Sequence record: MT446387.1 | Direction: 5' to 3' (one strand) | Length of the DNA stretch: 64,000 nucleotides | DNA from: Escherichia phage TH09 | In this document: piece by piece, positions 1 through 64,000 of the stretch | Position numbering within the stretch: position 1 is the first letter of the stretch | How the letters are laid out: the number at the start of each line of letters is the position of its first letter | The notes under the pieces: generated by a model | Seen by the model: the letters and a program-made list of their open reading frames with translations, nothing else | Database searches by the model: none | What the model was told of the DNA's origin: nothing | Program-made: the position numbers and the translations under genes

Positions 1-1
1 T

Positions 2-229
2 GCGCTTTTGGTTGTTTTACTTATTATCGGTTCATTTGTTATTCCTGCACATTTGCATGAAAAATATAAAGATTATAAATGGAAAAAGGATTATGCTTTA
101 CACGTAGAAAATATTGATAGGGCGTATAAAGGTTTACCTCCTATTCAACCCAAGAAATCGGTTATCGTTGAATTTTTAAAAGCTCGTAAAGCTAAAGTAT
201 GTCCTGTTATTGAATATAAGGCTGAATGA
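2..229 (+). CDS. hypothetical protein, 5'-truncated at window edge
   Basis: Reading frame open from the first bases of the window; stop at 227-229. Confidence 0.35.
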   Translation, partial: ALLVVLLIIGSFVIPAHLHEKYKDYKWKKDYALHVENIDRAYKGLPPIQPKKSVIVEFLKARKAKVCPVIEYKAE

Positions 230-1239
230 TGAAAACAGTAATGAAAAGCTATTTTGGTAGTCATCTTTATGGAACTTCTACCCCAGAATCTGATGTAGAT
301 TTTAAAGAAATCTTTGTTCCTCCTGCTCGCGATATTCTTATCGGAAATGTCAAAGAGCACATGAGTAAAAACACTAACAACACATCATCTAAAAACACTA
401 AAGATGATATTGACCATGAACTATACAGTCTTAAATATTTCTTTAAATTAGCAGCAGATGGTGAAACTGTAGCGTTGGATATGCTTCACACTCCACCTGA
501 ACTAGTGGTTAAATCTGATTTGCCTGATGTGTGGAAGTTTATTCAAGACAACCGTTCTCGTTTTTATACGACTAACATGAAATCCTATTTAGGATATGTC
601 CGCAAGCAAGCTTCTAAATACGGTGTCAAGGGTTCTCGTTTGGCTGCATTACGTGATGTATTGAAAGTAGTTAATCAAATCCCCGAGCAATGGGTTGATT
701 ACCAAGAAGACGGTTCCATTAAGCAGCGTCGCACTAAAGTTGAAGATATTAAGCATCGTCTTCCAGAAAACGAATTCTGTGAATGGGTGTTCCATAATCA
801 TGAGAAAACAGGTCCACAAACGTTCTACACTGTATTGGGTCGTAAATATCAGACAACGCTTTCTCTTATTGAGCTTAAGCAGTCTTTGAATAAACTTGAT
901 GCTGAATACGGTGAACGTGCTCGTAAGGCCGAAGCCAATGAAGGCATTGATTGGAAAGCACTAAGTCATGCTTGTCGTGGTGGACTCCAACTATTGGAAA
1001 TTTACAAAACTGGTGACTTGGTTTATCCACTCAAAGATGCTCCATTTATTCTCGACGTGAAGTTGGGTAAACATCCATTTAAAACGGTTCAAGAGTTTTT
1101 GGAAGATGTGGTCGATCAAGTAGAAGCAGCATCTACTGAAGCTTCTAAGAACGGTATGCCTAAAACAGTAGACATGAGTTTCTGGGATGACTTCCTTGAG
1201 AAGGTCTATCTTGAAAACCACCGAAGTTATTATAAATGA
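226..1239 (+). CDS. nucleotidyltransferase-fold protein (Pol-beta superfamily motif), function unknown
   Basis: 337 aa; N-terminal FGSHLYGTSTPESDVDF matches the GS-x(9-13)-DxD NTase signature; terminator follows. Confidence 0.6.
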   Translation: MMKTVMKSYFGSHLYGTSTPESDVDFKEIFVPPARDILIGNVKEHMSKNTNNTSSKNTKDDIDHELYSLKYFFKLAADGETVALDMLHTPPELVVKSDLPDVWKFIQDNRSRFYTTNMKSYLGYVRKQASKYGVKGSRLAALRDVLKVVNQIPEQWVDYQEDGSIKQRRTKVEDIKHRLPENEFCEWVFHNHEKTGPQTFYTVLGRKYQTTLSLIELKQSLNKLDAEYGERARKAEANEGIDWKALSHACRGGLQLLEIYKTGDLVYPLKDAPFILDVKLGKHPFKTVQEFLEDVVDQVEAASTEASKNGMPKTVDMSFWDDFLEKVYLENHRSYYK

Positions 1240-1241
1240 TA

Positions 1242-1266
1242 GGGAGCCTTCGGGCTCCCTTTTTTA
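1242..1266 (+). terminator. rho-independent terminator
   Basis: GGGAGCC-ttcg-GGCTCCC hairpin followed by T-run. Confidence 0.6.
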
Positions 1267-1267
1267 T

Positions 1268-1325
1268 TTCAAAAATTTTTCACAAAACTGTTTACAAGCA
1301 TAAAGCTTTATGGTACTATACAACT
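1268..1325 (+). promoter_or_regulatory. T4-type early promoter
   Basis: AT-rich upstream element, GTTTACA (1290-1296), spacer, TGGTACTATA extended -10. Confidence 0.6.
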
Positions 1326-1357
1326 ATCAAAACAAATGAGTAAATTGGAGATACAAA

Positions 1358-1558
1358 ATGACTACTTTGAATAAACGTTTCGGTAAAGCTAAATCTGGGT
1401 GTGCAGCTGAACGTCGTTATGTTTTCGCTCAGTTAGAAGATGTAGAGTATCAGATTAATCAAGTTCACATTACTGGTATCGAGCCTATGTGTGGCCTTGA
1501 AGCTCTTCGTGAAGTTCGTGACGGGTATCGTCGTGCCATCGAAGAAATGTCAAAATAA
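1358..1558 (+). CDS. hypothetical protein
   Basis: 66 aa ORF with GGAG SD 8 nt upstream. Confidence 0.5.
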   Translation: MTTLNKRFGKAKSGCAAERRYVFAQLEDVEYQINQVHITGIEPMCGLEALREVRDGYRRAIEEMSK

Positions 1559-1615
1559 GTATACAAACTGATAGGACTATGTTATAGTAGTCCTATCAAA
1601 TCAAAGGAGAATAAA

Positions 1616-2584
1616 ATGAAAACTGTAACTATCAATAAGGGTATCTACTTCGGTAAAGAAATCTCTGGAACTTTTGAGCTCTTAGGTGAATGGTTCCCAG
1701 ATAATGCTCCGGTGGATGCACAAGGAGATGGTAAAGTTTTTGTTGAAATTGACGGTAAGCGTCGCGGTGTTTGGGTTTACAAATCAGACATTTCATATGA
1801 TGGTGTAAAAGTTGAAGAAGTTAAAGAATCATATGAAGATATGAAAACCCGCATTAATAAAAGATTTAATGTTATGGGAATGATGACGAATGGTATTATT
1901 AACGGAAACATTCGTTCATTAATTATCTCTGGTGCGGCAGGCATTGGTAAAACGTATTCTTTAGATAAAGCTTTAAATAAAGCAAATGATATTGGATACA
2001 TTGAATATAAAAGCATTAACGGTAAAATCTCTGGTATCGGTCTTTATGAACAGCTCTGGAATAATCGTGAAGAGAATTCTGTCCTTTTGATTGATGATGT
2101 GGATGTTTTCTCTGATATGGACATTCTTAATCTTTTGAAAGCTGCTCTGGACACTGGAGAGACCCGTAAAGTCTGCTGGAGCACTGCATCTTCTTACTTA
2201 GAAGAAAAAGGCATTGAGCGTGAGTTTGAATTTAAAGGAACGATTGTTTTTATCACAAACGTTGACATTGACCGCGAATTAGACCGTGGTACTAAACTTG
2301 CTCCACATTTACAAGCATTAGTTTCCCGCTCGGTTTATTTAGATTTGGGTGTTCACACTAATGAAGAAATTATGGTCAGGGTTGAAGATGTTATTCTTTC
2401 AACCGACATGATGCAAAAGCGTGGTCTTTCTGATGAAGAAACTTATAAAGCATTATCATGGATGAAAGTCAATGTTAATCGTTTACGCAATGTTTCACTG
2501 CGTACTGCTCTTTATCTTGCTGACTTTATTATGACCGACAAAAATGGTTGGGAAGAAATTGCTGAGGTTACTCTTCTGAAATAA
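1616..2584 (+). CDS. AAA+/P-loop ATPase, function unknown
   Basis: 322 aa; Walker A GAAGIGKT, Walker B LLIDDVD, sensor-1-like FITN; AAGGAG SD. Confidence 0.65.
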   Translation: MKTVTINKGIYFGKEISGTFELLGEWFPDNAPVDAQGDGKVFVEIDGKRRGVWVYKSDISYDGVKVEEVKESYEDMKTRINKRFNVMGMMTNGIINGNIRSLIISGAAGIGKTYSLDKALNKANDIGYIEYKSINGKISGIGLYEQLWNNREENSVLLIDDVDVFSDMDILNLLKAALDTGETRKVCWSTASSYLEEKGIEREFEFKGTIVFITNVDIDRELDRGTKLAPHLQALVSRSVYLDLGVHTNEEIMVRVEDVILSTDMMQKRGLSDEETYKALSWMKVNVNRLRNVSLRTALYLADFIMTDKNGWEEIAEVTLLK

Positions 2585-2685
2585 TTCATAAGAGGCCTTC
2601 TATGACAAAAAGGCAGTTCAGAAATAGATTATATGGACTGCCATTAAAAAGATGACTAGAATTAAACTGGTAAATGGAGGTAGTG

Positions 2686-2988
2686 ATGTTATACTCAAAG
2701 GCTCGTGAAATTTACGAAACTAAAATTAAAGAAGCAGTATTTCAGTTCGCAACAACGATGCGATGGACAAATGATTGGGAATACTCCAAGAATCATAAGA
2801 AGCCCTTGGTGACAAGAAAGGCTCATATGTTAGTGTTAATAGACCGTGAGCAGATTAAAGCCCGAGAAGCCCTCCAGAATCATAAAAAGGCTGCCTTTGA
2901 ATGGTTTATGGATAACACTGCTCCTGAGACTAAGAAAGCAGTGAGTGCGTGGTTCAGTGGAAAAAATTGTGAAAGAAGTTTCTTTTAG
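2686..2988 (+). CDS. hypothetical protein
   Basis: Track ORF 2674-2988; GGAGG SD favours ATG at 2686. Confidence 0.45.
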   Translation: MLYSKAREIYETKIKEAVFQFATTMRWTNDWEYSKNHKKPLVTRKAHMLVLIDREQIKAREALQNHKKAAFEWFMDNTAPETKKAVSAWFSGKNCERSFF

Positions 2989-3030
2989 TTGTTTACAATA
3001 CCGTTCCTCTGTGGTACTATACAACTATCA
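2975..3030 (+). promoter_or_regulatory. T4-type early promoter
   Basis: GTTTACA 2991-2997, TGGTACTAT -10 region; near-identical to cassette at 56060-56112. Confidence 0.6.
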
Positions 3031-3048
3031 ACTACGGAGGAACACAAA

Positions 3049-3576
3049 ATGAACGCTAAAGATATTTTCAACCTGGTAAATTACAACGATGGTAAATTTA
3101 AATCAGAAGCACAAAGCAAGTTCTTTAATGACATCTCAATTGGAGGTGAAATCACTGTTGATGGAGGACAAATTTACAAATCCCGTTGGAATTGGATCGT
3201 TATTATTGACGAGATCGGTATTGTAGAAATTTACAAGAATACGAATAAAAATCGTACATTACACTGGTCTCGTGATACTAACGAACAGTACAAAAAGGAT
3301 AAAGCATCTAAATTATCTCGTGTAACTCAAGAAGATATTGAGTTCATCAAGAAAGATATTTTGATGTATGATAACTTAATTGCTGAAGAGCAAGCTGTTA
3401 TTGATAAATTTGACGAGATTAAAGCTTCTCGTGAAATTCCTGATTTTATGAAAGAATCAGTAAATGAACGATACAATCTCATTTCAGAGCGTATTGAAAC
3501 TTACAAAAAGCAAAGAGCTGAACGCCAGAACACTCTTCGGAAGTTTGAAGAACGGTTAAAGACGGTACTCGCATAA
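3049..3576 (+). CDS. hypothetical protein with C-terminal coiled coil
   Basis: Track ORF starts inside promoter; ACGGAGG SD places start at 3049; heptad-like C-terminus. Confidence 0.55.
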   Translation: MNAKDIFNLVNYNDGKFKSEAQSKFFNDISIGGEITVDGGQIYKSRWNWIVIIDEIGIVEIYKNTNKNRTLHWSRDTNEQYKKDKASKLSRVTQEDIEFIKKDILMYDNLIAEEQAVIDKFDEIKASREIPDFMKESVNERYNLISERIETYKKQRAERQNTLRKFEERLKTVLA

Positions 3577-3631
3577 CCGCTTTATACCAAGGATGGTATA
3601 ATGGTTCTAAGCCCTTTTAATTGAGATTATT

Positions 3632-4039
3632 ATGAAACAGTTGATAATTAAAAGATTGAATTTATTGATATGTTGTTTATGTATAGCAATTGCATATGGT
3701 TATTATGCTATTAATGATTATATGCATTATAAAGATTATGATGTTACTGTAGTTAATACCTTTACAGGAACTCAAGGAAAGGGGTCTAGTTTATCGTTTA
3801 TTGCCGTATATGAACTAAATGACGGTTATAGATTTAGCGAATATATTTCACCGGAGATGTATTCTTCAATAGAAAAAGGTGATAATATTACTGTAAGTTT
3901 ACGTCCTTTCGACGTAAAACAGACATTGTTTGATAATATTGTTTGGTTCTTTGGAATGGTATTAGTTCAATCTGTGTGTGGTGCTTATATAGTCTGTTCC
4001 ATCTTATTCTGTATATTTAGTAAAATTGAAATTGAGTGA
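3632..4039 (+). CDS. hypothetical membrane protein
   Basis: 135 aa; hydrophobic N- and C-terminal segments. Confidence 0.5.
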   Translation: MKQLIIKRLNLLICCLCIAIAYGYYAINDYMHYKDYDVTVVNTFTGTQGKGSSLSFIAVYELNDGYRFSEYISPEMYSSIEKGDNITVSLRPFDVKQTLFDNIVWFFGMVLVQSVCGAYIVCSILFCIFSKIEIE

Positions 4040-4046
4040 GGAAAAT

Positions 4047-4934
4047 ATGTCAGTAGTAATTAATAATGTCAATGCAGTAATTAAATCTTTAGTTAATAAA
4101 AAATTGAATGAATGGACTGTACTTCGTCGTGGAGAGCCAGATAAATTTTTTCATAGATTTAACCCAACTTTGGATTTGAATGTTATTGACAGAGATGTTC
4201 ATGCAGAAATTTTAGATAAGTTTAAAGTTGATATTGGATTTGGATTAGAAAAACATTTACAGCGAACAAACGGATCTGGAATGAGTTTATCTAATCGCAT
4301 TATGAAAGCACTTAATAAAATTGGAGCATTGTCTCGTATTAACGCGAGTGAAATCCTTCGCAATTATAATAAAGGATACGACCTTTATGGTCGACTAATG
4401 CCGAAATTATCATTTGACCAAATGATTGCGGATTTGTGGGAAAATCAACGACGATTATTAGCATTAGGCGCTCGATTAGCTAAAGGTCTAGATAAACAAA
4501 TGATTTTTAAGACCAATAATACAGAAGACCTTAAATGCTTTAAATTTAGTATTCGCGGAGATGATTATTACATCAGAGCTCGCTCTACAGATTATGTTAA
4601 TATGGGGCATCATCTCTGTTTAGCTTTTGAAGTTTTAAAAGAAGTCGGAACATTAGAATATTCATCTGGTGCAAAATGTCCAATTGGTTCAAGTTGTATT
4701 TTAATTTATCGCCCGGATGAATCCAGTTCAACTAAATTGCCTACAAAACCTGTACCAGTTCGTAGTAACGAAAAACATTCTGAACAAATTGATTATTTTA
4801 ATAAGCAAATTGAAGAGCTGAATATTTCTATTCAACAGTATGACGATGAAATTTTCAGACTATCTGGATTGAGTAGTAAAGCTAAATCTGAGCGTGAAAA
4901 ATTAATTAAAATTGTTGATTTACTTAAATCTTAA
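4047..4934 (+). CDS. hypothetical protein with C-terminal coiled coil
   Basis: GAGGAAA SD before ATG 4047; C-terminal 45 aa heptad-like. Confidence 0.6.
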   Translation: MSVVINNVNAVIKSLVNKKLNEWTVLRRGEPDKFFHRFNPTLDLNVIDRDVHAEILDKFKVDIGFGLEKHLQRTNGSGMSLSNRIMKALNKIGALSRINASEILRNYNKGYDLYGRLMPKLSFDQMIADLWENQRRLLALGARLAKGLDKQMIFKTNNTEDLKCFKFSIRGDDYYIRARSTDYVNMGHHLCLAFEVLKEVGTLEYSSGAKCPIGSSCILIYRPDESSSTKLPTKPVPVRSNEKHSEQIDYFNKQIEELNISIQQYDDEIFRLSGLSSKAKSEREKLIKIVDLLKS

Positions 4935-4942
4935 GGAACACT

Positions 4943-5968
4943 ATGAAAACTCGTTCTCAAATTGAAGATATGGTTCGTAATGCCAGCTATACTCGTGATG
5001 TTATGACATTTTTGTGCCAAAATAATTTAGACCCTGATAAAGTTAATCGTGATATTCACTTTAAGTATATGAATAGCAGTGAATGGTTACGTCATTTTGA
5101 TAAAGCTGGATATATTACACAAATGACTGCTCGTGAGCAGCTCACCGATTTCTGTAAAACTATTGATTATAAAAATCCTCTATTTGTTCAAGGCGTCGGT
5201 CAGAGTAAGGTTGATTTATCAACAGGATTTTTTAATCCAAATCATTATCGTCTTGAATGGAGATTTATTGCTCTATTCCGTAAACAATTAAAGCAAATTT
5301 TGTCTACTGCTAGTCGATTAAAAGGCTCTGATATTAACTTAAAGAATTTGAAATTTGATGGTTATACTCTTCAGATGGAAGTAAGACCGTTAAAAGAAAA
5401 TAATAGAACTGCACGAATTAGCTTTAAACCTAATACAAAAAATTCTCTTTCAATTTGTGAATGTCTTAAATCACAGTTGACAGAAGCATTTAAGTATATG
5501 GATGTTGTTGCTGCTGTTCAATCTAAGATTTTACCTCGTTTTGAACGATTTAAATTAGACACAACAACATATGAACTTGATATGGTTGTTTCATTTAAAT
5601 ATGATTTTTTGAGAAAGGACGAAGTCCCGCAAGAGAAAAAGCAGGAAGTACAAGATAACTTAAATTTAAATTTATCCAATTACTTATCAAACGATCCTAA
5701 ATTTTGGATGTATAGTTCAGGTAATAAAGATGCATGGAAATTTAATAAAGTGAATTTTCTTCCTATTGAAAATCCGAGTCTTAAACCTGTTGAAAAATGG
5801 CATGCAGATGCGATTGAGAAGTCTATCAAGGCAGTAGATGATGAACTCGTTAAAGCAACTAATGAAGTGCTAGAAGCTGAAAAGATGTTGGAAAAAGCTC
5901 AAGAAAAAGTCAAAAATCTTACGAAGCAACGTTCTAAACTGAACAATGCACTAAATGCACTGAACTAG
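4943..5968 (+). CDS. hypothetical protein with C-terminal coiled coil
   Basis: 341 aa; AAGGAA SD; coiled-coil tail. Confidence 0.6.
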   Translation: MKTRSQIEDMVRNASYTRDVMTFLCQNNLDPDKVNRDIHFKYMNSSEWLRHFDKAGYITQMTAREQLTDFCKTIDYKNPLFVQGVGQSKVDLSTGFFNPNHYRLEWRFIALFRKQLKQILSTASRLKGSDINLKNLKFDGYTLQMEVRPLKENNRTARISFKPNTKNSLSICECLKSQLTEAFKYMDVVAAVQSKILPRFERFKLDTTTYELDMVVSFKYDFLRKDEVPQEKKQEVQDNLNLNLSNYLSNDPKFWMYSSGNKDAWKFNKVNFLPIENPSLKPVEKWHADAIEKSIKAVDDELVKATNEVLEAEKMLEKAQEKVKNLTKQRSKLNNALNALN

Positions 5969-6000
5969 TTTACTTTGCCACAAGGATGTGGTATAATGTT
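5960..6000 (+). promoter_or_regulatory. T4-type early promoter
   Basis: GTTTACT 5968-5974, TGTGGTATAAT 5987-5997. Confidence 0.6.
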
Positions 6001-6025
6001 CTTACTTTCTACTGAGGAGATTAAT

Positions 6026-7027
6026 ATGACTCGTAACGAATATATCAAATCATTCAATAGCGTTATTGATGATAAAGCTATACCGATGTTTGGTCAAAAT
6101 ATCGTTCTTTCTATTATCAATCAATGGCTCAATAGTGTTGATGCAAGTATTGTTTCTTCTACTAAATTTATTCATGAAATTCGTAAAATTTCTAGCCGTG
6201 TAGATAAAGATGTTATCAAGAAAACTTTTAAAGAGTCTCGTCTTCTTTCATATTTGGTTAATCGGGATATTCTTGGTAATTTTGGGAAAGAAATTAAACG
6301 AACCAAAGATGTAGTAGGATATAATTGGTTCGGTGATGTTAATTCTTATCATCTTAATAATAAAGAAGACCCTGAGAATATTTTTACTCGTCGTTGGATT
6401 AGTAATTTCAGACTTTTCAAAGGACAAATTCTAAAATCAGCTTCTAAATTATGTTATGGCGATTATCGTCAAATTCATCCTTTGGCTTCTGATATGATTA
6501 TCGTAAAAGAATATGAGCTTGATGAAAATAAAGTAGCTATTTTTGTGAATTATGGATTTTTTACACCAAACGCTAACCAAAAGAATATTAATAAATTTTT
6601 CTCAATTGCTAGCACTATAACTCGTCAGTTAGAGACTGCATTACTTTGTATGGAAACAGTAGAAAATATTCATACATATCCTTTTAAGAATATATGCGGA
6701 TGGGAAGGATATAAAATTGTAATTAGTCTTCGTGAAGTGAAATGTGCTTATTCACTGACTGATAAAGAAATTTACCAACAAAAATGTGATGAAATTGTGA
6801 ATACTCCTAAAGAAGAAACTACCCTTGAGGAATTAATGGAATGTCTTGACGATTCACCTGAATCGGTAGAAATTCGTCCAGAAGTTATTGCACTAGAAAA
6901 AGCTTATAAAGAAGTTCTAGAAATTTCTAATAAAGCGCAGAAAGAATATGAGCAGGCTAAAAAGATTTGGGAAGAATCTGTCAATCGCTTGGATCGTCTT
7001 GAACAAGCTTTACAGTTAATTAAGTAA
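6026..7027 (+). CDS. hypothetical protein with C-terminal coiled coil
   Basis: Track ORF 5975 overlaps promoter; GAGGAG SD places start at 6026. Confidence 0.6.
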   Translation: MTRNEYIKSFNSVIDDKAIPMFGQNIVLSIINQWLNSVDASIVSSTKFIHEIRKISSRVDKDVIKKTFKESRLLSYLVNRDILGNFGKEIKRTKDVVGYNWFGDVNSYHLNNKEDPENIFTRRWISNFRLFKGQILKSASKLCYGDYRQIHPLASDMIIVKEYELDENKVAIFVNYGFFTPNANQKNINKFFSIASTITRQLETALLCMETVENIHTYPFKNICGWEGYKIVISLREVKCAYSLTDKEIYQQKCDEIVNTPKEETTLEELMECLDDSPESVEIRPEVIALEKAYKEVLEISNKAQKEYEQAKKIWEESVNRLDRLEQALQLIK

Positions 7028-7079
7028 TTTAAAGCCAAGGATGGCTCGGAGCATAAATCATTAACCAAGTGAGAAGAAC

Positions 7080-8009
7080 ATGAAAACTCGTAAACATTAC
7101 ATTGATTATTTTGACAGTCTTATTACTAAACATCGTAATTATCAGATCGGACACAGAGCAGTAATCAATAATATTCTTCGTGATTTCCTTCAATATGTTG
7201 GCCAGGAAAATCATATCTGTAAAGATACTCAAAACGCTTATTCTCATTCGTTAGGTAATTTGCTTGAATGGTTTAAACGTTCTCGTATGTTATCTTCTAC
7301 TGTAGCTCACGATAACATTAAAAACTTTATGAAGCCGAGCTTTATTAAATCTGAGACATCTATAACCGATTTGGTTGAATTTACTATTGTTAACGATGTT
7401 AAAAAGACTCATTTGGCTGATTGGTTATCTACCATTCCTGAAACTAAATTTGCTGATAAATTTGCTTGTCAATTCAATGACCAAGTGAATATGCTTTTTA
7501 AGCATGCTCGCAAACTGTTTACCGCGGGTGATGACCGTACAAATACAGTTCATGTTAAGGACTGGGTTATTGCTGATGAAGTAACACACAAGCCAGGTGG
7601 TTCATCAGTATTAATTAATATCCAGGTTCCTTATTATTACTCACGTAATCTCGGCACCATGACAGCTAAAGAAATTAATAAGCACAACAAAACTATTCGT
7701 TCGTTGTCTTATAAACTCCGCATGATGTTAAAAATTATGGACGTAGTGGAAATGTATGACGAAACCGAAGATAATGGTTCAATGTTATACAGTTCACGCA
7801 TTCTAATTAAACTGAAGAACCCTAATACATATAAGACAGTTGTAAAAGAGCCTAAAGTAGAAAAGGTTGATAATCTGAGTGAAGAACGTGAATATCTCAA
7901 TGCCCGTTTGATTGAAGTTGAAGCCCAAATTGCAGAACACACCAAATTGTTAAAAGCTCTTAATGCAAAAGCAAATGGTTTACGTAATGCTATTGAGGTA
8001 TTGAAATGA
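7080..8009 (+). CDS. hypothetical protein with C-terminal coiled coil
   Basis: 309 aa; coiled-coil tail. Confidence 0.6.
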   Translation: MKTRKHYIDYFDSLITKHRNYQIGHRAVINNILRDFLQYVGQENHICKDTQNAYSHSLGNLLEWFKRSRMLSSTVAHDNIKNFMKPSFIKSETSITDLVEFTIVNDVKKTHLADWLSTIPETKFADKFACQFNDQVNMLFKHARKLFTAGDDRTNTVHVKDWVIADEVTHKPGGSSVLINIQVPYYYSRNLGTMTAKEINKHNKTIRSLSYKLRMMLKIMDVVEMYDETEDNGSMLYSSRILIKLKNPNTYKTVVKEPKVEKVDNLSEEREYLNARLIEVEAQIAEHTKLLKALNAKANGLRNAIEVLK

Positions 8010-8395
8010 AAAAGCGTTTATTAGAAGACATTGCAGCTTCAAGTAATTCCAGTTTAATTAAAATTATTATGGCTGGTGAGGAAGATGATATGGAAATGCG
8101 TGGAAAGATTCACGGCTGCGACGATTTAGATTTTAAACCTCCAGCATGGGATGCTATTATGGTTATGGTTGAACGACGTGAAAGAGCTTCTAAAAACGTT
8201 CCTAATTGCCCTGAATGCGGTACTGAACAAGTTCAATTGATTAACTGGCGTAAACCAGAGCTTGAATATAAATGCCGTCAATGTAAACATAAATTCAGTA
8301 AGCATGCTCCGGAAATGGTTAAATTGCCTGACTCTACTGAGTTCTTTAAAGAACTTGTGAGTGTTCAACCAATGCCTAATAATATTTTGGATTAA
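8006..8395 (+). CDS. zinc-ribbon protein
   Basis: 129 aa; CPECG...CRQC motif; ATGA overlap with upstream stop. Confidence 0.55.
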
Positions 8396-8397
8396 AA

Positions 8398-8640
8398 ATG
8401 ACCAAGCGTAAAGAATATATGGAGACTGCTGAAAAGGCAGTCCGTGAATTAGCAATAGCTTATTATAATGAACACGGTAAATTTCCTGATAGATGCAGCG
8501 TGCTTAAATCTGCTTTAACTCGTTCATACAAAAATATGCTATCAGAAGTAAGTGATATTATATACAAACATAAAGAACAAACAGGCCAAAGTCTTGATTA
8601 CGATGAGACTTTTAAACAAGTACTAGGAATTAAGGAATAA
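8398..8640 (+). CDS. hypothetical protein
   Basis: 80 aa ORF packed between neighbours. Confidence 0.5.
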
Positions 8641-8641
8641 T

Positions 8642-8905
8642 ATGTTTAAAGTATATGGTTATGATAGCAACATCCATAAATGTGTGTATTGTGATAATGC
8701 AAAGCGTCTTTTGACCGTGAAGAAACAGCCGTTTGAATTTATCAACATTATGCCGGAAAAAGGTGTTTTTGATGATGAGAAAATCGCTGAGCTTCTGACT
8801 AAACTAGGTCGTGATACTCAAATCGGCTTGACAATGCCCCAGGTATTTGCTCCTGATGGAAGTCATATTGGTGGATTTGACCAACTGCGAGAATATTTTA
8901 AATGA
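8642..8905 (+). CDS. nrdC: thioredoxin NrdC
   Basis: 87 aa; recognised as T4 NrdC; CVYC active site. Confidence 0.9.
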   Translation: MFKVYGYDSNIHKCVYCDNAKRLLTVKKQPFEFINIMPEKGVFDDEKIAELLTKLGRDTQIGLTMPQVFAPDGSHIGGFDQLREYFK

Positions 8906-9117
8906 TGCTCGAAGGAACTGACTATATTCATGATTACCGCGGAAGCGCGGTATATGTAGGTGATGAAGTTGCAGTTTATTATGGGTATGGAACTTTGATG
9001 ACAGCCAAGGTTATTCAAATTAAAAATAACCGTGCTAAACTTGAAGTTTATTATTCTAATGGCGAAAAGTCTATTTCTAAGTGGAAATATGGCGATTGTA
9101 TGGTTAAACTGGGGTAA
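8902..9117 (+). CDS. hypothetical protein
   Basis: 71 aa; start overlaps nrdC stop. Confidence 0.5.
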   Translation: MMLEGTDYIHDYRGSAVYVGDEVAVYYGYGTLMTAKVIQIKNNRAKLEVYYSNGEKSISKWKYGDCMVKLG

Positions 9118-9119
9118 AT

Positions 9120-9290
9120 ATGATTTACGATATTAGTGTATCAAGAACTCCGTCAATGGTTACTATTCCAGCCGAAGAACTAGATCGTCTTCAGAAAATT
9201 GAAGAACTTCTTTGGGAAATTGAATGTGACCTGCCATCGGGGCTAGAATCCTGGATTGATGATGAAGAACTTAATAAATTGCGAAATTAA
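9120..9290 (+). CDS. small acidic hypothetical protein
   Basis: 56-codon ORF below track cutoff; ATG 3 nt after upstream stop. Confidence 0.3.
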   Translation: MIYDISVSRTPSMVTIPAEELDRLQKIEELLWEIECDLPSGLESWIDDEELNKLRN

Positions 9291-9300
9291 TTGGTGAAAA

Positions 9301-9621
9301 ATGACTATTGAAAATAAATTAGATGTTGATGCAGTTCTGAGCGAAATCATTGAAGACCATGATGCATTTTCGGAAAACTATGATTTCGATTTTTCCGATT
9401 ATCTTAAACCTGTCGAAATAGAAGACTGGGTGCAAGATGGTAAATGTCAATATCGTCAGTGTGTTTACTTTAGTCCAAAACATAATGTACATGTGGCTGT
9501 AAATGAATCTCGGTCAGGTTCTTATCATTCTGACTGGTATTATGCAGTTCCGACTGTTGAACTAGTCGAGCCCCATGAACGTGTAGTAACTCAGACAGTA
9601 CGAGAATGGATTACGCTATAA
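9301..9621 (+). CDS. hypothetical protein
   Basis: 106 aa ORF. Confidence 0.5.
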   Translation: MTIENKLDVDAVLSEIIEDHDAFSENYDFDFSDYLKPVEIEDWVQDGKCQYRQCVYFSPKHNVHVAVNESRSGSYHSDWYYAVPTVELVEPHERVVTQTVREWITL

Positions 9622-9744
9622 AACCTTGGTGGGCGGCTAGATGGGAAACTGTAGAGCCAGAGCCGGAAGAACCGGTTTACACTGATGAAGAAACAGTATA
9701 TAATGAACCAACGATAAATGACTTAATTGATATGGAGATGGGAC

Positions 9745-10230
9745 ATGATTACAGTAGATAAGTGGTTTAGAATTAATCGTGCTGATACAGGGCTGTGTAA
9801 TTACTGGCCGGAACTTAGTGCAGGTACTGTCTTTAAAGTTCGTGAACTTGCAAAAGAATGTGAAGATGATATAGAGCCTGATACTGGAATTATTGAAATT
9901 GAACTTTCTGATGGAAAGATTATTAACATCTACGATAAGCCAATTACGTATTGGTGCTTGTGGAATACTGAATCAGTAGAAAATGGCGAAATTGAAGAAG
10001 TTGTAGATAGAACTAATCAAGTTGTTCAGAAGCCTAAAGCTGATTTTCAAGGTGAACGTATTTCATACGCATTAGCTAAATTAGCTGCACAAGAAAATAA
10101 CGATGGCTATGAAGGAAATTTAATGCAAGCTGCCGCAGAGTACATTGAATGGCTTGAAACTCAAATTTCTTTTTCTGACCAAAAGATTCGGCAATATAAG
10201 CGATTGAATCAAATGTTTTACAATACTTGA
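9745..10230 (+). CDS. pin: putative Pin (inhibitor of host Lon protease)
   Basis: 161 aa, size and position (just upstream of gene 49) match T4 pin; GGAG SD. Confidence 0.5.
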   Translation: MITVDKWFRINRADTGLCNYWPELSAGTVFKVRELAKECEDDIEPDTGIIEIELSDGKIINIYDKPITYWCLWNTESVENGEIEEVVDRTNQVVQKPKADFQGERISYALAKLAAQENNDGYEGNLMQAAAEYIEWLETQISFSDQKIRQYKRLNQMFYNT

Positions 10231-10239
10231 AAATAATAA

Positions 10240-10270
10240 ATACCCTTATCTATTTAAGGTAAGGGTTTAT
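10240..10270 (+). terminator. hairpin, possible terminator
   Basis: Inverted repeat TACCCTTA / TAAGGGT followed by TTTATT. Confidence 0.35.
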
Positions 10271-10271
10271 T

Positions 10272-10745
10272 ATGTTATTGACTGGCAAATTATATAAAGA
10301 AGAAAAACAGAAATTTTATGATGCACAAAATGGTAAATGTTTAATTTGCCAACGAGAACTAAATCCTGATGTTCAAGCTAATCACCTCGACCATGACCAT
10401 GAATTAAATGGACCAAAAGCAGGAAAGGTACGTGGATTGCTTTGTAATCTCTGCAATGCCGCAGAAGGTCAAATGAAACATAAATTTAATCGTTCTGGCT
10501 TAAAGGGGCAAGGTGTTGATTATCTTGAATGGTTAGAAAATTTACTTACTTATTTAAAATCCGATTACACCCAAAATAATATTCACCCTAACTTTGTTGG
10601 AGATAAATCAAAGGAATTTTCTCGTTTAGGAAAAGAGGAAATGATGGCTGAGATGCTTCAAAGAGGATTTGAATATAATGAATCTGACACTAAAACACAA
10701 TTAATAGCTTCATTTAAGAAGCAGCTTAGAAAGAGTTTAAAATGA
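10272..10745 (+). CDS. 49: endonuclease VII (Holliday junction resolvase)
   Basis: 157 aa; recognised as T4 gp49. Confidence 0.9.
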   Translation: MLLTGKLYKEEKQKFYDAQNGKCLICQRELNPDVQANHLDHDHELNGPKAGKVRGLLCNLCNAAEGQMKHKFNRSGLKGQGVDYLEWLENLLTYLKSDYTQNNIHPNFVGDKSKEFSRLGKEEMMAEMLQRGFEYNESDTKTQLIASFKKQLRKSLK

Positions 10746-12559
10746 CAATTGAAAAAGAAATTGAAGGATTGATTCATAAAACTAATAAAGACCTTTTAAA
10801 CGAGAATGCTAATAAAGATTCTCGTGTTTTTCCAACTCAACGGGACCTTATGGCTGGTATTGTGTCTAAACACATTGCCAAAAATATGGTCCCGTCTTTT
10901 ATTATGAAAGCGCATGAAAGCGGAATTATTCATTTCCATGATATTGATTATTCCCCTGCTCTTCCATTTACTAATTGTTGTTTAGTAGATTTAAAAGGAA
11001 TGCTTGAGAACGGATTTAAGCTTGGCAATGCGCAGATTGAAACTCCTAAATCAATTGGCGTTGCTACTGCAATTATGGCACAAATTACTGCGCAAGTTGC
11101 TTCCCATCAATATGGCGGAACGACTTTTGCGAATGTAGATAAAGTACTTTCTCCTTATGTTAAACGCACCTATGCAAAACATATTGAGGATGCAGAAAAA
11201 TGGCAAATCGCTGATGCGTTGAATTATGCTCAATCTAAAACAGAAAAAGACGTATACGATGCATTCCAAGCTTATGAATATGAAGTAAATACTCTCTTTA
11301 GTTCAAACGGACAAACACCTTTTGTAACAATTACATTTGGTACAGGAACTGACTGGACTGAACGAATGATTCAGAAAGCAATTCTGAAAAATCGTATTAA
11401 AGGTCTCGGTCGTGATGGGATAACTCCTATTTTCCCTAAGCTTGTTATGTTCGTTGAAGAAGGTGTTAATCTTTACAAAGACGATCCGAACTATGATATT
11501 AAACAGCTTGCTCTAGAGTGCGCAAGCAAAAGGATGTATCCTGATATTATTTCAGCTAAGAACAATAAAGCTATCACCGGCTCATCTATTCCTGTTTCTC
11601 CAATGGGTTGTCGTAGTTTCTTGAGCGTATGGAAAGATTCGACTGGCAATGAAATTCTTGATGGACGTAATAATCTCGGTGTTGTAACACTGAATCTTCC
11701 TCGTATCGCGTTAGATTCTTATATTGGAACACAATTCAATGAACAGAAATTTGTTGAATTGTTCAATGAACGAATGGATTTATGTTTTGAAGCATTGATG
11801 TGTAGAATTAGTTCCTTAAAAGGAGTTAAAGCGACTGTTGCTCCTATTCTTTACCAAGAAGGTGCATTCGGGGTTCGTCTTAAACCTGATGACGATATAA
11901 TTGAGTTATTTAAAAATGGCAGAAGTTCAGTGTCTCTAGGATACATTGGTATTCACGAATTGAATATTCTTGTCGGTCGTGATATTGGACAAGAAATTTT
12001 AACTAAAATGAATGCTCATCTTAAGCAGTGGACTGAAAGAACTGGGTTTGCTTTTAGTTTATATTCGACTCCTGCTGAAAACCTTTGTTATCGCTTCTGT
12101 AAACTTGATACAGAAAAATATGGAAGCGTAAAAGATGTTACTGATAAAGGCTGGTACACTAATAGTTTCCATGTTTCAGTAGAAGAAAATATTACTCCGT
12201 TTGAAAAGATTTCTCGTGAAGCGCCATATCATTTCATTGCGACAGGTGGTCACATTTCTTATGTTGAACTTCCTGATATGAAAAATAATCTAAAAGGTCT
12301 TGAGGCCGTATGGGATTATGCTGCACAGCATTTAGATTATTTTGGTGTTAACATGCCAGTAGATAAGTGTTTTACATGCGGAAGTACTCATGAAATGACT
12401 CCTACTGAAAACGGATTTGTTTGTTCTATCTGTGGAGAAACTGATCCTAAAAAGATGAACACAATAAGAAGAACATGTGGTTATTTGGGAAATCCGAACG
12501 AACGCGGATTTAATCTTGGCAAAAATAAAGAAATCATGCATAGGGTTAAACACCAATGA
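10742..12559 (+). CDS. nrdD: anaerobic ribonucleoside-triphosphate reductase
   Basis: 605 aa continuous ORF, no intron; glycyl-radical C-terminus and CxxC cluster. Confidence 0.95.
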   Translation: MTIEKEIEGLIHKTNKDLLNENANKDSRVFPTQRDLMAGIVSKHIAKNMVPSFIMKAHESGIIHFHDIDYSPALPFTNCCLVDLKGMLENGFKLGNAQIETPKSIGVATAIMAQITAQVASHQYGGTTFANVDKVLSPYVKRTYAKHIEDAEKWQIADALNYAQSKTEKDVYDAFQAYEYEVNTLFSSNGQTPFVTITFGTGTDWTERMIQKAILKNRIKGLGRDGITPIFPKLVMFVEEGVNLYKDDPNYDIKQLALECASKRMYPDIISAKNNKAITGSSIPVSPMGCRSFLSVWKDSTGNEILDGRNNLGVVTLNLPRIALDSYIGTQFNEQKFVELFNERMDLCFEALMCRISSLKGVKATVAPILYQEGAFGVRLKPDDDIIELFKNGRSSVSLGYIGIHELNILVGRDIGQEILTKMNAHLKQWTERTGFAFSLYSTPAENLCYRFCKLDTEKYGSVKDVTDKGWYTNSFHVSVEENITPFEKISREAPYHFIATGGHISYVELPDMKNNLKGLEAVWDYAAQHLDYFGVNMPVDKCFTCGSTHEMTPTENGFVCSICGETDPKKMNTIRRTCGYLGNPNERGFNLGKNKEIMHRVKHQ

Positions 12560-13026
12560 ATTATGATAGATTTTATCCTTGCGATTTTGTTAATGGCCCT
12601 GGTTGCAGGGTCGTTCTTTTCGTTACAGGTTGTTTGCATAAATGCGAAGGGTGTTATAATAAATCAACATGGAATGCTAGAAATGGTATTCCATTCACTG
12701 GAGAGACACTAGAGCAATTAATTGAATGTTTGAATAATGATTATATAGAAGGATTAACTATAACTGGGGGTGACCCTCTTTATCCTGATAACAGAGATGT
12801 GATTCATTGCATTGTTCAAACAGTAAAAAATCTTTATCCCAATAAAAGCATTTGGTTGTGGACAGGATATAAATTTGAAGATATTAAACAACTAGAAATG
12901 CTTAAATATGTTGATGTTATTATTGATGGGAAGTATGAGAAAAATCTTCCGACCAAAAAGCTGTGGCGAGGATCAGATAATCAGCGACTTTGGTCAAATA
13001 CCGATGGGGTGTGGAAACATGATTAA
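12556..13026 (+). CDS. nrdG: anaerobic RNR activating enzyme (radical SAM)
   Basis: 156 aa; CxxxCxxC motif (CLHKCEGC); overlaps nrdD stop. Confidence 0.9.
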   Translation: MNYDRFYPCDFVNGPGCRVVLFVTGCLHKCEGCYNKSTWNARNGIPFTGETLEQLIECLNNDYIEGLTITGGDPLYPDNRDVIHCIVQTVKNLYPNKSIWLWTGYKFEDIKQLEMLKYVDVIIDGKYEKNLPTKKLWRGSDNQRLWSNTDGVWKHD

Positions 13027-13140
13027 ATTGAATTATATTATGGACACTATAAATGATATGATTTTTCATTTTGGTCCAGAATTTTATTCGCAATATAGTT
13101 TAGTGCTTATCAATGCTTGGTTAATCAATTAAGGGTAAAT

Positions 13141-13353
13141 ATGTATAAATTTCGTAAAGGTTTAGCTGATTTTCTTACAACCGTAACATTCTTTTTGTTT
13201 ATGGCAGTTGGAGCTATTTTCCTTATTCCTTTTATTGCTATATTTTTCGTGATTAGTTTGATTTCTCCAGAAAAAGGACTATCTTCTAGTGAGTTCAATG
13301 AGCGTCTGGATAAAATTACTAATAAGCTGAATTCTGCTCTTAGTAAGGAATAG
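13141..13353 (+). CDS. small membrane protein
   Basis: 70 aa with hydrophobic core; AAGGG SD. Confidence 0.45.
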   Translation: MYKFRKGLADFLTTVTFFLFMAVGAIFLIPFIAIFFVISLISPEKGLSSSEFNERLDKITNKLNSALSKE

Positions 13354-13355
13354 TT

Positions 13356-13664
13356 GTGAAACAAAACAAGATTGAAGTCTATGGAATTCCAGATGAAGTA
13401 GGTCGTTGTCCTGGATGTCAATCAGTTACAAAACTTCTAAAGGAGCTCAATGCTCCTTTTACTTTCTATAAAGTTCTTACAAATAATGGTAAGATTGAGT
13501 ATGATCGTCCACTGATTGTATCTCTTGCTAAACGCGCTGGATTCACATCTCTTAACATTCGTTATCCAGTCATTTTCATCAATGATTCTAGACAAAAGAA
13601 CATTAAACACTTCAAAGAAACTCTCATTTCACTTGGATATGATAGAGATATCATAGAAGACTAA
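13356..13664 (+). CDS. nrdH: glutaredoxin-like protein
   Basis: 102 aa; CPGC redox motif; GTG start. Confidence 0.65.
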   Translation: MKQNKIEVYGIPDEVGRCPGCQSVTKLLKELNAPFTFYKVLTNNGKIEYDRPLIVSLAKRAGFTSLNIRYPVIFINDSRQKNIKHFKETLISLGYDRDIIED

Positions 13665-13666
13665 GA

Positions 13667-13690
13667 CGGGCCCTCTGGGCCTTTCTTTCT
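13667..13690 (+). terminator. rho-independent terminator
   Basis: GGCCC-tct-GGGCC hairpin then T-rich tract. Confidence 0.5.
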
Positions 13691-13744
13691 TACATTCTGT
13701 ATATTACCATTCTAAGCTATCGTTCCCTTCTTATCATTCCCTAA

Positions 13745-13800
13745 AATAATTTTCACAAAGTTGTTTACAACAAGTTCAAACCGTGGTATTATTAACATAT
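13745..13800 (+). promoter_or_regulatory. T4-type early promoter
   Basis: GTTTACA 13763-13769, TGGTATTAT -10. Confidence 0.55.
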
Positions 13801-13822
13801 GAATTGCCTTTGAGGATTTGAT

Positions 13823-14005
13823 ATGGTTGTGGTTGATAAAGAAATTAAAAAGGGACAATATTATTTTATTAATGGTAATGTTGTTCGTGTTACTTACGTA
13901 AATGGTTATGATGTTTATTATCTTATACTTAAGTTACATAAACACATGATTTGTGATCGTGCTGTATTTAGTTCAGTTGCTAAGGAAATTAAACTCCATG
14001 GGTAA
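13823..14005 (+). CDS. hypothetical protein
   Basis: 60 aa ORF. Confidence 0.4.
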   Translation: MVVVDKEIKKGQYYFINGNVVRVTYVNGYDVYYLILKLHKHMICDRAVFSSVAKEIKLHG

Positions 14006-14291
14006 AACGTATCGTCGTAAAGACTTGAAAGTTCGTGATTATGACTATTTCGGAAAGCGTAAAGCCCCTGATGGGGTAAGTCATAAAGATATGGTTGAAA
14101 ACATTTTTCGCTCAGATAAATGGCGTAGAATGAAAGGCATTGATTCAGAAGTTAAAGATGAGCTAAATCGCCAATTACGTGGTGAAGTAAGAAAGTTGAA
14201 AAAATCAGTTTACATTGACGATGATTTTGATTACAATACATCTCAACGAGTTGCTAAGCGCAAATCAAACGAGTGTTATCGTTACAGCTGA
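13998..14291 (+). CDS. hypothetical basic protein
   Basis: Track ORF 13953; AAGGAA upstream of ATG 13998. Confidence 0.45.
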   Translation: MGKTYRRKDLKVRDYDYFGKRKAPDGVSHKDMVENIFRSDKWRRMKGIDSEVKDELNRQLRGEVRKLKKSVYIDDDFDYNTSQRVAKRKSNECYRYS

Positions 14292-14298
14292 GGAAAAT

Positions 14299-14430
14299 AT
14301 GAATATCAAACGAATGCTTTTTAAGCAGGGGTTATACACTTTAAATGTTACTCCAAAAGGCGATACAACTAAGTGGTCAGTAAATGACTGGATTAAATTT
14401 ATTGATGAAAATGGTAACTGGAAAATTTAA
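14299..14430 (+). CDS. small hypothetical protein
   Basis: GAGGAAA SD before ATG 14299 in frame of track ORF 14215. Confidence 0.4.
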   Translation: MNIKRMLFKQGLYTLNVTPKGDTTKWSVNDWIKFIDENGNWKI

Positions 14431-14631
14431 ATGAATCCTGAATCTAAATTATCGCAACGAATTGCTGAAGCTCGTCGTCAGTTCTTTGAAAATATGATAG
14501 CCCAAGGTATTGATGACGAAGTTTTTCTAAACTGGTTTTGGAATCACAAATATTCAAAATGCTCAGGAGCAATATTAATATCAGCCGCAATGATGTACGA
14601 AGGCTGGAAGGGTGCCAAACAGTTTAGCTAA
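14431..14631 (+). CDS. hypothetical protein
   Basis: 66 aa ORF. Confidence 0.45.
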   Translation: MNPESKLSQRIAEARRQFFENMIAQGIDDEVFLNWFWNHKYSKCSGAILISAAMMYEGWKGAKQFS

Positions 14632-14650
14632 GGGCTTCGGCCCTTTTTGG
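14632..14650 (+). terminator. rho-independent terminator
   Basis: GGGCTTCGGCCC hairpin plus TTTTT. Confidence 0.6.
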
Positions 14651-14683
14651 ATAATAAAATTTTAACGCAATTGAGGATAATGT

Positions 14684-15010
14684 ATGACTATTCAAATTAA
14701 AAACGCCATCAATTCTTATGCATATGATAAAGTAGTTTCTTTGCTAGAAAAAGGCGATATTGTAACTCCTCAAAGTTTGGATAAATGGGAAAAAGAGCTT
14801 CATCAGACGATGAAACAGAATGATCAGAAGATTGGACGCAACACTATCCGCGAATTGTTGGTTCAATATATCTTGTCAGAATTTGATGTTAAAGCTTTTG
14901 GCGTAGAATCTAAAGCTTATCAAAAACATGAAATTTCCGATAAAACTATTCGTCGTATGAAAAATCAACGCAAGAAAAAATTTGCTGACCTGAAAATTAC
15001 TAAGGTATAA
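14684..15010 (+). CDS. hypothetical protein
   Basis: 108 aa; GAGGA SD. Confidence 0.5.
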   Translation: MTIQIKNAINSYAYDKVVSLLEKGDIVTPQSLDKWEKELHQTMKQNDQKIGRNTIRELLVQYILSEFDVKAFGVESKAYQKHEISDKTIRRMKNQRKKKFADLKITKV

Positions 15011-15012
15011 TT

Positions 15013-15228
15013 ATGAACGAAGCTCTTATTAACGATTTGCGTCTTGCCGGATATGAAGTAAATACAAATGGCATTGGTTTAACTCAAATTGAAGGAAATG
15101 GATTCATCCTTGAGTATGAATTTAGCCAATGGTGGTTATACGCTAATTACGGCGAATTGATTGAATACGTCGACCAATTTGATTCACTAGATGCAGCTCT
15201 CGAAGCGGCTAAGTTGATGAATGTATGA
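15013..15228 (+). CDS. hypothetical protein
   Basis: 71 aa. Confidence 0.45.
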   Translation: MNEALINDLRLAGYEVNTNGIGLTQIEGNGFILEYEFSQWWLYANYGELIEYVDQFDSLDAALEAAKLMNV

Positions 15229-15494
15229 AATTTATTAATATTTCTATTACTATTGAAAATTATGGAATTTTCTATGTTGACCAATACATGAAAATTTCAT
15301 TTTTCCCAAATAAGACTGGTGTTGGATATTGGGAAAGCCATGTTTCTGAATTAAATGAAAGCGAATATGCTAGCACACATGAAAAGTTTTTAGACTTTTT
15401 ATATCATGCTGATTTAACTAGTCATTATATAGATATTCATGAATTTAAAAAGATGATGGAAAAAGTGTTCCAAGCATACTGCTTACTTAGATAA
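15225..15494 (+). CDS. hypothetical protein
   Basis: 89 aa. Confidence 0.45.
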   Translation: MKFINISITIENYGIFYVDQYMKISFFPNKTGVGYWESHVSELNESEYASTHEKFLDFLYHADLTSHYIDIHEFKKMMEKVFQAYCLLR

Positions 15495-15572
15495 CTGATA
15501 TCCTCTATGCTTTAAGATAGATCTTCAAATATTATGATATAATAGATCTATGAATTGAGCTAAGAGGTGAAA

Positions 15573-16130
15573 ATGTCAGAAACTAAGCCTAAATATAATT
15601 ACGTAAACAATAAAGAGCTTTTACAAGCTATTATTGATTGGAAAACAGAATTAGCAAATAATAAAGACCCAAATAAAGTAGTTCGTCAGAATGATACTAT
15701 CGGATTAGCCATTATGCTTATTGCAGAAGGCTTATCTAAACGTTTCAACTTTTCAGGATACACCCAGTCTTGGAAACAAGAAATGATTGCAGATGGTATA
15801 GAAGCTTCTATTAAGGGGCTTCACAATTTTGATGAAACGAAATATAAAAACCCACATGCGTATATAACTCAAGCTTGTTTTAATGCATTCGTCCAGCGTA
15901 TTAAAAAAGAACGTAAGGAAGTTGCAAAGAAATATAGTTACTTCGTTCACAATGTCTATGACAGTCGTGACGACGATATGGTTGCGTTAGTAGATGAAAC
16001 TTTTATTCAAGACATCTACGATAAAATGACGCATTACGAAGAATCAACCTATAGAACACCCGGGGCTGAAAAGAAAAGTGTTGTAAACGATTCTCCTAGT
16101 TTGGATTTTTTATATGAGGCTAACGATTAA
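15573..16130 (+). CDS. 55: late-transcription sigma factor gp55
   Basis: 185 aa from ATG 15573 ([13 protein letters not shown]...); recognised as T4 gp55. Confidence 0.9.
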
Positions 16131-16332
16131 CCTCTCCGGATTCTTGGAAGAAATACCTGAAGTTGAAGCTATTCCCTATTTGCTTAAAATGTATCTCAGG
16201 GAAGTTTTAGCTCTTGACATTGATATTGATCCAGAAAATCCGTATGATACCGCTTTTAAATCTAATGGTGTAGAATTAAATTACAGGTATCATTTAACAG
16301 ATGATGATTTTTATTTTATATTAGAGAAATAA
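16114..16332 (+). CDS. hypothetical protein
   Basis: 72 aa overlapping the gene 55 stop. Confidence 0.4.
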
Positions 16333-16333
16333 T

Positions 16334-16651
16334 ATGACTGATAAACCCGAAATTAATGATGAAGTGGAAAAGCTTATTTCTTCTATTGAAGAAAAGAACC
16401 GTCTTGAAGCAGAAAGAAAAGCAAATAAGTTATTGTCTAAAAACAAACGCGAACTGAATCGTCTTTATAAGCACGCTCAGATCGCAGCTGAAAACAATAA
16501 TTTTGCTCAATACGAATATGCTATCAAGAAAAGTCGGGATATTCTAAAACAGCCATATAACGATGAACTCATCAGTATTCTTTGGAAGACTACTAGATCG
16601 CAAATTGAGGATATGATTGATGCTTACACACGTAAAATTCAAGCGTCTTAA
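16334..16651 (+). CDS. hypothetical protein
   Basis: 105 aa. Confidence 0.5.
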   Translation: MTDKPEINDEVEKLISSIEEKNRLEAERKANKLLSKNKRELNRLYKHAQIAAENNNFAQYEYAIKKSRDILKQPYNDELISILWKTTRSQIEDMIDAYTRKIQAS

Positions 16652-16823
16652 AATTAATGCAGGATTTACTGAATCTTTGAATGGTCATCTTTGTGTGAAA
16701 ATTTCTGAAAAAGAATACCATGATAGTTCAATTAAAGAAGTTAATCCTCCTATTGTAAGAGCAGACCCTAATATGAAAGTGTGGGTTGATTCTTATCAAG
16801 TCAAAAAATGGTGGCAGTTATGA
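16617..16823 (+). CDS. hypothetical protein
   Basis: 68 aa track ORF. Confidence 0.35.
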   Translation: MMLTHVKFKRLKINAGFTESLNGHLCVKISEKEYHDSSIKEVNPPIVRADPNMKVWVDSYQVKKWWQL

Positions 16824-16999
16824 AAGATGAACATCCAGACTTCTGAAATAGATTATAATAAAATTCGTTCCTCTAAAGAGGAAATGATGAGACGCTTTAA
16901 AGAGTCTCATGATAAAGCTAAAGCAGAAGGAACTATAAAATATAAGCGCATAAAATTTAAAAGTTCTAACGAGCCTCTGTATGGCGTATTATGCGGATA

Positions 17000-17013
17000 G
17001 GAGCTTCGGCTCC
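17000..17013 (+). other. UUCG-tetraloop hairpin
   Basis: GGAGC-TTCG-GCTCC; no strong T-run. Confidence 0.4.
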
Positions 17014-17015
17014 TA

Positions 17016-17045
17016 TATTGCTTTATAAATTTTTGGTAAAATAAA
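17016..17045 (+). promoter_or_regulatory. putative MotA-dependent middle promoter for a-gt
   Basis: MotA box TTGCTTTA 17018-17025, TAAAAT 17037-17042 after 11 bp. Confidence 0.4.
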
Positions 17046-17066
17046 CCAAAACAAAGAGGATATTAA

Positions 17067-18269
17067 ATGAAAGTATGTATTTTTATGGCTCGAGGTCTTG
17101 AAGGTTGTGGTGTAACAAAATTCTCACTCGAGCAACGTGATTGGTTTATTAAAAATGGTCATGAAGTAACTTTGGTTTATGCTAAAGATAAATCATTTAC
17201 TCGTAATTGCGCGCATGATTATAAATCATTTTCAATTCCGGTTTTATTGGCAAAAGAATATGATAAAACACTTAAGCTGGTAAATGATTGTGATATTCTA
17301 ATTATCAATTCGGTTCCTGCTACTTCGGTTGAAGAAGACACGATTAATAACTATAAAAAAATTATTGATAACATTAAACCTTCTGTTCGTGTTGTAGTTT
17401 ATCAACATGACCATTCTTCTCTTTCTTTGCGTCGAAATTTGGGATTAGAAGAAACTGTTCGTCGAGCTGATGTTATTTTTAGCCATTCTGATAATGGTGA
17501 TTTTAATAAAGTTCTGATGAAAGAGTGGTATCCTGAAACAGTTTCTCTGTTTGATGATATTGAAGAAGCGCCGACAGTATATAACTTTCAGCCTCCGATG
17601 GATATTGCGAAGGTTCGATCAACCTACTGGAAAGATGTTTCTGAAATTAACATGAATATCAACCGTTGGATTGGTCGTACTACTACATGGAAAGGTTTTT
17701 ATCAGATGTTTGATTTTCATGAAAAACATCTTAAACCTGCAGGACTAAGTACTATTATGGAAGGTCTGGAACGTTCTCCAGCGTTTATTCCTATTAAAGA
17801 AAAAGGAATTCCATACGAGTATTATCGTCTTCATCAAGTAGACCAAATTAAAATTGCTCCTAATTTGCCAACGCAAATTCTTGACCGTTATGTAAATAGC
17901 GAAATGCTTGAACGCATGAGTAAATCCGGTTTTGGTTATCAGTTGAGTAAGTTGGATAAAAAATATCTACAACGTTCTTTAGAATATACTCATCTCGAGC
18001 TTGGTGCATGTGGAACAATTCCGGTATTTTGGAAATCTACTGGCGAAAATTTAAAATTCCGTGTTGATAATAATCCTTTGACCTCGCATGATAGCGGTAT
18101 CATTTGGTTTGATGAAAATGACATGGAATCAACATTTGAACATATTAAAGAACTGTCATCTGACCGAGCTCTTTATGACCGTGAGCGAGAAAAAGCATAT
18201 GAATTTTTGTATCAGCATCAAGATTCAAGCTTCTGCTTTAAAGAACAGTTTGACATTATTACAAAATAA
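17067..18269 (+). CDS. a-gt: DNA alpha-glucosyltransferase
   Basis: 400 aa; recognised as T4 a-gt. Confidence 0.95.
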   Translation: MKVCIFMARGLEGCGVTKFSLEQRDWFIKNGHEVTLVYAKDKSFTRNCAHDYKSFSIPVLLAKEYDKTLKLVNDCDILIINSVPATSVEEDTINNYKKIIDNIKPSVRVVVYQHDHSSLSLRRNLGLEETVRRADVIFSHSDNGDFNKVLMKEWYPETVSLFDDIEEAPTVYNFQPPMDIAKVRSTYWKDVSEINMNINRWIGRTTTWKGFYQMFDFHEKHLKPAGLSTIMEGLERSPAFIPIKEKGIPYEYYRLHQVDQIKIAPNLPTQILDRYVNSEMLERMSKSGFGYQLSKLDKKYLQRSLEYTHLELGACGTIPVFWKSTGENLKFRVDNNPLTSHDSGIIWFDENDMESTFEHIKELSSDRALYDREREKAYEFLYQHQDSSFCFKEQFDIITK

Positions 18270-18286
18270 AGGGCTTCGGCCCTTTA
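18270..18286 (+). terminator. rho-independent terminator
   Basis: GGGCTTCGGCCC plus TTT. Confidence 0.55.
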
Positions 18287-18445
18287 GCTTTATACGGAGT
18301 TTGATATAATGATATTTCTTGGATATGTGATACTTTTTCTTGCATTTTATCTATTCACTAGAGCATGCTGGATTGGTTTCTTTAGCACTCCAGATGGATT
18401 TATTTCAATAATTTTATTTTGCATTTCAATGACGGTTCTTGATAT

Positions 18446-19465
18446 ATGAAAATTTTAAATTTAGGTGATTGGCATTTAGGCGTTAAAGCCGATGATGAGT
18501 GGGTTCAATCTATTCAGTTGGATGGAATTAAACAAGCAATAGAATATTCTAAGAAAAATGGAATTACTACATGGATTCAATACGGCGATATTTTTGATGT
18601 GCGAAAAGCAATCACACATAAAACTATGGAGTTCGCTCGTGAAATAGTTCAAATGCTTGATGATGCTGGTATTACCCTACATACTGTTGTAGGAAACCAT
18701 GATATGCACTTTAAAAATACTTTAACTCCAAATGCCTCTACTGAGCTTTTGGCTAAATATCCTAATGTTAAAGTATATGATAAGCCTACTACAGTAGATT
18801 TTGACGGGTGTTTGATTGATTTGATTCCTTGGATGTGCGAAGAAAATACTGGTGAAATTCTTGAACACATCAAAACTTCATCTGCTTCTTTTTGTGTTGG
18901 TCACTGGGAGCTGAATGGATTTTATTTTTATAAAGGAATGAAATCTCACGGTCTTGAACCTGATTTCCTTAAGACTTATAAAGAGGTGTGGTCTGGTCAC
19001 TTCCATACTATCTCTGAGGCTGCTAACGTCAGATATATTGGGACACCATGGACACTAACTGCAGGTGACGAGAATGACCCTCGTGGGTTCTGGATGTTTG
19101 ATACAGAAACAGAACGAATGGAATTTATTCCAAACAATACTACCTGGCACCGTAGAATTCATTATCCATTTAAAGGAAAAATTGACTATAAAGATTTTAC
19201 AAATCTATCAGTACGTGTTATAGTAACTGAAGTAGACAAAAATCTGACGAAGTTCGAATCTGAACTAGAAAAAGTTGTGCATTCATTACGAGTTGTGTCA
19301 AAGATTGATAACTCTGTCGAGTCAGATGACAGTGAAGAAGTTGAAGTTCAATCTCTTCAGACGTTGATGGAAGAATACATTAATGCAATTCCAGACATCA
19401 CTGATTCTGATCGTGAAGCACTTATTCAATATGCAAATCAGTTATATGTAGAGGCAACACAATGA
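18446..19465 (+). CDS. 47: recombination nuclease subunit gp47 (Mre11-like)
   Basis: 339 aa; GDWHLG and phosphoesterase histidines. Confidence 0.9.
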   Translation: MKILNLGDWHLGVKADDEWVQSIQLDGIKQAIEYSKKNGITTWIQYGDIFDVRKAITHKTMEFAREIVQMLDDAGITLHTVVGNHDMHFKNTLTPNASTELLAKYPNVKVYDKPTTVDFDGCLIDLIPWMCEENTGEILEHIKTSSASFCVGHWELNGFYFYKGMKSHGLEPDFLKTYKEVWSGHFHTISEAANVRYIGTPWTLTAGDENDPRGFWMFDTETERMEFIPNNTTWHRRIHYPFKGKIDYKDFTNLSVRVIVTEVDKNLTKFESELEKVVHSLRVVSKIDNSVESDDSEEVEVQSLQTLMEEYINAIPDITDSDREALIQYANQLYVEATQ

Positions 19466-19725
19466 CTTTTGATGAATTTAAAAATGTTATGATGAGTCAG
19501 CATTTTGAATGCGAAGTAAAAGATGATATTGGTCATAAAGAAATTATTGAATATTGGTTTGAACCGCTAGAGGTTGAAGATAATTGTATTAAAAAGGTTA
19601 CAGTCTGCACTGACTGGGCTGTATCTTTTAACTTCAACATTTTAGATAATGACACACCTAAATCATTGCGAGATATGGCTGTATCTTGTATTAAGGATGC
19701 ATACTGTGAAGTTTTCGACATTTGA
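19462..19725 (+). CDS. hypothetical protein
   Basis: 87 aa between genes 47 and 46. Confidence 0.5.
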   Translation: MTFDEFKNVMMSQHFECEVKDDIGHKEIIEYWFEPLEVEDNCIKKVTVCTDWAVSFNFNILDNDTPKSLRDMAVSCIKDAYCEVFDI

Positions 19726-19912
19726 CATTAATGATGAATTCATAGCAAATATTGATTATACCGAAGAAGATTCTAGATATGTTGGAATAATTTATATTAC
19801 ATCAAAAACAACACAAGGTGTTGTTTGCGTGGCTGAATTTGATGAATACTTTTTAGATTATGATGATATGATAGAATGGTCTAAAAGATACATTAAAAGG
19901 AATCTTTTGTGA
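19697..19912 (+). CDS. hypothetical protein
   Basis: Track ORF 19649; internal ATG 19697 more plausible; start uncertain. Confidence 0.35.
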   Translation: MHTVKFSTFDINDEFIANIDYTEEDSRYVGIIYITSKTTQGVVCVAEFDEYFLDYDDMIEWSKRYIKRNLL

Positions 19913-21591
19913 AGAATTTTAAACTAAACCGAGTTAGGTATCAAAATATAATGTCAGTAGGTGGAAATCCTATTGACATTCAATTAGATAAGGTTCAAAA
20001 AACTCTTATTACTGGACGAAATGGCGGTGGTAAGTCTACTATGTTAGAAGCCATCACGTTTGGGCTTTTTGGCAAGCCATTTCGTGATGTAAAGAAAGGT
20101 CAATTAATAAACAGCACAAATAAGAAAGAACTTTTAGTTGAACTGTGGATGGAATATGATGAGAAAAAGTACTATATCAAAAGAGGACAAAAACCAAACG
20201 TTTTCGAAATCACCGTTAACGGTACACGTCTTAATGAATCTGCCAGCAGTAAAGATTTCCAAGCAGAATTTGAACAGCTTATCGGAATGTCATATGCCAG
20301 TTTCAAGCAGATTGTTGTCCTTGGTACAGCAGGGTATACCCCTTTCATGGGTTTGTCGACCCCTGCGCGAAGAAAGCTTGTGGAAGACCTGCTTGAGGTA
20401 GGAACATTAGCTGAAATGGATAAGCTTAATAAAGCACTAATACGTGAATTAAATTCACAAAACCAAGTGCTTGATGTTAAAAAAGATAGTATTATCCAGC
20501 AAATTAAAATATATAATGATAATGTTGAACGCCAGAAAAAATTGTCTGGTGACAACCTTACTCGTCTACAAAATATGTATGATGATTTGGCAAAAGAAGC
20601 TAGAACGCTAAAATCGGAAATAGAAGAAGCTAATGAAAGATTAGTTAATATTGTTTTGGATGAAGACCCGACTGATGCATTTAATAAAATCGGTCAAGAA
20701 GCAGTTTTAATTAAATCAAAAATTGACTCGTATAATAAAGTCATTAATATGTATCACGAAGGTGGATTATGTCCAACCTGTTTGTCACAATTAAGTTCCG
20801 GCGATAAAGTTGTTTCTAAAATTAAAGATAAAGTTTCTGAATGTACGCATTCGTTTGAACAGCTTTCAACGCACCGTGATAATTTAAAAGTTCTTGTTGA
20901 TGAATACCGAGATAATATTAAAACCCAACAGTCGTTGGCAAATGATATTCGCAATAAAAAGCAATCTCTAATCACGACGGTAGATAAAGCTAAAAAGGTT
21001 AAAGCGGCTATAGAAAAAGCATCTTCTGAGTTTATTGACCATGCTGATGAAATAGCACTGCTTCAAGAAGAACTTGATAAAATTGTTAAGACAAAAACTA
21101 ATTTAGTAATGGAAAAATACCACCGAGGAATTTTGACTGATATGCTCAAAGATTCTGGTATTAAAGGTGCTATTATTAAAAAGTACATTCCATTATTCAA
21201 TAAGCAGATTAACCATTATCTTAAAATAATGGAAGCGGATTATGTGTTTACATTAGATGAAGAATTTAATGAGACAATTAAATCCCGTGGTCGTGAAGAT
21301 TTTAGTTATGCTTCATTTAGTGAAGGTGAAAAGGCACGAATCGATATTGCTCTTTTATTTACTTGGCGTGATATTGCTTCTATTGTATCTGGTGTTAGTA
21401 TTAGTACATTAATACTCGATGAAGTGTTTGATGGGTCATTTGATGCCGAAGGTATTAAAGGTGTAGCTAATATTATAAATTCAATGAAAAACACTAATGT
21501 TTTTATAATTTCACATAAAGACCATGACCCGCAAGAATATGGTCAGCATCTTCAAATGAAGAAAGTTGGTCGATTTACTGTAATGGTTTAA
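19909..21591 (+). CDS. 46: recombination ATPase gp46 (Rad50/SbcC-like)
   Basis: 560 aa; GTG start; Walker A GRNGGGKST, CxxC zinc hook, coiled coil. Confidence 0.9.
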   Translation: MKNFKLNRVRYQNIMSVGGNPIDIQLDKVQKTLITGRNGGGKSTMLEAITFGLFGKPFRDVKKGQLINSTNKKELLVELWMEYDEKKYYIKRGQKPNVFEITVNGTRLNESASSKDFQAEFEQLIGMSYASFKQIVVLGTAGYTPFMGLSTPARRKLVEDLLEVGTLAEMDKLNKALIRELNSQNQVLDVKKDSIIQQIKIYNDNVERQKKLSGDNLTRLQNMYDDLAKEARTLKSEIEEANERLVNIVLDEDPTDAFNKIGQEAVLIKSKIDSYNKVINMYHEGGLCPTCLSQLSSGDKVVSKIKDKVSECTHSFEQLSTHRDNLKVLVDEYRDNIKTQQSLANDIRNKKQSLITTVDKAKKVKAAIEKASSEFIDHADEIALLQEELDKIVKTKTNLVMEKYHRGILTDMLKDSGIKGAIIKKYIPLFNKQINHYLKIMEADYVFTLDEEFNETIKSRGREDFSYASFSEGEKARIDIALLFTWRDIASIVSGVSISTLILDEVFDGSFDAEGIKGVANIINSMKNTNVFIISHKDHDPQEYGQHLQMKKVGRFTVMV

Positions 21592-21646
21592 ATTTATAAG
21601 AGATTATGCTTTAATTTATTAGAGTATAATCTCTATGGAGGAAAAC

Positions 21647-21835
21647 ATGGAATATTCAACTGGACAGCATCTATTAACTATTCCTGAAATAAAACGATAT
21701 ATTCTGAGAAATAATTTTTCTAATGAAGAGCATATAGTTACTGAATCTATGCTTAGGAATGCATTTAAAGCAGAATATACAAAAATAATGTCCAATAGAA
21801 ATGAAGCTTGGACTGTTACTGATTATTATGACTAA
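21647..21835 (+). CDS. hypothetical protein
   Basis: GGAGG SD before ATG 21647. Confidence 0.45.
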   Translation: MEYSTGQHLLTIPEIKRYILRNNFSNEEHIVTESMLRNAFKAEYTKIMSNRNEAWTVTDYYD

Positions 21836-21844
21836 AGGTGTATT

Positions 21845-22234
21845 ATGACTAAAATTACTGTGAATTATACTGTTGACGTAAAAGATATTCAGCCAAAACA
21901 CGTGCGTTCTGAATCAAATCCACAAAATCAAAATAAAATTCGTCGAGCATGGGTTTTGTCTCTTTCTGATAACGCAATGGAAGTTATTCAGAACAAAATT
22001 AAATCTGCACCTGCTCGTCATGCGTATTATGAAGCTATCGATCGTGAAGTAAGTAATAAATGGATTGAACTAATGCGCAAACATACTGCAGAATCCCTAA
22101 ACGCCGGTGCTAAATTTATTATGACTTCATGCGGTGAACGTTTAGAAGATGATTATTGCGGTAATGCAGATGAACGTCTAATTGTTGCTGCTCAAATTGT
22201 TGCGGAAACAATTGCGGCTGATTTTAATCGTTAA
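21845..22234 (+). CDS. rpbA: RNA polymerase-binding protein RpbA
   Basis: 129 aa directly upstream of gene 45. Confidence 0.7.
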
Positions 22235-22262
22235 TTGCTTTATTAAATTAGTTATAAAATTA
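22233..22262 (+). promoter_or_regulatory. putative MotA-dependent middle promoter for gene 45
   Basis: MotA box TTGCTTTA 22235-22242, TATAAA 22253-22258. Confidence 0.45.
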
Positions 22263-22289
22263 AATCTCATTTGAATTGAAGGAAATTAC

Positions 22290-22976
22290 ATGAAACTGTC
22301 TAAAGATACACTGAATATTTTGAAAAATTTCGCTACTATTAACTCTGGCATTATGCTTAAATCCGGTCAATTTATTATGACTCGCGCAGTTAATGGTACA
22401 ACTTATGCAGAAGCAAATATTTCTGACGTTATTGATTTTGATGTAGCAATTTACGATTTGAACGGTTTTCTCGGTATTCTGTCTCTAGTTAATGATGATG
22501 CAGAAATTTCCCAGTCAGAAGATGGAAATATTAAAATTGCTGATGCCCGCTCAACAATTTTTTGGCCAGCAGCCGATCCGAGTACAGTAGTTGCTCCTAA
22601 TAAACCAATTCCATTCCCGGTAGCATCTGTTGTTACTGAAATTAAAGCTGAAGACCTTCAACAACTGTTGCGTGTATCTCGTGGTCTGCAAATTGATACA
22701 ATTGCTATCACGGTAAAAGAAGGTAAAATCGTAATTAACGGTTTTAATAAAGTAGAAGATTCTGCTCTGACCCGTGTTAAATATTCTTTGACTCTTGGTG
22801 ATTATGATGGTGAAAATACATTTAATTTCATTATCAATATGGCAAATATGAAAATGCAACCAGGAAATTATAAACTTCTGCTCTGGGCAAAAGGTAAACA
22901 AGGTGCTGCTAAATTTGAAGGTGAACATGCGAATTATGTAGTAGCTCTTGAAGCTGATTCTACCCACGATTTTTAA
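22290..22976 (+). CDS. 45: sliding clamp gp45
   Basis: 228 aa; recognised as T4 gp45. Confidence 0.95.
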   Translation: MKLSKDTLNILKNFATINSGIMLKSGQFIMTRAVNGTTYAEANISDVIDFDVAIYDLNGFLGILSLVNDDAEISQSEDGNIKIADARSTIFWPAADPSTVVAPNKPIPFPVASVVTEIKAEDLQQLLRVSRGLQIDTIAITVKEGKIVINGFNKVEDSALTRVKYSLTLGDYDGENTFNFIINMANMKMQPGNYKLLLWAKGKQGAAKFEGEHANYVVALEADSTHDF

Positions 22977-22979
22977 TAA

Positions 22980-22996
22980 AGGGCTTCGGCCCTTTA
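22980..22996 (+). terminator. rho-independent terminator
   Basis: GGGCTTCGGCCC plus TTT. Confidence 0.55.
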
Positions 22997-23027
22997 TAAT
23001 TTACACTAAAACTTGAATGAGGAAATT

Positions 23028-23987
23028 ATGATTACCGTAAATGAAAAAGAACACATTCTTGAACAGAAATATCGTCCATCTACTATCGATGAATGTATTC
23101 TTCCCGCCTTTGATAAAGAAACCTTTAAATCTATTACAAGTAAAGGTAAGATTCCACATATTATTCTTCATTCTCCTTCTCCAGGAACAGGTAAAACAAC
23201 TGTAGCAAAAGCATTGTGTCATGATGTAAATGCTGATATGATGTTTGTGAATGGATCAGATTGTAAAATTGATTTCGTTCGTGGTCCTTTGACTAATTTT
23301 GCCAGCGCCGCTTCATTTGATGGTCGTCAAAAAGTAATCGTTATTGATGAATTTGACCGCTCAGGATTAGCAGAGTCTCAGCGACATCTTCGTTCCTTTA
23401 TGGAAGCTTATAGTTCAAACTGTAGTATTATTATTACTGCTAACAATATTGATGGTATTATTAAACCGCTTCAGTCACGCTGTCGAGTTATTACATTCGG
23501 TCAACCAACTGATGAAGATAAAATTGAAATGATGAAGCAGATGATTCGTCGATTGACTGAAATCTGCAAGCATGAAGGAATTGCTATAGCTGATATGAAA
23601 GTTGTAGCAGCTTTGGTTAAAAAGAATTTTCCTGATTTTCGTAAAACTATTGGCGAGCTCGATAGTTATTCATCTAAAGGTGTTTTGGATGCTGGTATTT
23701 TATCACTGGTTACTAACGATCGTGGTGCTATTGATGATGTTCTTGAGTCTCTCAAAAATAAAGGTGTTAAACAACTCAGAGCTTTAGCACCAAAATATGC
23801 AGCTGATTATTCGTGGTTCGTGGGTAAACTTGCCGAAGAAATCTATTCACGTGTAACTCCGCAAAGTATTATTCGTATGTACGAAATTGTTGGCGAAAAT
23901 AATCAGTATCATGGTATTGCAGCTAATACTGAGTTACATTTAGCATATCTTTTCATTCAATTGGCATGCGAAATGCAGTGGAAGTGA
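23028..23987 (+). CDS. 44: clamp loader large subunit gp44
   Basis: 319 aa from ATG 23028 (GAGGAAATT SD); Walker A GTGKTT. Confidence 0.95.
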
Positions 23988-23988
23988 T

Positions 23989-24552
23989 ATGAGCTTATTT
24001 GAAGATGATATTCAATTAAACGAGCATCAAGTTGCTTGGTATTCAAAAGATTGGACAGCTGTCCAATCCGCTGCTGATTCTTTTAAAGAAAAAGCTGAAA
24101 ATGAATTTTTTGAAATAATTGGAGCTATTAATAATAAAACTAAATGCTCTATTGCTCAAAAAGATTATTCAAAATACATGGTTGAGAATGCATTATCACA
24201 ATTTCCTGAATGCATGCCAGCTGTATATGCTATGAATTTAATTGGATCAGGTTTAAGTGATGAAGCCCATTTTAATTATCTGATGGCTGCTGTTCCTCGG
24301 GGTAAAAGATATGGTAAATGGGCAAAACTGGTTGAAGATTCTACCGAAGTATTGATTATTAAGTTACTTGCTAAGCGGTATCAAGTTAATACAAATGATG
24401 CAATTAACTATAAATCAATTCTTACTAAAAATGGAAAACTTCCTTTAGTATTAAAAGAACTAAAAGGTTTAGTCACGGATGATTTTTTGAAAGAAGTGAC
24501 TAAGAACGTAAAAGAACAGAAACAACTCAAAAAACTAGCATTGGAATGGTAA
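23989..24552 (+). CDS. 62: clamp loader small subunit gp62
   Basis: 187 aa; recognised as T4 gp62. Confidence 0.9.
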
Positions 24553-24553
24553 A

Positions 24554-24922
24554 ATGATTGAAATTACTCTTAAAAAACCTGAAGATTTTCTGAAAGTAAA
24601 AGAAACTTTGACTCGTATGGGAATTGCTAATAATAAAGATAAAGTTCTGTATCAGTCCTGTCATATTCTTCAGAAAAAAGGACTATACTATATCGTTCAT
24701 TTTAAAGAAATGCTTCGTATGGATGGTCGCCAAGTTGAAATGACAGAAGAAGATGAAGTTCGTCGTGATTCGATTGCATGGCTATTAGAAGATTGGGGAC
24801 TAATTGAAATCGCTCCCGGTCAAAGAACTTTTATGAAAGACTTAACTAATAACTTCCGAGTTATTTCTTTTAAGCAAAAACATGAATGGAAACTCGTTCC
24901 TAAATATACGATTGGTAATTAA
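24554..24922 (+). CDS. regA: translational repressor RegA
   Basis: 122 aa; recognised as T4 RegA. Confidence 0.9.
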   Translation: MIEITLKKPEDFLKVKETLTRMGIANNKDKVLYQSCHILQKKGLYYIVHFKEMLRMDGRQVEMTEEDEVRRDSIAWLLEDWGLIEIAPGQRTFMKDLTNNFRVISFKQKHEWKLVPKYTIGN

Positions 24923-24925
24923 GCA

Positions 24926-24946
24926 AGGGGCTTCGGCCCCTTATTT
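24926..24946 (+). terminator. rho-independent terminator
   Basis: GGGGCTTCGGCCCC hairpin. Confidence 0.55.
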
Positions 24947-24963
24947 GGAGTATAATATATCAA

Positions 24964-24999
24964 GAGCCTAATAACTCGGGCTATAAACTAAGGAATATC
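24964..24999 (+). promoter_or_regulatory. putative gene 43 translational operator
   Basis: Short hairpin (AGCC...GGCT) immediately upstream of the gene 43 SD, as described for T4 gp43 autoregulation. Confidence 0.45.
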
Positions 25000-25000
25000 T

Positions 25001-27697
25001 ATGAAAGAATTTTATATCTCTATTGAAACAGTCGGAAATAACATTGTTGAGCGTTATATTGATGAAAATGGAAATGAACGTACTCGTGAAGTAGAATATC
25101 TTCCAACTATGTTTAGGCATTGTAAGGAAGAGTCAAAGTACAAAGACATCTATGGTAAAAACTGCGCTCCTCAAAAATTTCCATCAATGAAAGATGCACG
25201 AGACTGGATGAAGCGAATGGAAGACATCGGTCTCGAAGCTCTTGGTATGAACGATTTTAAACTTGCTTATATCAGTGATACATATGGTTCAGAAATTGTT
25301 TATGACCGAAAATTTGTTCGTGTAGCTAACTGTGACATTGAGGTTACTGGTGATAAATTTCCTGACCCAATGAAAGCAGAATATGAAATTGATGCTATCA
25401 CTCATTATGATTCAATTGACGATCGTTTTTACGTCTTTGATTTGTTGAATTCAATGTACGGTTCAGTATCAAAATGGGATGCAAAGTTAGCTGCTAAGCT
25501 TGACTGTGAAGGTGGTGATGAAGTTCCTCAAGAAATTCTTGACCGAGTAATTTATATGCCATTTGATAATGAGCGTGATATGCTCATGGAATATATCAAT
25601 CTTTGGGAACAGAAACGACCTGCTATTTTTACTGGTTGGAATATTGAGGGATTTGACGTTCCGTATATCATGAACCGTGTTAAAATGGTTCTCGGTGAAC
25701 GCAGTATGAAACGTTTCTCTCCAATCGGTCGAGTAAAATCTAAACTTATCCAAAATATGTACGGTAGCAAAGAAATTTATTCTATTGATGGCGTATCTAT
25801 TCTTGATTATTTAGATTTGTACAAGAAATTCGCTTTTACTAATTTGCCGTCATTCTCTTTGGAATCAGTTGCTCAGCATGAAACCAAAAAAGGTAAATTA
25901 CCATACGACGGTCCTATTAATAAACTTCGTGAGACTAATCATCAACGATACATTAGTTATAACATCATTGACGTAGAATCAGTTCAAGCAATTGATAAAA
26001 TTCGCGGGTTTATCGATCTAGTTTTAAGTATGTCTTATTACGCTAAAATGCCTTTTTCCGGTGTAATGAGTCCTATTAAAACTTGGGATGCTATTATTTT
26101 TAACTCATTGAAAGGTGAACATAAGGTTATTCCTCAACAAGGTTCGCACGTTAAACAAAGTTTTCCGGGTGCATTTGTATTTGAACCTAAACCAATTGCT
26201 CGTCGATATATTATGAGTTTTGACTTGACGTCTCTGTATCCGAGCATTATTCGTCAGGTTAACATTAGTCCTGAGACTATTCGTGGTCAGTTTAAAGTTC
26301 ATCCAATTCATGAATATATCGCAGGAACAGCTCCTAAACCGAGTGATGAATATTCTTGTTCTCCGAATGGATGGATGTATGATAAGCATCAAGAAGGTAT
26401 CATTCCAAAGGAAATCGCTAAAGTATTTTTCCAGCGTAAAGATTGGAAAAAGAAAATGTTCGCTGAAGAAATGAATGCCGAAGCTATTAAAAAGATTATT
26501 ATGAAAGGCGCAGGGTCCTGTTCAACTAAACCTGAAGTTGAACGATATGTTAAGTTCAGTGATGATTTCTTAAATGAATTATCGAATTACACCGAATCTG
26601 TTCTTAATAATTTGATCGAAGAGTGTGAAAAAGCAGCTACACTTGCTAACACAAATCAGCTGAACCGTAAAATTCTTATTAACAGTCTTTATGGTGCTCT
26701 TGGTAATATTCATTTCCGTTACTATGATTTGCGAAATGCTACTGCTATCACAATTTTCGGCCAAGTTGGTATTCAGTGGATTGCTCGTAAAATTAATGAA
26801 TATCTGAATAAAGTATGCGGAACTAATGATGAAGATTTCATTGCAGCAGGTGATACTGATTCGGTATATGTTTGTGTAGATAAAGTTATTGAAAAAGTTG
26901 GTCTTGACCGATTCAAAGAGCAGAACGATTTAGTTGAATTCATGAATCAGTTCGGTAAGAAAAAGATGGAACCTATGATTGATGTTGCATATCGTGAGTT
27001 ATGTGATTATATGAATAACCGCGAGCATCTGATGCATATGGACCGTGAAGCTATTTCTTGCCCTCCACTTGGTTCAAAGGGCGTTGGTGGATTTTGGAAA
27101 GCGAAAAAGCGCTATGCTCTGAACGTATATGATATGGAAGATAAGCGATTTGCTGAACCGCATCTAAAAATCATGGGTATGGAAACTCAGCAGAGTTCAA
27201 CGCCTAAAGCGGTCCAAGAAGCTCTTGAAGAAAGTATTCGTCGTATTCTTCAAGAAGGCGAAGAGTCTGTTCAAGAATATTATAAGAACTTTGAGAAAGA
27301 ATATCGTCAACTTGACTATAAAGTTATTGCTGAAGTAAAAACTGCAAACGATATAGCGAAATATGATGATAAAGGTTGGCCAGGATTTAAATGCCCGTTC
27401 CATATTCGTGGTGTGCTAACTTATCGTCGAGCTGTTAACGGTTTAGGTGTAGCTCCAATTTTGGATGGAAATAAAGTAATGGTTCTTCCATTGCGTGAAG
27501 GAAATCCATTTGGTGACAAGTGCATTGCTTGGCCGTCGGGCACAGAACTTCCAAAAGAAATTCGTTCTGACGTATTGTCTTGGATTGACTACTCAACTTT
27601 GTTCCAAAAATCGTTTGTTAAACCGCTTGCAGGCATGTGTGAATCGGCTGGTATGGACTATGAAGAAAAAGCTTCGTTAGACTTCCTGTTTGGCTGA
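25001..27697 (+). CDS. 43: DNA polymerase gp43
   Basis: 898 aa; family B polymerase and exonuclease motifs; recognised as T4 gp43. Confidence 0.97.
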   Translation: MKEFYISIETVGNNIVERYIDENGNERTREVEYLPTMFRHCKEESKYKDIYGKNCAPQKFPSMKDARDWMKRMEDIGLEALGMNDFKLAYISDTYGSEIVYDRKFVRVANCDIEVTGDKFPDPMKAEYEIDAITHYDSIDDRFYVFDLLNSMYGSVSKWDAKLAAKLDCEGGDEVPQEILDRVIYMPFDNERDMLMEYINLWEQKRPAIFTGWNIEGFDVPYIMNRVKMVLGERSMKRFSPIGRVKSKLIQNMYGSKEIYSIDGVSILDYLDLYKKFAFTNLPSFSLESVAQHETKKGKLPYDGPINKLRETNHQRYISYNIIDVESVQAIDKIRGFIDLVLSMSYYAKMPFSGVMSPIKTWDAIIFNSLKGEHKVIPQQGSHVKQSFPGAFVFEPKPIARRYIMSFDLTSLYPSIIRQVNISPETIRGQFKVHPIHEYIAGTAPKPSDEYSCSPNGWMYDKHQEGIIPKEIAKVFFQRKDWKKKMFAEEMNAEAIKKIIMKGAGSCSTKPEVERYVKFSDDFLNELSNYTESVLNNLIEECEKAATLANTNQLNRKILINSLYGALGNIHFRYYDLRNATAITIFGQVGIQWIARKINEYLNKVCGTNDEDFIAAGDTDSVYVCVDKVIEKVGLDRFKEQNDLVEFMNQFGKKKMEPMIDVAYRELCDYMNNREHLMHMDREAISCPPLGSKGVGGFWKAKKRYALNVYDMEDKRFAEPHLKIMGMETQQSSTPKAVQEALEESIRRILQEGEESVQEYYKNFEKEYRQLDYKVIAEVKTANDIAKYDDKGWPGFKCPFHIRGVLTYRRAVNGLGVAPILDGNKVMVLPLREGNPFGDKCIAWPSGTELPKEIRSDVLSWIDYSTLFQKSFVKPLAGMCESAGMDYEEKASLDFLFG

Positions 27698-27709
27698 TAG
27701 AATAAATCT

Positions 27710-27732
27710 AGGGACCTCCGGGTCCCTTTTTC
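27710..27732 (+). terminator. rho-independent terminator
   Basis: GGGACC-tccg-GGTCCC plus TTTTT. Confidence 0.6.
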
Positions 27733-27794
27733 ATACAAGTAATATAAATCTATACTTATGAAAAACAGATGATTCTGGACCTTTAGAATTCCCT

Positions 27795-27850
27795 AAAAAA
27801 TTTTCACAAAACTGTTTACAAGACTGTTCTTCCATGGTACTATACAACTA
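27795..27850 (+). promoter_or_regulatory. T4-type early promoter
   Basis: GTTTACA 27814-27820, TGGTACTATA -10. Confidence 0.6.
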
Positions 27851-27880
27851 TCAACTATTGATACAGATTTGGAGAATAAA

Positions 27881-28117
27881 ATGAAAATTGTTATGGGATG
27901 CTTAGCAGTTTGTTTAGTTGCATTAGCAGCAGTTCCATTTGTTAGTGTTGAAAATGATACTCAACCTGTGATTGAATCTAGCACCGTTATTCACACTAAT
28001 GGTAAAATATCAGTTAAAATTGATGATAATCTTCATGTGAATACAAATGGATCTTTAGGTGTGCAAATGGGTAATACCTGCATAAGCACTACTGGAGTAA
28101 TTACTACTTGCATTTGA
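27881..28117 (+). CDS. secreted small protein (signal peptide)
   Basis: 78 aa from ATG 27881; hydrophobic N-terminal leader. Confidence 0.5.
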   Translation: MKIVMGCLAVCLVALAAVPFVSVENDTQPVIESSTVIHTNGKISVKIDDNLHVNTNGSLGVQMGNTCISTTGVITTCI

Positions 28118-28127
28118 GGAAATTATT

Positions 28128-28508
28128 ATGAAAATCGCTATTTTGGTTATTGCATTAGGTCTTACTGGTTGTGTAGCTCAAGGACCGGTAGTAAATCAGT
28201 CTGATGTAGGAAAAATTGTAAACTGTTCAAGCAAATTTTATAATCCTAATGTCAAGTGTTATAAAGAAGCTCCAAAACAGACAGTAGAACAAATGCAGGC
28301 GAATTTTGACGAAGCTATTCGTCCAGATGAATCTGCTCAAGCATATCGTAATTCGGATGTAATTACACGCGAAGAAAAAATTGAAAACTACTGCGCCGAG
28401 CTTTGGGCTAATTGGGCTAATAATTACCAATGGCGTACTGGTAAAAATGCTCCGATGGAGTATGTAGTGAATTCTTATAATTCATGTGTAAAAAATTTGA
28501 CTAAGTGA
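28128..28508 (+). CDS. putative lipoprotein
   Basis: 126 aa; signal peptide with lipobox LTGC. Confidence 0.55.
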   Translation: MKIAILVIALGLTGCVAQGPVVNQSDVGKIVNCSSKFYNPNVKCYKEAPKQTVEQMQANFDEAIRPDESAQAYRNSDVITREEKIENYCAELWANWANNYQWRTGKNAPMEYVVNSYNSCVKNLTK

Positions 28509-28515
28509 GGAAAAC

Positions 28516-28767
28516 ATGGAAACTTTAGTAGCAGGTTCAATTTTTATGGTTTTAGTTTCAGGTGTGTTGGCTATTATTATATACATGCTTCCATGGTTTA
28601 TCGCCTTGATGCGTGGGTCAAAATCGACAGTAGGAATCTTTTTCACATCTTTACTGTTTAACTGGTCAATTATTGGTTGGTTTATTACATTTATTTGGTC
28701 AATTGCGGGTGAAACTAAAAAGTCTGCACAGCCAAATCAGGTAATTATCATCAGAGAGAAGGAATGA
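28516..28767 (+). CDS. imm: superinfection immunity protein Imm
   Basis: 83 aa, two TM segments, directly upstream of gene 42. Confidence 0.65.
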   Translation: METLVAGSIFMVLVSGVLAIIIYMLPWFIALMRGSKSTVGIFFTSLLFNWSIIGWFITFIWSIAGETKKSAQPNQVIIIREKE

Positions 28768-28913
28768 AAAGCAAAATTATAACAGTGTTGCTTTTAATCT
28801 TGATGATTATAATAAGTATATACTATAGTGTAACGGTTCCTCTTATGATTCCAACTATTATTTTAGGTTGGAGCTTATTACTGTTACAAGTTAAATATGA
28901 ATGTATCAATTGA
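28764..28913 (+). CDS. small membrane protein
   Basis: 49-codon hydrophobic ORF; ATGA overlap with imm stop. Confidence 0.35.
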   Translation: MKSKIITVLLLILMIIISIYYSVTVPLMIPTIILGWSLLLLQVKYECIN

Positions 28914-28920
28914 GGTTTAA

Positions 28921-29661
28921 ATGATTAGTGACTCTATGACAGTTGAAGAAATCCGTCTTCATTTGGGGCTTGCATTAAAAGAAAAAGATTTCGTAGTTGA
29001 TAAAACTGGTGTTAAAACTATTGAAATTATTGGCGCATCATTTATAGCAGATGAACCGTTTATTTTTGGCGCTCTTAATGATGAATACATTCAGCGTGAA
29101 CTTGAATGGTATAAATCTAAGAGCTTGTTTGTTAAAGATATTCCAGGTGAAACACCAAAGATTTGGCAGCAGGTAGCATCTTCTAAAGGCGAAATTAACT
29201 CGAATTACGGTTGGGCTATTTGGTCAGAAGATAACTATGCCCAGTATGATATGTGTTTAGCTGAACTTGGTCAAAATCCTGATTCTCGACGTGGTATCAT
29301 GATTTATACTCGTCCATCTATGCAGTTTGACTATAATAAAGATGGTATGTCAGATTTCATGTGTACGAATACAGTACAGTACCTGATTCGTGATAAGAAA
29401 GTCAATGCAGTAGTAAGCATGCGCTCAAATGATGTGGTCTTCGGATTCCGTAATGATTATGCATGGCAAAAATACGTATTAGATAAATTAGTATCTGATT
29501 TGAATGCCGGCGATTCAACTCGTCAGTATAAAGCAGGTTCTATTATATGGAATGTTGGAAGTCTTCATGTATATTCTCGTCATTTTTACTTGGTTGATCA
29601 TTGGTGGAATACTGGCGAAACTCATATTGTGAAAAAAGACTATAAAGGTGAGTGGAAATGA
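28921..29661 (+). CDS. 42: dCMP hydroxymethylase gp42
   Basis: 246 aa; recognised as T4 gp42. Confidence 0.95.
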   Translation: MISDSMTVEEIRLHLGLALKEKDFVVDKTGVKTIEIIGASFIADEPFIFGALNDEYIQRELEWYKSKSLFVKDIPGETPKIWQQVASSKGEINSNYGWAIWSEDNYAQYDMCLAELGQNPDSRRGIMIYTRPSMQFDYNKDGMSDFMCTNTVQYLIRDKKVNAVVSMRSNDVVFGFRNDYAWQKYVLDKLVSDLNAGDSTRQYKAGSIIWNVGSLHVYSRHFYLVDHWWNTGETHIVKKDYKGEWK

Positions 29662-30500
29662 TTCAATTCGTAATTCCGAGCTATCAGCGTGTTGGGGCAG
29701 TTTCTGCCCTTGATATGTTTCCGACTGATTATGAACCACATATTGTAGTGCGTGAACATGAAGAAAAAGCTTATCATGACGCTTATGGGTCTAGAGCTAA
29801 AATTATAGCTATTCCTGATGATGTAAACGGAATTGCCGGTACTCGTAAAGCAATTACTGATATGTATGCAGGTCAACGAATTTGGATGATTGACGATGAT
29901 ACTACTATTCGTATGAGTTCAATGCGAAAAAGAGATGATCGTCGTTGTGTGGATAAAGTCAATCAATTAACCCGTGAACAGTTCTATGAATTGATTCAAT
30001 ACGTTGAAGATGCTATGGATTGCGGGTATTATCACGGTCATGCTCGTCTACCTATTTTTAAAATTACTTCATCTTGGGGTAATTATCGTGAAAATTCATA
30101 TGGATTCACGAATACATGGTATGACCTCGGAAAACTTACGACAGAACAAATTGGGTATGGAAAAATTGATTTGTGCGAAGATATGTATGCATTTCTCAAT
30201 TTAATTAATCAAGGTTATCCGCATTTGGCCTTGTTCAAATATCTGGTTGTATCTGGAAAAGCACAAGCTCCTGGCGGGTGCAGTTCAATTCGCAGTAATT
30301 CTAAACATAATAGAGCGCTTGAGCAGATCAATAGAGAGTTTCCAGAGCAAGCTCGTTGGAAAACTTCTAATATTGAAAAACGAAAATCGTTGGGTGAAGA
30401 AGACGAGCCATTAAAGGTTCTTCGTATGTGTGTTTCACGTAAAGAAAAATCAGAAGCATTTCATAAGTTTAATGCTATTCATCCAATAGCAGTTGATTAA
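29658..30500 (+). CDS. putative DNA glycosyltransferase at the beta-gt locus (not T4 beta-gt type)
   Basis: 280 aa from ATG 29658; DxD-like WMIDDDTT; sits between 42 and uvsX. Confidence 0.55.
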   Translation: MIQFVIPSYQRVGAVSALDMFPTDYEPHIVVREHEEKAYHDAYGSRAKIIAIPDDVNGIAGTRKAITDMYAGQRIWMIDDDTTIRMSSMRKRDDRRCVDKVNQLTREQFYELIQYVEDAMDCGYYHGHARLPIFKITSSWGNYRENSYGFTNTWYDLGKLTTEQIGYGKIDLCEDMYAFLNLINQGYPHLALFKYLVVSGKAQAPGGCSSIRSNSKHNRALEQINREFPEQARWKTSNIEKRKSLGEEDEPLKVLRMCVSRKEKSEAFHKFNAIHPIAVD

Positions 30501-30577
30501 TGCCTAAATTTATTGTGTTATAATTACTCTATCTTTAACCAGTGAGGAAAATATAATGATGCCTATGGAAAAAATGA

Positions 30578-31759
30578 ATGTCTATTGCAGATTTAAAATC
30601 CCGTTTGATTAAAGCTTCCACTTCTAAAATGACTGCTGAACTGACTACATCTAAATTCTTTAATGAAAAGGATGTAATCCGTACAAAAATCCCAATGCTT
30701 AATATTGCTATTTCTGGCGCGATTGATGGCGGTATGCAGTCTGGTTTAACTATTTTCGCAGGGCCTTCTAAACACTTTAAATCAAATATGTCTTTAACTA
30801 TGGTTGCGGCATATTTGAACAAATATCCTGACGCAGTTTGTCTATTCTATGATAGCGAATTTGGTATTACTCCAGCTTATTTGCGATCCATGGGAGTTGA
30901 CCCGGAACGAGTAATTCATACGCCAATTCAGTCAGTTGAACAGCTGAAAATTGATATGGTGAACCAACTTGAAGCTATTGAGCGTGGTGAAAAGGTTATT
31001 GTATTCATCGACTCAATTGGTAATATGGCTTCTAAGAAAGAAACTGAAGATGCCTTGAATGAAAAATCTGTGGCAGATATGACTCGTGCTAAATCACTGA
31101 AGTCATTATTCCGTATTGTTACTCCTTACTTTAGCATTAAAAATATTCCATGTGTTGCGGTTAACCATACAATTGAAACAATTGAAATGTTTAGTAAAAC
31201 CGTGATGACAGGTGGTACAGGCGTAATGTATTCGGCTGATACCGTATTCATTATCGGTAAACGTCAGATTAAAGATGGTTCTGATCTTCAGGGGTATCAA
31301 TTTGTTCTAAATGTAGAAAAATCTCGTACCGTTAAAGAAAAAAGTAAATTCTTTATTGATGTTAAATTTGACGGTGGTATCGATCCTTATTCTGGATTGT
31401 TAGATATGGCTCTAGAATTAGGATTTGTTGTAAAACCTAAAAATGGCTGGTATGCTCGTGAATTTCTTGACGAAGAAACTGGCGAGATGATTCGCGAAGA
31501 AAAATCTTGGCGTGCAAAAGATACCAACTGCACTACATTCTGGGGTCCTTTATTTAAGCATCAACCGTTCCGAGATGCTATTAAACGTGCTTATCAGTTA
31601 GGTGCTATTGATAGTAATGAAATTGTTGAAGCTGAAGTTGATGAATTAATTAACTCAAAAGTTGAAAAATTTAAATCTCCAGAAAGTAAAAGTAAATCAG
31701 CTGCTGATTTAGAAACTGACTTAGAACAGTTAAGTGATATGGAAGAATTTAATGAATAA
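30578..31759 (+). CDS. uvsX: RecA-like recombinase UvsX
   Basis: 393 aa; Walker A GPSKHFKS; recognised as T4 UvsX. Confidence 0.95.
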   Translation: MSIADLKSRLIKASTSKMTAELTTSKFFNEKDVIRTKIPMLNIAISGAIDGGMQSGLTIFAGPSKHFKSNMSLTMVAAYLNKYPDAVCLFYDSEFGITPAYLRSMGVDPERVIHTPIQSVEQLKIDMVNQLEAIERGEKVIVFIDSIGNMASKKETEDALNEKSVADMTRAKSLKSLFRIVTPYFSIKNIPCVAVNHTIETIEMFSKTVMTGGTGVMYSADTVFIIGKRQIKDGSDLQGYQFVLNVEKSRTVKEKSKFFIDVKFDGGIDPYSGLLDMALELGFVVKPKNGWYAREFLDEETGEMIREEKSWRAKDTNCTTFWGPLFKHQPFRDAIKRAYQLGAIDSNEIVEAEVDELINSKVEKFKSPESKSKSAADLETDLEQLSDMEEFNE

Positions 31760-32096
31760 AGATGATTTGGATTTAGATCTAGAAATTATCGACGAATCCC
31801 CCTCTTCGGAGGGGGAAGAAGAAAGAAAAGAACGTCTTTTTAATGAATCTCTTAAGATAATTAAATCTGCCATGGAAAATGTTATCCAGGAGATTGTCAT
31901 TAAACTAGAAGACGGTTCTACACACATTGTGTATGTGACAAAATTAGATTGGGTTGATGGAAAAGTCGTAATGGACTTTGCTGTTCTTGACCAAGAAAGA
32001 AAAGCTGAGTTAGCTCCTCATGTAGAAAAATGTATTACAATGCAACTGCAAGATGCATTTAATAAAAGGTCAAAGAAAAAATTTAAATTCTTTTAA
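31752..32096 (+). CDS. 40: putative gp40 head assembly factor
   Basis: 114 aa from ATG 31752, between uvsX and 41. Confidence 0.55.
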   Translation: MNKDDLDLDLEIIDESPSSEGEEERKERLFNESLKIIKSAMENVIQEIVIKLEDGSTHIVYVTKLDWVDGKVVMDFAVLDQERKAELAPHVEKCITMQLQDAFNKRSKKKFKFF

Positions 32097-32105
32097 GGAG
32101 TAAGT

Positions 32106-33533
32106 GTGGTAGAAATTATTCTTTCTCATCTCATATTTGATCAAGCTTATTTTTCAAAAGTTTGGCCATATATGGATTCAGAATATTTTGAAAGTGGTCC
32201 AGCTAAAAATACATTCAAATTAATTAAATCTCATGTTAACGAGTATCATAGCGTTCCATCTATTAATGCGTTAAATGTTGCGTTAGAAAATAGTTCATTT
32301 ACTGAAACAGAATATTCTGGTGTAAAAACACTTATTTCAAAACTGGCCGATTCTCCGGAAGACCATAGCTGGTTAGTAAAAGAAACAGAAAAATATGTTC
32401 AGCAAAGGGCGATGTTTAATGCTACGTCTAAAATAATCGAAATTCAAACTAATGCTGAGCTTCCTCCGGAAAAACGAAATAAGAAAATGCCGGATGTTGG
32501 TGCTATTCCTGACATCATGCGACAAGCATTATCAATTTCATTTGATAGTTATGTTGGTCATGATTGGATGGATGACTACGAAGCACGCTGGCTATCTTAT
32601 ATGAATAAAGCTCGTAAGGTTCCATTTAAACTCAAAATTCTAAATAAAATTACTAAAGGCGGAGCTGAAACTGGAACACTGAACGTTTTAATGGCTGGTG
32701 TTAACGTTGGTAAGTCATTAGGTCTGTGTTCATTGGCAGCAGATTATTTGCAGCTCGGACATAATGTTCTTTACATTTCCATGGAAATGGCAGAAGAAGT
32801 CTGTGCTAAACGTATTGATGCTAATATGCTTGACGTTTCTCTTGATGACATTGACGATGGGCATATTTCTTACGCTGAATATAAAGGAAAAATGGAAAAA
32901 TGGCGTGAGAAATCTACTCTCGGCCGTTTAATCGTTAAACAGTATCCTACTGGTGGAGCAGACGCTAATACATTTCGATCGCTTTTAAACGAATTAAAGC
33001 TCAAGAAGAATTTTGTTCCAACAATCATTATTGTTGACTATCTAGGTATTTGTAAATCTTGCCGCATCAGAGTTTATTCAGAAAATAGTTACACAACTGT
33101 TAAAGCCATCGCAGAAGAATTGCGTGCTCTTGCTGTTGAAACCGAAACTGTTCTTTGGACCGCAGCACAGGTTGGTAAACAAGCTTGGGATTCTTCTGAT
33201 GTTAACATGAGCGATATTGCAGAATCTGCCGGTCTTCCAGCAACAGCCGATTTTATGCTTGCGGTCATTGAAACTGAGGAGTTAGCAGCTGCTGAACAAC
33301 AACTCATTAAGCAAATCAAATCACGATATGGCGATAAGAATAAGTGGAATAAGTTTTTGATGGGTGTTCAAAAGGGAAATCAGAAATGGGTAGAAATTGA
33401 ACAAGATTCTACTCCAACTGAAGTGAGTGAAGTAGCAGGTTCACAACAGATTCAGGCTGAACAGAATCGCTATCAAAGAAATGAATCCACTCGAGCACAG
33501 TTAGATGCTTTGGCAAATGAATTAAAATTTTAG
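32106..33533 (+). CDS. 41: replicative DNA helicase gp41
   Basis: 475 aa; GTG start; Walker A GVNVGKS. Confidence 0.95.
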   Translation: MVEIILSHLIFDQAYFSKVWPYMDSEYFESGPAKNTFKLIKSHVNEYHSVPSINALNVALENSSFTETEYSGVKTLISKLADSPEDHSWLVKETEKYVQQRAMFNATSKIIEIQTNAELPPEKRNKKMPDVGAIPDIMRQALSISFDSYVGHDWMDDYEARWLSYMNKARKVPFKLKILNKITKGGAETGTLNVLMAGVNVGKSLGLCSLAADYLQLGHNVLYISMEMAEEVCAKRIDANMLDVSLDDIDDGHISYAEYKGKMEKWREKSTLGRLIVKQYPTGGADANTFRSLLNELKLKKNFVPTIIIVDYLGICKSCRIRVYSENSYTTVKAIAEELRALAVETETVLWTAAQVGKQAWDSSDVNMSDIAESAGLPATADFMLAVIETEELAAAEQQLIKQIKSRYGDKNKWNKFLMGVQKGNQKWVEIEQDSTPTEVSEVAGSQQIQAEQNRYQRNESTRAQLDALANELKF

Positions 33534-33570
33534 TTTACAAGCTGACAAGACTATGGTATAGTAGTCTTGT
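33525..33570 (+). promoter_or_regulatory. T4-type early promoter
   Basis: GTTTACA 33533-33539 overlapping the gene 41 stop; TGGTATAGT -10. Confidence 0.55.
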
Positions 33571-33591
33571 TGGTTAAATGAGGAGATTGTT

Positions 33592-33774
33592 ATGGAATTG
33601 GTAAAGGTAGTTTTTATGGGGTGGTTTAAGAATGAAAGCATGTTTATTAAAGAAACCACAATGATGAAAGATGACGTTCAATGGGCTACTACTCAATATG
33701 CTGAAGTTAATAAAGCATTAGTTAAAGCTTTCATTGATGACAAGAAAGTATGTGAAGTAGATTGCCGAGGATAA
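33592..33774 (+). CDS. dmd: Dmd, antitoxin against host RnlA/LsoA
   Basis: 60 aa; recognised as T4 Dmd. Confidence 0.85.
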   Translation: MELVKVVFMGWFKNESMFIKETTMMKDDVQWATTQYAEVNKALVKAFIDDKKVCEVDCRG

Positions 33775-33775
33775 T

Positions 33776-34033
33776 ATGCATATTGTTTTATTTAAACCTA
33801 CTCCGTATAACGTCAGGAAAAATACGCAATTCAAAGCGCTTATTGCGGATACATGGGAATTGGTGTTAGATATTCCAGCAGAAGAAAGTCCTCCATTTGG
33901 TCGAGTGGAATTTATTAAGTTTGTTGTACGTCCTACGAAGAGGCAGATTCGTCAGTGTAAAAGGCATTTTCGTAAGATCGTTAAGCTAGAGAAACAGTTT
34001 GTAACATGTGATTATGCAGAAGTTTTAAAATAA
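33776..34033 (+). CDS. hypothetical protein
   Basis: 85 aa. Confidence 0.5.
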   Translation: MHIVLFKPTPYNVRKNTQFKALIADTWELVLDIPAEESPPFGRVEFIKFVVRPTKRQIRQCKRHFRKIVKLEKQFVTCDYAEVLK

Positions 34034-34093
34034 CTATTTACTTTTGTTGGAAATTGAGATACTATATAAACATAAACTACTGAGGAGATTATC

Positions 34094-34387
34094 ATGAAAA
34101 AATTTATTTTTGCTACAATTTTTACTTTGGCTTCTTGTGCTGCTCAGCCTGCTATGGCAGGATATGATAAAGATTTGTGTGAATGGTCTATGACTGCAGA
34201 TCAGACTGAAGTTGAAACTCAAATTGAAGCGGATATTATGAATATCGTTGAGCGCGATCGTCCTGAAATGAAAGCTGAAGTACAAAAACAGCTTAAGTCT
34301 GGTGGTGTAATGCAGTATAATTACGTTCTGTATTGTGATAAAAACTTCAATAATAAAAATATCGTAACCGAAATCACAGGCGAATAA
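34094..34387 (+). CDS. sp: spackle periplasmic protein
   Basis: 97 aa with signal peptide; size and position match T4 sp. Confidence 0.7.
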   Translation: MKKFIFATIFTLASCAAQPAMAGYDKDLCEWSMTADQTEVETQIEADIMNIVERDRPEMKAEVQKQLKSGGVMQYNYVLYCDKNFNNKNIVTEITGE

Positions 34388-34388
34388 T

Positions 34389-35021
34389 ATGATTTATTAT
34401 ATGCACAAAAATCCACCGTTTAAATACGGTAAATTTCCTGATGCACAATGTTATAATATAACGCCTGATGAAAATAACCGTGGATATCTTATTGGCACAA
34501 TTTTTGTAATTGTTAAAGATAACGAAATCGTTGCCTGGGCAGATTTTAAAGGTACAACATATGATGTTAATCCGGTGCCTTTCACATATTACAATTTAAT
34601 GGATTTGGCATACGATTATAATTGGTTTAATCATGACACTTTGGCTCATATTGAAGGTGTAGGATTTGATATTTCATATTCGGAATACACTTTAAGCCCT
34701 ATGAGTCGAGCCCATAAAGAACCTGAATATTTTTCATTTAGGAAACGTGTAAACTTTAAACGCAGCACAGAGTATGTCGGTGGAATATTTGTTAAAGATA
34801 ATCGAATTACTCGCATTATTTATCCTTTGGGCTGTGGTCAAAAAGATATTGATGTTAATTTAGACTTTACTGAAAACATCATTAATCATATTGCTTCTGT
34901 GTATTTTGGTATCGATCACAAAATTGTAATATGTGGATATGAATTACCGTTTGAAGAACAGCCTAAAGTAAAAGTTTCTATTGACGATCAAATTTTTAAT
35001 GCTTTTATGAATAAAGGTTAA
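34389..35021 (+). CDS. hypothetical protein
   Basis: 210 aa; C-terminal SIDDQIFNAFMNKG shared with next ORF. Confidence 0.55.
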   Translation: MIYYMHKNPPFKYGKFPDAQCYNITPDENNRGYLIGTIFVIVKDNEIVAWADFKGTTYDVNPVPFTYYNLMDLAYDYNWFNHDTLAHIEGVGFDISYSEYTLSPMSRAHKEPEYFSFRKRVNFKRSTEYVGGIFVKDNRITRIIYPLGCGQKDIDVNLDFTENIINHIASVYFGIDHKIVICGYELPFEEQPKVKVSIDDQIFNAFMNKG

Positions 35022-35025
35022 TATG
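34977..35025 (+). repeat. 49-bp direct repeat, copy A
   Basis: 46/49 identical to 35335-35383; covers last 14 codons, stop, SD and next ATG. Confidence 0.8.
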
Positions 35026-35379
35026 TATAGTTCTGAATTTTCATATTTAAAAATGGAAAAAATTTCATACGATTTTATAGATGAAAAGGTTTATTACAGT
35101 TTCCATGAACCGCGTTTTAATAGTGAGGTTGGGTTTATTGTAGTAAAAGACAATTTCATTTTAAAGATATATTCGGCATTAAAGGATTTTCACTATGAAA
35201 ATATTAACCTAAAATTTGATAAAGAAAACGTTCGTAATTGTGCAGTAACAATTACAGGAAATAAAGGTACGTGTGTTATGCTATCTGATGAAATTAATGA
35301 TTTGCTAAATGATGCAGAAAATATTACTGCGCCATCTATTGATGACCAAATTTTTAATGCTTTTATGAATAGAGGTTAA
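35023..35379 (+). CDS. hypothetical protein
   Basis: 118 aa; C-terminal SIDDQIFNAFMNRG. Confidence 0.55.
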   Translation: MYSSEFSYLKMEKISYDFIDEKVYYSFHEPRFNSEVGFIVVKDNFILKIYSALKDFHYENINLKFDKENVRNCAVTITGNKGTCVMLSDEINDLLNDAENITAPSIDDQIFNAFMNRG

Positions 35380-35383
35380 TATG
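35335..35383 (+). repeat. 49-bp direct repeat, copy B
   Basis: See copy A. Confidence 0.8.
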
Positions 35384-35545
35384 AAAACATATAAAGAATT
35401 TATCAAAGAAGATATGGTCGCTGGAGATTCAGGTGGTAGTCCTGAAAATATCTCTACTGGAACAACGTCAGGCGCTGTAGTAAATAAAGGTCCTGAACAG
35501 ATTCCTAAAAAGAAAAAAGAGGAATCTAAAGAAAAAGAAGAGTAA
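35381..35545 (+). CDS. small protein with capsid-targeting-like N-terminus
   Basis: 54-codon ORF below track cutoff; N-terminus MKTYKEFIKE resembles the T4 internal-protein targeting sequence; lysine-rich acidic tail. Confidence 0.4.
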   Translation: MKTYKEFIKEDMVAGDSGGSPENISTGTTSGAVVNKGPEQIPKKKKEESKEKEE

Positions 35546-35547
35546 AA

Positions 35548-36576
35548 ATGTCATCAATACCTTGGATTGATAATGAGTTTGCATACCGTGCATTAGCTCA
35601 TTTACCTAAATTCACACAAGTAAATAATAGTTCAACTTTTAAATTACGGTTTAGATGTCCTGTTTGTGGAGATTCAAAAACCGACCAGAATAAAGCTCGT
35701 GGATGGTATTATGGTGATAATAATGAAGGAAATATTCATTGTTATAACTGTAACTATCATGCACCAATCGGAATATATTTAAAGGAGTTTGAACCTGATT
35801 TATATCGTGAGTATATCTTTGAAATAAGAAAAGAAAAAGGTAAAAGTCGTCCAGTAGAAAAACCTAAAGAACTTCCTAAACAACCCGAAAAGAAAATAAT
35901 TAAATCTCTTCCGTCATGTGTTAGATTAGATAAACTGGCGGAAGACCATCCAATTATAAAATATGTAAAAGCTCGTTGTATTCCAAAGGATAAATGGAAA
36001 TATCTTTGGTTTACAACTGAATGGCCTAAATTAGTTAATAGCATAGCACCAGGAACATACAAAAAGGAAATTTCTGAGCCTCGTCTTGTTATTCCAATTT
36101 ATAATGCTAATGGAAAAGCTGAGTCTTTTCAAGGACGTGCATTAAAGAAAGATGCTCCTCAAAAATATATCACCATTAAAGCTTATCCTGAGGCAACAAA
36201 AATTTACGGTGTTGAACGAGTTAAAGATGGTGATGTATATGTTCTAGAAGGACCTATAGATTCACTTTTTATTGAAAATGGTATAGCTATTACGGGTGGT
36301 CAATTAGACCTAGAAGTTGTTCCATTTAAAGATAGACGAGTGTGGGTTTTAGATAATGAACCTCGTCACCCTGACACTATCAAACGAATGACTAAATTAG
36401 TTGATGCAGGAGAAAGGGTTATGTTTTGGGATAAATCTCCCTGGAAATCAAAAGATGTCAATGATATGATTAGAAAGGAAGGTGCAACCCCTGAACAAAT
36501 TATGAAATATATGAAAAATAATATTGCCCAGGGGTTGATGGCTAAAATGCGGCTATCTAAATATGCTAAGATTTAA
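35548..36576 (+). CDS. 61: DNA primase gp61
   Basis: 342 aa; zinc ribbon CPVCGDS...CYNC; recognised as T4 gp61. Confidence 0.95.
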   Translation: MSSIPWIDNEFAYRALAHLPKFTQVNNSSTFKLRFRCPVCGDSKTDQNKARGWYYGDNNEGNIHCYNCNYHAPIGIYLKEFEPDLYREYIFEIRKEKGKSRPVEKPKELPKQPEKKIIKSLPSCVRLDKLAEDHPIIKYVKARCIPKDKWKYLWFTTEWPKLVNSIAPGTYKKEISEPRLVIPIYNANGKAESFQGRALKKDAPQKYITIKAYPEATKIYGVERVKDGDVYVLEGPIDSLFIENGIAITGGQLDLEVVPFKDRRVWVLDNEPRHPDTIKRMTKLVDAGERVMFWDKSPWKSKDVNDMIRKEGATPEQIMKYMKNNIAQGLMAKMRLSKYAKI

Positions 36577-36773
36577 ATTAACCCAACTAAAGCAAATGCT
36601 AAATCTACGAATGTATCAAGAGTAACTACTGGAATATTAATACCATGTGCAATTGCAACAGGTGATAAAATAAAGTTCCAGAGTAAAATTCCTACCATAG
36701 CAGAAATAGTAAAAGCTATACGTTTTTTATTACCTTTTATGGCATTAACAAGTGCCATTAATTTTTGTACCAT
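36573..36773 (-). CDS. small membrane protein, antisense to surrounding operons
   Basis: 66 aa hydrophobic; GGAGGA SD 4 nt before the ATG on the - strand. Confidence 0.5.
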   Translation of the reverse strand: MVQKLMALVNAIKGNKKRIAFTISAMVGILLWNFILSPVAIAHGINIPVVTLDTFVDLAFALVGLI

Positions 36774-36783
36774 GTGTCCTCCT

Positions 36784-36812
36784 TATTGCTTTATATATTT
36801 ATTGTATAATTA
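36784..36812 (+). promoter_or_regulatory. putative MotA-dependent middle promoter for gene 56
   Basis: MotA box TTGCTTTA 36786-36793, TATAAT 36805-36810. Confidence 0.4.
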
Positions 36813-36844
36813 ATCTACTAACCCATGAATTGAAAGGAAAAATA

Positions 36845-37363
36845 ATGGCTTACTTTAATGAATGTTCACAACTGATCGAAGGCGCTGATAAAGCTCAAAA
36901 TGAATACTGGGATATTCTCGGTGATGAAAAAGACCCGCTGCAGGTTATGCTTGATATGCAGAAATCTCTGCAGGTTCGTTTAGCTAAAGATAAACCTGAA
37001 TATAACCGTCATCCTGATGATTTGGCTACTGCAGGTGAAGTTGTTGATTGGCTGCGCAATCAGAAAGATTATATTGATGATGAATTCCGCGAACTTCTGA
37101 CTTCTCTTGGTGGTATGAGCAATGGTGAAAAAGATGCATCTGCTGTATGGAAGCCATGGAAAGCTCAACATGGTGAACGTCGTGAAACTCTGATTACTGA
37201 TTTGTCTCCACAAGACCAGTTGGAAATTAAATTCGAAATGATTGATATTCTTCATTTCGTTCTGAACATGTTCCAAGGTCTCGGTCTTACGGCTGAAGAA
37301 ATCTTTAAACTTTATTATCTGAAAAATGCTGAAAACTTCGCTCGCCAAGACCGAGGTTACTAA
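36845..37363 (+). CDS. 56: dCTPase/dUTPase gp56
   Basis: 172 aa from ATG 36845 (GAAAGGAAAA SD); recognised as T4 gp56. Confidence 0.9.
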   Translation: MAYFNECSQLIEGADKAQNEYWDILGDEKDPLQVMLDMQKSLQVRLAKDKPEYNRHPDDLATAGEVVDWLRNQKDYIDDEFRELLTSLGGMSNGEKDASAVWKPWKAQHGERRETLITDLSPQDQLEIKFEMIDILHFVLNMFQGLGLTAEEIFKLYYLKNAENFARQDRGY

Positions 37364-37563
37364 TGGCTCGTTTAAATAAACGACAGCTTAAGAAAGCCCA
37401 CAAGAAACATATTGACCAGCTATTTAAAAATTATGACAAGGAGCTCGTATGTGAGCTCTTATCTAATCAGCTTCGTGTGGTTGATTGGGTTGTAGAAGAA
37501 GGTCCTGATGAAATTTTTGTCAGTGAAGAAGCTTTAAAATTAATTATAGAGCATTCAAAATGA
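37363..37563 (+). CDS. hypothetical protein
   Basis: 66 aa. Confidence 0.45.
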   Translation: MARLNKRQLKKAHKKHIDQLFKNYDKELVCELLSNQLRVVDWVVEEGPDEIFVSEEALKLIIEHSK

Positions 37564-37733
37564 AAATATCCAAAGAAGAATTTATTAGACGACAAAAAGC
37601 TTTAATTAATTTACACGAGTGGTATGCTTATCAGCTTAAAGTAGATAGCTCTAATATAAATGCTGTAATGGCTTTATATAAACAAATTCATGATGAACAC
37701 GAATTCCTAGCACAAGTTTTCATTGAAGACTGA
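37560..37733 (+). CDS. small hypothetical protein
   Basis: 57-codon ORF; ATGA overlap. Confidence 0.3.
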   Translation: MKISKEEFIRRQKALINLHEWYAYQLKVDSSNINAVMALYKQIHDEHEFLAQVFIED

Positions 37734-37741
37734 TATAAATA
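37734..37741 (+). promoter_or_regulatory. late promoter for soc
   Basis: Exact TATAAATA about 30 bp upstream of soc. Confidence 0.5.
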
Positions 37742-37772
37742 CACCTGTAATTAAACAATAAAGGAGTTTATT

Positions 37773-38009
37773 ATGGGTGGTTTCGTTAACATCAAGACCT
37801 TTACTCATCCAGCGGGTGAAGGCAAAGAAGTTAAAGGTATGGAAGTTTCTGTAGCATTTGATGTATATTCAAATGAACACCGTATCGCAGATTCTCATTA
37901 TCAAATCTTTCCGTCAGAAAAAGCAGCTTATTCTGATGTAGTTTCCGATGCAGCAACTTGGAAAACTAAGAATGCTGCAATGTTTACGCCTACAGAAATA
38001 GGTGGTTAA
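37773..38009 (+). CDS. soc: small outer capsid protein Soc
   Basis: 78 aa; recognised as T4 Soc-like. Confidence 0.85.
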   Translation: MGGFVNIKTFTHPAGEGKEVKGMEVSVAFDVYSNEHRIADSHYQIFPSEKAAYSDVVSDAATWKTKNAAMFTPTEIGG

Positions 38010-38016
38010 TAATTCA

Positions 38017-38042
38017 AGGACTCCCGAAGGAGTCCTTTTTTC
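38017..38042 (+). terminator. rho-independent terminator
   Basis: GGACTCC-cgaa-GGAGTCC plus TTTTTT. Confidence 0.65.
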
Positions 38043-38044
38043 AT

Positions 38045-38090
38045 TTTACCGGTTTACTTTCCAAAATGAGTATGGTATAATAGAATTATC
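38045..38090 (+). promoter_or_regulatory. T4-type early promoter
   Basis: GTTTACT 38052-38058, TGGTATAAT 38073-38081. Confidence 0.6.
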
Positions 38091-38107
38091 TTATAGAGGA
38101 GAGCACT

Positions 38108-38314
38108 ATGTTAAATCGCTGGATTAAACCAAATGAAGATTTAGATATTATCATTTCACGGCATGTAATGAAAAAATATGAACTGCAGCCATGGTCTACA
38201 GAAGTTGTTGTGCATTCATTTATGATGTACGCAGATGGTTCTGTCGAATTTAATGCAGAGATTCGATATGATTATGGCGAGAAGCAAGTCGAATTCAAAA
38301 GAGGCTTTTTGTAA
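38108..38314 (+). CDS. hypothetical protein
   Basis: 68 aa. Confidence 0.45.
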   Translation: MLNRWIKPNEDLDIIISRHVMKKYELQPWSTEVVVHSFMMYADGSVEFNAEIRYDYGEKQVEFKRGFL

Positions 38315-38655
38315 TGTTTATCTTTAATTGGTTTAAAAATTTCTTTACAGATTTTTTCTCTACAACTCCCGGAGAAGGTGTAGTTCCTATTTCAAATGAC
38401 TACCTTCCTTTAACTGTAGTTGAATATGTTTATATGGGAGATGGAACAGTAGAAGCAGTTACTATGACTTATGAAGAAGCCCAAGAATATTATAAAAATC
38501 CTTGGCGTTGGTCAACACCTACTACATCATCTAATGCACAGAATACACAGTCTAGTTCTGATTCATATGACACCAATGTTCCTGTTCATGTATGGGCAGG
38601 TGATTCATGTGGAAGTTCTTGTGATTCTAGTTGTTCATCTACATCTTGTGATTGA
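38314..38655 (+). CDS. hypothetical protein with Cys/Ser-rich C-terminal tail
   Basis: 113 aa; C-terminus [18 protein letters not shown]. Confidence 0.5.
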
Positions 38656-38663
38656 GGAAAATT

Positions 38664-39149
38664 ATGGAAGCGATTTTGTTTGAAATGTATATTAGCAGTA
38701 ATAGCATGTCGTTTGCTAAAGATGTTCCAATTACTGTAGCCGTAGTGATTGATAAGGGTTATTGTAACCCTATGTATCTCGTAGAAAATTTCGTTTCAAT
38801 GCCAGTTCCAGAAGATGTTGAAATAAAACTTAAAAAGATCGGAATTATTGAAACTGTGCCAAATAGTCCGTTTAGAGCAATTGAAGCATTTACTAAATCC
38901 GAATACATTAATGTTAGCGCAGAACAATATAATGGTAATCCTTTATCTTTTTATTCGTACGATTCAGTATATGACTGGAAAATAAATGAAGGAAATAAAT
39001 TTATAATTGCGAGTGAAGATGCTTTATCATACTTTATTTATTATGTATGGAATAATTTAAATCCAAAATTGCTAAAAATTCATGAATTTGACGATGCTCC
39101 TACTATTGTTTTAGGTAAAACAAATGAAAGTTCTGAAGAAAATGCTTGA
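38664..39149 (+). CDS. hypothetical protein
   Basis: 161 aa from ATG 38664 (GAGGAAAATT SD). Confidence 0.5.
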
Positions 39150-39327
39150 ATGGTTCAATAGACCAAACTCAATGTATATTGATGATGGTTGGGTTGAACA
39201 GGCAAATAAAGAAATGCAGAACGAATCGGAAGAATGGATGAAATCAATGATTAGTGCTGAGAAAGAAAAGAAATTAGAGCGCTCAGCTCTTAAATTAATG
39301 AGAGATATTTACGGTGATAAATCATGA
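39124..39327 (+). CDS. hypothetical protein
   Basis: 67 aa. Confidence 0.4.
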
Positions 39328-39488
39328 GCAAAGATATGACGTTAGAAGAGGCCAAAGCAAAAGCAAATGAAGCAATGGATTTGCTTCTTAAAATTGGTAG
39401 TAAAATGATGGAAGAAAATGAGAAATATATCCAGGAAAACAAAATTCCTGATGGTCCATTAGTAGGCAAGAGGAAATCACATGATTGA
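39324..39488 (+). CDS. small hypothetical protein
   Basis: 54-codon ORF; ATGA overlap. Confidence 0.3.
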
Positions 39489-39951
39489 AGTAGCAAAACT
39501 GTATTCAATAGGATTTATGTCTAAAGAAGGTAAATCAGTAAATACACTTGATAAAAAATGCTCGTTAATTATTCCTTTAGCAGAAAATCCGGATATTTTA
39601 ATTAAAGATATAAAAGAAAGAAAATATCCAGAAAATGTTATTCTAATTATAAAGCATACTGAAGATATTTTGCAGAATACTGATTCACCGTTTTCTTCTT
39701 CCGAAGCTTTAACTATTAAAGGCTATAAAAGAGCTCATGAATATGGTCTTTTTGACATGTTTGAAGACGATAAAGTTAAATTAGCGAGTCAACCTTCTAA
39801 AAGTAAAACATTCATTATTGAAGATATTAAAGATATAAATGCATTTGTTAGGATGGTCTGGGCTCATTTTGATGTTGGACTACGCTGGAGAATGTCCGAA
39901 GAAGAAAGAAAGATTATTGAAGCTAATCGTCAATTTGGTTTTTATCGCTAG
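39481..39951 (+). CDS. hypothetical protein
   Basis: 156 aa. Confidence 0.5.
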
Positions 39952-39959
39952 GAATTAAT

Positions 39960-40142
39960 ATGGATTTATTTGAGATGTTAGAAGATAATCATTCTACGAA
40001 TATCCAGAATGATTCTAGTGATTATAAGAAAGAGTACCGTATAGTATTACAGAATTATGGAATTGAAGCCCCAGATGCTCTTCTAGAAGAACTAGCTTCA
40101 TACCATCTTGACCCTCCGCCTTGGGCTCCCTGGGCAAAATAA
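39960..40142 (+). CDS. hypothetical protein
   Basis: 60 aa. Confidence 0.4.
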   Translation: MDLFEMLEDNHSTNIQNDSSDYKKEYRIVLQNYGIEAPDALLEELASYHLDPPPWAPWAK

Positions 40143-40192
40143 TTCAAAAAGTTGTTTACTTTCCTTTCTAACGATGATATGATAGCTTCTGA
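40140..40192 (+). promoter_or_regulatory. T4-type early promoter
   Basis: GTTTACT 40154-40160; TGATATGATAG -10 region. Confidence 0.5.
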
Positions 40193-40209
40193 AGTATACG
40201 GAGGCTATC

Positions 40210-40833
40210 ATGATTATTAATCCTGCAGATGTTGAACAGTTATCTATAAAAGCTGAAAGCGTTGATTTTCAATATGATATGTATAAAAAGGTCTGTGAAA
40301 AATTTACTGATTTTGAGCAGTCTGTTCTTTGGCAATGTATGGAAGCAAAAAAGAATGAAGCTCTTCACAGACAGTTGAATAAAATCATTAAAAAGCATTT
40401 AACTAAATCGCCTTATCAATTATATCGTGGTATATCAAAATCGACAAAAGAACTTATTAAAGATTTGCAAGTTGGAGAAGTGTTTTCAACGAACAGGGTA
40501 GATTCATTTACTACTAGTTTGCATACAGCGTGTTCTTTTTCTTATGCTGAATATTTCACTGAAATAGTACTTCGCTTAAAAACTGATAAAGCTTTTAATT
40601 ATTCTGACCATATCAGCGATATTATACTTTCTTCTCCTAATACTGAGTTTAAGTACACGTATGAAGATACTGATGGGTTAGATTCAGAAAGAACTGATAA
40701 CTTAATGATGATTGTACATGAACAAGAATGGATGATTCCAATTGGAAAGTATAGAATAACTTCTATTTCAAAAGAAAAATTACACGATTCATTTGGAACA
40801 TTTAAAGTTTATGATATTGAGGTAGTTGAATGA
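40210..40833 (+). CDS. modB: ADP-ribosyltransferase ModB
   Basis: 207 aa; R-S-E ADP-ribosyltransferase triad context. Confidence 0.65.
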   Translation: MIINPADVEQLSIKAESVDFQYDMYKKVCEKFTDFEQSVLWQCMEAKKNEALHRQLNKIIKKHLTKSPYQLYRGISKSTKELIKDLQVGEVFSTNRVDSFTTSLHTACSFSYAEYFTEIVLRLKTDKAFNYSDHISDIILSSPNTEFKYTYEDTDGLDSERTDNLMMIVHEQEWMIPIGKYRITSISKEKLHDSFGTFKVYDIEVVE

Positions 40834-41432
40834 AATACTCAGTAATGCAACTAAAAGATTTTAAAATAAAATCAATGGATGCATCGGTGCGTGCTTCTAT
40901 TCGTGAAGAATTACTTTCTGAAGGGTTTAATTTATCTGAAATTGAACTTTTAATTCATTGTATTACTAATAAGCCAGATGACCATACTTGGTTAAATGAA
41001 ATAATCAAATCTCGTTTGGTTCCAAACGATAAACCTCTTTGGAGAGGTGTTCCAGTCGAGACTAAGCAGGTGTTAAATCAAGGAATTGATATTATTACAT
41101 TTGATAAAGTCGTATCAGCTTCATATGATAAAAATATAGCTCTACATTTTGCTTCCGGTTTAGAGTATAACACACAGGTTATTTTTGAATTCAAAGCTCC
41201 TATGGTATTCAATTTCCAGGAGTATGCTATAAAAGCTCTACGCTGTAAAGAATACAATCCAAACTTTAAGTTTCCGGATAGCCATCGTTATCGTAATATG
41301 GAATTAGTTTCAGATGAACAAGAAGTAATGATACCAGCTGGAAGTGTATTTAAAATTGCAGATAGATATGAGTACAAAAAGTATTCAACATACACTATCT
41401 ATACTCTTGATTTTGAAGGATTTAATCTATAA
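40830..41432 (+). CDS. modA: ADP-ribosyltransferase ModA
   Basis: 200 aa; paralogue of the upstream ORF. Confidence 0.65.
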   Translation: MKYSVMQLKDFKIKSMDASVRASIREELLSEGFNLSEIELLIHCITNKPDDHTWLNEIIKSRLVPNDKPLWRGVPVETKQVLNQGIDIITFDKVVSASYDKNIALHFASGLEYNTQVIFEFKAPMVFNFQEYAIKALRCKEYNPNFKFPDSHRYRNMELVSDEQEVMIPAGSVFKIADRYEYKKYSTYTIYTLDFEGFNL

Positions 41433-41474
41433 TGGAAGGACTTAGATTCATTATACCATGAAATTTTTAAAGCA

Positions 41475-41525
41475 TTTTTACATAAAGTTGTTTACAAGTT
41501 AAAGTAAAAATGTTATAGTATAAGT
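41475..41525 (+). promoter_or_regulatory. T4-type early promoter
   Basis: GTTTACA 41490-41496, TGTTATAGTAT -10. Confidence 0.55.
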
Positions 41526-41555
41526 AGTTAACCGTCCGTAAGATGTGAGAAAAAT

Positions 41556-42311
41556 ATGAAACTGCATAATATGTCTAATAATCAAATTCGTAAAATTAAA
41601 CGTCGTTTAGAGCATACTCAGGCATCTGCAAAAAGACGTTCTAAAGATTTTAACTTAGACTTCAATTACATTAAGAACATTTTAGATCAAAAAGTTTGTG
41701 CTTACTCGGGAGAACCTTTTGATAATCGTATTGAAGGAGAGAAATTATCATTAGAACGTTTTGATAATAACATTGGATACATTAAAGGGAATGTTATTGC
41801 AGTAAAGAAAAAGTATAATACATTTCGTTCTGATTATACTTTAGAAGAGTTGATTGAAAAACGGGATTTATTTGCTTTGCGAATTGGTCGTTCATCTGCG
41901 AAAAAAGTTCATAAACTAAATTTAGATGAAAAGAAATGGGCTAAAATCAAAAAGACTTATAATCAAATTAAAGCTATACAGAAAAAGCGTGAAAATCGAA
42001 TTGAACACATTTCTCAGCTTTCTAAATCAAAACAGACCTCTGACATTAAGCTAAGGATTATAGCACTTAAAGCTCGTATTGATGGTTCTCGCATAGCAGA
42101 AGGCGCTGAAGTTGTTAAACTGAACGTTCTTCTTAAAGGCTCGGATTGGAAAATTGTGAAAAAGTTGTCAGAAGCAGAAATGCAATATGATATGTGTGAT
42201 AAAATTATTCAAGGTGTAGAGCGGTATCAAAACTTGTCTTTTATTGATAAACTTAAACTGAAAAGAGGATACCCGCTAAATTGTTCAATTTTTAAACTTA
42301 TCCGAGGATAA
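41556..42311 (+). CDS. srd: putative Srd
   Basis: 251 aa between modA and dda; assignment by position and size only. Confidence 0.4.
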   Translation: MKLHNMSNNQIRKIKRRLEHTQASAKRRSKDFNLDFNYIKNILDQKVCAYSGEPFDNRIEGEKLSLERFDNNIGYIKGNVIAVKKKYNTFRSDYTLEELIEKRDLFALRIGRSSAKKVHKLNLDEKKWAKIKKTYNQIKAIQKKRENRIEHISQLSKSKQTSDIKLRIIALKARIDGSRIAEGAEVVKLNVLLKGSDWKIVKKLSEAEMQYDMCDKIIQGVERYQNLSFIDKLKLKRGYPLNCSIFKLIRG

Positions 42312-42312
42312 T

Positions 42313-42624
42313 ATGGTTTATGTATATGCGATAGTTTACCGAGACAAAGACGGATTTACGGCGCCAGTTCCACTTGATGAACATCGTCCTGCTGTGTTTT
42401 TTGAAAGAGAGATTGCTGATAGAGTTTTTACTACTCTCAAAGACCAATATAAACTAGCTTTAGATATGGGAATTCCAAGACTAGTTGAGACTCCACGCAA
42501 GTTTTGGTTTAATAAAATAGAAGTTAAACATGTTAAGCCTGATGTAGATACACAAAGATTATATCAACGAATTCTAGATACTGGGCGTATTGTTAGTATT
42601 CCAATTGCAGGGACTTTCCGATGA
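42313..42624 (+). CDS. hypothetical protein
   Basis: 103 aa immediately upstream of dda. Confidence 0.5.
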   Translation: MVYVYAIVYRDKDGFTAPVPLDEHRPAVFFEREIADRVFTTLKDQYKLALDMGIPRLVETPRKFWFNKIEVKHVKPDVDTQRLYQRILDTGRIVSIPIAGTFR

Positions 42625-43940
42625 CATTTGATGATTTGACAGAAGGCCAGAAAAATGCCTTTAACATCGTTATGAGGGCTATTAAAGAAAAGAAACATCA
42701 TGTAACTATTAATGGACCTGCTGGTACTGGTAAGACTACTCTTACTAAGTTCATCATTGAAGCTTTAATATCAACAGGCGAAACTGGTATCATTTTGGTA
42801 GCTCCTACACATGCAGCTAAAAAGATTCTTTCAAAACTGTCGGGGAAAGAAGCGAGTACTATTCACAGTATTCTTAAAATTAACCCAGTTACGTATGAAG
42901 AAAACGTTCTTTTTGAACAGAAGGAAGTACCAGATTTAGCTAAATGCAGGGTATTAATCTGCGACGAAGTGTCAATGTATGATAGAAAGCTATTTAAAAT
43001 TCTGCTTTCAACTATTCCACCTTGGTGTACTATAATTGGAATAGGTGATAATAAGCAAATTAGACCTGTTGATCCAGGAGAAAATACTGCTTATATCAGT
43101 CCATTCTTTACACACAAAGATTTTTATCAGTGTGAACTTACTGAAGTTAAACGCAGTAATGCTCCTATTATTGATGTAGCTACTGACGTTCGTAACGGTA
43201 AGTGGATTTATGATAAAGTTGTTGACGGGCATGGAGTACGTGGATTTACTGGTGATACCGCTTTACGCGATTTTATGGTAAATTATTTTTCAATCGTCAA
43301 ATCTTTAGATGATTTGTTTGAAAATCGCGTAATGGCATTTACGAATAAATCTGTTGACAAGTTAAATAGCATTATTCGTAAAAAGATTTTTGAAACTGAT
43401 AAAGATTTTATTGTCGGTGAAATTATTGTAATGCAGGAACCATTAATTAAAACATATAAAATTGATGGAAAGCCTGTGTCAGAAATTATTTTTAATAATG
43501 GACAATTAGTTCGTATTATAGAAGCAGAGTATACATCAACCTTTGTTAAAGCTCGTGGTGTTCCTGGAGAATACTTAATTCGTCATTGGGATTTAACAGT
43601 AGAAACTTATGGCGATGATGAATATTATCGTGAAAAGATTAAAATAATTTCATCTGATGAAGAGCTATATAAGTTTAACCTATTTTTAGGTAAAACGGCA
43701 GAAACTTATAAAAATTGGAACAAAGGCGGAAAAGCTCCGTGGAGTGATTTTTGGGATGCTAAATCACAGTTTAGTAAAGTGAAAGCACTTCCTGCATCAA
43801 CATTCCATAAAGCTCAGGGTATGTCTGTAGACCGTGCTTTCATTTATACGCCTTGTATTCATTATGCAGATGCTGAATTGGCTCAACAACTTCTTTATGT
43901 TGGTGTTACCCGTGGTCGTTATGACGTATTTTATGTGTGA
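42621..43940 (+). CDS. dda: Dda DNA helicase
   Basis: 439 aa; Walker A GPAGTGKTT; recognised as T4 Dda. Confidence 0.95.
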   Translation: MTFDDLTEGQKNAFNIVMRAIKEKKHHVTINGPAGTGKTTLTKFIIEALISTGETGIILVAPTHAAKKILSKLSGKEASTIHSILKINPVTYEENVLFEQKEVPDLAKCRVLICDEVSMYDRKLFKILLSTIPPWCTIIGIGDNKQIRPVDPGENTAYISPFFTHKDFYQCELTEVKRSNAPIIDVATDVRNGKWIYDKVVDGHGVRGFTGDTALRDFMVNYFSIVKSLDDLFENRVMAFTNKSVDKLNSIIRKKIFETDKDFIVGEIIVMQEPLIKTYKIDGKPVSEIIFNNGQLVRIIEAEYTSTFVKARGVPGEYLIRHWDLTVETYGDDEYYREKIKIISSDEELYKFNLFLGKTAETYKNWNKGGKAPWSDFWDAKSQFSKVKALPASTFHKAQGMSVDRAFIYTPCIHYADAELAQQLLYVGVTRGRYDVFYV

Positions 43941-43946
43941 GGTTAT

Positions 43947-44207
43947 ATGATTAACATCAATTCAAAATATTTAAATCGTCTAATAGATGGTATAAGGAAG
44001 CATACTAATAAGCAAGATAATCTTAATGTTATGGTAACAGGAGCTGAGCTCCTTCATAAGCTTTATCTTATAAGTGATACTATATTAGCAATTAAACGAA
44101 TTGAAAAACAATCATATCACAGTAATACAGATACGGTAATTACACTAGATGAAAGTGTCTGTAAATTACTAATTAAATTTGAGGAAGCTATTCGTGGAAA
44201 TAACTAA
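43947..44207 (+). CDS. hypothetical protein
   Basis: 86 aa. Confidence 0.45.
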   Translation: MININSKYLNRLIDGIRKHTNKQDNLNVMVTGAELLHKLYLISDTILAIKRIEKQSYHSNTDTVITLDESVCKLLIKFEEAIRGNN

Positions 44208-44439
44208 AGATCAGTTTTATCTTCTTCAGGATAAAGTTAGCGAAATTTATGAAATTGCTCATGGTAAAAATCGTGAAACTGTAAAAATTGAATCTAGTAA
44301 GTTGATGCTTCAATTAGAAGAAATTGAACGAGATTTAATTGCGTTAGAATTCTTTTGTGGTGAAGTGAAAACTGTTACAATCAATGATTACGTTTTAGGC
44401 GAAATTAGCTATCTTTATGAGGCGATTATTAATGATTGA
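44179..44439 (+). CDS. hypothetical protein, tandem paralogue
   Basis: 86 aa; similar to the next ORF. Confidence 0.45.
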   Translation: MRKLFVEITKDQFYLLQDKVSEIYEIAHGKNRETVKIESSKLMLQLEEIERDLIALEFFCGEVKTVTINDYVLGEISYLYEAIIND

Positions 44440-44674
44440 ATTAAGTTGGTACCAGTTTAAATCTCTTATGACAAATGTTAAAGCTGTCATTCAAGAAAAT
44501 CCAGGACCTGATAATGTTACTATTCGCGAAAAAGCTTCAAAGATAGTATACAGTCTTGAAGAGATACAAAAAGACATTGAATCTATGGCAAAATTTATTG
44601 ATGAGCCTATTAATAAAGTTTATATTCAAGACTATACTGTAGGCCAAATTCGCGATTTAGCGAGGAAAGTTTAA
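44417..44674 (+). CDS. hypothetical protein, tandem paralogue
   Basis: 85 aa; similar to the previous ORF. Confidence 0.45.
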   Translation: MRRLLMIELSWYQFKSLMTNVKAVIQENPGPDNVTIREKASKIVYSLEEIQKDIESMAKFIDEPINKVYIQDYTVGQIRDLARKV

Positions 44675-45357
44675 TGTTTGATTTTATTATAGATTTTGAA
44701 ACAATGGGAAGTGGTGAAAAAGCAGCTGTTATTGATTTGGCTGTAATTGCTTTTGACCCTAATCCAGAAGTCGTTGAAACATTTGATGAATTAGTTTCAC
44801 GTGGCATTAAAATCAAATTTGATTTAAAAAGCCAAAAAGGACATCGTCTTTTTACTAAAAGCACTATCGAATGGTGGAAGAATCAATCCCCTGAAGCTCG
44901 AAAAAATATTGCACCATCAGATGAAGATGTAAGCACTATCGATGGTATTGTAAAATTTAATGATTACATCAATGCGCATAATATCGATCCTTGGAAATCT
45001 CAAGGCTGGTGCCGTGGAATGTCGTTTGATTTTCCAATTTTAGTCGATCTCATTCGTGATATTCAACGCCTTAATGGTGTATCTGAGAATGAGCTTGACA
45101 CATTTAAGTTAGAACCGTGTAAATTCTGGAATCAGCGTGATATTCGTACCAGAATTGAAGCACTTCTACTTGTTCGTGATATGACCACATGTCCTCTTCC
45201 AAAGGGAACTTTAGATGGATTCGTTGCACATGATTCTATTCATGACTGTGCGAAAGACATCCTGATGATGAAGTATGCTTTGCGATACGCTATGGGTCTT
45301 GAAGATGCTCCGTCAGAGGAAGAGTGCGATCCTCTGTCTCTTCCAACAAAACGATAA
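44674..45357 (+). CDS. dexA: exonuclease A DexA
   Basis: 227 aa; recognised as T4 DexA. Confidence 0.9.
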   Translation: MFDFIIDFETMGSGEKAAVIDLAVIAFDPNPEVVETFDELVSRGIKIKFDLKSQKGHRLFTKSTIEWWKNQSPEARKNIAPSDEDVSTIDGIVKFNDYINAHNIDPWKSQGWCRGMSFDFPILVDLIRDIQRLNGVSENELDTFKLEPCKFWNQRDIRTRIEALLLVRDMTTCPLPKGTLDGFVAHDSIHDCAKDILMMKYALRYAMGLEDAPSEEECDPLSLPTKR

Positions 45358-45400
45358 AAAGTTGTTTACTTCCTCGGTTAGTTGTGGTATTATAACACCA
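45350..45400 (+). promoter_or_regulatory. T4-type early promoter
   Basis: GTTTACT 45364-45370, TGTGGTATTATAAC -10. Confidence 0.55.
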
Positions 45401-45420
45401 TAGCTACTGAGGATAATAAA

Positions 45421-45933
45421 ATGAAAATTTATCGTGTTGAATCATCGTTTAGCGCATTAAATGATGATAGTGGTATAGTCAAAATTAGGCAAGAGTTATG
45501 CGTTCAATCAACTCCTTATCGTGGATTTGATTCTATGAAAACTCGAACTTGGCTAAAATTTTGTGGTATTAATTCATCGTCATTTCATCATCATAGCGAT
45601 AATTATGAAAGCCATGAAAGTATTCCTATTCCACACGATGATAAGTTATTAGTTGAAAATGCTAATGATGTTATTAAAACTAAATGGAATAAAGATTATT
45701 CACGAATTGAAAATTATATTCCATTGTGGTTTATTGCATTATATCATTTTGCTTTCGCTAGTGAATATGATATGATGAGATGGTTCACTCGAGAAGAGCG
45801 TGAAGACTTAAAAGAACGTGGAATGTACATTGCGATTTATGAAGTGCCAGATGACCAAGTTATCATTGGCGGGCACCAAGTAATGTTCCGTAAATCCCAT
45901 GCCGAATTAAAAGGCTTTATTACCTTAGATTAA
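45421..45933 (+). CDS. hypothetical protein
   Basis: 170 aa from ATG 45421 (GAGGATAATAAA SD). Confidence 0.5.
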   Translation: MKIYRVESSFSALNDDSGIVKIRQELCVQSTPYRGFDSMKTRTWLKFCGINSSSFHHHSDNYESHESIPIPHDDKLLVENANDVIKTKWNKDYSRIENYIPLWFIALYHFAFASEYDMMRWFTREEREDLKERGMYIAIYEVPDDQVIIGGHQVMFRKSHAELKGFITLD

Positions 45934-45943
45934 AGAGAAAATT

Positions 45944-46381
45944 ATGATTAAAAATAATGCTGTTTATCAATTGAAAAAATTTGATGAAATTAAGAATTTT
46001 TCGGTACTGTCTAATACAGCTCATAATAAGTTTTGTGAACTTCTTGGTTTAACTGGCGGATATCCTTTTACTGTTATTAGTGTTAATAGCGGAATTCTTA
46101 TCGGTATGATGTATATTGAAATTAGAAACTATTATGGAATGGTATCACCGCTTATTATTTATGAAAAAGATTTTAGTCTATTGACAGAAATTGAAAAACC
46201 TGAAGATCCAACTGATCTGCTGTGTAAGGCAGTTTATATTCGTCGTCCATTCGCGAATCCTGTGGGTGGATGGGTGACTGATCAGTGGATTGAAGATGGT
46301 GTTGAACTTCTGAACGTAGTTCATGCTGGAGAGTACTCTGTAGTTCCTCGCAGCGCAGTGATTAATGTTCGTGTAAGCTAG
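45944..46381 (+). CDS. MotB-region paralogue 1
   Basis: 145 aa; C-terminal WIEDGVELLNVVHAGEYSVVP shared with next two ORFs. Confidence 0.55.
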   Translation: MIKNNAVYQLKKFDEIKNFSVLSNTAHNKFCELLGLTGGYPFTVISVNSGILIGMMYIEIRNYYGMVSPLIIYEKDFSLLTEIEKPEDPTDLLCKAVYIRRPFANPVGGWVTDQWIEDGVELLNVVHAGEYSVVPRSAVINVRVS

Positions 46382-46415
46382 TTTACAAACTCTTGGGACC
46401 AGAGTATAATGGTCC
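46375..46415 (+). promoter_or_regulatory. T4-type early promoter
   Basis: GTTTACA 46381-46387, TATAAT 46405-46410. Confidence 0.5.
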
Positions 46416-46453
46416 TGCGGAGTATAAATCTTAACAACAAAGAGAGAAAAATT

Positions 46454-46927
46454 ATGATTACTATCGGTGAAATTAAGCGTGTATCGTCTGCATCTCGTTC
46501 TAAAGCTGCAGGTCGTCTAGTTGAAGTGGTAGGACTTCGTACTAATGGTACTGGTCGTGTTAAAGAAGTTAAAGTTCGAATCATTCCTAGTTCTGGAAAA
46601 ACTGAAACTCAGTACGCTTACGTAAGTCCTAAATTTCTGGAAACTCGTGTTAGCTCTCATTTTGCTTCTGTTGAAGAAGTTGAATCCACTGAGTCTAATA
46701 CACAATTTAAATGGGCGTTGTGTAAAGGCGTTGAATTTGTAACTGATGAAGAATTCGATTATATTGATGATTTCGCTGGTCCAAGTAAAACTGATAGGAT
46801 GTGTGGCTTCATCACAGACCAATGGGTTGAAGATGGTAAAAAGCTATACAATATTGTATTTTTAGGTGACTTCCGGGTTGTTGAAGAATCTGAAATCACT
46901 CGTTATGCTTCTCCTCGTAAAGCTTAA
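46454..46927 (+). CDS. MotB-region paralogue 2 (possibly motB)
   Basis: 157 aa from ATG 46454; shared C-terminal motif. Confidence 0.55.
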   Translation: MITIGEIKRVSSASRSKAAGRLVEVVGLRTNGTGRVKEVKVRIIPSSGKTETQYAYVSPKFLETRVSSHFASVEEVESTESNTQFKWALCKGVEFVTDEEFDYIDDFAGPSKTDRMCGFITDQWVEDGKKLYNIVFLGDFRVVEESEITRYASPRKA

Positions 46928-46936
46928 GGAATTATT

Positions 46937-47356
46937 ATGAATATTGTAAATCTCTCTACTGGTGATTACGTATATGTATCCGTTGCTTCTCGTTCTAAAG
47001 TTGCAGGAAAGCTGGTTGAAGTTCTTTCTGTAAGTGATCCAGTTTTTGGTCGTAACGAGGTTAAAGTTCGTGACGCTGATGGTAACATTGGTTATGTCTC
47101 AAGTCAGTTCATTGAGCCAGAAGAAAGCGCATTTAAATGGAAACTTTGTTCTTCAGTTTTAGTTGTAAAAGACCATAAATTCACAATTGCGGCGGCAACA
47201 GATGGAACTCCATGGACAACGAATCAAGTCGCTGGTTTTATTTCGGACCGTTGGGTAGAAGATGGTGTCAAGCTCTACAATATTGTTTTTGCAGGCCAGT
47301 TCATGGTAGTTCCTGAATTCCAAATTAAAAAATGGTGCGAAGCAGCTTTAGCATAA
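46937..47356 (+). CDS. MotB-region paralogue 3
   Basis: 139 aa; shared C-terminal motif. Confidence 0.55.
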   Translation: MNIVNLSTGDYVYVSVASRSKVAGKLVEVLSVSDPVFGRNEVKVRDADGNIGYVSSQFIEPEESAFKWKLCSSVLVVKDHKFTIAAATDGTPWTTNQVAGFISDRWVEDGVKLYNIVFAGQFMVVPEFQIKKWCEAALA

Positions 47357-47384
47357 ATTTGCATAAAGTTTAAAATTTTTTCAT

Positions 47385-47425
47385 AAAACTATATACATCA
47401 GTAGTTGATTATGGTACTATATCAA
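47385..47425 (+). promoter_or_regulatory. possible early promoter
   Basis: TGGTACTAT -10 at 47412-47420 but poor -35. Confidence 0.35.
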
Positions 47426-47463
47426 TATCAACTACTGATACAGAAAATAACTTGGAGAATAAA

Positions 47464-47733
47464 ATGGAAAACTTAATTATCATCGAGCAATCTTTTAACG
47501 ATTATGGTATGGCTTACGGTTATCGTGCGATAATGGAAGATTCTCGTGGATGTGTTATCGATATTGCTGAATGTAAAGATTTACTGCAGCTTTTGAAGAT
47601 TGTTCGTAAAAATTGGGATTGTGAAAATATTAAAGTTCGAGTTGTTACAGAAGAAGAAACTGTTTTTCATGATGTAAAATTCGCTAAAGGTGCTGCTACT
47701 CTTCTGAAACGTATCGCTCCAATGTTTAATTAA
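47464..47733 (+). CDS. hypothetical protein
   Basis: 89 aa from ATG 47464 (GGAGAATAAA SD). Confidence 0.5.
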   Translation: MENLIIIEQSFNDYGMAYGYRAIMEDSRGCVIDIAECKDLLQLLKIVRKNWDCENIKVRVVTEEETVFHDVKFAKGAATLLKRIAPMFN

Positions 47734-47746
47734 TGAGGAAATTGTA

Positions 47747-47962
47747 ATGAAACGTAAAATTGTTCAGAATTGCACTAATGACGAATTTGAAGATGTATTA
47801 TTTGACCCAGATTTGGTAGTGGTTCAAAAGGAACACACCATCAAGTTTACTCACTTGACTTCGGTTTATGTGTATGAAAAGGTTGGTGATAAACAACCAA
47901 TTTACGGTGTATTTCGTGAAATTACTGAAGATGGCACAACTTACTGGAAGGAAATTTATTAA
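47747..47962 (+). CDS. hypothetical protein
   Basis: 71 aa. Confidence 0.5.
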
Positions 47963-48387
47963 TGGCTATTAAATTTGAAGTTAATAAATGGTATCAATTT
48001 AAAAATAAACAAGCTCAAGAAGCTTTTATTAAAGACCATACTGATAACGGAATTTATGCACGACGTTTAGGTATGCATCCTTTTAAAATTTTAGATGTTG
48101 ACCATCTTGGTCGTCCTACTAAAATTATGTCATTTACTGGCACAATTGGATATGCAACACATGGTGATATCCTTGACGAAAACTTTATCTGGCTCTCTAC
48201 TAACGAAGCCGAGTTCTTTGATGAAGTGGAAAATCCATATCAGGCAGCTGAAGAGCAAGAGCAGGAAGAGCAAGAGCAAGAACAAATAGAAGATTTCACA
48301 GAATTCCCAGTCATGAAAGTTACTATTGAAAATAATGAACAGGCATGGTCCTTGTATCAGATGCTGAAAGCTCATTTTAAGGAATAA
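47962..48387 (+). CDS. hypothetical acidic protein
   Basis: 141 aa; [12 protein letters not shown] tract. Confidence 0.5.
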
Positions 48388-48389
48388 TT

Positions 48390-48566
48390 ATGCCAATGTA
48401 TGATTATAAATGCCAATCCGAAGATTGCGGGCATGAATATGAAAAAATTAAAAAGATTTCTGAACGAGAAAATGATGTTTGCCCTAAATGTCATCGTTTG
48501 TCTACTCGTCGGCCTTCTGCTCCTAAGCATGTGAATGGTGGTTTTTACGATTTACTTAAAGGGTGA
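48390..48566 (+). CDS. zinc-ribbon small protein
   Basis: 58-codon ORF below track cutoff; CxxC-x17-CxxC. Confidence 0.45.
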   Translation: MPMYDYKCQSEDCGHEYEKIKKISERENDVCPKCHRLSTRRPSAPKHVNGGFYDLLKG

Positions 48567-48568
48567 TT

Positions 48569-48940
48569 ATGTTTAAAATCGGTAAGAAATATCGTATTCG
48601 CGAAGGCGAAGAAAAGAAATATCTAATGTCTGCTATTTATAGGAATGGTTCTATTAATGCTGTAATATCTACAAGCGAATTTATCGTTGAAGATATGAAA
48701 GGTCATAATGTTACAATGATTAGTACAGCATCTGGAAATGATGGAAAAATTCTTCACAGCTTTCAGAGTAATGTTCTAATTTATGATGAAGAATTTGACT
48801 TCTTCGAAGAAGTTACAGAAGATTTTGATTTTGGATGCACCATCACTATGAAATCTGGTGACCCTCTTTCTTTTACAGTTAAAGATGAAAGAAGTCGCTT
48901 GAGAATTATTAGTCTTCTTCAAGCCATTAAATTTGAGTGA
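48569..48940 (+). CDS. hypothetical protein
   Basis: 123 aa from ATG 48569. Confidence 0.5.
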   Translation: MFKIGKKYRIREGEEKKYLMSAIYRNGSINAVISTSEFIVEDMKGHNVTMISTASGNDGKILHSFQSNVLIYDEEFDFFEEVTEDFDFGCTITMKSGDPLSFTVKDERSRLRIISLLQAIKFE

Positions 48941-48944
48941 AATT

Positions 48945-49205
48945 ATGAAATATGTTAATCGTTCTATCGCAGCATTAGTATTAGCAGTATCTTTAGTAGG
49001 ATGTACTGATGCTGATAATGCAACCAAAATTTTGTCTTCAAGCGGTTTTACTAATATTGAAATCACTGGATATAATTGGTTCGGTTGCTCTGAAAATGAT
49101 TTCCAACATACTGGATTTCGTGCTATTGGACCTACCGGGCAGAAAGTAGAAGGAACAGTATGTTCTGGTCTATTCTTCAAGGATTCGACTATCCGTTTTA
49201 AATAA
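48945..49205 (+). CDS. putative lipoprotein
   Basis: 86 aa from ATG 48945; lipobox LVGC. Confidence 0.5.
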   Translation: MKYVNRSIAALVLAVSLVGCTDADNATKILSSSGFTNIEITGYNWFGCSENDFQHTGFRAIGPTGQKVEGTVCSGLFFKDSTIRFK

Positions 49206-49226
49206 AAGGCCTTCGGGCCTTTAGCT
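49206..49226 (+). terminator. rho-independent terminator
   Basis: AGGCC-ttcg-GGCCT hairpin plus TT. Confidence 0.5.
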
Positions 49227-49271
49227 TTATGATTACCGGAGTATAATATTCCCGAAACCAAACGAGGATAA

Positions 49272-51092
49272 GTGATGATTAAGAATGAAATTAAAATTCT
49301 GAGCGATATTGAACATATCAAAAAGCGTAGCGGCATGTACATTGGTTCTTCTGCTAATGAAATGCATGAGCGCTTTCTGTTTGGTAAATGGGAAAGTGTT
49401 CAGTATGTACCTGGTCTTGTTAAGCTTATTGATGAAATTATCGATAACTCAGTAGATGAAGGTATTCGTACTAAGTTTAAATTCGCAAATAAAATTAATG
49501 TTACTATTAAAAACAATCAAGTAACAGTTGAAGATAACGGTCGCGGTATTCCACAAGCGATGGTTAAAACACCTACTGGTGAAGAAATTCCTGGTCCAGT
49601 TGCTGCTTGGACTATTCCAAAAGCGGGTGGTAACTTCGGTGATGATAAAGAACGCGTCACCGGTGGTATGAATGGTGTTGGTTCTAGTTTGACAAACATT
49701 TTTTCTGTGATGTTTGTTGGTGAAACTGGCGATGGTCAAAATAATATTGTAGTTCGTTGTTCAAATGGCATGGAAAATAAATCCTGGGAAACTATTCCTG
49801 GAAAATGGAAAGGAACTCGTGTTACTTTCATTCCAGATTTTATGTCATTTGAAACTAATGAGCTGTCCCAAGTTTATCTTGACATTACACTGGATCGTCT
49901 CCAGACACTTGCAGTAGTTTATCCTGATATTCAATTTACCTTTAATGGTAAAAAGGTTCAGGGCAATTTTAAGAAATATGCACGACAGTATGATGAACAT
50001 GCTATTGTTCAAGAACAAGAAAATTGTTCTATTGCGGTTGGTCGTTCACCGGATGGATTTCGCCAATTAACTTATGTGAATAACATTCACACTAAGAATG
50101 GTGGCCATCACATTGACTGTGTTATGGATGATATTTGTGAAGACCTTATTCCACAAATCAAACGTAAGTTCAAAATTGATGTAACTAAAGCACGTGTCAA
50201 AGAATGTTTGACTATCGTTATGTTTGTCCGTGATATGAAAAACATGCGATTTGATTCTCAAACTAAAGAGCGTTTGACTTCTCCATTTGGTGAAATCCGT
50301 AGTCATATTCAACTTGACGCTAAAAAGATTTCACGCGCTATTCTAAATAATGAAGCAATTCTGATGCCAATTATTGAAGCTGCACTAGCTCGTAAATTGG
50401 CAGCAGAAAAAGCAGCTGAAACTAAAGCAGCTAAAAAGGCTTCTAAGGCAAAGGTTCATAAACATATTAAAGCTAATCTGTGCGGTAAAGATGCTGATAC
50501 TACTCTTTTCTTGACTGAGGGTGATTCTGCTATCGGATATCTTATTGATGTTCGTGATAAAGAACTTCATGGTGGTTATCCATTGCGTGGTAAAGTTCTC
50601 AACAGTTGGGGTATGTCATATGCTGATATGCTTAAAAACAAAGAACTATTTGATATTTGCGCAATCACTGGATTAGTTCTTGGTGAAAAAGCTGAAAACT
50701 TGAATTATCATAATATTGCTATTATGACTGATGCTGACCATGATGGTCTAGGAAGCATTTATCCTTCTCTGCTCGGGTTTTTTAGTAATTGGCCAGAATT
50801 GTTTGAGCAAGGACGAATTCGCTTTGTCAAAACTCCTGTAATCATCGCTCAGGTCGGTAAAAAACAAGAATGGTTTTATACAGTCGCTGAATATGAGAGT
50901 GCCAAAGATGCTCTACCTAAACATAGCATCCGTTATATTAAAGGACTTGGCTCTTTGGAAAAATCTGAATATCGTGAAATGATTCAAAATCCAGTATATG
51001 ATGTTGTTAAACTTCCTGAGAACTGGAAAGAGCTTTTTGAAATGCTCATGGGAGATAATGCTGACCTTCGTAAAGAATGGATGAGCCAGTAG
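49272..51092 (+). CDS. 39: topoisomerase II large subunit gp39, intact (not split by gene 60)
   Basis: 606 aa single ORF with GyrB-like ATPase N-terminus and a C-terminus matching what T4 encodes as gp60. Confidence 0.95.
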   Translation: MMIKNEIKILSDIEHIKKRSGMYIGSSANEMHERFLFGKWESVQYVPGLVKLIDEIIDNSVDEGIRTKFKFANKINVTIKNNQVTVEDNGRGIPQAMVKTPTGEEIPGPVAAWTIPKAGGNFGDDKERVTGGMNGVGSSLTNIFSVMFVGETGDGQNNIVVRCSNGMENKSWETIPGKWKGTRVTFIPDFMSFETNELSQVYLDITLDRLQTLAVVYPDIQFTFNGKKVQGNFKKYARQYDEHAIVQEQENCSIAVGRSPDGFRQLTYVNNIHTKNGGHHIDCVMDDICEDLIPQIKRKFKIDVTKARVKECLTIVMFVRDMKNMRFDSQTKERLTSPFGEIRSHIQLDAKKISRAILNNEAILMPIIEAALARKLAAEKAAETKAAKKASKAKVHKHIKANLCGKDADTTLFLTEGDSAIGYLIDVRDKELHGGYPLRGKVLNSWGMSYADMLKNKELFDICAITGLVLGEKAENLNYHNIAIMTDADHDGLGSIYPSLLGFFSNWPELFEQGRIRFVKTPVIIAQVGKKQEWFYTVAEYESAKDALPKHSIRYIKGLGSLEKSEYREMIQNPVYDVVKLPENWKELFEMLMGDNADLRKEWMSQ

Positions 51093-51125
51093 TTTACTTT
51101 ACCACAAGGATGTGGTATAATTAAT
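51085..51125 (+). promoter_or_regulatory. T4-type early promoter
   Basis: GTTTACT 51092-51098, TGTGGTATAAT 51111-51121. Confidence 0.6.
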
Positions 51126-51146
51126 TGGGCAAATGAGGATATTGAA

Positions 51147-51350
51147 ATGAAATCATATAGAGTAAATTTAGAACTTTTTGATAAAGCAGTTCATCGAGAA
51201 TATAGAATCATTCAACGCTTTTTCGATATGGGAGAAGCCGAAGAATTTAAAAACCGCTTTAAGGATATTAGAGATAAAATTCAATCCGACACTGCAACTA
51301 AAGATGAACTACTAGAAGTTGCTGAAGTTATTAAGCGTAATATGAATTAA
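51147..51350 (+). CDS. hypothetical protein
   Basis: 67 aa upstream of rIIA. Confidence 0.5.
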
Positions 51351-51360
51351 TGAGGAAATT

Positions 51361-53538
51361 ATGATTATCACCACTGAAAAAGAAACAATTCTTGGCAATG
51401 GTTCTAAATCAAAAGCATTTAGCATCGCAGCAAATCCTAAAGTATTTAAAATCTTATCATCTGATTTGTATACAAACAAGATTCGCGCAGTTGTTCGTGA
51501 ATTGATTACCAACATGATTGATGCCCATGCTCTCAATGGAAATCCTGAAAAATTTATCATTCAAGTTCCTGGACGTTTAGATCCACGATTTGTTTGCCGA
51601 GATTTTGGTCCCGGTATGAGTGATTTTGATATTCAGGGTGATGATAATTCTCCCGGTCTGTATAATTCATACTTCAGTTCATCTAAGGCTGAATCTAACG
51701 ATTTCATTGGCGGATTTGGTTTAGGTTCTAAATCTCCGTTTAGTTATACTGATACATTTAGTATTACTTCGTATCATAAAGGTGAAATTCGTGGCTATGT
51801 AGCTTACATGGATGGTGATGGTCCACAGATTAAACCTACATTCGTAAAAGAAATGGGTCCAGATGATAAAACTGGTATTGAAATCGTAGTTCCAGTTGAA
51901 GAAAAAGACTTTAGAAACTTTGCTTATGAAGTTTCTTATATCATGCGACCGTTCAAAGATTTGGCTATCATTAATGGTCTTGACCGCGAAATTGATTATT
52001 TTCCGGATTTTGATGACTATTACGGTGTAAATCCAGAAAGATACTGGCCTGATCGTGGTGGATTATATGCTATCTATGGTGGTATTGTTTATCCTATCGA
52101 TGGTGTTATTAGAGACCGTAACTGGTTAAGCATTCGTAATGAAGTGAATTACATTAAATTTCCAATGGGTTCACTTGATATTGCTCCATCACGTGAAGCT
52201 CTTTCATTGGATGATCGCACTCGTAAAAATATTATTGAACGAGTTAAAGAGCTTAGTGAGAAAGCATTTAATGAAGATGTAAAACGATTTAAAGAATCTA
52301 CATCTCCTCGTCACACATACCGTGAATTGATGAAGATGGGGTATTCTGCTCGAGATTATATGATTAGTAATTCAGTCAAATTCACGACTAAAAATCTGTC
52401 ATATAAGAAAATGCAGAGCATGTTTGAACCTGACATTAAGTTATGCAATGCAGGAGTTGTGTATGAAGTAAATCTTGACCCTCGACTGAAACGCATTAAG
52501 CAAAGCCATGAAACTTCAGCCGTTGCATCAAGTTATCGTCTGTTTGGTATTAATACAACAAAAATTAATATCGTTATTGATAATATTAAAAATCGTGTTA
52601 ATATTGTTCGTGGATTAGCACGTGCGTTAGATGATAGTGAATTTAATAACACTTTGAATATTCATCATAACGAACGCCTTTTGTTTATTAACCCAGAAGT
52701 AGAATCGCAGATTGATTTACTCCCTGATATTATGGCAATGTTTGAAAGTGATGAAGTTAACATTCATTATTTGTCAGAAATTGAAGCTTTAGTTAAAAGC
52801 TATATTCCAAAGGTAGTTAAAAGTAAAGCTCCTCGTCCTAAAGCTGCTACAGCATTTAAATTTGAAATTAAAGATGGACGATGGGAAAAAGAGGAACTAT
52901 TTACACTTACGTCAGAAGCAGATGAAATTACTGGTTATGTAGCGTATATGCATCGTTCTGATATTTTCTCTATGGATGGTACTACATCGCTTTGTCATCC
53001 ATCTATGAATATTTTGATTCGTATGGCTAATCTTATTGGCATTAATGAATTTTATGTTATTCGTCCGCTTTTGCAGAAAAAGGTAAAAGAGCTTGGTCAG
53101 TGCCAATGTATTTTTGAAGCTTTACGTGATTTATATGTAGATGCTTTTGATGATGTAGATTATGATAAGTATGTAGGTTATTCAAGTTCAGCTCAACGAT
53201 ATATTGATAAAATTATCAAGTATCCTGAACTAGATTTTATGATGAAGTACTTCAGTACAGATGAAGTTTCTGAAGAATATACACGACTTGGTAATATGGT
53301 TAGTTCATTACGCGGTGTGTATTTCAATGGTGGAAAAGATACCATCGGTCATGATATCTGGACAGTAACTAATCTCTTTGATGAATTATCACGTAATGCT
53401 TCAAAAAATAGTGATAAAATGGTTGCTGAGTTTACCAAGAAATTCCGTATTGTTTCCGACTTCATCGGTTATCGCAACTCTTTAAGTGATGATGAAGTTT
53501 CCCAAATCGCTAAAACTATGAAGGCCCTTGCGGCCTAA
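51361..53538 (+). CDS. rIIA: rIIA protein
   Basis: 725 aa; recognised as T4 rIIA. Confidence 0.95.
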
Positions 53539-53549
53539 TAAGGAAAATT

Positions 53550-54488
53550 ATGTACAATATTAAATGCCTGACCAAAAACGAACAAGCTGAAATTGTTAAA
53601 TTGTATTCAAGCGGTAATTACACCCAACAGGAATTGGCTGATTGGCAAGGTGTATCGGTTGACACAATTCGTCGTGTTTTGAAAAATGCTGAAGAAGCTA
53701 AACGCTCTAAAGTTACTATTAGCGGTGACATTACGGTTAAAGTTAATAGCGATACAGCTATTGCTCCAGTTACTAAATCTGACATTATTTGGAATGCATC
53801 TAAAAAATTCATTTCAATTACTGTTGACGGTGTAACTTATAACGCAACTCCTAATACTCATTCAAACTTCCAGGAAATTCTTAATCTGCTTGTAGCTGAT
53901 AAGCTGGAAGAAGCAGCACAAAAAATTAACGTTCGTCGCGCTGTTGAAAAATATATTTCCGGCGATGTTCGAATTGAAGGTGGAAGCTTGTTCTATCAAA
54001 ATATTGAATTGCGGTCTGGTTTAGTTGATCGTATTCTCGATTCGATGGAAAAAGGTGAAAACTTTGAATTTTATTTTCCGTTCTTGGAAAATCTGCTGGA
54101 AAACCCAAGCCAGAAAGCGGTATCTCGACTCTTTGATTTCTTGGTAGCAAACGATATTGAAATTACAGAAGATGGTTACTTCTATGCTTGGAAAGTAGTT
54201 CGTGACAACTACTTTGACTGTCACTCAAACACCTTTGATAACAGTCCTGGTAAAGTAGTTAAAATGCCGCGTACTCGTGTGAATGACGATGATACACAAA
54301 CTTGTTCTCGTGGTCTGCATGTGTGTTCTAAATCTTATATTCGTCACTTTGGCAGTTCAACCAGCCGAGTTGTAAAAGTTAAAGTACATCCACGTGATGT
54401 AGTATCAATTCCGATTGATTACAACGATGCTAAAATGCGTACCTGCCAATACGAAGTAGTTGAAGACGTTACTGAACAATTTAAATAA
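53550..54488 (+). CDS. rIIB: rIIB protein
   Basis: 312 aa; recognised as T4 rIIB. Confidence 0.95.
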   Translation: MYNIKCLTKNEQAEIVKLYSSGNYTQQELADWQGVSVDTIRRVLKNAEEAKRSKVTISGDITVKVNSDTAIAPVTKSDIIWNASKKFISITVDGVTYNATPNTHSNFQEILNLLVADKLEEAAQKINVRRAVEKYISGDVRIEGGSLFYQNIELRSGLVDRILDSMEKGENFEFYFPFLENLLENPSQKAVSRLFDFLVANDIEITEDGYFYAWKVVRDNYFDCHSNTFDNSPGKVVKMPRTRVNDDDTQTCSRGLHVCSKSYIRHFGSSTSRVVKVKVHPRDVVSIPIDYNDAKMRTCQYEVVEDVTEQFK

Positions 54489-54503
54489 GGGCTTTGGCCC
54501 TTA
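54487..54503 (+). other. RNA hairpin after rIIB
   Basis: AGGGCTTTGGCCCT; weak T-run. Confidence 0.35.
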
Positions 54504-54516
54504 ACTAAGGAAAATT

Positions 54517-54711
54517 ATGTTAGGTTATCAAGCACGAGTAAAAGAAGAATACGATCAATTAATGCTCAAAATTAATGCACTGAGCAAATTTTTAGAAAGC
54601 ACAAAGTTTCTAACGATTAATGAAGTCGAGCAAGAATTACTGCTTTCGCAGTTTATTTCAATGAAATCTTACGCAGATTGTTTAGAGAAAAGAATTGCAC
54701 AATTCAAATAA
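54517..54711 (+). CDS. hypothetical protein
   Basis: 64 aa. Confidence 0.5.
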   Translation: MLGYQARVKEEYDQLMLKINALSKFLESTKFLTINEVEQELLLSQFISMKSYADCLEKRIAQFK

Positions 54712-54715
54712 AGTA

Positions 54716-54738
54716 AAGGGCTTCGGCCCTTTTGTTTT
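54716..54738 (+). terminator. rho-independent terminator
   Basis: GGGCTTCGGCCC plus TTTTGTTTT. Confidence 0.6.
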
Positions 54739-54775
54739 AAGAGAAATTATGATTCCGACATAAAGGAAAGTTTAA

Positions 54776-55333
54776 ATGCAGAAAACGAATCCGGGTTTAC
54801 AGAGACTATTTCAGATTCCGACATTTACCCTATCGAACAATGACTTGACTAGTGAAATGAAGGTCAAAATTGCTGATACAGCAAGATACTCTTTAAAACA
54901 AAATCCTAATCAGGATAAAGCAGAAGTCATCGAAAGATGCCGTATCGCTGTGTATGCAGAGTTTTTTGTAGCAGATTGGCTGAGCGGGTATGTTAACAAA
55001 GGCCAAGAGGATGTTAATGACCCGTATACATACGCATGGGATGTATTGGCGCATCCAAGATATTGCGGGCTTCGTGTAGAAGTTAAGACACACCAAACTG
55101 ACTCACGTTGGATTTCGGTAACAACTGGATGCAGCGGAGAATATCCATACGGTTCTGGAATAAATCTAGGGCCCATTCTGAATCACCAAGTCGCTGACTG
55201 TATAATTATATTCAACACTAAAGAAATTCATCCAGGTGTCATCCAATACACTCCGAAGTTCATCGGTGATAGAGAAGACCTTCGTAAAGTTGTAAGAAAA
55301 AGCAACTACAACGGATGGTATCTTTCCATTTAA
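54776..55333 (+). CDS. denB: endonuclease IV DenB
   Basis: 185 aa; size and position match T4 denB. Confidence 0.8.
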   Translation: MQKTNPGLQRLFQIPTFTLSNNDLTSEMKVKIADTARYSLKQNPNQDKAEVIERCRIAVYAEFFVADWLSGYVNKGQEDVNDPYTYAWDVLAHPRYCGLRVEVKTHQTDSRWISVTTGCSGEYPYGSGINLGPILNHQVADCIIIFNTKEIHPGVIQYTPKFIGDREDLRKVVRKSNYNGWYLSI

Positions 55334-55334
55334 A

Positions 55335-55388
55335 AATTTTCACAAAACGGTTTACATACCACAAGGACTGTGGTACTATACAACTATC
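55335..55388 (+). promoter_or_regulatory. T4-type early promoter
   Basis: GTTTACA 55350-55356, TGTGGTACTATA -10. Confidence 0.6.
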
Positions 55389-55413
55389 AACTGATACGGA
55401 TTTGGAGAATAAA

Positions 55414-55620
55414 ATGTTTACTACAGCTGAATTAAAACGAGCAAAAGCTAAGAAAGGGCAAGGAAAATATAAAGCTGAATTAGTTAAAGAACTTCAGTTT
55501 GCTGAGGCTGAATTGAATTCAATGATTATTCAAAATGCTCCAGAAACTGAAATTGCTCTTAAGCGTATTGCGAATAAGTGTCTTCGTGATGCAATCGTCG
55601 ATCTTTTAGCGGATTATTGA
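55414..55620 (+). CDS. hypothetical protein
   Basis: 68 aa from ATG 55414 (GGAGAATAAA SD). Confidence 0.5.
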   Translation: MFTTAELKRAKAKKGQGKYKAELVKELQFAEAELNSMIIQNAPETEIALKRIANKCLRDAIVDLLADY

Positions 55621-55625
55621 GTAAA

Positions 55626-55889
55626 ATGAAATTTAAATTTTATTACGCTAAACATAAAATAACTGATGAGTTTGTGTCAGTTGAATATTCTAGCGATGAT
55701 GAAGGTATGATTTATACTCGCTTGGGACTATCGCATTGGGAGTCTGATACGCCTTATTTTTCAACTCCTGAAGAAATTACACGTTTAGTTAATGGTCATA
55801 TGAATGACCACTGGAATGTAATTCTTTCAGATAGTCTTAAAGCGGCTATTAATAGTAATGAAATGAAAATCGCTGAGATTGAACTATGA
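55626..55889 (+). CDS. hypothetical protein
   Basis: 87 aa from ATG 55626. Confidence 0.45.
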   Translation: MKFKFYYAKHKITDEFVSVEYSSDDEGMIYTRLGLSHWESDTPYFSTPEEITRLVNGHMNDHWNVILSDSLKAAINSNEMKIAEIEL

Positions 55890-55972
55890 GTTCATTGTGG
55901 TGGTGTTTTATTTGGTTAATTAGTATTCCATTAATTTGTTTAACATTTACTTTTGTGATGAGGTTATTATGA
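55886..55972 (+). CDS. tiny hydrophobic ORF
   Basis: 28 codons; ATGA overlap. Confidence 0.25.
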   Translation: MSSLWWCFIWLISIPLICLTFTFVMRLL

Positions 55973-56067
55973 AAATTTTGAATTCTGTACTTATTGCTTG
56001 TGCATGGTGGGTTGCGCAAGTTTCAGCGGTAGTAGTTGGTATTCACATTTATTACGAATATTTTTAA
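55969..56067 (+). CDS. tiny hydrophobic ORF
   Basis: 32 codons, single TM-like segment. Confidence 0.3.
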   Translation: MKILNSVLIACAWWVAQVSAVVVGIHIYYEYF

Positions 56068-56112
56068 AAAAGTTGTTTACAAGACTGTTCCTCTGTGGTA
56101 CTATTACCCTAT
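56060..56112 (+). promoter_or_regulatory. T4-type early promoter
   Basis: GTTTACA 56075-56081, TGTGGTACTATTA -10; cassette similar to 2975-3051. Confidence 0.6.
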
Positions 56113-56132
56113 CAACTACGGAGGAACAGAAA

Positions 56133-56246
56133 ATGAAAAAGATTATTAAAGCTATATGGAATGTAGTTATAATACTAATAGTTTTGAGTATATTCCCAAT
56201 CGTTTTAATGATTGATGTATTAAACGCTTACTTTGGATTTATGTGA
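56133..56246 (+). CDS. small membrane protein
   Basis: 37 aa from ATG 56133 (ACGGAGG SD). Confidence 0.4.
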   Translation: MKKIIKAIWNVVIILIVLSIFPIVLMIDVLNAYFGFM

Positions 56247-56253
56247 GGAAAAT

Positions 56254-56451
56254 ATGAAGCGTAAACGCAGTGCTTTTACATTTATTGAATGGTTTTTCGA
56301 TAATATTTTTCCGGCTTTATTCATTTTCATGCTGATTTTCGCCTTGGGTTCAGTTGTAGTTGGAATCTATTTGATGGCAATTGTCGGAATGGACATTCAT
56401 CAAAATGGCTTAAAATCTGTGGTTGAAACAATTTGGAATGGTGTAAAATAA
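56254..56451 (+). CDS. small membrane protein
   Basis: 65 aa from ATG 56254 (GAGGAAAAT SD). Confidence 0.45.
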   Translation: MKRKRSAFTFIEWFFDNIFPALFIFMLIFALGSVVVGIYLMAIVGMDIHQNGLKSVVETIWNGVK

Positions 56452-56558
56452 TGAATTTACTAAGCATTTGGTTTTATATTCTTATGTTTTACATTGGTGC
56501 AAATTTCCCATACTGGATGGGATGGTCAACAACTGCATTCGGATTTTATACTCCTTGA
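56451..56558 (+). CDS. tiny hydrophobic ORF
   Basis: 35 codons; TAATG overlap. Confidence 0.3.
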   Translation: MNLLSIWFYILMFYIGANFPYWMGWSTTAFGFYTP

Positions 56559-56566
56559 GGCGAATT

Positions 56567-56782
56567 ATGAAAAGTTTTAAAGATGTAAAAGTTGGTGAAA
56601 TTTTCTGTTTAGATAACGGTGATCAGTTAATTCGTATTTCACCTCTTAAGAGCACTAGCGAGAAAATGACAGTTAACGCTACTTTAGCAAATAACAGTAA
56701 TGAACGTTTCTGTATTGAAAATGATACTGAAACTTATACTGTAGAAGAGTTTTGGGAATTGAGCGTCGACTGCGACGAGTAA
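56567..56782 (+). CDS. hypothetical protein
   Basis: 71 aa from ATG 56567. Confidence 0.45.
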   Translation: MKSFKDVKVGEIFCLDNGDQLIRISPLKSTSEKMTVNATLANNSNERFCIENDTETYTVEEFWELSVDCDE

Positions 56783-56842
56783 TTTAATGGCCGTGTGTAT
56801 TCATGCGGCCTTGGAGTAGAAAATAATTTAGAGGAAATTAAT

Positions 56843-57298
56843 ATGAAATATATGACTGTTACTGATCTGAACAACGCAGGTGCTACTGTTATTGGTACAA
56901 TCAAGGGTGGTGAATGGGTTTTTGGAACTCCGCATAAAGACATTTTGTCTAACCCTGGATTTTACTTTTTAGTGAGCAAATTTGGCGGTCCATTTGATAA
57001 TCCATGTGTGTCTGCACGATTTTATGTAGGTAATCAGCGTTCTAAGCAAGGATTCAGTGCAGTTCTAAGTCATATTCGTCAACGTCGGTCTCAGCTTGCA
57101 CGTACTATTGCAAATAACAATGTTCCATACACAGTATTTTATCTGCCTGCTTCTAAGATGAAACCTCTGACGACAGGATTTGGTAAAGGTCAGTTAGCTT
57201 TGGCGTTTACTCGTAATCATCATTCTGAGTATCAAACACTTGAAGAAATGAACCGTATGTTGGCTGATAATTTTAAATTTGTTTTGCAGGCATATTAA
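56843..57298 (+). CDS. ndd: nucleoid disruption protein Ndd
   Basis: 151 aa from ATG 56843 ([11 protein letters not shown]...); recognised as T4 Ndd. Confidence 0.9.
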
Positions 57299-57378
57299 TG
57301 AGCAATTTCCATAACGAACATGTGATGCAGTTCTATCGTAACAATCTTAAAACTAAAGGCGTCTTCGGACGCCAGTGA
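57298..57378 (+). CDS. stp: Stp peptide (activator of host PrrC anticodon nuclease)
   Basis: 26-codon [29 protein letters not shown], recognised as T4 Stp; TAATG overlap with ndd. Confidence 0.85.
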
Positions 57379-57385
57379 GGAAAAT

Positions 57386-57544
57386 ATGAATATCGCAAAA
57401 TTATTAGGAGTTATTTCATTTATTTGTTGGATAGTAGCATGTGTTTTAACTATTTGTATCGATGCTAGCAGTGTGTTTTCACAAGCTTTAGCCCAGGGTA
57501 TGTGTGCATATTTAACATTTGTGTTGTTATCTACTAATGATTAA
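57386..57544 (+). CDS. small membrane protein (possibly ac)
   Basis: 52 aa hydrophobic; GAGGAAAAT SD. Confidence 0.4.
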   Translation: MNIAKLLGVISFICWIVACVLTICIDASSVFSQALAQGMCAYLTFVLLSTND

Positions 57545-57677
57545 GAAAATCTTGGGCTATTCATTAGCCCTTGCTACTTTATTGGTAGCACTATATTATG
57601 GAGTAATGTTCGGATTAATTCAAGTCGTGCTTTTCATTTCTGATGTTATTATGGCACTACATTCACTAGTATGGTAA
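57537..57677 (+). CDS. small membrane protein
   Basis: 46-codon hydrophobic ORF. Confidence 0.3.
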   Translation: MIKKILGYSLALATLLVALYYGVMFGLIQVVLFISDVIMALHSLVW

Positions 57678-57681
57678 ATTT

Positions 57682-59370
57682 ATGCAACTGAATAATCGCG
57701 ATTTAAAAAGTATCATTGATAATGAAGCATTGGCTTATGCTATGTACACGGTTGAAAATCGTGCTATTCCAAATATGATTGATGGATTTAAGCCAGTTCA
57801 ACGATTTGTTATTGCTCGAGCTCTTGATTTGGCACGAGGAAATAAAGATAAGTTTCACAAACTCGCTTCTATCGCAGGTGGTGTAGCGGACCTTGGATAT
57901 CATCATGGCGAAAACTCTGCACAAGACGCAGGTGCTTTGATGGCTAACACTTGGAATAATAACTTTCCTCTGTTAGATGGTCAAGGAAACTTCGGTTCTC
58001 GTACCGTTCAAAAAGCAGCGGCAAGTCGTTATATTTTTGCTCGTGTAAGTAAAAATTTCTATAACGTATATAAAGATACTGAGTATGCTCCGGTACATCA
58101 AGATAAAGAACACATTCCGCCTGCTTTCTATTTGCCTATTATTCCTACTGTTCTTCTTAATGGCGTTTCCGGTATTGCAACTGGTTATGCAACTTACATT
58201 CTTCCTCATAGCGTTTCTTCTGTCAAGAAAGCTGTATTACAAGCTCTTCAAGGAAAGAAAGTAACTAAACCGAAGGTAGAATTCCCAGAATTTCGTGGTG
58301 AAGTCGTTGAAATTGATGGGCAATATGAAATTCGTGGAACATATAAGTTTACTTCACGAACTCAAATGCATATCACTGAGATTCCGTATAAGTATGATCG
58401 TGAAACTTATGTGAGTAAAATCTTAGACCCACTTGAAGATAAAGGCTTCATTATACATCAAGATAAAGAACACATTCCGCCTGCCTTCTATTTGCCTATT
58501 ATTCCTACTGTTCTTCTTAATGGCGTTTCCGGTATTGCAACTGGTTATGCAACTTACATTCTTCCTCATAGCGTTTCTTCTGTCAAGAAAGCTGTATTAC
58601 AAGCTCTTCAAGGAAAGAAAGTAACTAAACCGAAGGTAGAATTCCCAGAATTTCGTGGTGAAGTCGTTGAAATTGATGGGCAATATGAAATTCGTGGAAC
58701 ATATAAGTTTACTTCACGAACTCAAATGCATATCACTGAGATTCCGTATAAGTATGATCGTGAAACTTATGTGAGTAAAATCTTAGACCCACTTGAAGAT
58801 AAAGGCTTCATTACATGGGATGATGCTTGTGGTGAGCACGGCTTCGGCTTTAAAGTTAAATTCCGTAAAGAATATTCTTTGAGCGATAATGAAGAAGAAC
58901 GCCATGCAAAAATTATGAAAGACTTCGGGTTGATTGAGCGTCGTTCTCAGAATATTACCGTCATTAATGAGAAAGGAAAACTACAAGTTTACGATAACGT
59001 AGTTGATTTAATTAAAGACTTCGTTGAAGTTCGTAAAACTTATGTCCAAAAGCGAATTGATAACAAAATCAAAGAAACTGAATCAGCATTTCGTTTAGCC
59101 TTTGCCAAGGCACATTTCATTAAGAAAGTGATTTCAGGTGAAATTGTTGTACAAGGTAAAACTCGCAAAGAACTGACTGAAGAACTTTCTAAAATTGATA
59201 TGTATTCTTCTTATGTTGATAAACTAGTTGGAATGAACATTTTTCATATGACTTCCGACGAAGCAAAGAAACTTGCTGAAGAAGCTAAAGCTAAAAAAGA
59301 AGAAAACGAATATTGGAAAACTACTGATGTAGTTACAGAATACACTAAAGATTTAGAGGAAATCAAATGA
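57682..59370 (+). CDS. 52: topoisomerase II medium subunit gp52 carrying an internal 120-aa tandem duplication
   Basis: 562 aa versus about 442 aa expected; residues HQDKEH...EDKGFI occur twice. Confidence 0.9.
   Translation: MQLNNRDLKSIIDNEALAYAMYTVENRAIPNMIDGFKPVQRFVIARALDLARGNKDKFHKLASIAGGVADLGYHHGENSAQDAGALMANTWNNNFPLLDGQGNFGSRTVQKAAASRYIFARVSKNFYNVYKDTEYAPVHQDKEHIPPAFYLPIIPTVLLNGVSGIATGYATYILPHSVSSVKKAVLQALQGKKVTKPKVEFPEFRGEVVEIDGQYEIRGTYKFTSRTQMHITEIPYKYDRETYVSKILDPLEDKGFIIHQDKEHIPPAFYLPIIPTVLLNGVSGIATGYATYILPHSVSSVKKAVLQALQGKKVTKPKVEFPEFRGEVVEIDGQYEIRGTYKFTSRTQMHITEIPYKYDRETYVSKILDPLEDKGFITWDDACGEHGFGFKVKFRKEYSLSDNEEERHAKIMKDFGLIERRSQNITVINEKGKLQVYDNVVDLIKDFVEVRKTYVQKRIDNKIKETESAFRLAFAKAHFIKKVISGEIVVQGKTRKELTEELSKIDMYSSYVDKLVGMNIFHMTSDEAKKLAEEAKAKKEENEYWKTTDVVTEYTKDLEEIK
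58094..58453 (+). repeat. 360-bp tandem repeat unit 1 inside gene 52
   Basis: 359/360 identical to unit 2. Confidence 0.95.
58454..58813 (+). repeat. 360-bp tandem repeat unit 2 inside gene 52
   Basis: Single difference 58485 C versus 58125 T, synonymous. Confidence 0.95.
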
Positions 59371-59516
59371 GTCCATTCATAGGTATTACAAGCGCGGCAT
59401 TAGTATCTGGTAGCATTTTACTAGCGGGTTTAGGTGTTGTTCCAGCTGTAGCAGGAGGTCTTCTTGCGTTCGGCATTCAACGTGTTATCATGACAGTTAT
59501 CACAGTCATGCAGTAA
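59367..59516 (+). CDS. small membrane protein
   Basis: 49-codon hydrophobic ORF; ATGA overlap with gene 52 stop. Confidence 0.4.
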   Translation: MSPFIGITSAALVSGSILLAGLGVVPAVAGGLLAFGIQRVIMTVITVMQ

Positions 59517-59520
59517 TTTT

Positions 59521-59548
59521 AGGGAGAGCCAAGGCTCTCCCTTTTTAT
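59521..59548 (+). terminator. rho-independent terminator
   Basis: GGGAGAGCC-aa-GGCTCTCCC plus TTTTT. Confidence 0.65.
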
Positions 59549-59554
59549 TTTAAA

Positions 59555-59608
59555 ATTTTTTTCACAAAACGGTTTACAACCAAAGCATACTGTGGTACTA
59601 TACAACTA
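59555..59608 (+). promoter_or_regulatory. T4-type early promoter
   Basis: GTTTACA 59572-59578, TGTGGTACTATA -10. Confidence 0.6.
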
Positions 59609-59642
59609 TCAACTGCTGATACAGAATTACGGAGATTAGAAA

Positions 59643-60278
59643 ATGTCTAAAGTAACTTACATCATCAAAGCTTCTAACGATGTTCTGAATGAAAAAACTG
59701 CTGCGATTTTAATTACCATTGCTAAGAAAGATTTCATTACAGCTGCAGAAGTTCGTGAGGTGCATCCAGATTTAGGTAACGCAGTAGTTAATAGTAATAT
59801 TGGTGTATTGATTAAAAAGGGCCTGGTAGAGAAATCTGGTGATGGATTAATCATTACTGGTGAAGCTCAGGATATTATTTCAAACGCAGCAACTTTATAC
59901 GCACAGGAAAATGCTCCGGAACTGCTGAAAAAACGAGCAACTCGTAAATCTCGTGAGATTACTTCTGATATGGAAGAAGATAAAGACTTCATGTTAAAAC
60001 TTTTAGATGAAAATGGATTTGTTCTTAAAAAGGTTGAAACTTATCGCAGTAACTATCTCGCTATTTTAGAAAAACGCACTCACGGAATTCGTAATTTTGA
60101 AATTAACAACAATGGAAATATGCGAATTTTTGGATACAAAATGATGGAACATCATATTCAGAAATTTACTGACATCGGTATGTCATGCAAAATCGCTAAA
60201 AATGGTAATGTGTATCTTGACATTAAACGCTCGGCAGAAAACATTGAAGCTGTAATCACCGTAGCATCTGAACTGTGA
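59643..60278 (+). CDS. motA: middle-transcription activator MotA
   Basis: 211 aa; recognised as T4 MotA. Confidence 0.95.
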   Translation: MSKVTYIIKASNDVLNEKTAAILITIAKKDFITAAEVREVHPDLGNAVVNSNIGVLIKKGLVEKSGDGLIITGEAQDIISNAATLYAQENAPELLKKRATRKSREITSDMEEDKDFMLKLLDENGFVLKKVETYRSNYLAILEKRTHGIRNFEINNNGNMRIFGYKMMEHHIQKFTDIGMSCKIAKNGNVYLDIKRSAENIEAVITVASEL

Positions 60279-60288
60279 GGAATAAATA

Positions 60289-60618
60289 ATGAACAAGTTA
60301 GAAATTATTAATGAACTTCGTCGCTGTGCAGAACCCACTCAAGAGGGGTGGGATATCTGGTACCACGGAGCTTATCTTGGAACTATTGTAAAGATTAAGA
60401 CTGGTAAATATATGATTATTCGTGAAAGTAAAGATGCTCCAGTAGGTATTCGCAATAATTTCATGGCAGCTATAAGTTCCTTTACGGATTCAGCTTACGA
60501 AATTTACCTTGCTGATTATAAAGAATTCCAGGAATCTCAACCAGTTATTCGCTCAATTGGTGTTAACAAAGCTCAACAGAAAACTTTGTGGCAACGTATT
60601 AAAGGATGGTTTAAATGA
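60289..60618 (+). CDS. hypothetical protein
   Basis: 109 aa. Confidence 0.5.
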
Positions 60619-61076
60619 ATCCATTTATTAATCGTTTAAAAATGCTGAATGTTCCTTTATATCGTGAGACTCCAGAAAGTCTTGTTGAAAAATTTAAAGC
60701 ACACGGTTATAAATGCACAGAAGAAGATATTCTTGCAGAAGTTCCGGAAATCTGTTGGCAGTCTGCATACTGGGATGAAAACCAAAAGTACCAACGACGG
60801 ATTGTTTGCGCAGCCAACCGTTTTAAATTAAAAGATGGACGAATTCTTGTTATTCCGGGTGCTCGTCATTATTCTAAAGATATGGCAGCAGTTTTAGATG
60901 TAGTTAAACCTCAATTAGTTACTCAACAAGTTTGTGATGATGACCAAGGGTTTATTGACCAATATAGTAATTATTGGACACGTGAAGAAGCAATGATTAT
61001 TGCAACTTACGCTGGACAAGTACGTATTGAACGCGGTGGTAGTGAAAAAGAACTTTACTCTGAGGACCTTTACTAA
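60615..61076 (+). CDS. hypothetical protein
   Basis: 153 aa. Confidence 0.5.
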
Positions 61077-61372
61077 TGAATATTAAAAAGTTTCAAATTG
61101 ATGGAATTATGAATCAAATCCAGGCATTGGAATATGCCAATAAAATGATGTCAACCAAATGGGGAATTTATGCCAATGAACCGGCATTTCAGTTCTGTAA
61201 TATGGAATTCACTAAAAAGCTCGTAGGAAAAGATTATGTATGTCCATTTAGTTCCCCAATAAATGGAATGCTAAAGCCTGCTTTACGCGATCTTTATATT
61301 GCGATGAACGAAGAGATGATAAAAGAACTAAAACGTCAACTGAAGGTGATTCAATTTGGCCAGGGAAATTAA
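61076..61372 (+). CDS. hypothetical protein
   Basis: 98 aa. Confidence 0.5.
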   Translation: MNIKKFQIDGIMNQIQALEYANKMMSTKWGIYANEPAFQFCNMEFTKKLVGKDYVCPFSSPINGMLKPALRDLYIAMNEEMIKELKRQLKVIQFGQGN

Positions 61373-61574
61373 TTCAAAATCTGATTATTTTAATTCTCTC
61401 AATGATAAAGATAAAAATCTAATACGGCATTTTATTGTTGAGATGGGATATACCGATACACGTGATTTAAGAGAACATATATTTGAATGTGGTGTAGCTA
61501 AAAAGTTTTCATTCACATGCAAATGTTTGAGAGAGGTAATTCAGCACTATGAACAATTTAGTCGCAAAACATAA
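61356..61574 (+). CDS. hypothetical protein
   Basis: 72 aa. Confidence 0.4.
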   Translation: MAREINSKSDYFNSLNDKDKNLIRHFIVEMGYTDTRDLREHIFECGVAKKFSFTCKCLREVIQHYEQFSRKT

Positions 61575-61657
61575 TTTTAATAAAGCTTCTGTTCATAAGG
61601 ATAAGAAGAAAGCGTTTAAAGAATCTAATCGCAAACAGAAACATAAGGGGAAGGTCT

Positions 61658-61936
61658 ATGATTATTGATTCTCAGTCCGTGGTTCAATACACAATCAAAA
61701 TTGATATTCTAGAAAAGCTATATAAGTTTCTACCAAATTTATACCATTCAATTGTCAATGAATTAGTTGAAGAACTGCATCTTGAGAATAATGATTTCTT
61801 GATTGGAACTTATAAAGACCTCTCAAAAGCAGGATATTTTTACGTAATTCCAGCTCCAGGAAAAAGTATCGATGATGTATTAAAAACTATAATGATTTAT
61901 GTCCATGATTATGAAATTGAAGATTATTTCGAATGA
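61658..61936 (+). CDS. arn: putative Arn (anti-restriction, McrBC inhibitor)
   Basis: 92 aa acidic protein; size and position match T4 arn. Confidence 0.5.
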   Translation: MIIDSQSVVQYTIKIDILEKLYKFLPNLYHSIVNELVEELHLENNDFLIGTYKDLSKAGYFYVIPAPGKSIDDVLKTIMIYVHDYEIEDYFE

Positions 61937-62085
61937 GTCATAATCTTGAAAAAGTAATCGAGCATAATGTAGCTCAGGAACGTGAGTCGTTCAAAGAATT
62001 CGTAGAAAAAATTTTTGAAGAAAATAATACAGACCAGTTTACAAATCAAACGTCTGATGATATTATAACAAAGTCAACTAATTGA
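61933..62085 (+). CDS. small hypothetical protein
   Basis: 50-codon acidic ORF. Confidence 0.3.
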   Translation: MSHNLEKVIEHNVAQERESFKEFVEKIFEENNTDQFTNQTSDDIITKSTN

Positions 62086-62097
62086 GTGGTATAGTTA

Positions 62098-62370
62098 ATG
62101 AATAAAAACATTGATACAGTTCGTGAAATTATTACTGTTGCGTCTATTTTGATTAAATTTTCCAGAGAAGATATTGTTGAAAATCGTGCTAATTTTATTG
62201 CATTTCTGAATGAGATTGGAGTAACGCATGAAGGTAGAAAGTTAAATCAAAATTCATTCCGTAAAATTGTTTCTGAATTAACCCAAGAAGATAAGAAAAC
62301 CCTCATCGACGAATTCAACGAGGGTTTTGAGGGTGTATATCGATATCTAGAGATGTATACGAACAAATAA
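62098..62370 (+). CDS. asiA: anti-sigma70 factor AsiA
   Basis: 90 aa; recognised as T4 AsiA. Confidence 0.95.
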   Translation: MNKNIDTVREIITVASILIKFSREDIVENRANFIAFLNEIGVTHEGRKLNQNSFRKIVSELTQEDKKTLIDEFNEGFEGVYRYLEMYTNK

Positions 62371-63027
62371 TTATTTAGCCCTTCCTAATATTCTGGCCGC
62401 CTGAGCACATATTGATTCAAGGCGGTCATTACTTATATGATCATTTCTATACCAGTACATGGTTATCGTTCCAGCATAGATATTATCCAAATTAAAATAT
62501 GGACAACTGTACATGTAGTTTATTTCGGGAGTAGGCTTTTTAGTTGGTAAAAAAGCAAATTTTGAGTCAGAATAATAATGACGTCCATTTAAATGAACTG
62601 TATATTCATCCATAGTTTTATCAACAGGATATCCTCCAAGTGATTTTTCAGTTATTGTTGAAGGTAATCTTCCTTCGTATGCTATAATATCAACAAAATA
62701 GTTTAAGTTTTTAGGGCGGAAAGAATACACCGCACTAAAGTCTGCCTCAGATGATATATGAACTATCTGGAGTTGTTCCAGGGCGACAGATTCAAAGCGT
62801 GCATTTCTTTCCTTTTCAATAATTTCACTGTATGTTTCATACTTTGATTGCTTATAGTACTCAAAGAAACTATCTCCCCTATACCAAACAATCGCCATCA
62901 TAAATAAAAGAATTACGACAGCTACCCGGGAAGCAAGAACTTTCCCGGTAGCGTTATCTTTGAACAAGCGATCTAGAACACCAAATAGAATATCAGAGGG
63001 CGAAAATGATATTCTAGGTGCTGCCAT
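62371..63027 (-). CDS. t: holin T
   Basis: 218 aa; recognised as T4 holin; stop abuts the asiA stop. Confidence 0.95.
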   Translation of the reverse strand: MAAPRISFSPSDILFGVLDRLFKDNATGKVLASRVAVVILLFMMAIVWYRGDSFFEYYKQSKYETYSEIIEKERNARFESVALEQLQIVHISSEADFSAVYSFRPKNLNYFVDIIAYEGRLPSTITEKSLGGYPVDKTMDEYTVHLNGRHYYSDSKFAFLPTKKPTPEINYMYSCPYFNLDNIYAGTITMYWYRNDHISNDRLESICAQAARILGRAK

Positions 63028-63044
63028 AGACCCTCCTTTTAAGA

Positions 63045-63052
63045 TATTTATA
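63045..63052 (-). promoter_or_regulatory. late promoter for t
   Basis: TATAAATA on the - strand overlapping the gene 38 stop, followed by GGAGG and the t start. Confidence 0.5.
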
Positions 63053-63599
63053 CGTAATGCTTGAATAAACGCTTATACCAAGGCTTCTGTTCTTTTTCAG
63101 GCCATTTAGGAAATTCACCACCTAAATGCTCATGCTTTTCTAAAAGAGCAAAGAACCGCTTAAGGTTTTTATAATAGAATTTTTCCTTTTTATTCGCGAC
63201 AGAAGCTTCAATCATATTATTTAAAACTTGGAATTCTTTGTATAATTCTTCAATTTTTCTATTGCGAATTAAAACGCGTTTATATGTTTCGTCTTCTTTC
63301 CAACCATCATCAGTCCATATATCAAATTCGCCGGGTTCATCAAAAGTTATACCAACCGGGCTTCCTATGTCAGTTATTAAGATTTCTTCTTTATTAAAAG
63401 TCCAAGCCCGTTTACCGCGATGGTCTTCTTCATAAATCCAATCCTGAATACGTTCATCAAATACAACTGCGTATCCTTCTTTAGGTTCTAAAGGTTTTTT
63501 AATTGTTGAATGAGCAGGAAGACCGAGACCTTTAACAGGTTTGTAATTTTCTTCTTTGTAAAATTCTTTAGTGTCAAAATAATAATGATAGATTTTCAT
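63048..63599 (-). CDS. 38: gp38, T4-type 183-aa tail fibre assembly protein
   Basis: 183 aa; recognised as T4 gp38. Confidence 0.9.
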   Translation of the reverse strand: MKIYHYYFDTKEFYKEENYKPVKGLGLPAHSTIKKPLEPKEGYAVVFDERIQDWIYEEDHRGKRAWTFNKEEILITDIGSPVGITFDEPGEFDIWTDDGWKEDETYKRVLIRNRKIEELYKEFQVLNNMIEASVANKKEKFYYKNLKRFFALLEKHEHLGGEFPKWPEKEQKPWYKRLFKHYV

Positions 63600-63630
63600 A
63601 TTTAGAAGGGGCCGAAGCCCCTCTCCTTAT
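63600..63630 (-). promoter_or_regulatory. gene 38 split ribosome-binding site hairpin
   Basis: On the - strand AAGGAGAG, then GGGGC-UUCG-GCCCC hairpin, then the ATG; matches the known T4 gene 38 split SD. Confidence 0.5.
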
Positions 63631-64000
63631 GCTAAACGAACAATATAGTTAAAAGCAATGTTTTTAACCGTGTTTTCTGTATTACCTGTACTATTTACAG
63701 TGATAGTATGACCATGCGAGCCAATTGCTACCGTGTGGGTATGAGCACCGATACCTACAGTATGGGTATGAGCACCAATACCAACAGTATGCGCGTGAGC
63801 GCCTGCGCTTGCAGCAGTACCAGATATAGAGTGCGAATGTGCCCCAGAAGAAGAAGTTCCAAGCGTATTACCACCACCGGCGGATCCTCTTATAGAACCA
63901 GTACCAGGAGAGTTGTTACTTCCCGCATAAAGAGCGCTTGTGTGGCTGTGCGCACCGGCGGTGTTTGTGGAACCGCTCAAACTATGCGTATGAGCACCAG
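63627..64000 (-). CDS. 37: long tail fibre distal subunit gp37, C-terminal part (continues beyond window)
   Basis: C-terminus ...[11 protein letters not shown] with His-rich [16 protein letters not shown] repeats; ORF open to the window end. Confidence 0.9.

Follow-up and report, generated by a model that had tools for sequence, protein, structure and literature searches.

The DNA analysed here, referred to as the window, is a stretch of 64,000 nucleotides from Escherichia phage TH09 (MT446387.1), a T2/T6-like Tequatrovirus. The uvsX gene, encoding a RecA-like recombinase of 393 amino acids, occupies positions 30578–31759 on the + strand, which also carries gene 42 (28921–29661) and a beta-glucosyl-HMC-alpha-glucosyltransferase gene (ending at 30500) upstream of uvsX, with gene 40 (start 31752) situated between uvsX and gene 41 (32106–33533). 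The N-terminus of the uvsX product (MSIADLKSRLIK) aligns with UvsX of T4 and of other genera, and 30578 is the start annotated in the RefSeq record identical to the queried stretch. The glucosyltransferase stop codon and uvsX are separated by a 77-nt gap, in which TAATGCCTAA, 11 nt and TATAAT (together 30498–30524) are followed by ATCTTTAACCAGTGAGGAAAATATA-ATG-ATG-CCT-ATG-GAA-AAA-ATG-A-ATG, the last ATG being that of uvsX. The 47-nt uvsX leader (30531–30577, + strand) lies in this gap and is conserved at the nucleotide level and unstructured.

The TAATGCCTAA element (30498–30507, + strand) overlaps the glucosyltransferase stop codon and resembles a MotA box, and together with the extended -10 sequence TGtTATAAT (30516–30524, + strand) it forms a putative middle-type promoter. 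The published MotA box consensus is (a/t)(a/t)(a/t)TGCTTtA, located 12±1 bp from a -10 TAtaaT (PMC2988021); TAATGCCTAA agrees with it at 5 of 7 core positions and lies 11 bp from TATAAT, consistent with a predicted promoter of this class. The TATAAT is nearly invariant in the leader alignment described below, and GCT(T/G/C)T is present at the MotA-box position in other genera. Promoter spacing predicts a transcription start at approximately 30531. Transcripts reading through from upstream genes would include the upstream reading frame described next regardless of this start.

The leader contains the beginning of a short upstream open reading frame (uORF) of 18 codons plus a stop (30556–30612, + strand), the window sequence of which translates as MMPMEKMNVYCRFKIPFD. 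Its Shine–Dalgarno (SD) region, AGTGAGGAAA (30541–30550, + strand), has a GAGG core at 30544–30547 followed by an 8-nt A/U spacer, with ATATA between AGTGAGGAAA and the ATG at 30556, and the uORF start would lie approximately 25 nt from the predicted 5' end of the middle transcript. The two ATG codons are 22 nt apart, and the uORF and uvsX overlap by 35 nt in different frames, uORF codons 8–18 being uvsX codons 1–12 read in another frame, so that the uORF stop codon (30610–30612) lies 32 nt past the A of the uvsX ATG. No uORF before uvsX was annotated in any of the records inspected. In the record of Citrobacter phage Miller the uvsX ribosome binding site is annotated as a 3-nt GGA only. An earlier note on this DNA had described an SD and an ATG at 30556 opening an 18-codon ORF in a frame other than that of uvsX, with the uvsX ATG at 30578 lying inside this ORF and served by a weak SD only. 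All of these elements are present at the positions given, and the weak uvsX SD consists of GGA only, with a predicted pairing energy of -3.3 kcal/mol.

The two start sites differ in predicted strength. Pairing of the uORF start with the 3' end of 16S rRNA is predicted at -6.5 kcal/mol, and its GAGG lies within the 5–10 nt expected before a start codon, at a spacing of 8 nt. The sequences GTGAGGAAAAT-ATG and GTGAGAAAAAT-ATG also start long ORFs at 4047, 28516, 56254 and 41556 within the window, and the 17-mer GTGAGNAAAATATNATG precedes many long ORFs in other phages (IMG/VR). The 17-mer was consequently rejected as a motif specific to the uvsX leader; it is a generic phage translation initiation region (TIR), pointing to a genuine start site rather than a special motif, and the upstream site looks like a genuine, standard T-even TIR. 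The uvsX SD, in contrast to that of the uORF, is the GGA (30567–30569) of an ATGGAA block (30565–30570, + strand), 8 nt before the uvsX ATG, and an SD of GGA alone is unusual. Four other genes of the window have GGA only, at the same -3.3 kcal/mol, namely gene 62 (23989), regA (24554), an ORF at 14431 and gene 40 (31752). The start of each lies at most a few nucleotides from the stop codon of the gene before it, an arrangement classical for translational coupling. The independent ribosome binding site of uvsX is therefore as weak as those of genes 62, regA and 40, a feature expected of a coupled downstream cistron. On folding, the uvsX TIR was approximately 0.6 unpaired in every context.

In a single genome, a uORF before uvsX could be due to chance, and a few such cases are expected in approximately 100 genes. 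An ATG with an SD at least as good arose in 2.4% of shuffled 47-nt leaders and in 4.0% of random 47-nt stretches of the window, and a comparable short upstream ORF was found before 2 of 109 long ORFs in the window, uvsX included. The second of these candidates, with an ATG at 3601, was set aside as it sits within a promoter-like sequence (GCTTTA-12-TATAAT). The case that the uvsX site is not a chance occurrence rests instead on retention of the start site in relatives and on conservation of the leader beyond that of neutral sites.

A BLAST search with positions 30440–30700 matched 1028 phage records, and leaders were aligned from nine genomes and then as 29 distinct sequences; a further table of 31 representative leaders was compiled from UvsX loci of IMG/VR and of named phages. 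Conservation runs from the -10 box to the uvsX ATG, and in the 29 aligned leaders TGAG, AATAT-ATG, ATGG (of the ATGGAA block) and the uvsX ATG are invariant. Identity between the leader of the window and those of other genera is 65–88%, compared with 35–50% at fourfold-degenerate sites in the first 480 nt of uvsX, which are saturated, and 26–50% in the region farther upstream of the leader. The difference between leader and fourfold-degenerate sites indicates purifying selection on the leader, of a strength similar to that acting on coding positions. The invariant TGAG, AATAT and ATGG reach beyond what an SD and a start codon need, which hints at an additional or different constraint on these positions.

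All 31 tabulated leaders have a start codon 12–35 nt (mostly 19–28 nt) before the uvsX ATG, following GAG(G) and an A/U spacer. This codon is ATG in 29 of them and TTG in Serratia phage PS2 and Pseudomonas phage PspYZU05. The upstream SD and start codon are kept in at least 15 lineages, and the 31 leaders were drawn from Tequatrovirus, Gaprivervirus, Karamvirus, Dhakavirus, Mosigvirus, Kanagawavirus, Pseudotevenvirus RB43, Klebsiella phages, Proteus phage Pm5461, Acinetobacter phage 133, Serratia phage PS2 and Pseudomonas phage PspYZU05. The site persists despite a diverged leader or a different upstream gene in RB43, in Klebsiella phages of the Slopekvirus type, in Pm5461 and in phage 133; in RB43, uvsX comes after gene 43 and a terminator. 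When uvsX leaders were recovered with a search pattern blind to the upstream ATG (ATG1), this codon was intact in all 18 leaders obtained. For most genera the uORF is preceded by GAG alone (-2.2 to -2.8 kcal/mol), an SD that does not exceed that of uvsX in strength.

The reading frame that follows the upstream start is, by comparison with the start itself, highly variable. Owing to indels of 1–2 nt, the uORF occurs in each of the three possible frames with respect to uvsX, its length ranges from 3 to 32 codons across lineages, and the encoded peptides are unrelated (MMPMEK.., METYGI, MEINGKY, MVTNGKI, MRVYKPEK, MFVIFKG and MET, for example). These varied frames and unrelated peptides indicate that selection is on the upstream initiation site, together with the GGA(A) block before uvsX, and not on the peptide. 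The position of the uORF stop codon falls into two groups. In approximately 60% of lineages it lies between -14 and +10 of the uvsX ATG, with arrangements such as TAAATG, TGAATG, TAATG and TAATGAATG; the junction is TAA-ATG in RB43 and AATGTCTGA in RB69-type phages, with TAA-TGA-ATG found elsewhere. In other lineages the stop lies 16–77 nt inside uvsX, the window being one of these at +32. In one metagenomic relative the stop has been lost and the uORF is fused in frame to uvsX. Wherever the uORF is present the uvsX SD stays a weak GGA, whereas T4-like phages lacking the uORF (more distant relatives among L056–L089 and L222–L258) have a uvsX SD of -5 to -10 kcal/mol. GGA(A/T) is the sole element in common with more distant leaders.

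Searches for structure in the leader RNA were negative. The single-sequence fold of the leader was no better than that of shuffled sequences (z = 0.25), RNAalifold applied to leaders of seven genera gave 0 consensus pairs, and the Rfam 15 covariance models gave no match at E <= 1 within 30300–30800. On these results a riboswitch or attenuator and the unmasking of a buried uvsX start were rejected. Nor was a terminator-like site found downstream of the leader ORF. A peptide-dependent regulatory leader, of the arrest peptide or attenuator type, was likewise rejected, given the unrelated peptides, the use of three frames and the lack of alternative hairpins or a terminator. Also considered was a hairpin that, as in T4 genes e and soc, would conceal the uORF start when transcripts read through from upstream. 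Positions 30510–30528 pair with 30541–30559 in the partition function, although this stem (-7.8 kcal/mol, z = -1.1) is weak and not conserved and was discarded as a candidate.

The earlier note had proposed comparison with the uvsX leader of T4. This comparison was made and proved uninformative, as segA is in place of the leader in that phage. Directly upstream of T4 uvsX, the sequence ending in CTACTATAAGGTATTAT-ATG forms the 3' end of an ORF of 225 codons and GIY-YIG type, identified as segA, a gene that has been placed between beta-gt and uvsX in T4 (PMC2988022). Directly upstream of segA, T4 has TTCATCGAATAGCAGTTGATTAATG, almost identical to positions 30481–30502 of the window (the 3' end of the alpha-glucosyltransferase gene), and its retention there indicates that segA, a homing-endonuclease gene, replaced exactly the promoter and leader. 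Transcription of T4 uvsX from PuvsX starts approximately 200 nt upstream of the gene, inside segA (PMC2988021). T4 uvsX is thus like that of the window in having a MotA-dependent middle promoter (a predicted one in the window), but differs in that the promoter is inside segA and the leader is absent. An AAGG SD of its own, which overlaps the segA stop codon, serves T4 uvsX, with TAAGGTATTAT-ATG right after that stop. The T4 arrangement indicates that the leader is dispensable if replaced by another TIR. Replacement by segA also explains why decades of work on T4 missed the leader ORF. None of the papers searched links uvsX to a uORF, to a leader peptide or to similar translational coupling, and no ribosome profiling or toeprint data for a leader-bearing phage were found among them.

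The reading favoured here is that a translated, cis-acting leader ORF controls access of ribosomes to the weak uvsX start, and a probability of roughly one half is assigned to it. The uORF TIR, comprising the GAGG SD, the A/U spacer and the AUG, would be where ribosomes mainly enter the uvsX leader. An initiating ribosome covers mRNA roughly to +15. A ribosome positioned at 30556 would consequently cover the uvsX GGA, at +11 to +13, making the two starts mutually exclusive at any instant. As the two starts would not be occupied together, initiation at uvsX is proposed to be governed by those ribosomes that entered at the uORF and translated it. If, as in some lineages, the uORF ends at the uvsX ATG, a ribosome terminating there would be in place for reinitiation. 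In the window the ribosome would pass the uvsX ATG by 11 codons, and uvsX could be reached by back-scanning, or by initiation between uORF ribosomes. Back-scanning after termination is known in principle from RNA-phage work. It would be upstream initiation itself that counts, not the peptide.

How far this bears out the suggestion, made in the earlier note, that uvsX translation is dependent on or tuned by the uORF is mixed. The conserved upstream start of TIR type and the retention of a weak GGA speak for this suggestion, whilst the stop codon 32 nt downstream is unfavourable for termination–reinitiation. Adjacency of stop and start, as termination–reinitiation needs, is lacking in the window and found in many relatives (-14 to +10). 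With the uORF stop 16–77 nt inside uvsX in the window and several other lineages, adjacent termination–reinitiation cannot be the universal mechanism. Further points against the favoured reading are the GAG-only uORF SD of most genera, the ability of T4 to do without the leader, the invariant leader positions beyond the SD and start codon, and the in-frame fusion in one relative. A positive, ribosome-delivering role of the uORF is tentatively favoured over a dampening or competitive one, because the uORF and the weak uvsX SD are conserved as a pair and this SD mirrors those of the coupled genes of the same genome. Since a uORF with its own ribosome binding site has been kept in most T4-like phages, the leader ORF probably helps to set the amount of recombinase, which would be a familiar kind of translational control.

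Among known systems, the uvsX leader ORF would appear to work most like translational coupling from a leader ORF. Coupling by termination–reinitiation operates in T4 genes 44-62-regA (window 23985–23991 and 24550–24556), at the junctions of the E. coli trp operon and between the MS2 coat and lysis genes. As in the coupled genes 62 and regA, the uvsX SD is a weak GGA, the upstream ORF has its own start and, in many relatives, the upstream stop abuts or overlaps the uvsX ATG. Unlike in these coupled genes, the upstream partner of uvsX is a leader ORF of 3–32 codons without a conserved product, and in the window the stop is 32 nt downstream without adjacency. The uvsX leader also resembles bacterial regulatory leader peptides, such as those of ermC, tnaC, secM and trpL, and minigenes tuning a downstream gene, in that a short ORF in the 5' leader with its own SD overlaps the ribosome binding site of the main gene and is proposed to act in cis. 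It differs from them in having no conserved arrest peptide, regulatory codon run, alternative hairpins or attenuator terminator.

Several other explanations of the conserved leader were weighed against control by the leader ORF. The first, which is unlikely, is that the leader serves mainly as the operator of a repressor that binds RNA, with RegA as the obvious candidate, the upstream AUG forming part of the putative site and repression there or at the uvsX AUG shutting off UvsX synthesis. Published RegA sites are unstructured and rich in A+U and carry a poly(A) tract on the 5' side together with an AUG (PMC3014915), and both AAAAUAUAAUGAUG (30548–30561) and GGAAAAAAUGAAUG fit this description. 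Like the RegA operators of T4 and RB69 (PMC3014915), the leader is unstructured and A+U rich, with poly(A) followed by AUG, and 11 of 14 positions agree between AAAAUAUAAUGAUG and the dexA operator AAAAUUUAAUGUUU. In addition, UGAGGAAA..AUGAU resembles the gene 44 and rIIA TIRs of the window, and the invariant leader positions exceed the needs of an SD and AUG. However, the description of a RegA site at a TIR is a loose one that fits many TIRs, and with such loose specificity almost any T-even TIR resembles a site. The putative operator would, moreover, be on the uORF and not on the regulated gene, unlike known RegA operators. The text of the RegA review makes no mention of uvsX, and among the papers searched none links RegA to uvsX regulation or reports RegA binding or regA-mutant results for uvsX of any phage. 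A RegA operator would in any case be compatible with translation of the uORF.

A second explanation, also improbable, is that the upstream SD and AUG serve as a 5' stabiliser against 5'-end-dependent decay, or as a standby site raising the local concentration of 30S subunits, translation of the ORF being irrelevant. The location of the start site approximately 25 nt from the predicted 5' end would suit such a role, as would conservation of the start site without conservation of ORF length, frame or stop. SD-like 5' stabilisers are known in Bacillus mRNAs, which provides a precedent in principle. Set against this, in RB43 a terminator precedes the leader and a MotA-type promoter is missing at the corresponding distance, so that the distance from the 5' end is not demonstrably conserved, and a pure SD stabiliser needs no start codon, yet a start codon is always there.

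Control by the leader ORF could itself be subject to a further layer of regulation. RegA or another phage repressor might bind UGAG-A-AAUAU-AUG...AUGGAA and block ribosome loading on the uORF, thereby acting as a remote operator for uvsX, although this is a speculative and rather doubtful proposal. If it were true, recombinase synthesis would be switched off at a set time in infection, because uvsX is proposed to rely on ribosomes delivered from the uORF. This would constitute a layer of control in most T4-like phages that was erased from T4 by the segA invasion and hence unseen there.

It is less probable that the uORF is a neutral by-product of a leader kept for a reason at the DNA level, for example as a second promoter with a -10 TATAAT at 30552–30557 and the ATG as the tail of TATAATG. 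TATAAT, TATTAT or TATGAT does overlap ATG1 in most leaders, a comparable TATAATG occurs at 3596–3603 in a clear MotA-type promoter, and an SD with an ATG arises by chance in 2–4% of leaders. A second promoter at this position was nevertheless rejected for want of an acceptable upstream element: no acceptable MotA box or -35 lies at 12±1 bp, where TCTTTAA matches approximately 4 of 7 core positions in the window and 3 of 7 in other genera. Leaders without TAnnnT (CATTATG in phage 133; TCTAATG in L221) keep the SD and ATG, and a promoter scan gave no + strand match in the leader, the only + strand match being at 30004–30032.

There is very little likelihood that the strong SD at 30544 serves the uvsX AUG through a split ribosome binding site, in which a hairpin shortens the 30-nt spacing. 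T4 genes 38 and 25 offer a T-even precedent, with a strong SD 22–30 nt upstream of the AUG (PMC3014915), and in the window a strong SD does lie 30 nt upstream of a weakly served AUG. In contrast to those genes, the uvsX leader has no stable or conserved bridging hairpin between SD and uvsX AUG (z = 0.25; 0 consensus pairs), and its strong SD is followed by an AUG of its own at normal spacing. A functional 18-residue micropeptide, for which the good start site and an ORF intact in all close relatives could be cited, was rejected as the least plausible explanation of all, since the peptide is not conserved, its sequence, length (3–32 codons) and frame varying freely among lineages and codons 8–18 being only out-of-frame uvsX codons 1–12.

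These comparisons point to a leader ORF before uvsX that is deeply conserved in most T4-like phages, unannotated in the records inspected and apparently undescribed. For annotators and engineers of these phages, the strong ribosome binding site upstream of uvsX would not belong to uvsX. In T4, segA offers a concrete example of how a mobile element can rewire the signals by which an essential neighbouring gene is expressed. T4-type phages have UvsX as their central recombinase, and how much of it is present relative to gp32 and UvsY is important for recombination-dependent replication. A leader ORF conserved from T2/T6 to RB43, Acinetobacter phage 133 and the Proteus, Serratia and Pseudomonas phages would therefore be a widely shared control point for UvsX synthesis.

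The reading frame and stop codon of the 18-codon upstream ORF (uORF, window 30556-30612, plus strand) that overlaps the uvsX start were compared between relatives. In L011 (IMGVR_UViG_3300045988_128797), which is closely related to the window, the run of A residues preceding the uvsX ATG is longer by one; the uORF is thereby read in a different frame and ends at +16 instead of +32, indicating that frame and stop are unconstrained even inside Tequatrovirus. The uORF stop is lost altogether in the Proteus-phage-like sequence L036 (IMGVR_UViG_2706796082_000001), where GGATAA is replaced by GGAACA (about 1474-1500), placing the upstream ATG in frame with uvsX. Were this ATG used, UvsX of this phage is predicted from the sequence to carry a 9-residue N-terminal extension (MFVIFKGTK-MSDL...). 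The deposited uvsX CDS of Escherichia phage IME08 (L007, HM071924.1) begins with ATA, one codon 5' of the conserved ATG (460-465), probably an annotation slip.

In read-through transcripts that begin further upstream, the SD and AUG of the uORF (30541-30559) can pair with the -10 element and promoter spacer (window 30510-30528), with pair probabilities of 0.7-0.87. At -7.8 kcal/mol (z = -1.1) this stem is weak, and other genera do not conserve it. Besides uvsX, a GGA-only SD precedes four genes of the window, 62, regA, the ORF at 14431 and gene 40, and all of them start 1-5 nt from, or overlapping, the stop of the preceding gene (junctions at 23985-23991, 24550-24556, 14428-14433 and 31752-31759). 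A MotA-type promoter-like sequence at window 3578-3631 (GCTTTA, 12 bp, then TATAAT ending at 3602) occupies the gap preceding the ORF at 3632, and its TATAATG together with the spacer AAGGA imitates an SD and ATG mini-ORF (3601-3624).

The region upstream of uvsX in T4 was analyzed in strain GT7 (L090, KJ477686.1 23400-25800), where the features described lie on the minus strand and the record carries no segA annotation. The exact stretch replaced by segA (about 834-157 of this locus) in T4 is the uvsX promoter and leader. T4 also has the 5' portion of the leader as a copy, TATCTTTAACCGGTGGAATAA-ATG, located between beta-gt and the segA region. After this copy comes a 24-codon ORF, absent from the annotation, for the hydrophobic peptide MLGPLLLIIGLGLFAFWDFFCYID (copy and ORF together at 960-862). 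T4 has beta-gt in place of the T2-type beta-glucosyl-HMC-alpha-glucosyltransferase gene, yet a near-identical 3'-end remnant of the latter, TTCATCGAATAGCAGTTGATTAATG (about 845-820), persists adjoining segA on its upstream side. The uvsX leader borders, on its 5' side, a hot spot for change: segA occupies this region in T4, an HNH Mob-like homing endonuclease gene is found there in Acinetobacter phage 133 (L033), and a split glucosyltransferase gene plus additional sequence in Escherichia phage 236Ecol005PP (L004). Despite these upstream changes, both phage 133 and 236Ecol005PP have retained the uvsX leader.

Follow-up and report, generated by a model that had tools for sequence, protein, structure and literature searches.

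The 49-bp direct repeat at the 3' ends of adfA and its tandem paralog ORF118 in Escherichia phage TH09

The adfA-ORF118 locus and its repeat

The DNA analysed, a stretch of 64,000 nucleotides from Escherichia phage TH09 (MT446387.1) that is referred to here as the window, comes from a Tequatrovirus, and its repeat-carrying interval is 99.9% identical to phage JLBYU22. The gene order at the locus is gp41 helicase, dmd, 61.4, spackle, ORF210, ORF118, 61.1 and gp61 primase. Spackle (sp, 34094-34387, plus strand; Pfam PF25676) is the conserved left neighbour of the slot that AdfA-family genes occupy. In TH09 this slot holds two genes on the same strand, ORF210 (34389-35021), which is adfA, also named gp61.2 or anti-DarT factor A, and ORF118 (35023-35379), which belongs to the RB32ORF033c / phrog_4122 family. 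They are followed, again on the plus strand, by gene 61.1 (35381-35545, 54 aa), whose ATG lies upstream of the start site of the promoter P61, and by the gene 61 DNA primase (35548-36576), which is the gene served by P61.

As originally predicted, a 49-nt direct repeat connects the ends of the two adjacent plus-strand ORFs (210 and 118 aa), with copies at 34977-35025 and 35335-35383 that differ by three mismatches (46/49 identical) and are spaced 358 nt apart. Both copies read on the plus strand and cover the final 14 codons of one gene, its stop codon TAA, a single T and the ATG of the following gene, these genes being adfA and ORF118 for copy 1, and ORF118 and 61.1 for copy 2. The protein ends are shared as predicted, ORF210 ending in SIDDQIFNAFMNKG and ORF118 in SIDDQIFNAFMNRG, each before the TAA-T-ATG of the next ORF, and we refer to this stretch as the tail. 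At all 3 variant sites, copy 2 is identical to the single tail of T4. The repeat is not a product of chance, as 100 dinucleotide-preserving shuffles of the window gave 0 matches at three or fewer mismatches, against 2 observed. Confinement to the TH09 genome, which had been named among the outcomes speaking against the prediction, does not apply, since the 49-mer was found at 742 places in 559 phage records. A tail-bearing gene was located directly 3' of spackle at every locus for which the neighbours were examined.

Among the 20 direct-repeat families listed for the window, the 49-nt repeat is the sole one located at coding ends, and the multi-copy families are mostly T4 early-promoter or terminator-hairpin families. 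The early-promoter repeats (59-87 nt, GTTTACA...GGTACTATACAACTATCAA) are found at window positions 1244, 2973, 13745, 27768, 55304, 56029 and 59526, and the hairpin terminators (GGGCTTCGGCCC) at 14630, 18263, 22973, 24920, 49200 and 54710. Elsewhere in the window, a segment of 360 nt (120 codons) is duplicated in tandem, in frame and with 100% identity, at 58094-58753 in ORF 57682-59370, which encodes a topoisomerase II medium subunit (gp52-like; 562 aa). In the 8 best-matching phage records the gp52-like query collapses onto 691 nt in two pieces, thus none of these 8 records has the 360-nt duplication, which either arose very recently or is an artefact of the assembly.

ORF210 matches the Pfam AdfA profile PF23813 with an E value of 2.4e-137 and 455.6 bits (cut-off 27) over residues 1-210 of 211 profile positions, and this full-length match above the curated cut-off makes it a member of the AdfA family. 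It is 76% identical to T4 gp61.2, and its AlphaFold2 (AF2) model (pLDDT 70) consists of two modules of approximately 100 aa, each a beta-sheet with a helix, and the C-terminal tail. ORF118, in contrast, matches the C-terminal half of the same profile (positions 113-211) with 31.9 bits, which is also above the gathering score of 27, and its homology to AdfA does not rest on the tail alone. It matches phrog_4122 with an E value of 2e-72, and by BLASTP the whole of ORF118 aligns to AdfA residues 98-210 (E 2e-9). When the tail-less bodies were compared by hhalign, an E value of 3e-4 and 32% identity over 63 columns were obtained, with a probability of only 39%, which is low because the alignments are shallow. 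In the AF2 model of ORF118 (pLDDT 83, body above 90) the order of strands and helices is the same as in AdfA, and the depositors of phage RB51 annotated the ORF118 counterpart as 'similar to gp61.2'. ORF118 and adfA are therefore diverged tandem paralogs that share the tail, ORF118 being a fast-evolving protein with one module instead of two and a body that is only about 31% identical to that of AdfA. This paralogy was absent from the original prediction. An exhaustive HMMER search of 1.8e9 protein representatives returned 10 cluster representatives, and the family is phage-only.

AdfA binds and neutralises DarT1 (PMC11257639), and the protein has been described in two papers from the LeRoux lab (PMC11257639, PMC11825919). 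In RB69 AdfA, residue 164, which is either His or Arg, is decisive (PMC11257639). In our alignment the AdfA segment NIINHIAS, which is presumed to hold residue 164, stands opposite ENVRNCAV in ORF118, with Asn facing His. The TH09 adfA gene has a mosaic structure: over residues 1-65 its product shares 97% identity with the AdfA of Mosigvirus APCEc01 and only 47% with that of T4, and over residues 131-210 the values are 72% for Mosigvirus and 91% for T4, implying an exchange of the N-terminal module between genera. Other parts of the locus vary as well. The interval between gene 41 and spackle contains a goF-like gene and small ORFs in some phages (positions 578-1079 of the ime09 locus, 14-256 of the P8 locus and 169-417 of the SP18 locus), and the DUF7279 (61.4) homolog, upstream of spackle in Tequatrovirus, lies downstream of the ORF118 ortholog in SP18. 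As a whole, the interval between genes 41 and 61 behaves like a hyperplastic region. In phage FL12, the frame of ORF118 (1247-1602 of the FL12 locus) is broken by the loss of 1 nt from an A6 run at codon 12, only a short CDS being annotated there, and this is either a pseudogene or a homopolymer sequencing error.

Promoter, start signals and peptide encoded by the tail

In T4, gene 61 is preceded by P61, a MotA-dependent middle promoter with a start at 19122 (Hinton 2010, PMC2988021 Table 1, tabulating Marshall, Sharma & Hinton 1999). The T4 61.2 stop codon occupies 19134-19132 and the ATG of 61.1 occupies 19130-19128. Positions -12 to -7 of P61 thus read TAATAT, formed by TAA, the single T and the first two letters of the 61.1 ATG, and positions -35 to -26 read TTAATGCTTT, so both elements are located within the tail, with the MotA box in the codons for F-N-A-F. 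The coordinate convention was checked on T4 P56/69, Pdam and P61, and TATAAT was recovered for the controls P56/69 and Pdam. This mapped promoter content of the repeat was absent from the original prediction.

Copy 2 of the TH09 repeat is identical to T4 from -35 to +1. Here P61 spans 35355-35382 on the plus strand, with the MotA box TAATGCTTTT at 35355-35364, a spacer of 12 nt and the -10 element TAATAT at 35377-35382, and the predicted start is the A at 35389; the mapped T4 start at 19122 lies 7 nt past TAATAT in the identical sequence. P61 in TH09 would therefore be expected to transcribe the primase gene, as it does in T4. Copy 1 contains a putative promoter of the same type (34997-35024, plus strand), in which the MotA box (34997-35006), the 12-bp spacing and the -10 element (35019-35024) are shared with copy 2 and the spacer differs at one position. 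Its start is predicted at approximately 35031, within codon 3 of ORF118. Compared to T4, where the same MotA box, 12-bp spacer and TAATAT occupy the same place upstream of 61.1 and 61, TH09 thus has two copies, of which the extra one stands before ORF118 with one spacer change and another initiation region, and may be active as a promoter ahead of this gene. Measured against the consensus for the MotA box, (a/t)(a/t)(a/t)TGCTTtA centred at -30, with a TAnnnT -10 element 12 ± 1 bp downstream, TAATGCTTTT agrees at 9 of 10 positions in both copies, and both have a sigma-70 -10 element, TAATAT, after the 12-bp spacer. A pattern scan of the window (MotA box, 11-13 nt, TAnnnT) gave 25 hits on the sense strand, both tails included, versus 8 on the antisense strand and a Markov expectation of 6.0 ± 2.4. 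In phage Lutter, the annotation supplied by its depositors has a 27-nt promoter at each of the two tails; the T4 GenBank records contain no promoter features. In the Mosigvirus tail the core of the MotA box is broken (TGCATT) and the peptide is intact.

The tail also contains the start signals of the next gene. Junction 1 (35013-35025, plus strand) comprises a Shine-Dalgarno-like AAAGG, TAA, T and the ATG of ORF118, and junction 2 (35371-35383, plus strand) the Shine-Dalgarno sequence AGAGG, TAA, T and the ATG of 61.1; in both, the Shine-Dalgarno sequence is situated 5 nt upstream, in the tail codons for (K/R)-G. This is the layout of a translationally coupled gene pair, TAA-T-ATG with the Shine-Dalgarno sequence inside the upstream gene, and the two genes may be coupled with those that follow them. 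The suggestion that the tail mediates a coupled restart was correct insofar as the GGTTAATATG junction is of the stop, one nucleotide, ATG type, but it is not specific to adfA and ORF118, because 9 of the ORF junctions in the window have the same layout. The sequence RAGGNTAATATG occurs 4 times in the window, including at the dmd/61.4 junction and one other. The two tail junctions thus share their layout with the generic T4 coupling junctions (ATG one nucleotide after the stop codon, Shine-Dalgarno sequence within the final codons), and differ from them in the shared 36-nt peptide-coding stretch upstream, which is found only at these two. A metagenomic T4-like contig (L040, positions 3364-3390) has the tail end AGAGGCTAA twice in tandem (AGAGGCTAAAGAGGCTAATG) ahead of the start of the next gene, the duplicated unit being 9 nt and consisting of the Shine-Dalgarno sequence and the stop codon.

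At the protein level, the family ends in the motif (S/T)(I/V)DDQIFNAFM(N/K)(R/K)(G/D), of which DDQIFNAFM is invariant in Tequatrovirus and Mosigvirus AdfA, in ORF118/119/122, in a 146-aa JS98-type family that is not recognisable as a relative outside the tail, and in distant, single-module members of 120 and 125 aa. The proposal of a conserved C-terminal tag is borne out in this respect, as the peptide is invariant family-wide, even where synonymous sites differ. The latter vary between genera (GCT/GCC/GCA, TTT/TTC, CAA/CAG, AAT/AAC/AAG, AGA/CGA/AAA), which points to selection on the peptide as the deep cause of the conservation, and the tail is thus probably maintained by selection at the protein level. 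In FL12 the adfA tail ends in R-D (AGA GAT), not in K-G or R-G. In the AF2 models of both AdfA and ORF118, the tail forms a short low-confidence helix after a disordered linker with pLDDT below 50. This is the usual look of a docking motif, and the tail is most likely a candidate docking helix on a flexible linker. As a speculation, the acidic, hydrophobic C-terminal tail might be a sliding-clamp (gp45) binding motif.

It is highly improbable that the tail is instead a C-terminal degradation or localisation tag with merely incidental features at the DNA level. The invariance of the peptide across the family, and the flexible linker followed by a short helix at the extreme C-terminus, would fit such a tag, but no family or motif match to a degron or targeting signal was found, and the mapped P61 shows that the DNA has a real function. 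Since AdfA acts by binding DarT1 (PMC11257639), docking to a partner is at least as plausible as a degradation or localisation tag.

Why the two copies match

The peptide could by itself keep two DNA copies similar. Of the 12 degenerate codons in the TH09 repeat, 10 are identical, whereas 6.6 would be expected from the shared peptide and the codon usage of the window (P=0.034). Most of the repeat thus follows from the peptide and codon bias, and with such a marginal excess the TH09 window alone offers little evidence for gene conversion. The small excess can plausibly be attributed to the promoter and the translation-start signals. In this reading, constraints from the peptide, the AT-rich codon bias, the promoter and the translation start would be stacked on the same bases, and would together hold the copies at 46/49 identity.

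An alternative is concerted evolution, in which recurrent gene conversion between the tails, and not selection, is the main cause of their near-identity. In its favour, both Gaprivervirus tail genes share the lineage-specific codons AAG CGA (plus GCC TTC in SP18 and in locus L017), both Tequatrovirus tail genes share AAT A(A/G)A and GCT TTT, and the two tails of locus L050 differ at 1 base. However, the peptide is also invariant in distant phages that have one tail, and so no second copy to convert with, codon identity exceeds the expectation by little, and the two tails of phage EAWsc9 differ at 9 of 49 positions. In addition, the tails of paralogs within a Gaprivervirus genome are 82-94% identical, which is not clearly above the 80-88% found between genera. 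We consider concerted evolution rather unlikely as the main cause, and gene conversion is not required by the TH09 genome alone. The stacked constraints remain our preferred explanation for the similarity of the copies, and recombination enters with a different role, described below.

Gain and loss of ORF118 across relatives

The body of ORF118 was detected in 298 phage records, with adfA adjoining in about 157 of these. The counts per arrangement are approximate, as BLAST joins pieces across an inserted gene, and amount to about 157 records with both genes, about 141 with ORF118 only and a few hundred with adfA only. T4 has the arrangement sp-adfA-61.1 with one tail, the window has sp-adfA-ORF118-61.1, and T2 and ime09 have sp-ORF118-61.1, without adfA. 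The single tail of T4 is the expected product of an exchange between the two copies, or else it represents the state before insertion. A comparable variation was found in Gaprivervirus/JS98-like phages, in which the 146-aa tail gene is followed by an ORF118 ortholog at five loci (L012, L017, L018, L033, L046), and this ortholog is precisely absent behind the 146-aa gene at seven others (L013, L014, L020, L022, L023, L025, L026), the boundary of the gain or loss being at the tail in both states. The check for breakpoints across T4-like genomes that had been proposed thus gave a positive result, with gain/loss endpoints exactly at the repeat in both T4 and the Gaprivervirus/JS98-like phages. Four different downstream genes are joined to the tail at the same TAA-N-ATG.

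The variants of the tail itself were also informative. All four combinations of the variant sites were found. The P8 locus has a CT-G tail before 61.1, which is the chimera expected from a crossover between copy 1 and copy 2, and phage teqsoen and locus L050 have a TC-A tail before ORF118. ORF118 is accompanied by either allele type of adfA, of which at least the T4 type is found in phages lacking ORF118 as well. A search with a degenerate tail pattern gave 16 loci in IMG/VR and 12 in metagenomes, which is enough to compare haplotypes and too few for statistics. Homoplasy of third-position transitions could mimic recombinants, and the chimeric haplotypes are to be read with this caveat.

Not every rearrangement at the locus uses the repeat. 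At positions 1474-1491 of the T2 locus, and at the same position in ime09, the spackle stop codon is followed by TTAGAGGTTAGTATG, which corresponds to the last 14 nt of a tail (these 14 nt holding the Shine-Dalgarno sequence, a TAG instead of a TAA stop codon, and the ATG) before ORF118. It looks like either a scar left by the loss of adfA or ORF118's own translation-start region. In this T2-type loss the left endpoint is at the sp stop codon and only the last 14 nt of the tail (TAGAGGTTAGTATG) are kept, from which it follows that two full tails were not involved here.

Taken together, we propose that the repeat is the shared, multifunctional 3' end of tandem AdfA paralogs, and that recombination at the tails most likely moves the ORF118 cassette; we regard this combined explanation as probable. 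In this scheme, selection would maintain the tail peptide in a family that is restricted to T4-like phages, and in T-even phages the same DNA would serve as peptide codons, MotA box, -10 element and Shine-Dalgarno sequence. Homologous recombination between 49-bp tails 358 bp apart could then insert or delete the ORF118 cassette together with its own copy of the promoter, giving rise to the T4-type arrangement with adfA only and the window-type arrangement with adfA and ORF118. Recombination at the tails is likely because of the endpoints of ORF118 presence and absence, the parallel gain and loss in Gaprivervirus, and the chimeric haplotypes, all of which are patterns in sequence comparisons.

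There is a smaller, though appreciable, chance that the repeat is a mere by-product of paralogs that stand in tandem and keep their C-terminal motif, with no role in recombination. The nucleotide identity would then stem from the peptide, codon-bias, promoter and translation-start constraints, and the endpoints would coincide with gene boundaries only since rearrangements elsewhere kill the phage or have polar effects. Gain and loss at gene boundaries could indeed be due in part to selection for genes that are intact and coupled, and not to the mechanism of rearrangement. The marginal codon test, the generic nature of the junction, the T2-type deletion without a full tail, and the tail identities in Gaprivervirus, which are hardly higher within a genome than between genera, are all in line with a by-product. 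However, the precise gain and loss recurs in two genera with different upstream and downstream genes, chimeric tails occur in all four variant-site combinations, and recombination in T4 is efficient on homologies of approximately 50 bp, and these points argue for recombination at the tails.

The original prediction had considered the repeat as a recombination linker for cassette exchange. The endpoints at the repeat and the chimeric tails agree with this, but the data do not distinguish a dedicated linker from an incidental patch of homology. In its strictest form, the tail would be a dedicated, selected, att-like cassette boundary for the shuffling of anti-defence cassettes. The identical junction to four different downstream genes, and an ORF118 cassette that is present or absent in two genera, would be expected of such a boundary. 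Nevertheless, we consider it very unlikely, as there is no recombinase, no inverted repeat or other site-like architecture and no structure in the RNA or DNA, the conservation is fully accounted for by the roles in peptide, promoter and translation start, and the family is limited to one genomic slot.

A broader version of the proposed scheme would treat the approximately 45-bp tail as a portable dual-use module that combines a docking helix, a MotA promoter and the signals from which the following gene is started, and the slot behind spackle as a recombination-driven array of anti-DarT-like cassettes across the T-even genera. Since every family member ends in the tail, any member could then be gained or lost behind spackle through homologous recombination, with correct expression kept. 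This extension is tentative, and we think it rather doubtful in its full scope.

Relation to known systems and implications

The closest described mechanism is PeSL-mediated modular shuffling. Like a PeSL, the tail is a short repeated segment in which a promoter and a Shine-Dalgarno sequence connect the stop codon of one gene with the start codon of the following one, and it flanks small accessory genes that vary between close relatives. In contrast to a PeSL, the promoter in the TH09 tail is MotA-dependent (middle class), and the element flanks the variable ORF118 yet lies in coding sequence instead of an intergenic region. Neither tail gave a site in a sense-strand scan for sigma-70 early promoters (-35/-10) or any terminator-like site, and no conserved RNA structure was seen in them, with folding z-scores of +0.51 and -1.39. 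With no sigma-70 promoter, hairpin or terminator, the tail repeat can be ruled out as a PeSL; by analogy it appears to work like one, but it is not one.

P61, AdfA, generic coupling junctions and the similarity of RB32ORF033c to gp61.2 were already known. In the literature we found no description of the family-wide C-terminal motif or of its overlap with P61, and none of the duplication of P61 together with ORF118 or of the coincidence of the repeat with the endpoints of ORF118 gain and loss.

The findings provide an explanation for the strong conservation of the tail DNA, which has to serve as peptide-coding sequence, middle promoter and ribosome-binding junction at once. They also bear on studies of counter-defence against DarTG. 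T2 has been treated as 'naturally lacking an adfA homolog' (PMC11257639), and phages said to lack adfA, such as T2, carry the single-module paralog. Constructs in which adfA or ORF118 is deleted or engineered can lose P61, the promoter of the primase gene, or gain a second copy of it; in the published T4 adfA deletion (61.2 delta 65-196), the tail codons are left in place. Finally, the locus offers a concrete example, accessible to experiment, of accessory genes being gained and lost where short coding stretches are homologous, which would complement the intergenic, PeSL-mediated type of shuffling.

Follow-up and report, generated by a model that had tools for sequence, protein, structure and literature searches.

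The window analysed here is a stretch of 64,000 nucleotides from Escherichia phage TH09 (MT446387.1). On its + strand, an ORF of 54 codons occupies positions 35381-35545, and its translation, checked in the ORF list and in the sequence, is exactly the one quoted by an earlier reading of the letters alone (hereafter the sequence-only reading). The 54-codon gene claimed there is real: the translation was confirmed, a GAGG ribosome-binding site precedes the start codon, and the ORF lies just 5' of gene 61. The same reading called the ORF untracked, which is wrong, as it is T4 gene 61.1 (NP_049649), annotated in T4 and in hundreds of relatives. The product differs from T4 gp61.1 at three residues, and profile searches matched it over residues 1-54 to phrog_1823 (the short form of the family; E=2.4e-33) and over residues 8-53 to phrog_2086 (the long form; E=2.3e-16). 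The nearest complete genome, that of Escherichia phage JLBYU22, is 99.9% identical across the 61.1 region, which is also 95-99% identical to that of ~490 other Tequatrovirus genomes. Relatives in this genus annotate the ORF mostly as "hypothetical protein", and several name gp61.1 explicitly.

The gene is tightly packed between its neighbours. The upstream gene ends in a stop codon that overlaps the 61.1 start (TAATATG), and the stop codon of 61.1 is followed after two bases by the ATG of gene 61 at 35548; as the sequence of this junction indicates, the ribosome-binding region of gene 61 sits within the last codons of 61.1. The ORF was placed by the sequence-only reading in an early operon far from the internal-protein loci, and it does lie within the early unit uvsX-40-41-...-61, at a distance from those loci. 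A spurious ORF was considered and rejected, with 45-70% identity kept across genera and 51 family clusters at 50% identity; on sequence grounds, this conservation excludes the possibility that 61.1 is not a real gene. Gene 61.1 has been listed among the function-unassigned ORFs conserved across T4 and five distant relatives (Nolan et al. 2006, PMC1524935). A search for the function of gp61.1 found nothing in the searchable literature, where gp61.1 is mentioned in gene lists only. The gene is thus already known, and its nature is undescribed in that literature.

Table 1 Coordinates of gene 61.1, its parts and neighbouring features in the 64,000-nucleotide window
Feature	Position	Strand	Remarks
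dmd	33592-33774	+	counter-defence/exclusion run
61.4	33776-34033	+	counter-defence/exclusion run
sp/spackle	34094-34387	+	counter-defence/exclusion run
49-nt direct repeat, copy 2	35335..35383	+	spans the end of the upstream gene and the 61.1 ATG
GAGG ribosome-binding site	35372..35375	+	5 bases 5' of the 61.1 ATG; read from the sequence
gene 61.1	35381..35545	+	54 codons + stop; product MKTYKEFIKEDMVAGDSGGSPENISTGTTSGAVVNKGPEQIPKKKKEESKEKEE; full-length phrog_1823 match
61.1 codons 1-10, MKTYKEFIKE, capsid-targeting-like leader	35381..35410	+	predicted prohead protease cut after Glu10 (I8-K9-E10)
61.1 codons 11-38, DMVAGDSGGSPENISTGTTSGAVVNKGP, conserved core	35411..35494	+	homologous to gp23 residues 66-93 (N-fist of mature gp23)
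61.1 codons 39-54, EQIPKKKKEESKEKEE, lysine-rich mixed-charge tail	35495..35542	+	K/R-rich tail family-wide
gene 61, DNA primase	35548..36576	+	ORF list; annotations in T4-like relatives

Between 61.2 and 61.1 lies an extra gene of 118 aa (35023-35379, + strand) that is absent from T4. This gene shares 33% identity (E=2e-9) with the C-terminal half of 61.2/AdfA, of which it is a paralogue, and matches Pfam AdfA at E=1.1e-7. On either side of it stand 49-nt direct repeats, at 34977-35025 (copy 1) and 35335-35383, which a repeat search found to be 94% identical and 358 nt apart and which duplicate the end of the upstream gene together with the next start codon. Judged by this arrangement, the 118-aa gene looks like a cassette inserted by recombination at a gene junction. 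Between helicase gene 41 and the 61.1 side, positions 33592-35021 (+ strand) hold a run of counter-defence or exclusion genes (Table 1). Gene 61.2 gave a full-length match to Pfam AdfA (anti-DarT factor A; E=2.4e-137), and 61.4 may be the ToxIN inhibitor TifA. On the far side of primase gene 61, between it and the dCTPase gene 56, a hydrophobic ORF of 66 aa on the - strand (36573-36773) shares four bases with the end of gene 61; relatives list it as hypothetical, and the T4 annotation of this interval lacks it.

The claim that 61.1 begins with a decapeptide resembling the capsid-targeting sequence of T4 internal proteins was assessed against five internal-protein-type genes of JLBYU22, a comparison of the kind that the sequence-only reading had suggested. 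These leaders read MKTYQEFIAE, MKTYKEFIAE (Ip10), MKTYQEFITE (Ip4), MKTYAEFLTE and MKSYTQFLNE. The 61.1 leader is identical to that of Ip10 at nine of ten residues; the coding DNA of the two matches at roughly 25 of 30 bases, and the DNA upstream is unrelated. Mutagenesis by Mullaney and Black, reviewed in PMC9026906, indicates that leader residues 4 and 7 are the main determinants of capsid targeting, and residues 8 and 10 those of processing. All four reported determinants are present in 61.1, as Y4 (F in T4), F7, I8 and E10. Among the 721 Met-started ORFs of at least 35 aa in the window, a loose leader pattern was found in two and an MKTY...I-x-E leader in 61.1 alone. Since the determinants are kept and the leader start is unique in the window, the observation of a targeting-like leader is confirmed and is not due to chance. 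The (I/L)-x-E ending claimed for it is likewise real, as the leader ends in I-K-E and a hydrophobic-x-Glu motif is conserved family-wide. The residue following the predicted cut is Asp in 61.1, and Ala, Ser or Thr in gp23, gp24 and the internal proteins examined.

Leader-like starts were also seen elsewhere. Across 50 kb of RB49, including the loci equivalent to the internal-protein loci, no ORF besides 61.1 had a leader of this type, except for gp24 and one small ORF of unannotated function that matches the loose pattern. The uvsW.1 product of JLBYU22 (L005 15153, + strand) starts MLLGFKQFLYE and resembles the leader of RB49 gp61.1, MIGFKQFVEE, and the last 38 residues of Alt begin MTGFNQFLVEE (JLBYU22, L005 24149, - strand). 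Alt is reportedly also cut by gp21 at its C-terminus. From the UvsW.1 and Alt starts, it follows that F-x-Q-F-hydrophobic-x-E recurs in T4-type proteins beyond the classical internal proteins.

The similarity of 61.1 to structural proteins continues past the leader into the major capsid protein, gp23. When compared by BLASTP with gp23 of JLBYU22, 61.1 residues 2-38 aligned with gp23 57-93 at 41% identity (37 residues, E=8e-8). A search of 177,635 distinct PDB sequences with a profile built from 17 family members had T4 gp23 as its sole match (E=4e-5), and the long-form profile found T4 gp23 in the PDB at E=3e-11, with the match widened to gp23 residues 35-100. Comparison by hhalign with a gp23 profile built from the gp23 N-termini of seven genera gave a probability of 97.2% for the short form (E=4.7e-11, residues 2-42 against gp23 57-97) and 98.3% for the long form (E=1.3e-14, gp23 36-102). 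The hhalign alignment pairs 61.1 Y4/F7/I8/E10 with gp23 F59/F62/L63/E65, and seven columns that are invariant in the 61.1 family carry the same residue, also invariant, in gp23 (E65, G70, D71, I79, G82, G86 and G92). A chance match through low complexity was rejected, gp23 being the only significant match among the PDB sequences and the invariant columns coinciding. Searches of Pfam with each of the 17 family members returned no match at E up to 1, including none to Gp23 (PF07068). Only gp23 residues 57-97 were matched, so that gp61.1 is not a gp23 protein with HK97-fold shell domains; because of this restricted match and the lack of any Pfam hit, the database names "major capsid protein" and "major capsid domain-containing protein" are misleading.

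In gp23, residues 1-65 are removed by the prohead protease, which cuts after L-T-E65, and the unusual 25-residue stretch that follows (residues 66-90) is known as the N-fist. Residues 66-105 are disordered inside the unexpanded head, where they probably contact the scaffold, and on expansion they pass to the outer surface, link capsomers and help form the Soc site (PMC9546572, PMC9958956). By alignment, gp61.1 reproduces, as a protein of its own, the part of gp23 that surrounds the maturation cut site. As Y4, F7, I8 and E10 fall on gp23 F59, F62, L63 and E65, the internal-protein leader resembles the last nine residues of the gp23 propeptide, a link between targeting leader and gp23 that becomes statistically visible through gp61.1 because its homology runs past the cut site. 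Within the same genomes, the 61.1 core and the gp23 N-fist of seven genera had a mean identity of 0.52, compared with 0.516 when permuted (p=0.38), and there was no sign of gene conversion or lineage-specific co-evolution between the two in these genera.

The distribution of the family was assessed by tblastn with the 61.1 core, which returned 1,479 phage records (about 1,500 T4-like genomes) with hosts including Escherichia, Klebsiella, Aeromonas, Acinetobacter, Enterobacter, Vibrio, Yersinia and Morganella. The corresponding gp23 segment returned 2,502 records, 379 of them from Synechococcus phages, and no cyanophage group was among the top ten organism names for 61.1. Gene 61.1 is close to universal in Straboviridae and apparently absent from their cyanophage relatives. 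Members of the family, grouped into 51 clusters at 50% identity following a profile search of 1.84 billion representative proteins, come in two forms. Short forms of 50-60 aa with a short leader are found in T-even phages, RB49 and Aeromonas phage Asfd_1, and long forms (phrog_2086) of 130-165 aa in CC31, TG1, Slopekvirus KP1, Acinetobacter phage AM101 and KVP40-like phages. The long forms carry a helical N-domain of ~100 residues, in place of which the T-even short form has its ten-residue leader; otherwise they have the same cut-site motif, core, lysine-rich tail and place near the primase gene as the short form. AlphaFold modelled the N-domain with a pLDDT of 87-98 and the core and tail with ~50, consistent with disorder of the latter. 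A search of the PDB found no fold relatives of the N-domain. Foldseek matched the long-form model to parts of three uncharacterised viral proteins, A0A411BBR2 (672 aa), A0A1B1IT15 (913 aa) and A0A7S5R3P1 (387 aa), with up to 41% identity over 150 columns; the other domains of these longer proteins could reveal a functional partner.

The putative cut site is a constant of the family. A Glu lies 1-3 residues ahead of the (A/S/G)GD core in 51/51 clusters, and hydrophobic-x-Glu precedes the core in 37/51 clusters in simple register, or, by our reading, in ~90% when alternative registers are allowed. The motif is kept both behind a 10-residue leader and behind a 100-residue domain. Position is similarly stable: 61.1 adjoins gene 61 in T4, CC31, TG1, AM101 and KVP40-like phages, lies one or two small genes from the primase gene in RB49 and KP1, and in the genera examined stays beside or near the primase gene while the surrounding genes change completely. 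In Slopekvirus KP1 (L013), 61.1 is separated from the primase gene by a DksA-like zinc-finger gene and is immediately preceded by a DNA methyltransferase gene.

Several variants of the C-terminal region were seen. Some T6-type genomes (P0002, P0004) carry a 62-aa variant in which the tail shifts frame after KKKK (…KKKKRNLKKKKSKNVINTLD) and the ORF extends beyond the start of gene 61; this variant apparently arose through slippage in the A-rich tract, and the tail of 61.1 seems to tolerate change provided that it stays lysine-rich. In the metagenomic members P0033, P0053 and P0056, a second leader-like motif (…NFKQFVEGLE…, …DFKQFVESLE…) follows the lysine-rich tail in the same ORF, and the C-terminal extensions of ~100 residues gave no PHROG match. 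The position of the motif gives the impression of a fusion, downstream of 61.1, with a protein that bears a targeting-type leader.

Evidence on expression came from the window and from published T4 data. On the + strand between position 1 and 35381 there is no late promoter TATAAATA, only sites with one mismatch; a TGCTT-containing sequence just 5' of 61.1 was rejected as a late promoter because it is too close. At least one internal-protein gene of JLBYU22 has TATAAATA directly upstream. In a T4 time course, the 61.1 transcript was classed as early, as were those of ipII and ipIII, whose proteins appear late. The gp61.1 protein was not detected in a time-resolved whole-cell proteome of T4, which is weak evidence because gp61.1 gives only one good tryptic peptide. 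In T4, this peptide is EDMVAGDSGGNPENISIGTTSGAVVNK (EDMVAGD...VVNK) when uncleaved, and the predicted gp21-cleaved form, DMVAGD...VVNK, is one Glu shorter; for the phage of the window, the predicted cleaved tryptic peptide is DMVAGDSGGSPENISTGTTSGAVVNK, of 2451.6 Da. No report of gp61.1 in virions or proheads was found in the searchable literature, and the T4 virion mass-spectrometry study that was checked does not mention gp61.1. The predicted mature peptide of this phage has a mass of 4.57 kDa, a pI of 5.0 and, by charge calculation, a net charge of -2, and the gp61.1 products of CC31, KP1 and KVP40-like phages are basic (pI 9.8-10.3). The prohead has capsomer openings of 14-17 Å that are thought to release scaffold fragments (PMC9546572), and a product of 4.6 kDa could be small enough to exit by this route. 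As for dispensability, CRISPRi-ART knockdown in T4 scored 61.1 as "Not Fit" (log2 fold change -0.84), and HIDEN-SEQ transposon insertion hit 13/13 TA sites of the T4 gene and classed it as non-essential. Gene 61.1 is therefore dispensable in both T4 screens on the laboratory E. coli strains used. The main text of the HIDEN-SEQ study reports no conditional phenotype for it.

These features set gp61.1 apart from each of the proteins that it resembles. It has in common with the T4 internal proteins (IPI, IPII, IPIII and relatives) the ten-residue MKTY(K/Q)EFIxE leader, with aromatic residues at 4 and 7 and I-x-E at 8-10 in both. Unlike their genes, 61.1 lies outside the variable internal-protein loci and has no late promoter; its mature part would be a disordered, acidic peptide of 44 residues, whereas the internal proteins are folded and basic, and it is conserved across Straboviridae, whereas they are hypervariable. 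With gp23 it has in common the homologous region (57-97, or 36-102 in long forms), the invariant Gly, Asp and Ile residues and a Glu aligned to the cut site, but it has nothing of the remainder of gp23, the entire HK97-fold shell domain included, adds a lysine-rich tail and is encoded in the early replication region. The vertex protein gp24 offers a further parallel, having a short N-terminal propeptide that ends in hydrophobic-x-Glu as in 61.1 and that gp21 removes after residue 10 in T4. The propeptide of RB49 gp24 is MTHIFTELLRE, and we take the ten-residue T4 counterpart to be MAKINELLRE. A full capsid-fold protein follows this propeptide in gp24, and in 61.1 the leader is followed by an N-fist-like peptide only. 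Taken together, these comparisons identify 61.1 as a member of the gp61.1 family and, as far as homology can tell, as a stand-alone module of the maturation site and N-fist of the capsid protein.

The build of 61.1 (a leader like the end of the gp23 propeptide, a hydrophobic-x-Glu site, a 25-residue copy of the N-fist and a lysine-rich tail) suggests a path through the prohead. The leader would bring gp61.1 into the scaffolding core, as happens with gp23, gp24 and the internal proteins; the prohead protease gp21 would cleave it after Glu10; and a disordered, N-fist-like peptide of ~44 residues would be freed inside the maturing head. That peptide might then stay with the DNA, exit via the capsomer pores or dock at the place where N-fists dock. 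Entry into the prohead core and the cut after Glu10 are, in our judgement, quite possible, if somewhat short of probable. What the sequences show is the homology, the conservation of the cut-site motif, the match in targeting and processing determinants and the conservation across Straboviridae; from these we infer prohead entry, the cut and a later role of the peptide. The core is predicted to be disordered on its own, and gp23 66-105, inside the unexpanded head, is disordered too (PMC9546572). The early-operon position is no bar to this path, because head gene 40 lies in the same uvsX-40-41-...-61 unit and the ipII and ipIII transcripts are early, and dispensability fits it as well, since an accessory head component is expected to be non-essential. 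Against it stand the lack of a late promoter, the early T4 transcript, the failure to detect gp61.1 in the T4 proteome or to find it reported from virions or proheads, the Asp after the cut, the pI of 5.0, a size that could allow escape from the prohead, the place kept beside the primase gene and the lack of co-variation with gp23. A more specific proposal is that 61.1 is a micro-protein derived from gp23 that acts in trans on head maturation, its N-fist copy docking at gp23 N-fist surfaces, whether as a cytoplasmic protein or once the prohead protease has freed it. Conceivable effects of such docking are a tuning of lattice expansion, the occupation of sites near the gp24 or portal vertices, or a restraint on off-pathway assembly. 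This elaboration we consider unlikely; were it true, 61.1 would be an evolutionary link, with the internal-protein leader descending from the end of the gp23 propeptide.

Other explanations dispense with entry into the head. The early transcription of 61.1 without a late promoter, together with its strong and specific homology to gp23, would suit a protein that is made early, never enters the head and imitates the N-terminal segment of gp23 in the cytoplasm so as to occupy its partner. If that partner is a host defence sensor or protease directed at nascent gp23, 61.1 would be a decoy; if it is the surface of unassembled gp23 at which the N-fist docks, 61.1 would restrain off-pathway assembly. 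The T-even gene lies within a counter-defence cluster (dmd, sp, 61.2/AdfA) and is dispensable on laboratory E. coli, both of which are in keeping with such a role. However, near-universal presence in Straboviridae, at a place beside the primase gene that is held while counter-defence neighbours turn over, would be unusual for an accessory decoy, and a decoy has no evident need for the hydrophobic-x-Glu that is nonetheless kept in ~90% of lineages. The HIDEN-SEQ main text also reports no conditional phenotype, and we know of no sensor of the gp23 N-terminal segment. We regard a cytoplasmic mimic as a lesser possibility, though one to be taken seriously. The place kept by 61.1 beside the primase gene across most genera examined could instead reflect a link to replication, with gp61.1 working with primase or helicase, for example via the helical N-domain of the long form and the lysine-rich tail. 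The gene lies between or next to genes 41 and 61 in T4, RB49, CC31, TG1, AM101, KP1, Asfd_1 and KVP40-like phages, and its tail is K/R-rich. On this account, the gp23-like segment would be an evolutionary relic or a flexible linker, and the T-even short form a remnant, retained in part for the translation start region of gene 61 that its 3' end contains, as seen in the window. Yet it is the capsid-like core that is best conserved, and several lineages have lost the N-domain and retained the core, which makes a replication accessory doubtful.

The sequence-only reading had proposed that the processed peptide, if functional, would be packaged and injected with the DNA, the way in which known anti-restriction internal proteins act; IPI*, for instance, blocks a host nuclease. 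All that speaks for such a role is the targeting-type leader with its I-x-E motif, and the interpretation accordingly divides: the resemblance to a targeting leader and the I-x-E motif stand, strengthened by the homology to the gp23 cut site, and the anti-restriction part is unsupported. The family profiles match only gp23 in the PDB, with no homology or structural similarity of 61.1 to any known nuclease inhibitor in that search, and the conserved core is a capsid-protein paralogue that mimics gp23, lacks an IPI*-like fold and is predicted to be disordered. Being acidic and very small, the product may not be retained in the head. Moreover, 61.1 is conserved in phages from Vibrio to Acinetobacter hosts, whereas known internal proteins vary greatly between close relatives, and neither of the two genome-wide T4 screens gave a phenotype. 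We therefore consider an injected anti-restriction peptide highly improbable.

Gene 61.1 is among the few function-unassigned T4 genes conserved in nearly all T4-like phages of enterobacteria, Vibrio, Aeromonas and Acinetobacter, and the copy of the capsid maturation site and N-fist that it carries provides a first concrete, testable hypothesis for it. The homology also suggests an origin for the capsid-targeting leader, namely the end of the gp23 propeptide. Foreign proteins are widely packaged into T4 heads by means of this leader. The one-to-one mapping of its key residues to gp23 F59, F62, L63 and E65 suggests that leader and gp23 dock at a common site on the scaffold or protease, a clue that could help in designing improved packaging tags. 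Should the peptide work in head maturation, or as a decoy, 61.1 would be a small regulator of a new kind, one that derives from a structural protein of a virus.

Follow-up and report, generated by a model that had tools for sequence, protein, structure and literature searches.

Phages T2 and T4 are reported to induce a DNA adenine methylase on infection, and T6 is not. The T4 enzyme is encoded by dam (T4 16846-17625), which together with the early promoter P(E)17.40 makes up a cassette of ~0.9 kb between gene 61 and gene 56. The T2 cassette is longer (~1.45 kb) and consists of an extra 182-aa gene followed by dam, both after a small ORF, dam.1. The cassette sits between the 5' end of dam.1 and the MotA-dependent middle promoter of gene 56 in both phages. 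T6 has a dam-less junction, and the T6 record labels the ORF located there 'dam.1'.

The DNA described here is a 64-kb stretch of the Escherichia phage TH09 genome (MT446387.1), referred to as the window. It covers the early region of a Tequatrovirus, a T4-like phage, and its + strand corresponds to the T4 minus strand. Genes 61 and 56 are separated by only 268 bp (36577-36844), and the locus contains the following features:

35548-36576, + strand: gene 61, DNA primase, 342 aa (from the ORF listing; PHROG 47, E 3.5e-106; 99% identity to T4 gp61)
36573-36773, - strand: dam.1 (RB69ORF029w family, PHROG 2024, E 1.4e-31), 66 aa, predicted two-helix inner-membrane hairpin
36784-36804, no strand: position equivalent to that of the T4 and T2 dam cassettes, with no insert in the window (junction alignment of the window, T6, AR1, T4 and T2)
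36845-37363, + strand: gene 56, dCTPase/dUTPase, 172 aa, AR1/RB32-type allele (PHROG 173, E 1.1e-46)
37773-38009: soc

The gene 56 product is 99-100% identical to its counterparts in AR1, L016 and L018 and only 71-74% identical to gp56 of T4, T6 and T2. The dam.1 frame is convergent with gene 61, and the stop codons of the two genes overlap by 3-4 nt. An Rfam scan of the 61-56 gap returned no RNA family, and the overall fold of the gap is not unusual (z = -0.8). The interval between gene 56 and soc (37364-37772) is taken up by two small + strand ORFs that belong to PHROG 5782 and PHROG 9053.

The initial annotation of this DNA, made from the sequence alone, had given the 61-56 interval as ~270 bp and had placed in it a 66-aa membrane-type ORF on the opposite strand with a Shine-Dalgarno sequence, together with a MotA promoter for gene 56. 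Our analysis bears out each of these points, as well as the statement that the 56-soc gap holds no Dam. The ORF was also described as the only minus-strand gene in over 60 kb. This is correct from position 1 to ~62,370 and fails beyond it: from 62,371 onward, up to the window end, the minus strand also carries three late genes, t, 38 and 37, the last with its 3' end only. The dam.1 orthologue in the closest annotated genome is the sole opposite-strand gene across ~75 kb.

dam.1 is a conserved gene independent of dam

The dam.1 product matches PHROG 2024 over its full length, with residues 2-66 aligned to profile positions 1-65 of 65. RB69ORF029w of RB69 (Mosigvirus), AR1_033 of AR1 and the members of PHROG 2024 are the same gene as dam.1 of the window. 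The gene is present in 696 phage records, 502 of which carry it at >=90% identity, and many Tequatrovirus orthologues are 97-100% identical to the window protein. The T6 protein (MH550421, AXN58073.1) is 98% identical, and its gene shares position, orientation and junction with the window; ATT replaces the first ATG in T6, and the record begins at Met6 to give a product of 61 aa.

T4 contains the same ORF at T4 17738-17938 on the + strand, within the 309-bp space between gene 61 and dam. Its 66-aa product is 97% identical to that of the window and differs from it at 2 aa, and the ORF is unannotated in both NC_000866 and KJ477684. The T4 RefSeq record misses a conserved and selected gene at this position, and T4 screens built on that annotation would miss dam.1 as well. 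Our search of the published literature for dam.1 or RB69ORF029w, for small unannotated T4 proteins and for a T6 methylase returned nothing specific.

The position of dam.1 on the strand opposite its neighbours, convergent with gene 61 and upstream of gene 56, is common to the window, T4, T6, T2, AR1 and the other lineages examined. Genes 56 and 61 flank an oppositely oriented dam.1, with no dam between them, in Mosigvirus, Gaprivervirus, Kanagawavirus, Gelderlandvirus and metagenomic T-even contigs. The orthologue in Gaprivervirus has no overlap with gene 61. Among 1.84 billion proteins, a profile search recovered further relatives of 57-70 aa with 25-30% identity; two of these were examined in their context, in T-even-type contigs, and both are convergent with the primase gene.

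The family core can be written as W-N-(F/Y)-x3-P ... G ... (L)P ... L(D/E), represented in the window protein by W32, N33, F34, P38, G44, P48 and L52. In an alignment of 19 sequences, P38 never varies, and W32 and N33 hardly do. Within three genera the dN/dS ratio of dam.1 is ~0.1-0.3, and substitutions fall mostly at third codon positions. We conclude that dam.1 is a genuine conserved gene under purifying selection, and it is independent of dam because T4 and T2 carry both. The selection and the conservation across genera lead us to reject the reading of dam.1 as a spurious ORF. The initial annotation had the ORF occupying the gap left by dam, which does not hold, since T4 and T2 have the same ORF in addition to dam; the presence of the two genes side by side also rules out dam.1 as a replacement for dam.

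Overlapping predicted promoters between dam.1 and gene 56

The region between the dam.1 start codon and gene 56 contains signals for both strands, and a terminator-like element lies within dam.1 itself:

36739-36768, + strand: intrinsic-terminator-like hairpin and T-run for gene 61 transcripts, inside the 5' coding part of dam.1
36778-36783, - strand: Shine-Dalgarno sequence AGGAGG of dam.1, 4 nt before the ATG
36784-36810, + strand: MotA middle promoter of gene 56, with MotA box TATTGCTTTA at 36784-36793, an 11-nt spacer and TATAAT at 36805-36810, aligned with T4 P(M)16.53
36796-36803, - strand: predicted T4-type late promoter element AATAAATA of dam.1, 22 nt upstream of the ATG

MotA promoters carry a box of the form (a/t)(a/t)(a/t)TGCTT(t/c)A ~12 bp upstream of a sigma-70 -10 element, an arrangement found here as TATTGCTTTA, 11 nt and TATAAT. 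The promoter is the homologue of T4 P(M)16.53, which serves gene 56 and as the primer promoter of oriA (X01416, NC_000866). It aligns with the T4 and T2 promoter located downstream of dam and is also annotated in phage SA20RB.

On the opposite strand, every dam.1 orthologue examined has a purine-rich ribosome-binding site (AGGAG or GGAGG) ahead of its ATG. Further upstream, AATAAATA has the form expected of a T4 late promoter, in which an element of the TATAAATA type precedes the start site by roughly one helical turn and no -35 element is present. Among T4 late promoters, 32 of 50 sites carry a perfect TATAAATA, and nine of the 50 carry A at -13, the variant present in the window (PMC2988020). 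The sequence NATAAATA is found 14-22 nt upstream of the dam.1 ATG in 14 diverse loci, even where the flanking DNA cannot be aligned. The ATAAATA heptamer is conserved in all 14, and the base at -13 varies (A, G, C or T). Salmonella phage S16 is the exception, with the variant ATTAAATA at the position of the dam.1 late promoter.

The late motif is rare in the window, where it occurs 10 times on both strands of the 64 kb, six of them on the dam.1 strand. As a calibration within the same DNA, it stands 31 nt before soc, a known late gene, and 17 nt before the holin gene t (62371-63027), whose late-promoter geometry is the same as that of dam.1. We infer that dam.1 is a late gene with a gp55-type promoter, because the motif lies upstream of it and is conserved across lineages.

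The spacer that separates the MotA box of gene 56 from its TATAAT contains, on the opposite strand, the predicted late element of dam.1, and the two promoters overlap back-to-back. Because the late promoter is placed in this way, partly inside the MotA promoter, transcription from the shared ~30-bp region would head rightward in the middle period and leftward in the late period, a switch suggested by the sequence and its conservation.

A terminator scan identified three candidates in the region compared with 0.7 expected from shuffles. The hairpin at 36739-36768 is annotated as a terminator in SA20RB and is identical in T4, T6 and T2. For the minus strand after dam.1, the scan yielded only a weak, imperfect hairpin; others have annotated a terminator at this point in SA20RB.

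The predicted dam.1 hairpin and its possible role

The AlphaFold2 model of dam.1 (pLDDT 77) contains a short basic helix (residues 2-12), a long hydrophobic helix (16-42) and a second hydrophobic helix (52-63). The hydropathy profile fits a hairpin of two helices with the basic N-terminus on the cytoplasmic side, and dam.1 is accordingly predicted to be a helical hairpin of the inner membrane. Neither Pfam nor NCBIfam gave a match to the window protein or to six orthologues, and NCBIfam scans of distant family members produced only scattered hydrophobic noise. A Foldseek search with the model retrieved nothing from the PDB and only members of the same family from BFVD.

The one relationship that emerges from sequence comparison is with holins of the PF11351 class (GTA_holin_3TM). 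The window protein itself has no match to PF11351 even at E values up to 10. Three distant dam.1 members match PF11351 weakly over positions ~66-117 with E values of 0.03-0.1, as does a cyanophage 'GTA-like holin' that was detected along with one of them; the distant members reach 13.6-15.3 bits, where the gathering threshold is 24.8 bits. One distant member also matches PHROG 3427 (holin) with an E value of 5e-4.

For a profile comparison we assembled four holins scoring above the PF11351 threshold (best E 2.6e-25); three of the four adjoin annotated endolysins. HHalign pairs residues 17-66 of the dam.1 family with the TM2-TM3 part of this set, with a probability of 84% and a score of 34.9. 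As controls, 100 column shuffles of the hydrophobic half score 10.6 +/- 2.4, with a maximum of 20.6, and reversed alignments score 11-13, which places the family score ~10 sd above the shuffles. The probability is 77% for a profile of the close family alone and 56% for the window protein alone.

The two groups share a W-x-F-L-L-x-P motif, an LP..L segment and a GLG end. Compared with the PF11351 holins, dam.1 has half the length and is without the N-terminal TM/coiled region and the charged C-terminal tail. A remote homology of dam.1 to the two-TM core (TM2-TM3) of 3TM holins is likely on this evidence, though not established. The link falls below every curated threshold, and we treat it as a lead only.

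Other holin traits differ as well. The charged or hydrophilic C-terminal tail typical of holins is absent, and dam.1 instead ends with the hydrophobic sequence ...ALVGLI. Its neighbours are the primase and dCTPase genes, with no linkage to an endolysin. Lysis cassettes were considered as a location for the distant homologues and rejected; in temperate phages these homologues are found in accessory regions beyond the tail genes.

Class II two-TMD holins and pinholins, such as S21 of phage 21, resemble dam.1 in their length of 60-70 aa, in the predicted hairpin and in having both ends in the cytoplasm. They differ in that the basic region of dam.1 is N-terminal rather than C-terminal, and dam.1 has no dual-start motif. 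The T4 holin T and the antiholins RI and RIII are membrane proteins of the same phages, with T expressed late, and are unrelated to dam.1 in sequence and architecture; T has 218 aa and a large periplasmic domain, unlike dam.1. Mutants of T4 in t are not known to lyse, and for this reason dam.1 cannot be the main or a sufficient holin of the T-even phages.

We tentatively propose that the dam.1 product oligomerizes in the inner membrane late in infection and there modulates membrane integrity or the timing of lysis alongside holin T, in a role other than that of primary holin. A more specific form of the proposal is rather doubtful: that dam.1 has been overlooked as a late gene of nearly all T-even phages and encodes a truncated relative of the 3TM holins that takes part with T in lysis timing, lysis inhibition or late permeabilization. 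As an apparently late and predicted holin-related protein, dam.1 offers a testable entry into an unexamined component of the T-even envelope or lysis. The elements that go beyond database annotation, namely the gap in the T4 annotation, the conserved late-promoter motif and the probable kinship with 3TM holins, are leads rather than findings.

The alternative that survives best, although we think it unlikely, is that dam.1 acts at the envelope as an exclusion or defence factor instead of in lysis, either by interfering with the entry of DNA from superinfecting phages or in an accessory 'moron' function. T4 does use small membrane or periplasmic proteins, Imm and Sp, for exclusion. This alternative keeps its weight because temperate siphophages and prophages carry distant dam.1 homologues in the accessory regions that follow their tail genes, and one of these homologues is located immediately upstream of a RelA_SpoT-domain gene. 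Another distant member is found at the end of an E. coli prophage beside alkA/yegD. T4 exclusion, however, is set up within minutes by early genes, whereas the dam.1 promoter is of late type, and holins are the only detectable sequence relationship of dam.1.

Less probable still is that selection acts on late antisense transcription itself, which would silence gene 61 or occlude the gene 56/oriA promoter, the peptide being secondary. The geometry described above would suit such a function, given the overlap of the late promoter with the MotA promoter, the convergence of dam.1 with gene 61 across its stop codon and the lack of a convincing minus-strand terminator after dam.1. Both strands of T4 are moreover transcribed at different times at several sites (PMC2988020). 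Against it, the low dN/dS, the conserved length and the W-N-F...P...G residues that are invariant across lineages of 25-55% identity argue that the protein is selected. T4 also keeps dam.1 although dam separates the two promoters there, and the Gaprivervirus gene is conserved clear of gene 61. Modulation of the membrane or of lysis timing by the dam.1 protein remains our preferred, if tentative, reading.

dam as an optional cassette

A tblastn search of the window with T4 Dam detected no homologue (best E 0.65). We also built a profile HMM from six T4-like Dams, those of T4, T2, RB43, a Krischvirus, a Klebsiella phage and the nrdA-nrdB variant. The T4 control scores 9e-140 with this profile, and six-frame translations of the window and of the whole JLBYU22 genome gave nothing, with a best E of 0.3. 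These searches confirm that dam is missing from its T4 position between genes 61 and 56, as first noted from the sequence, and lead us to reject a relocation of dam within the window. No sequence in the window can be assigned to the Dam family (N6-adenine methyltransferases of the T4 Dam type), which is marked by SAM-binding and DPPY catalytic motifs.

The initial annotation had named a dam homologue elsewhere in the genome as the observation that would overturn its reading. JLBYU22 is the closest complete genome, with 98.7% identity over 24 kb, and shows none: T4 Dam gives best tblastn E values of 0.4-1, and the annotation of the genome lists no methyltransferase. TH09 very probably carries no Dam at all, a statement that for the DNA beyond the window is based on its relatives.

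A Dam-like gene is present in only some Tequatroviruses (PMC13390438). A different Dam-like gene lies between nrdA and nrdB in ~9 Tequatrovirus records, a region beyond the window, and this is the basis for supposing that TH09 encodes a Dam-family methylase outside the 64 kb. We consider this very improbable, as the nrdA-nrdB gene is rare, none of the 10 carriers of a relative is among the closest relatives of the window, and JLBYU22 has no Dam of any kind.

The dam-less arrangement had been presented as unusual, and this part of the initial description has to be revised. The T6 junction is the same as that of the window almost base for base, and AR1 has it too. A 601-bp query across the gap finds matches in 556 phage records and is contiguous in 322 of them, so that the uninterrupted 61-dam.1-56 order is common to at least 322 records. 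T4-type Dam at >=90% identity is found in ~182 records. About 320 of ~500 Tequatrovirus records (~2/3) are without dam, making this the majority state of the genus, and it is the only state in all five of the other lineages examined, listed above. The junction is already known, as the classical T6 arrangement and from hundreds of deposited genomes. With good confidence, the window can be described as a Tequatrovirus with the T6-type, majority, dam-less allele of a known polymorphic site, in which the dam cassette is absent and dam.1 is probably a late gene.

Homologues of Dam are located at other loci as well, beside nrdC/49 in RB43 and a Krischvirus and near denB/ndd in a Klebsiella phage. 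The pattern of presence and absence across records identifies dam as an optional accessory cassette, since a majority of Tequatroviruses and all other lineages examined are without it and its homologues occur elsewhere in the genome. At the position that dam occupies in T4, the metagenomic contig L029 carries three small, unrelated genes. The pattern is most simply explained if dam is a mobile accessory cassette, the site an insertion hotspot and the dam-less state ancestral. The cassette would then have inserted, in ~1/3 of Tequatrovirus genomes, between the start of dam.1 and the middle promoter of gene 56. Gain in T4 and T2 rather than loss elsewhere is suggested by the outgroup distribution; the junction sequences do not decide the direction.

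The T4 dam cassette lies between short AATTAAT repeats, and the dam-less junction differs from the exact product of recombination between them. Such repeats could mediate loss, yet a recent deletion of dam in TH09 that left dam.1 as a chance frame in the scar is hardly credible and is already contradicted by the identical junction in T6, AR1 and >300 records, by the presence of dam.1 with or without dam and in other genera, and by the purifying selection on it.

The dam-less state itself matters little, dam being a dispensable and patchily distributed accessory gene of T4-like phages. With no Dam of its own, the phage would have its GATC sites methylated by the host enzyme alone.

dam.1 in the T-even reference genomes

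The dam.1 ORF, whose predicted product is holin-like, is unannotated in the T4 reference genome NC_000866 (17738–17938, + strand; 4739–4939 of the extracted T4 locus L002) and in the T4 record KJ477684. The T4 ORF is nevertheless present and 97% identical to dam.1 of the window, and hundreds of relatives annotate the gene. For T6 (locus L030, 1732–1932), the first ATG is replaced by ATT, so that the T6 record begins dam.1 at the second methionine and gives a product of 61 aa. As judged from the sequence, T6 would either use a rare start codon or make a shortened protein. T2 dam.1 is annotated as a ‘putative head morphogenesis protein’, and an additional 182-aa gene in the T2 dam/dam.1 interval (locus L031, 1496–2041) is annotated as a ‘head outer capsid protein’. 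The two labels were apparently carried over in error by annotation transfer.

Distant members of the dam.1 family occur in temperate phages and prophages, 3′ of tail genes (L039, 129–1383; L032–L035; L040). One is followed, 17 nt downstream, by a 352-aa gene encoding a RelA_SpoT domain, and another is positioned at the end of an E. coli prophage, adjoining yegD/alkA. The metagenome protein P0079 is a copy of dam.1 with T in place of every C, which gives the changes A>V, R>C, T>I, S>F, P>L and H>Y. This substitution pattern is evidently not that of a natural variant and points to an assembly of bisulfite- or deaminase-converted T-even phage reads, possibly from a spike-in control.

GATC content and an alternative Dam-like gene

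GATC is strongly depleted in the window, with 71 sites observed against ~201 expected. The observed/expected ratio in the Dam-less genome of JLBYU22, the closest complete relative (L005–L008), is 0.37, the lowest among all 4-bp palindromes. In a few Tequatroviruses, namely T4_ev240 (L004, 2492–3283) and eight other records, the nrdA–nrdB interval encodes another Dam-like methyltransferase, which shares 33% identity with T4 Dam.

Late-promoter motifs

Late genes and late-promoter motifs elsewhere in the window include the following.

62371–64000, minus strand: late genes t (a 218-aa holin) and 38 (183 aa), together with the 3′ portion of 37, at the 3′ end of the window
17 nt before the t ATG, minus strand: perfect TATAAATA
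48634–48641, minus strand: perfect TATAAATA, inside a + strand early gene

The motif at 48634–48641 may act as an antisense late promoter. Closely downstream of it there is no ORF on the minus strand that has a ribosome-binding site.

Gene 56 alleles and segF

Two divergent gp56 alleles share 71–74% amino-acid identity, whereas gp61 of the same phages is 98–99% identical (window compared with T4, T6, T2, L017 and L019). Gene 56 of the window (36845–37363) is the AR1/RB32-type allele. In T4, segF follows gene 56, whereas the window lacks segF and has two small ORFs (37363–37733) in its place. SegF-driven marker exclusion may lie behind this pattern.
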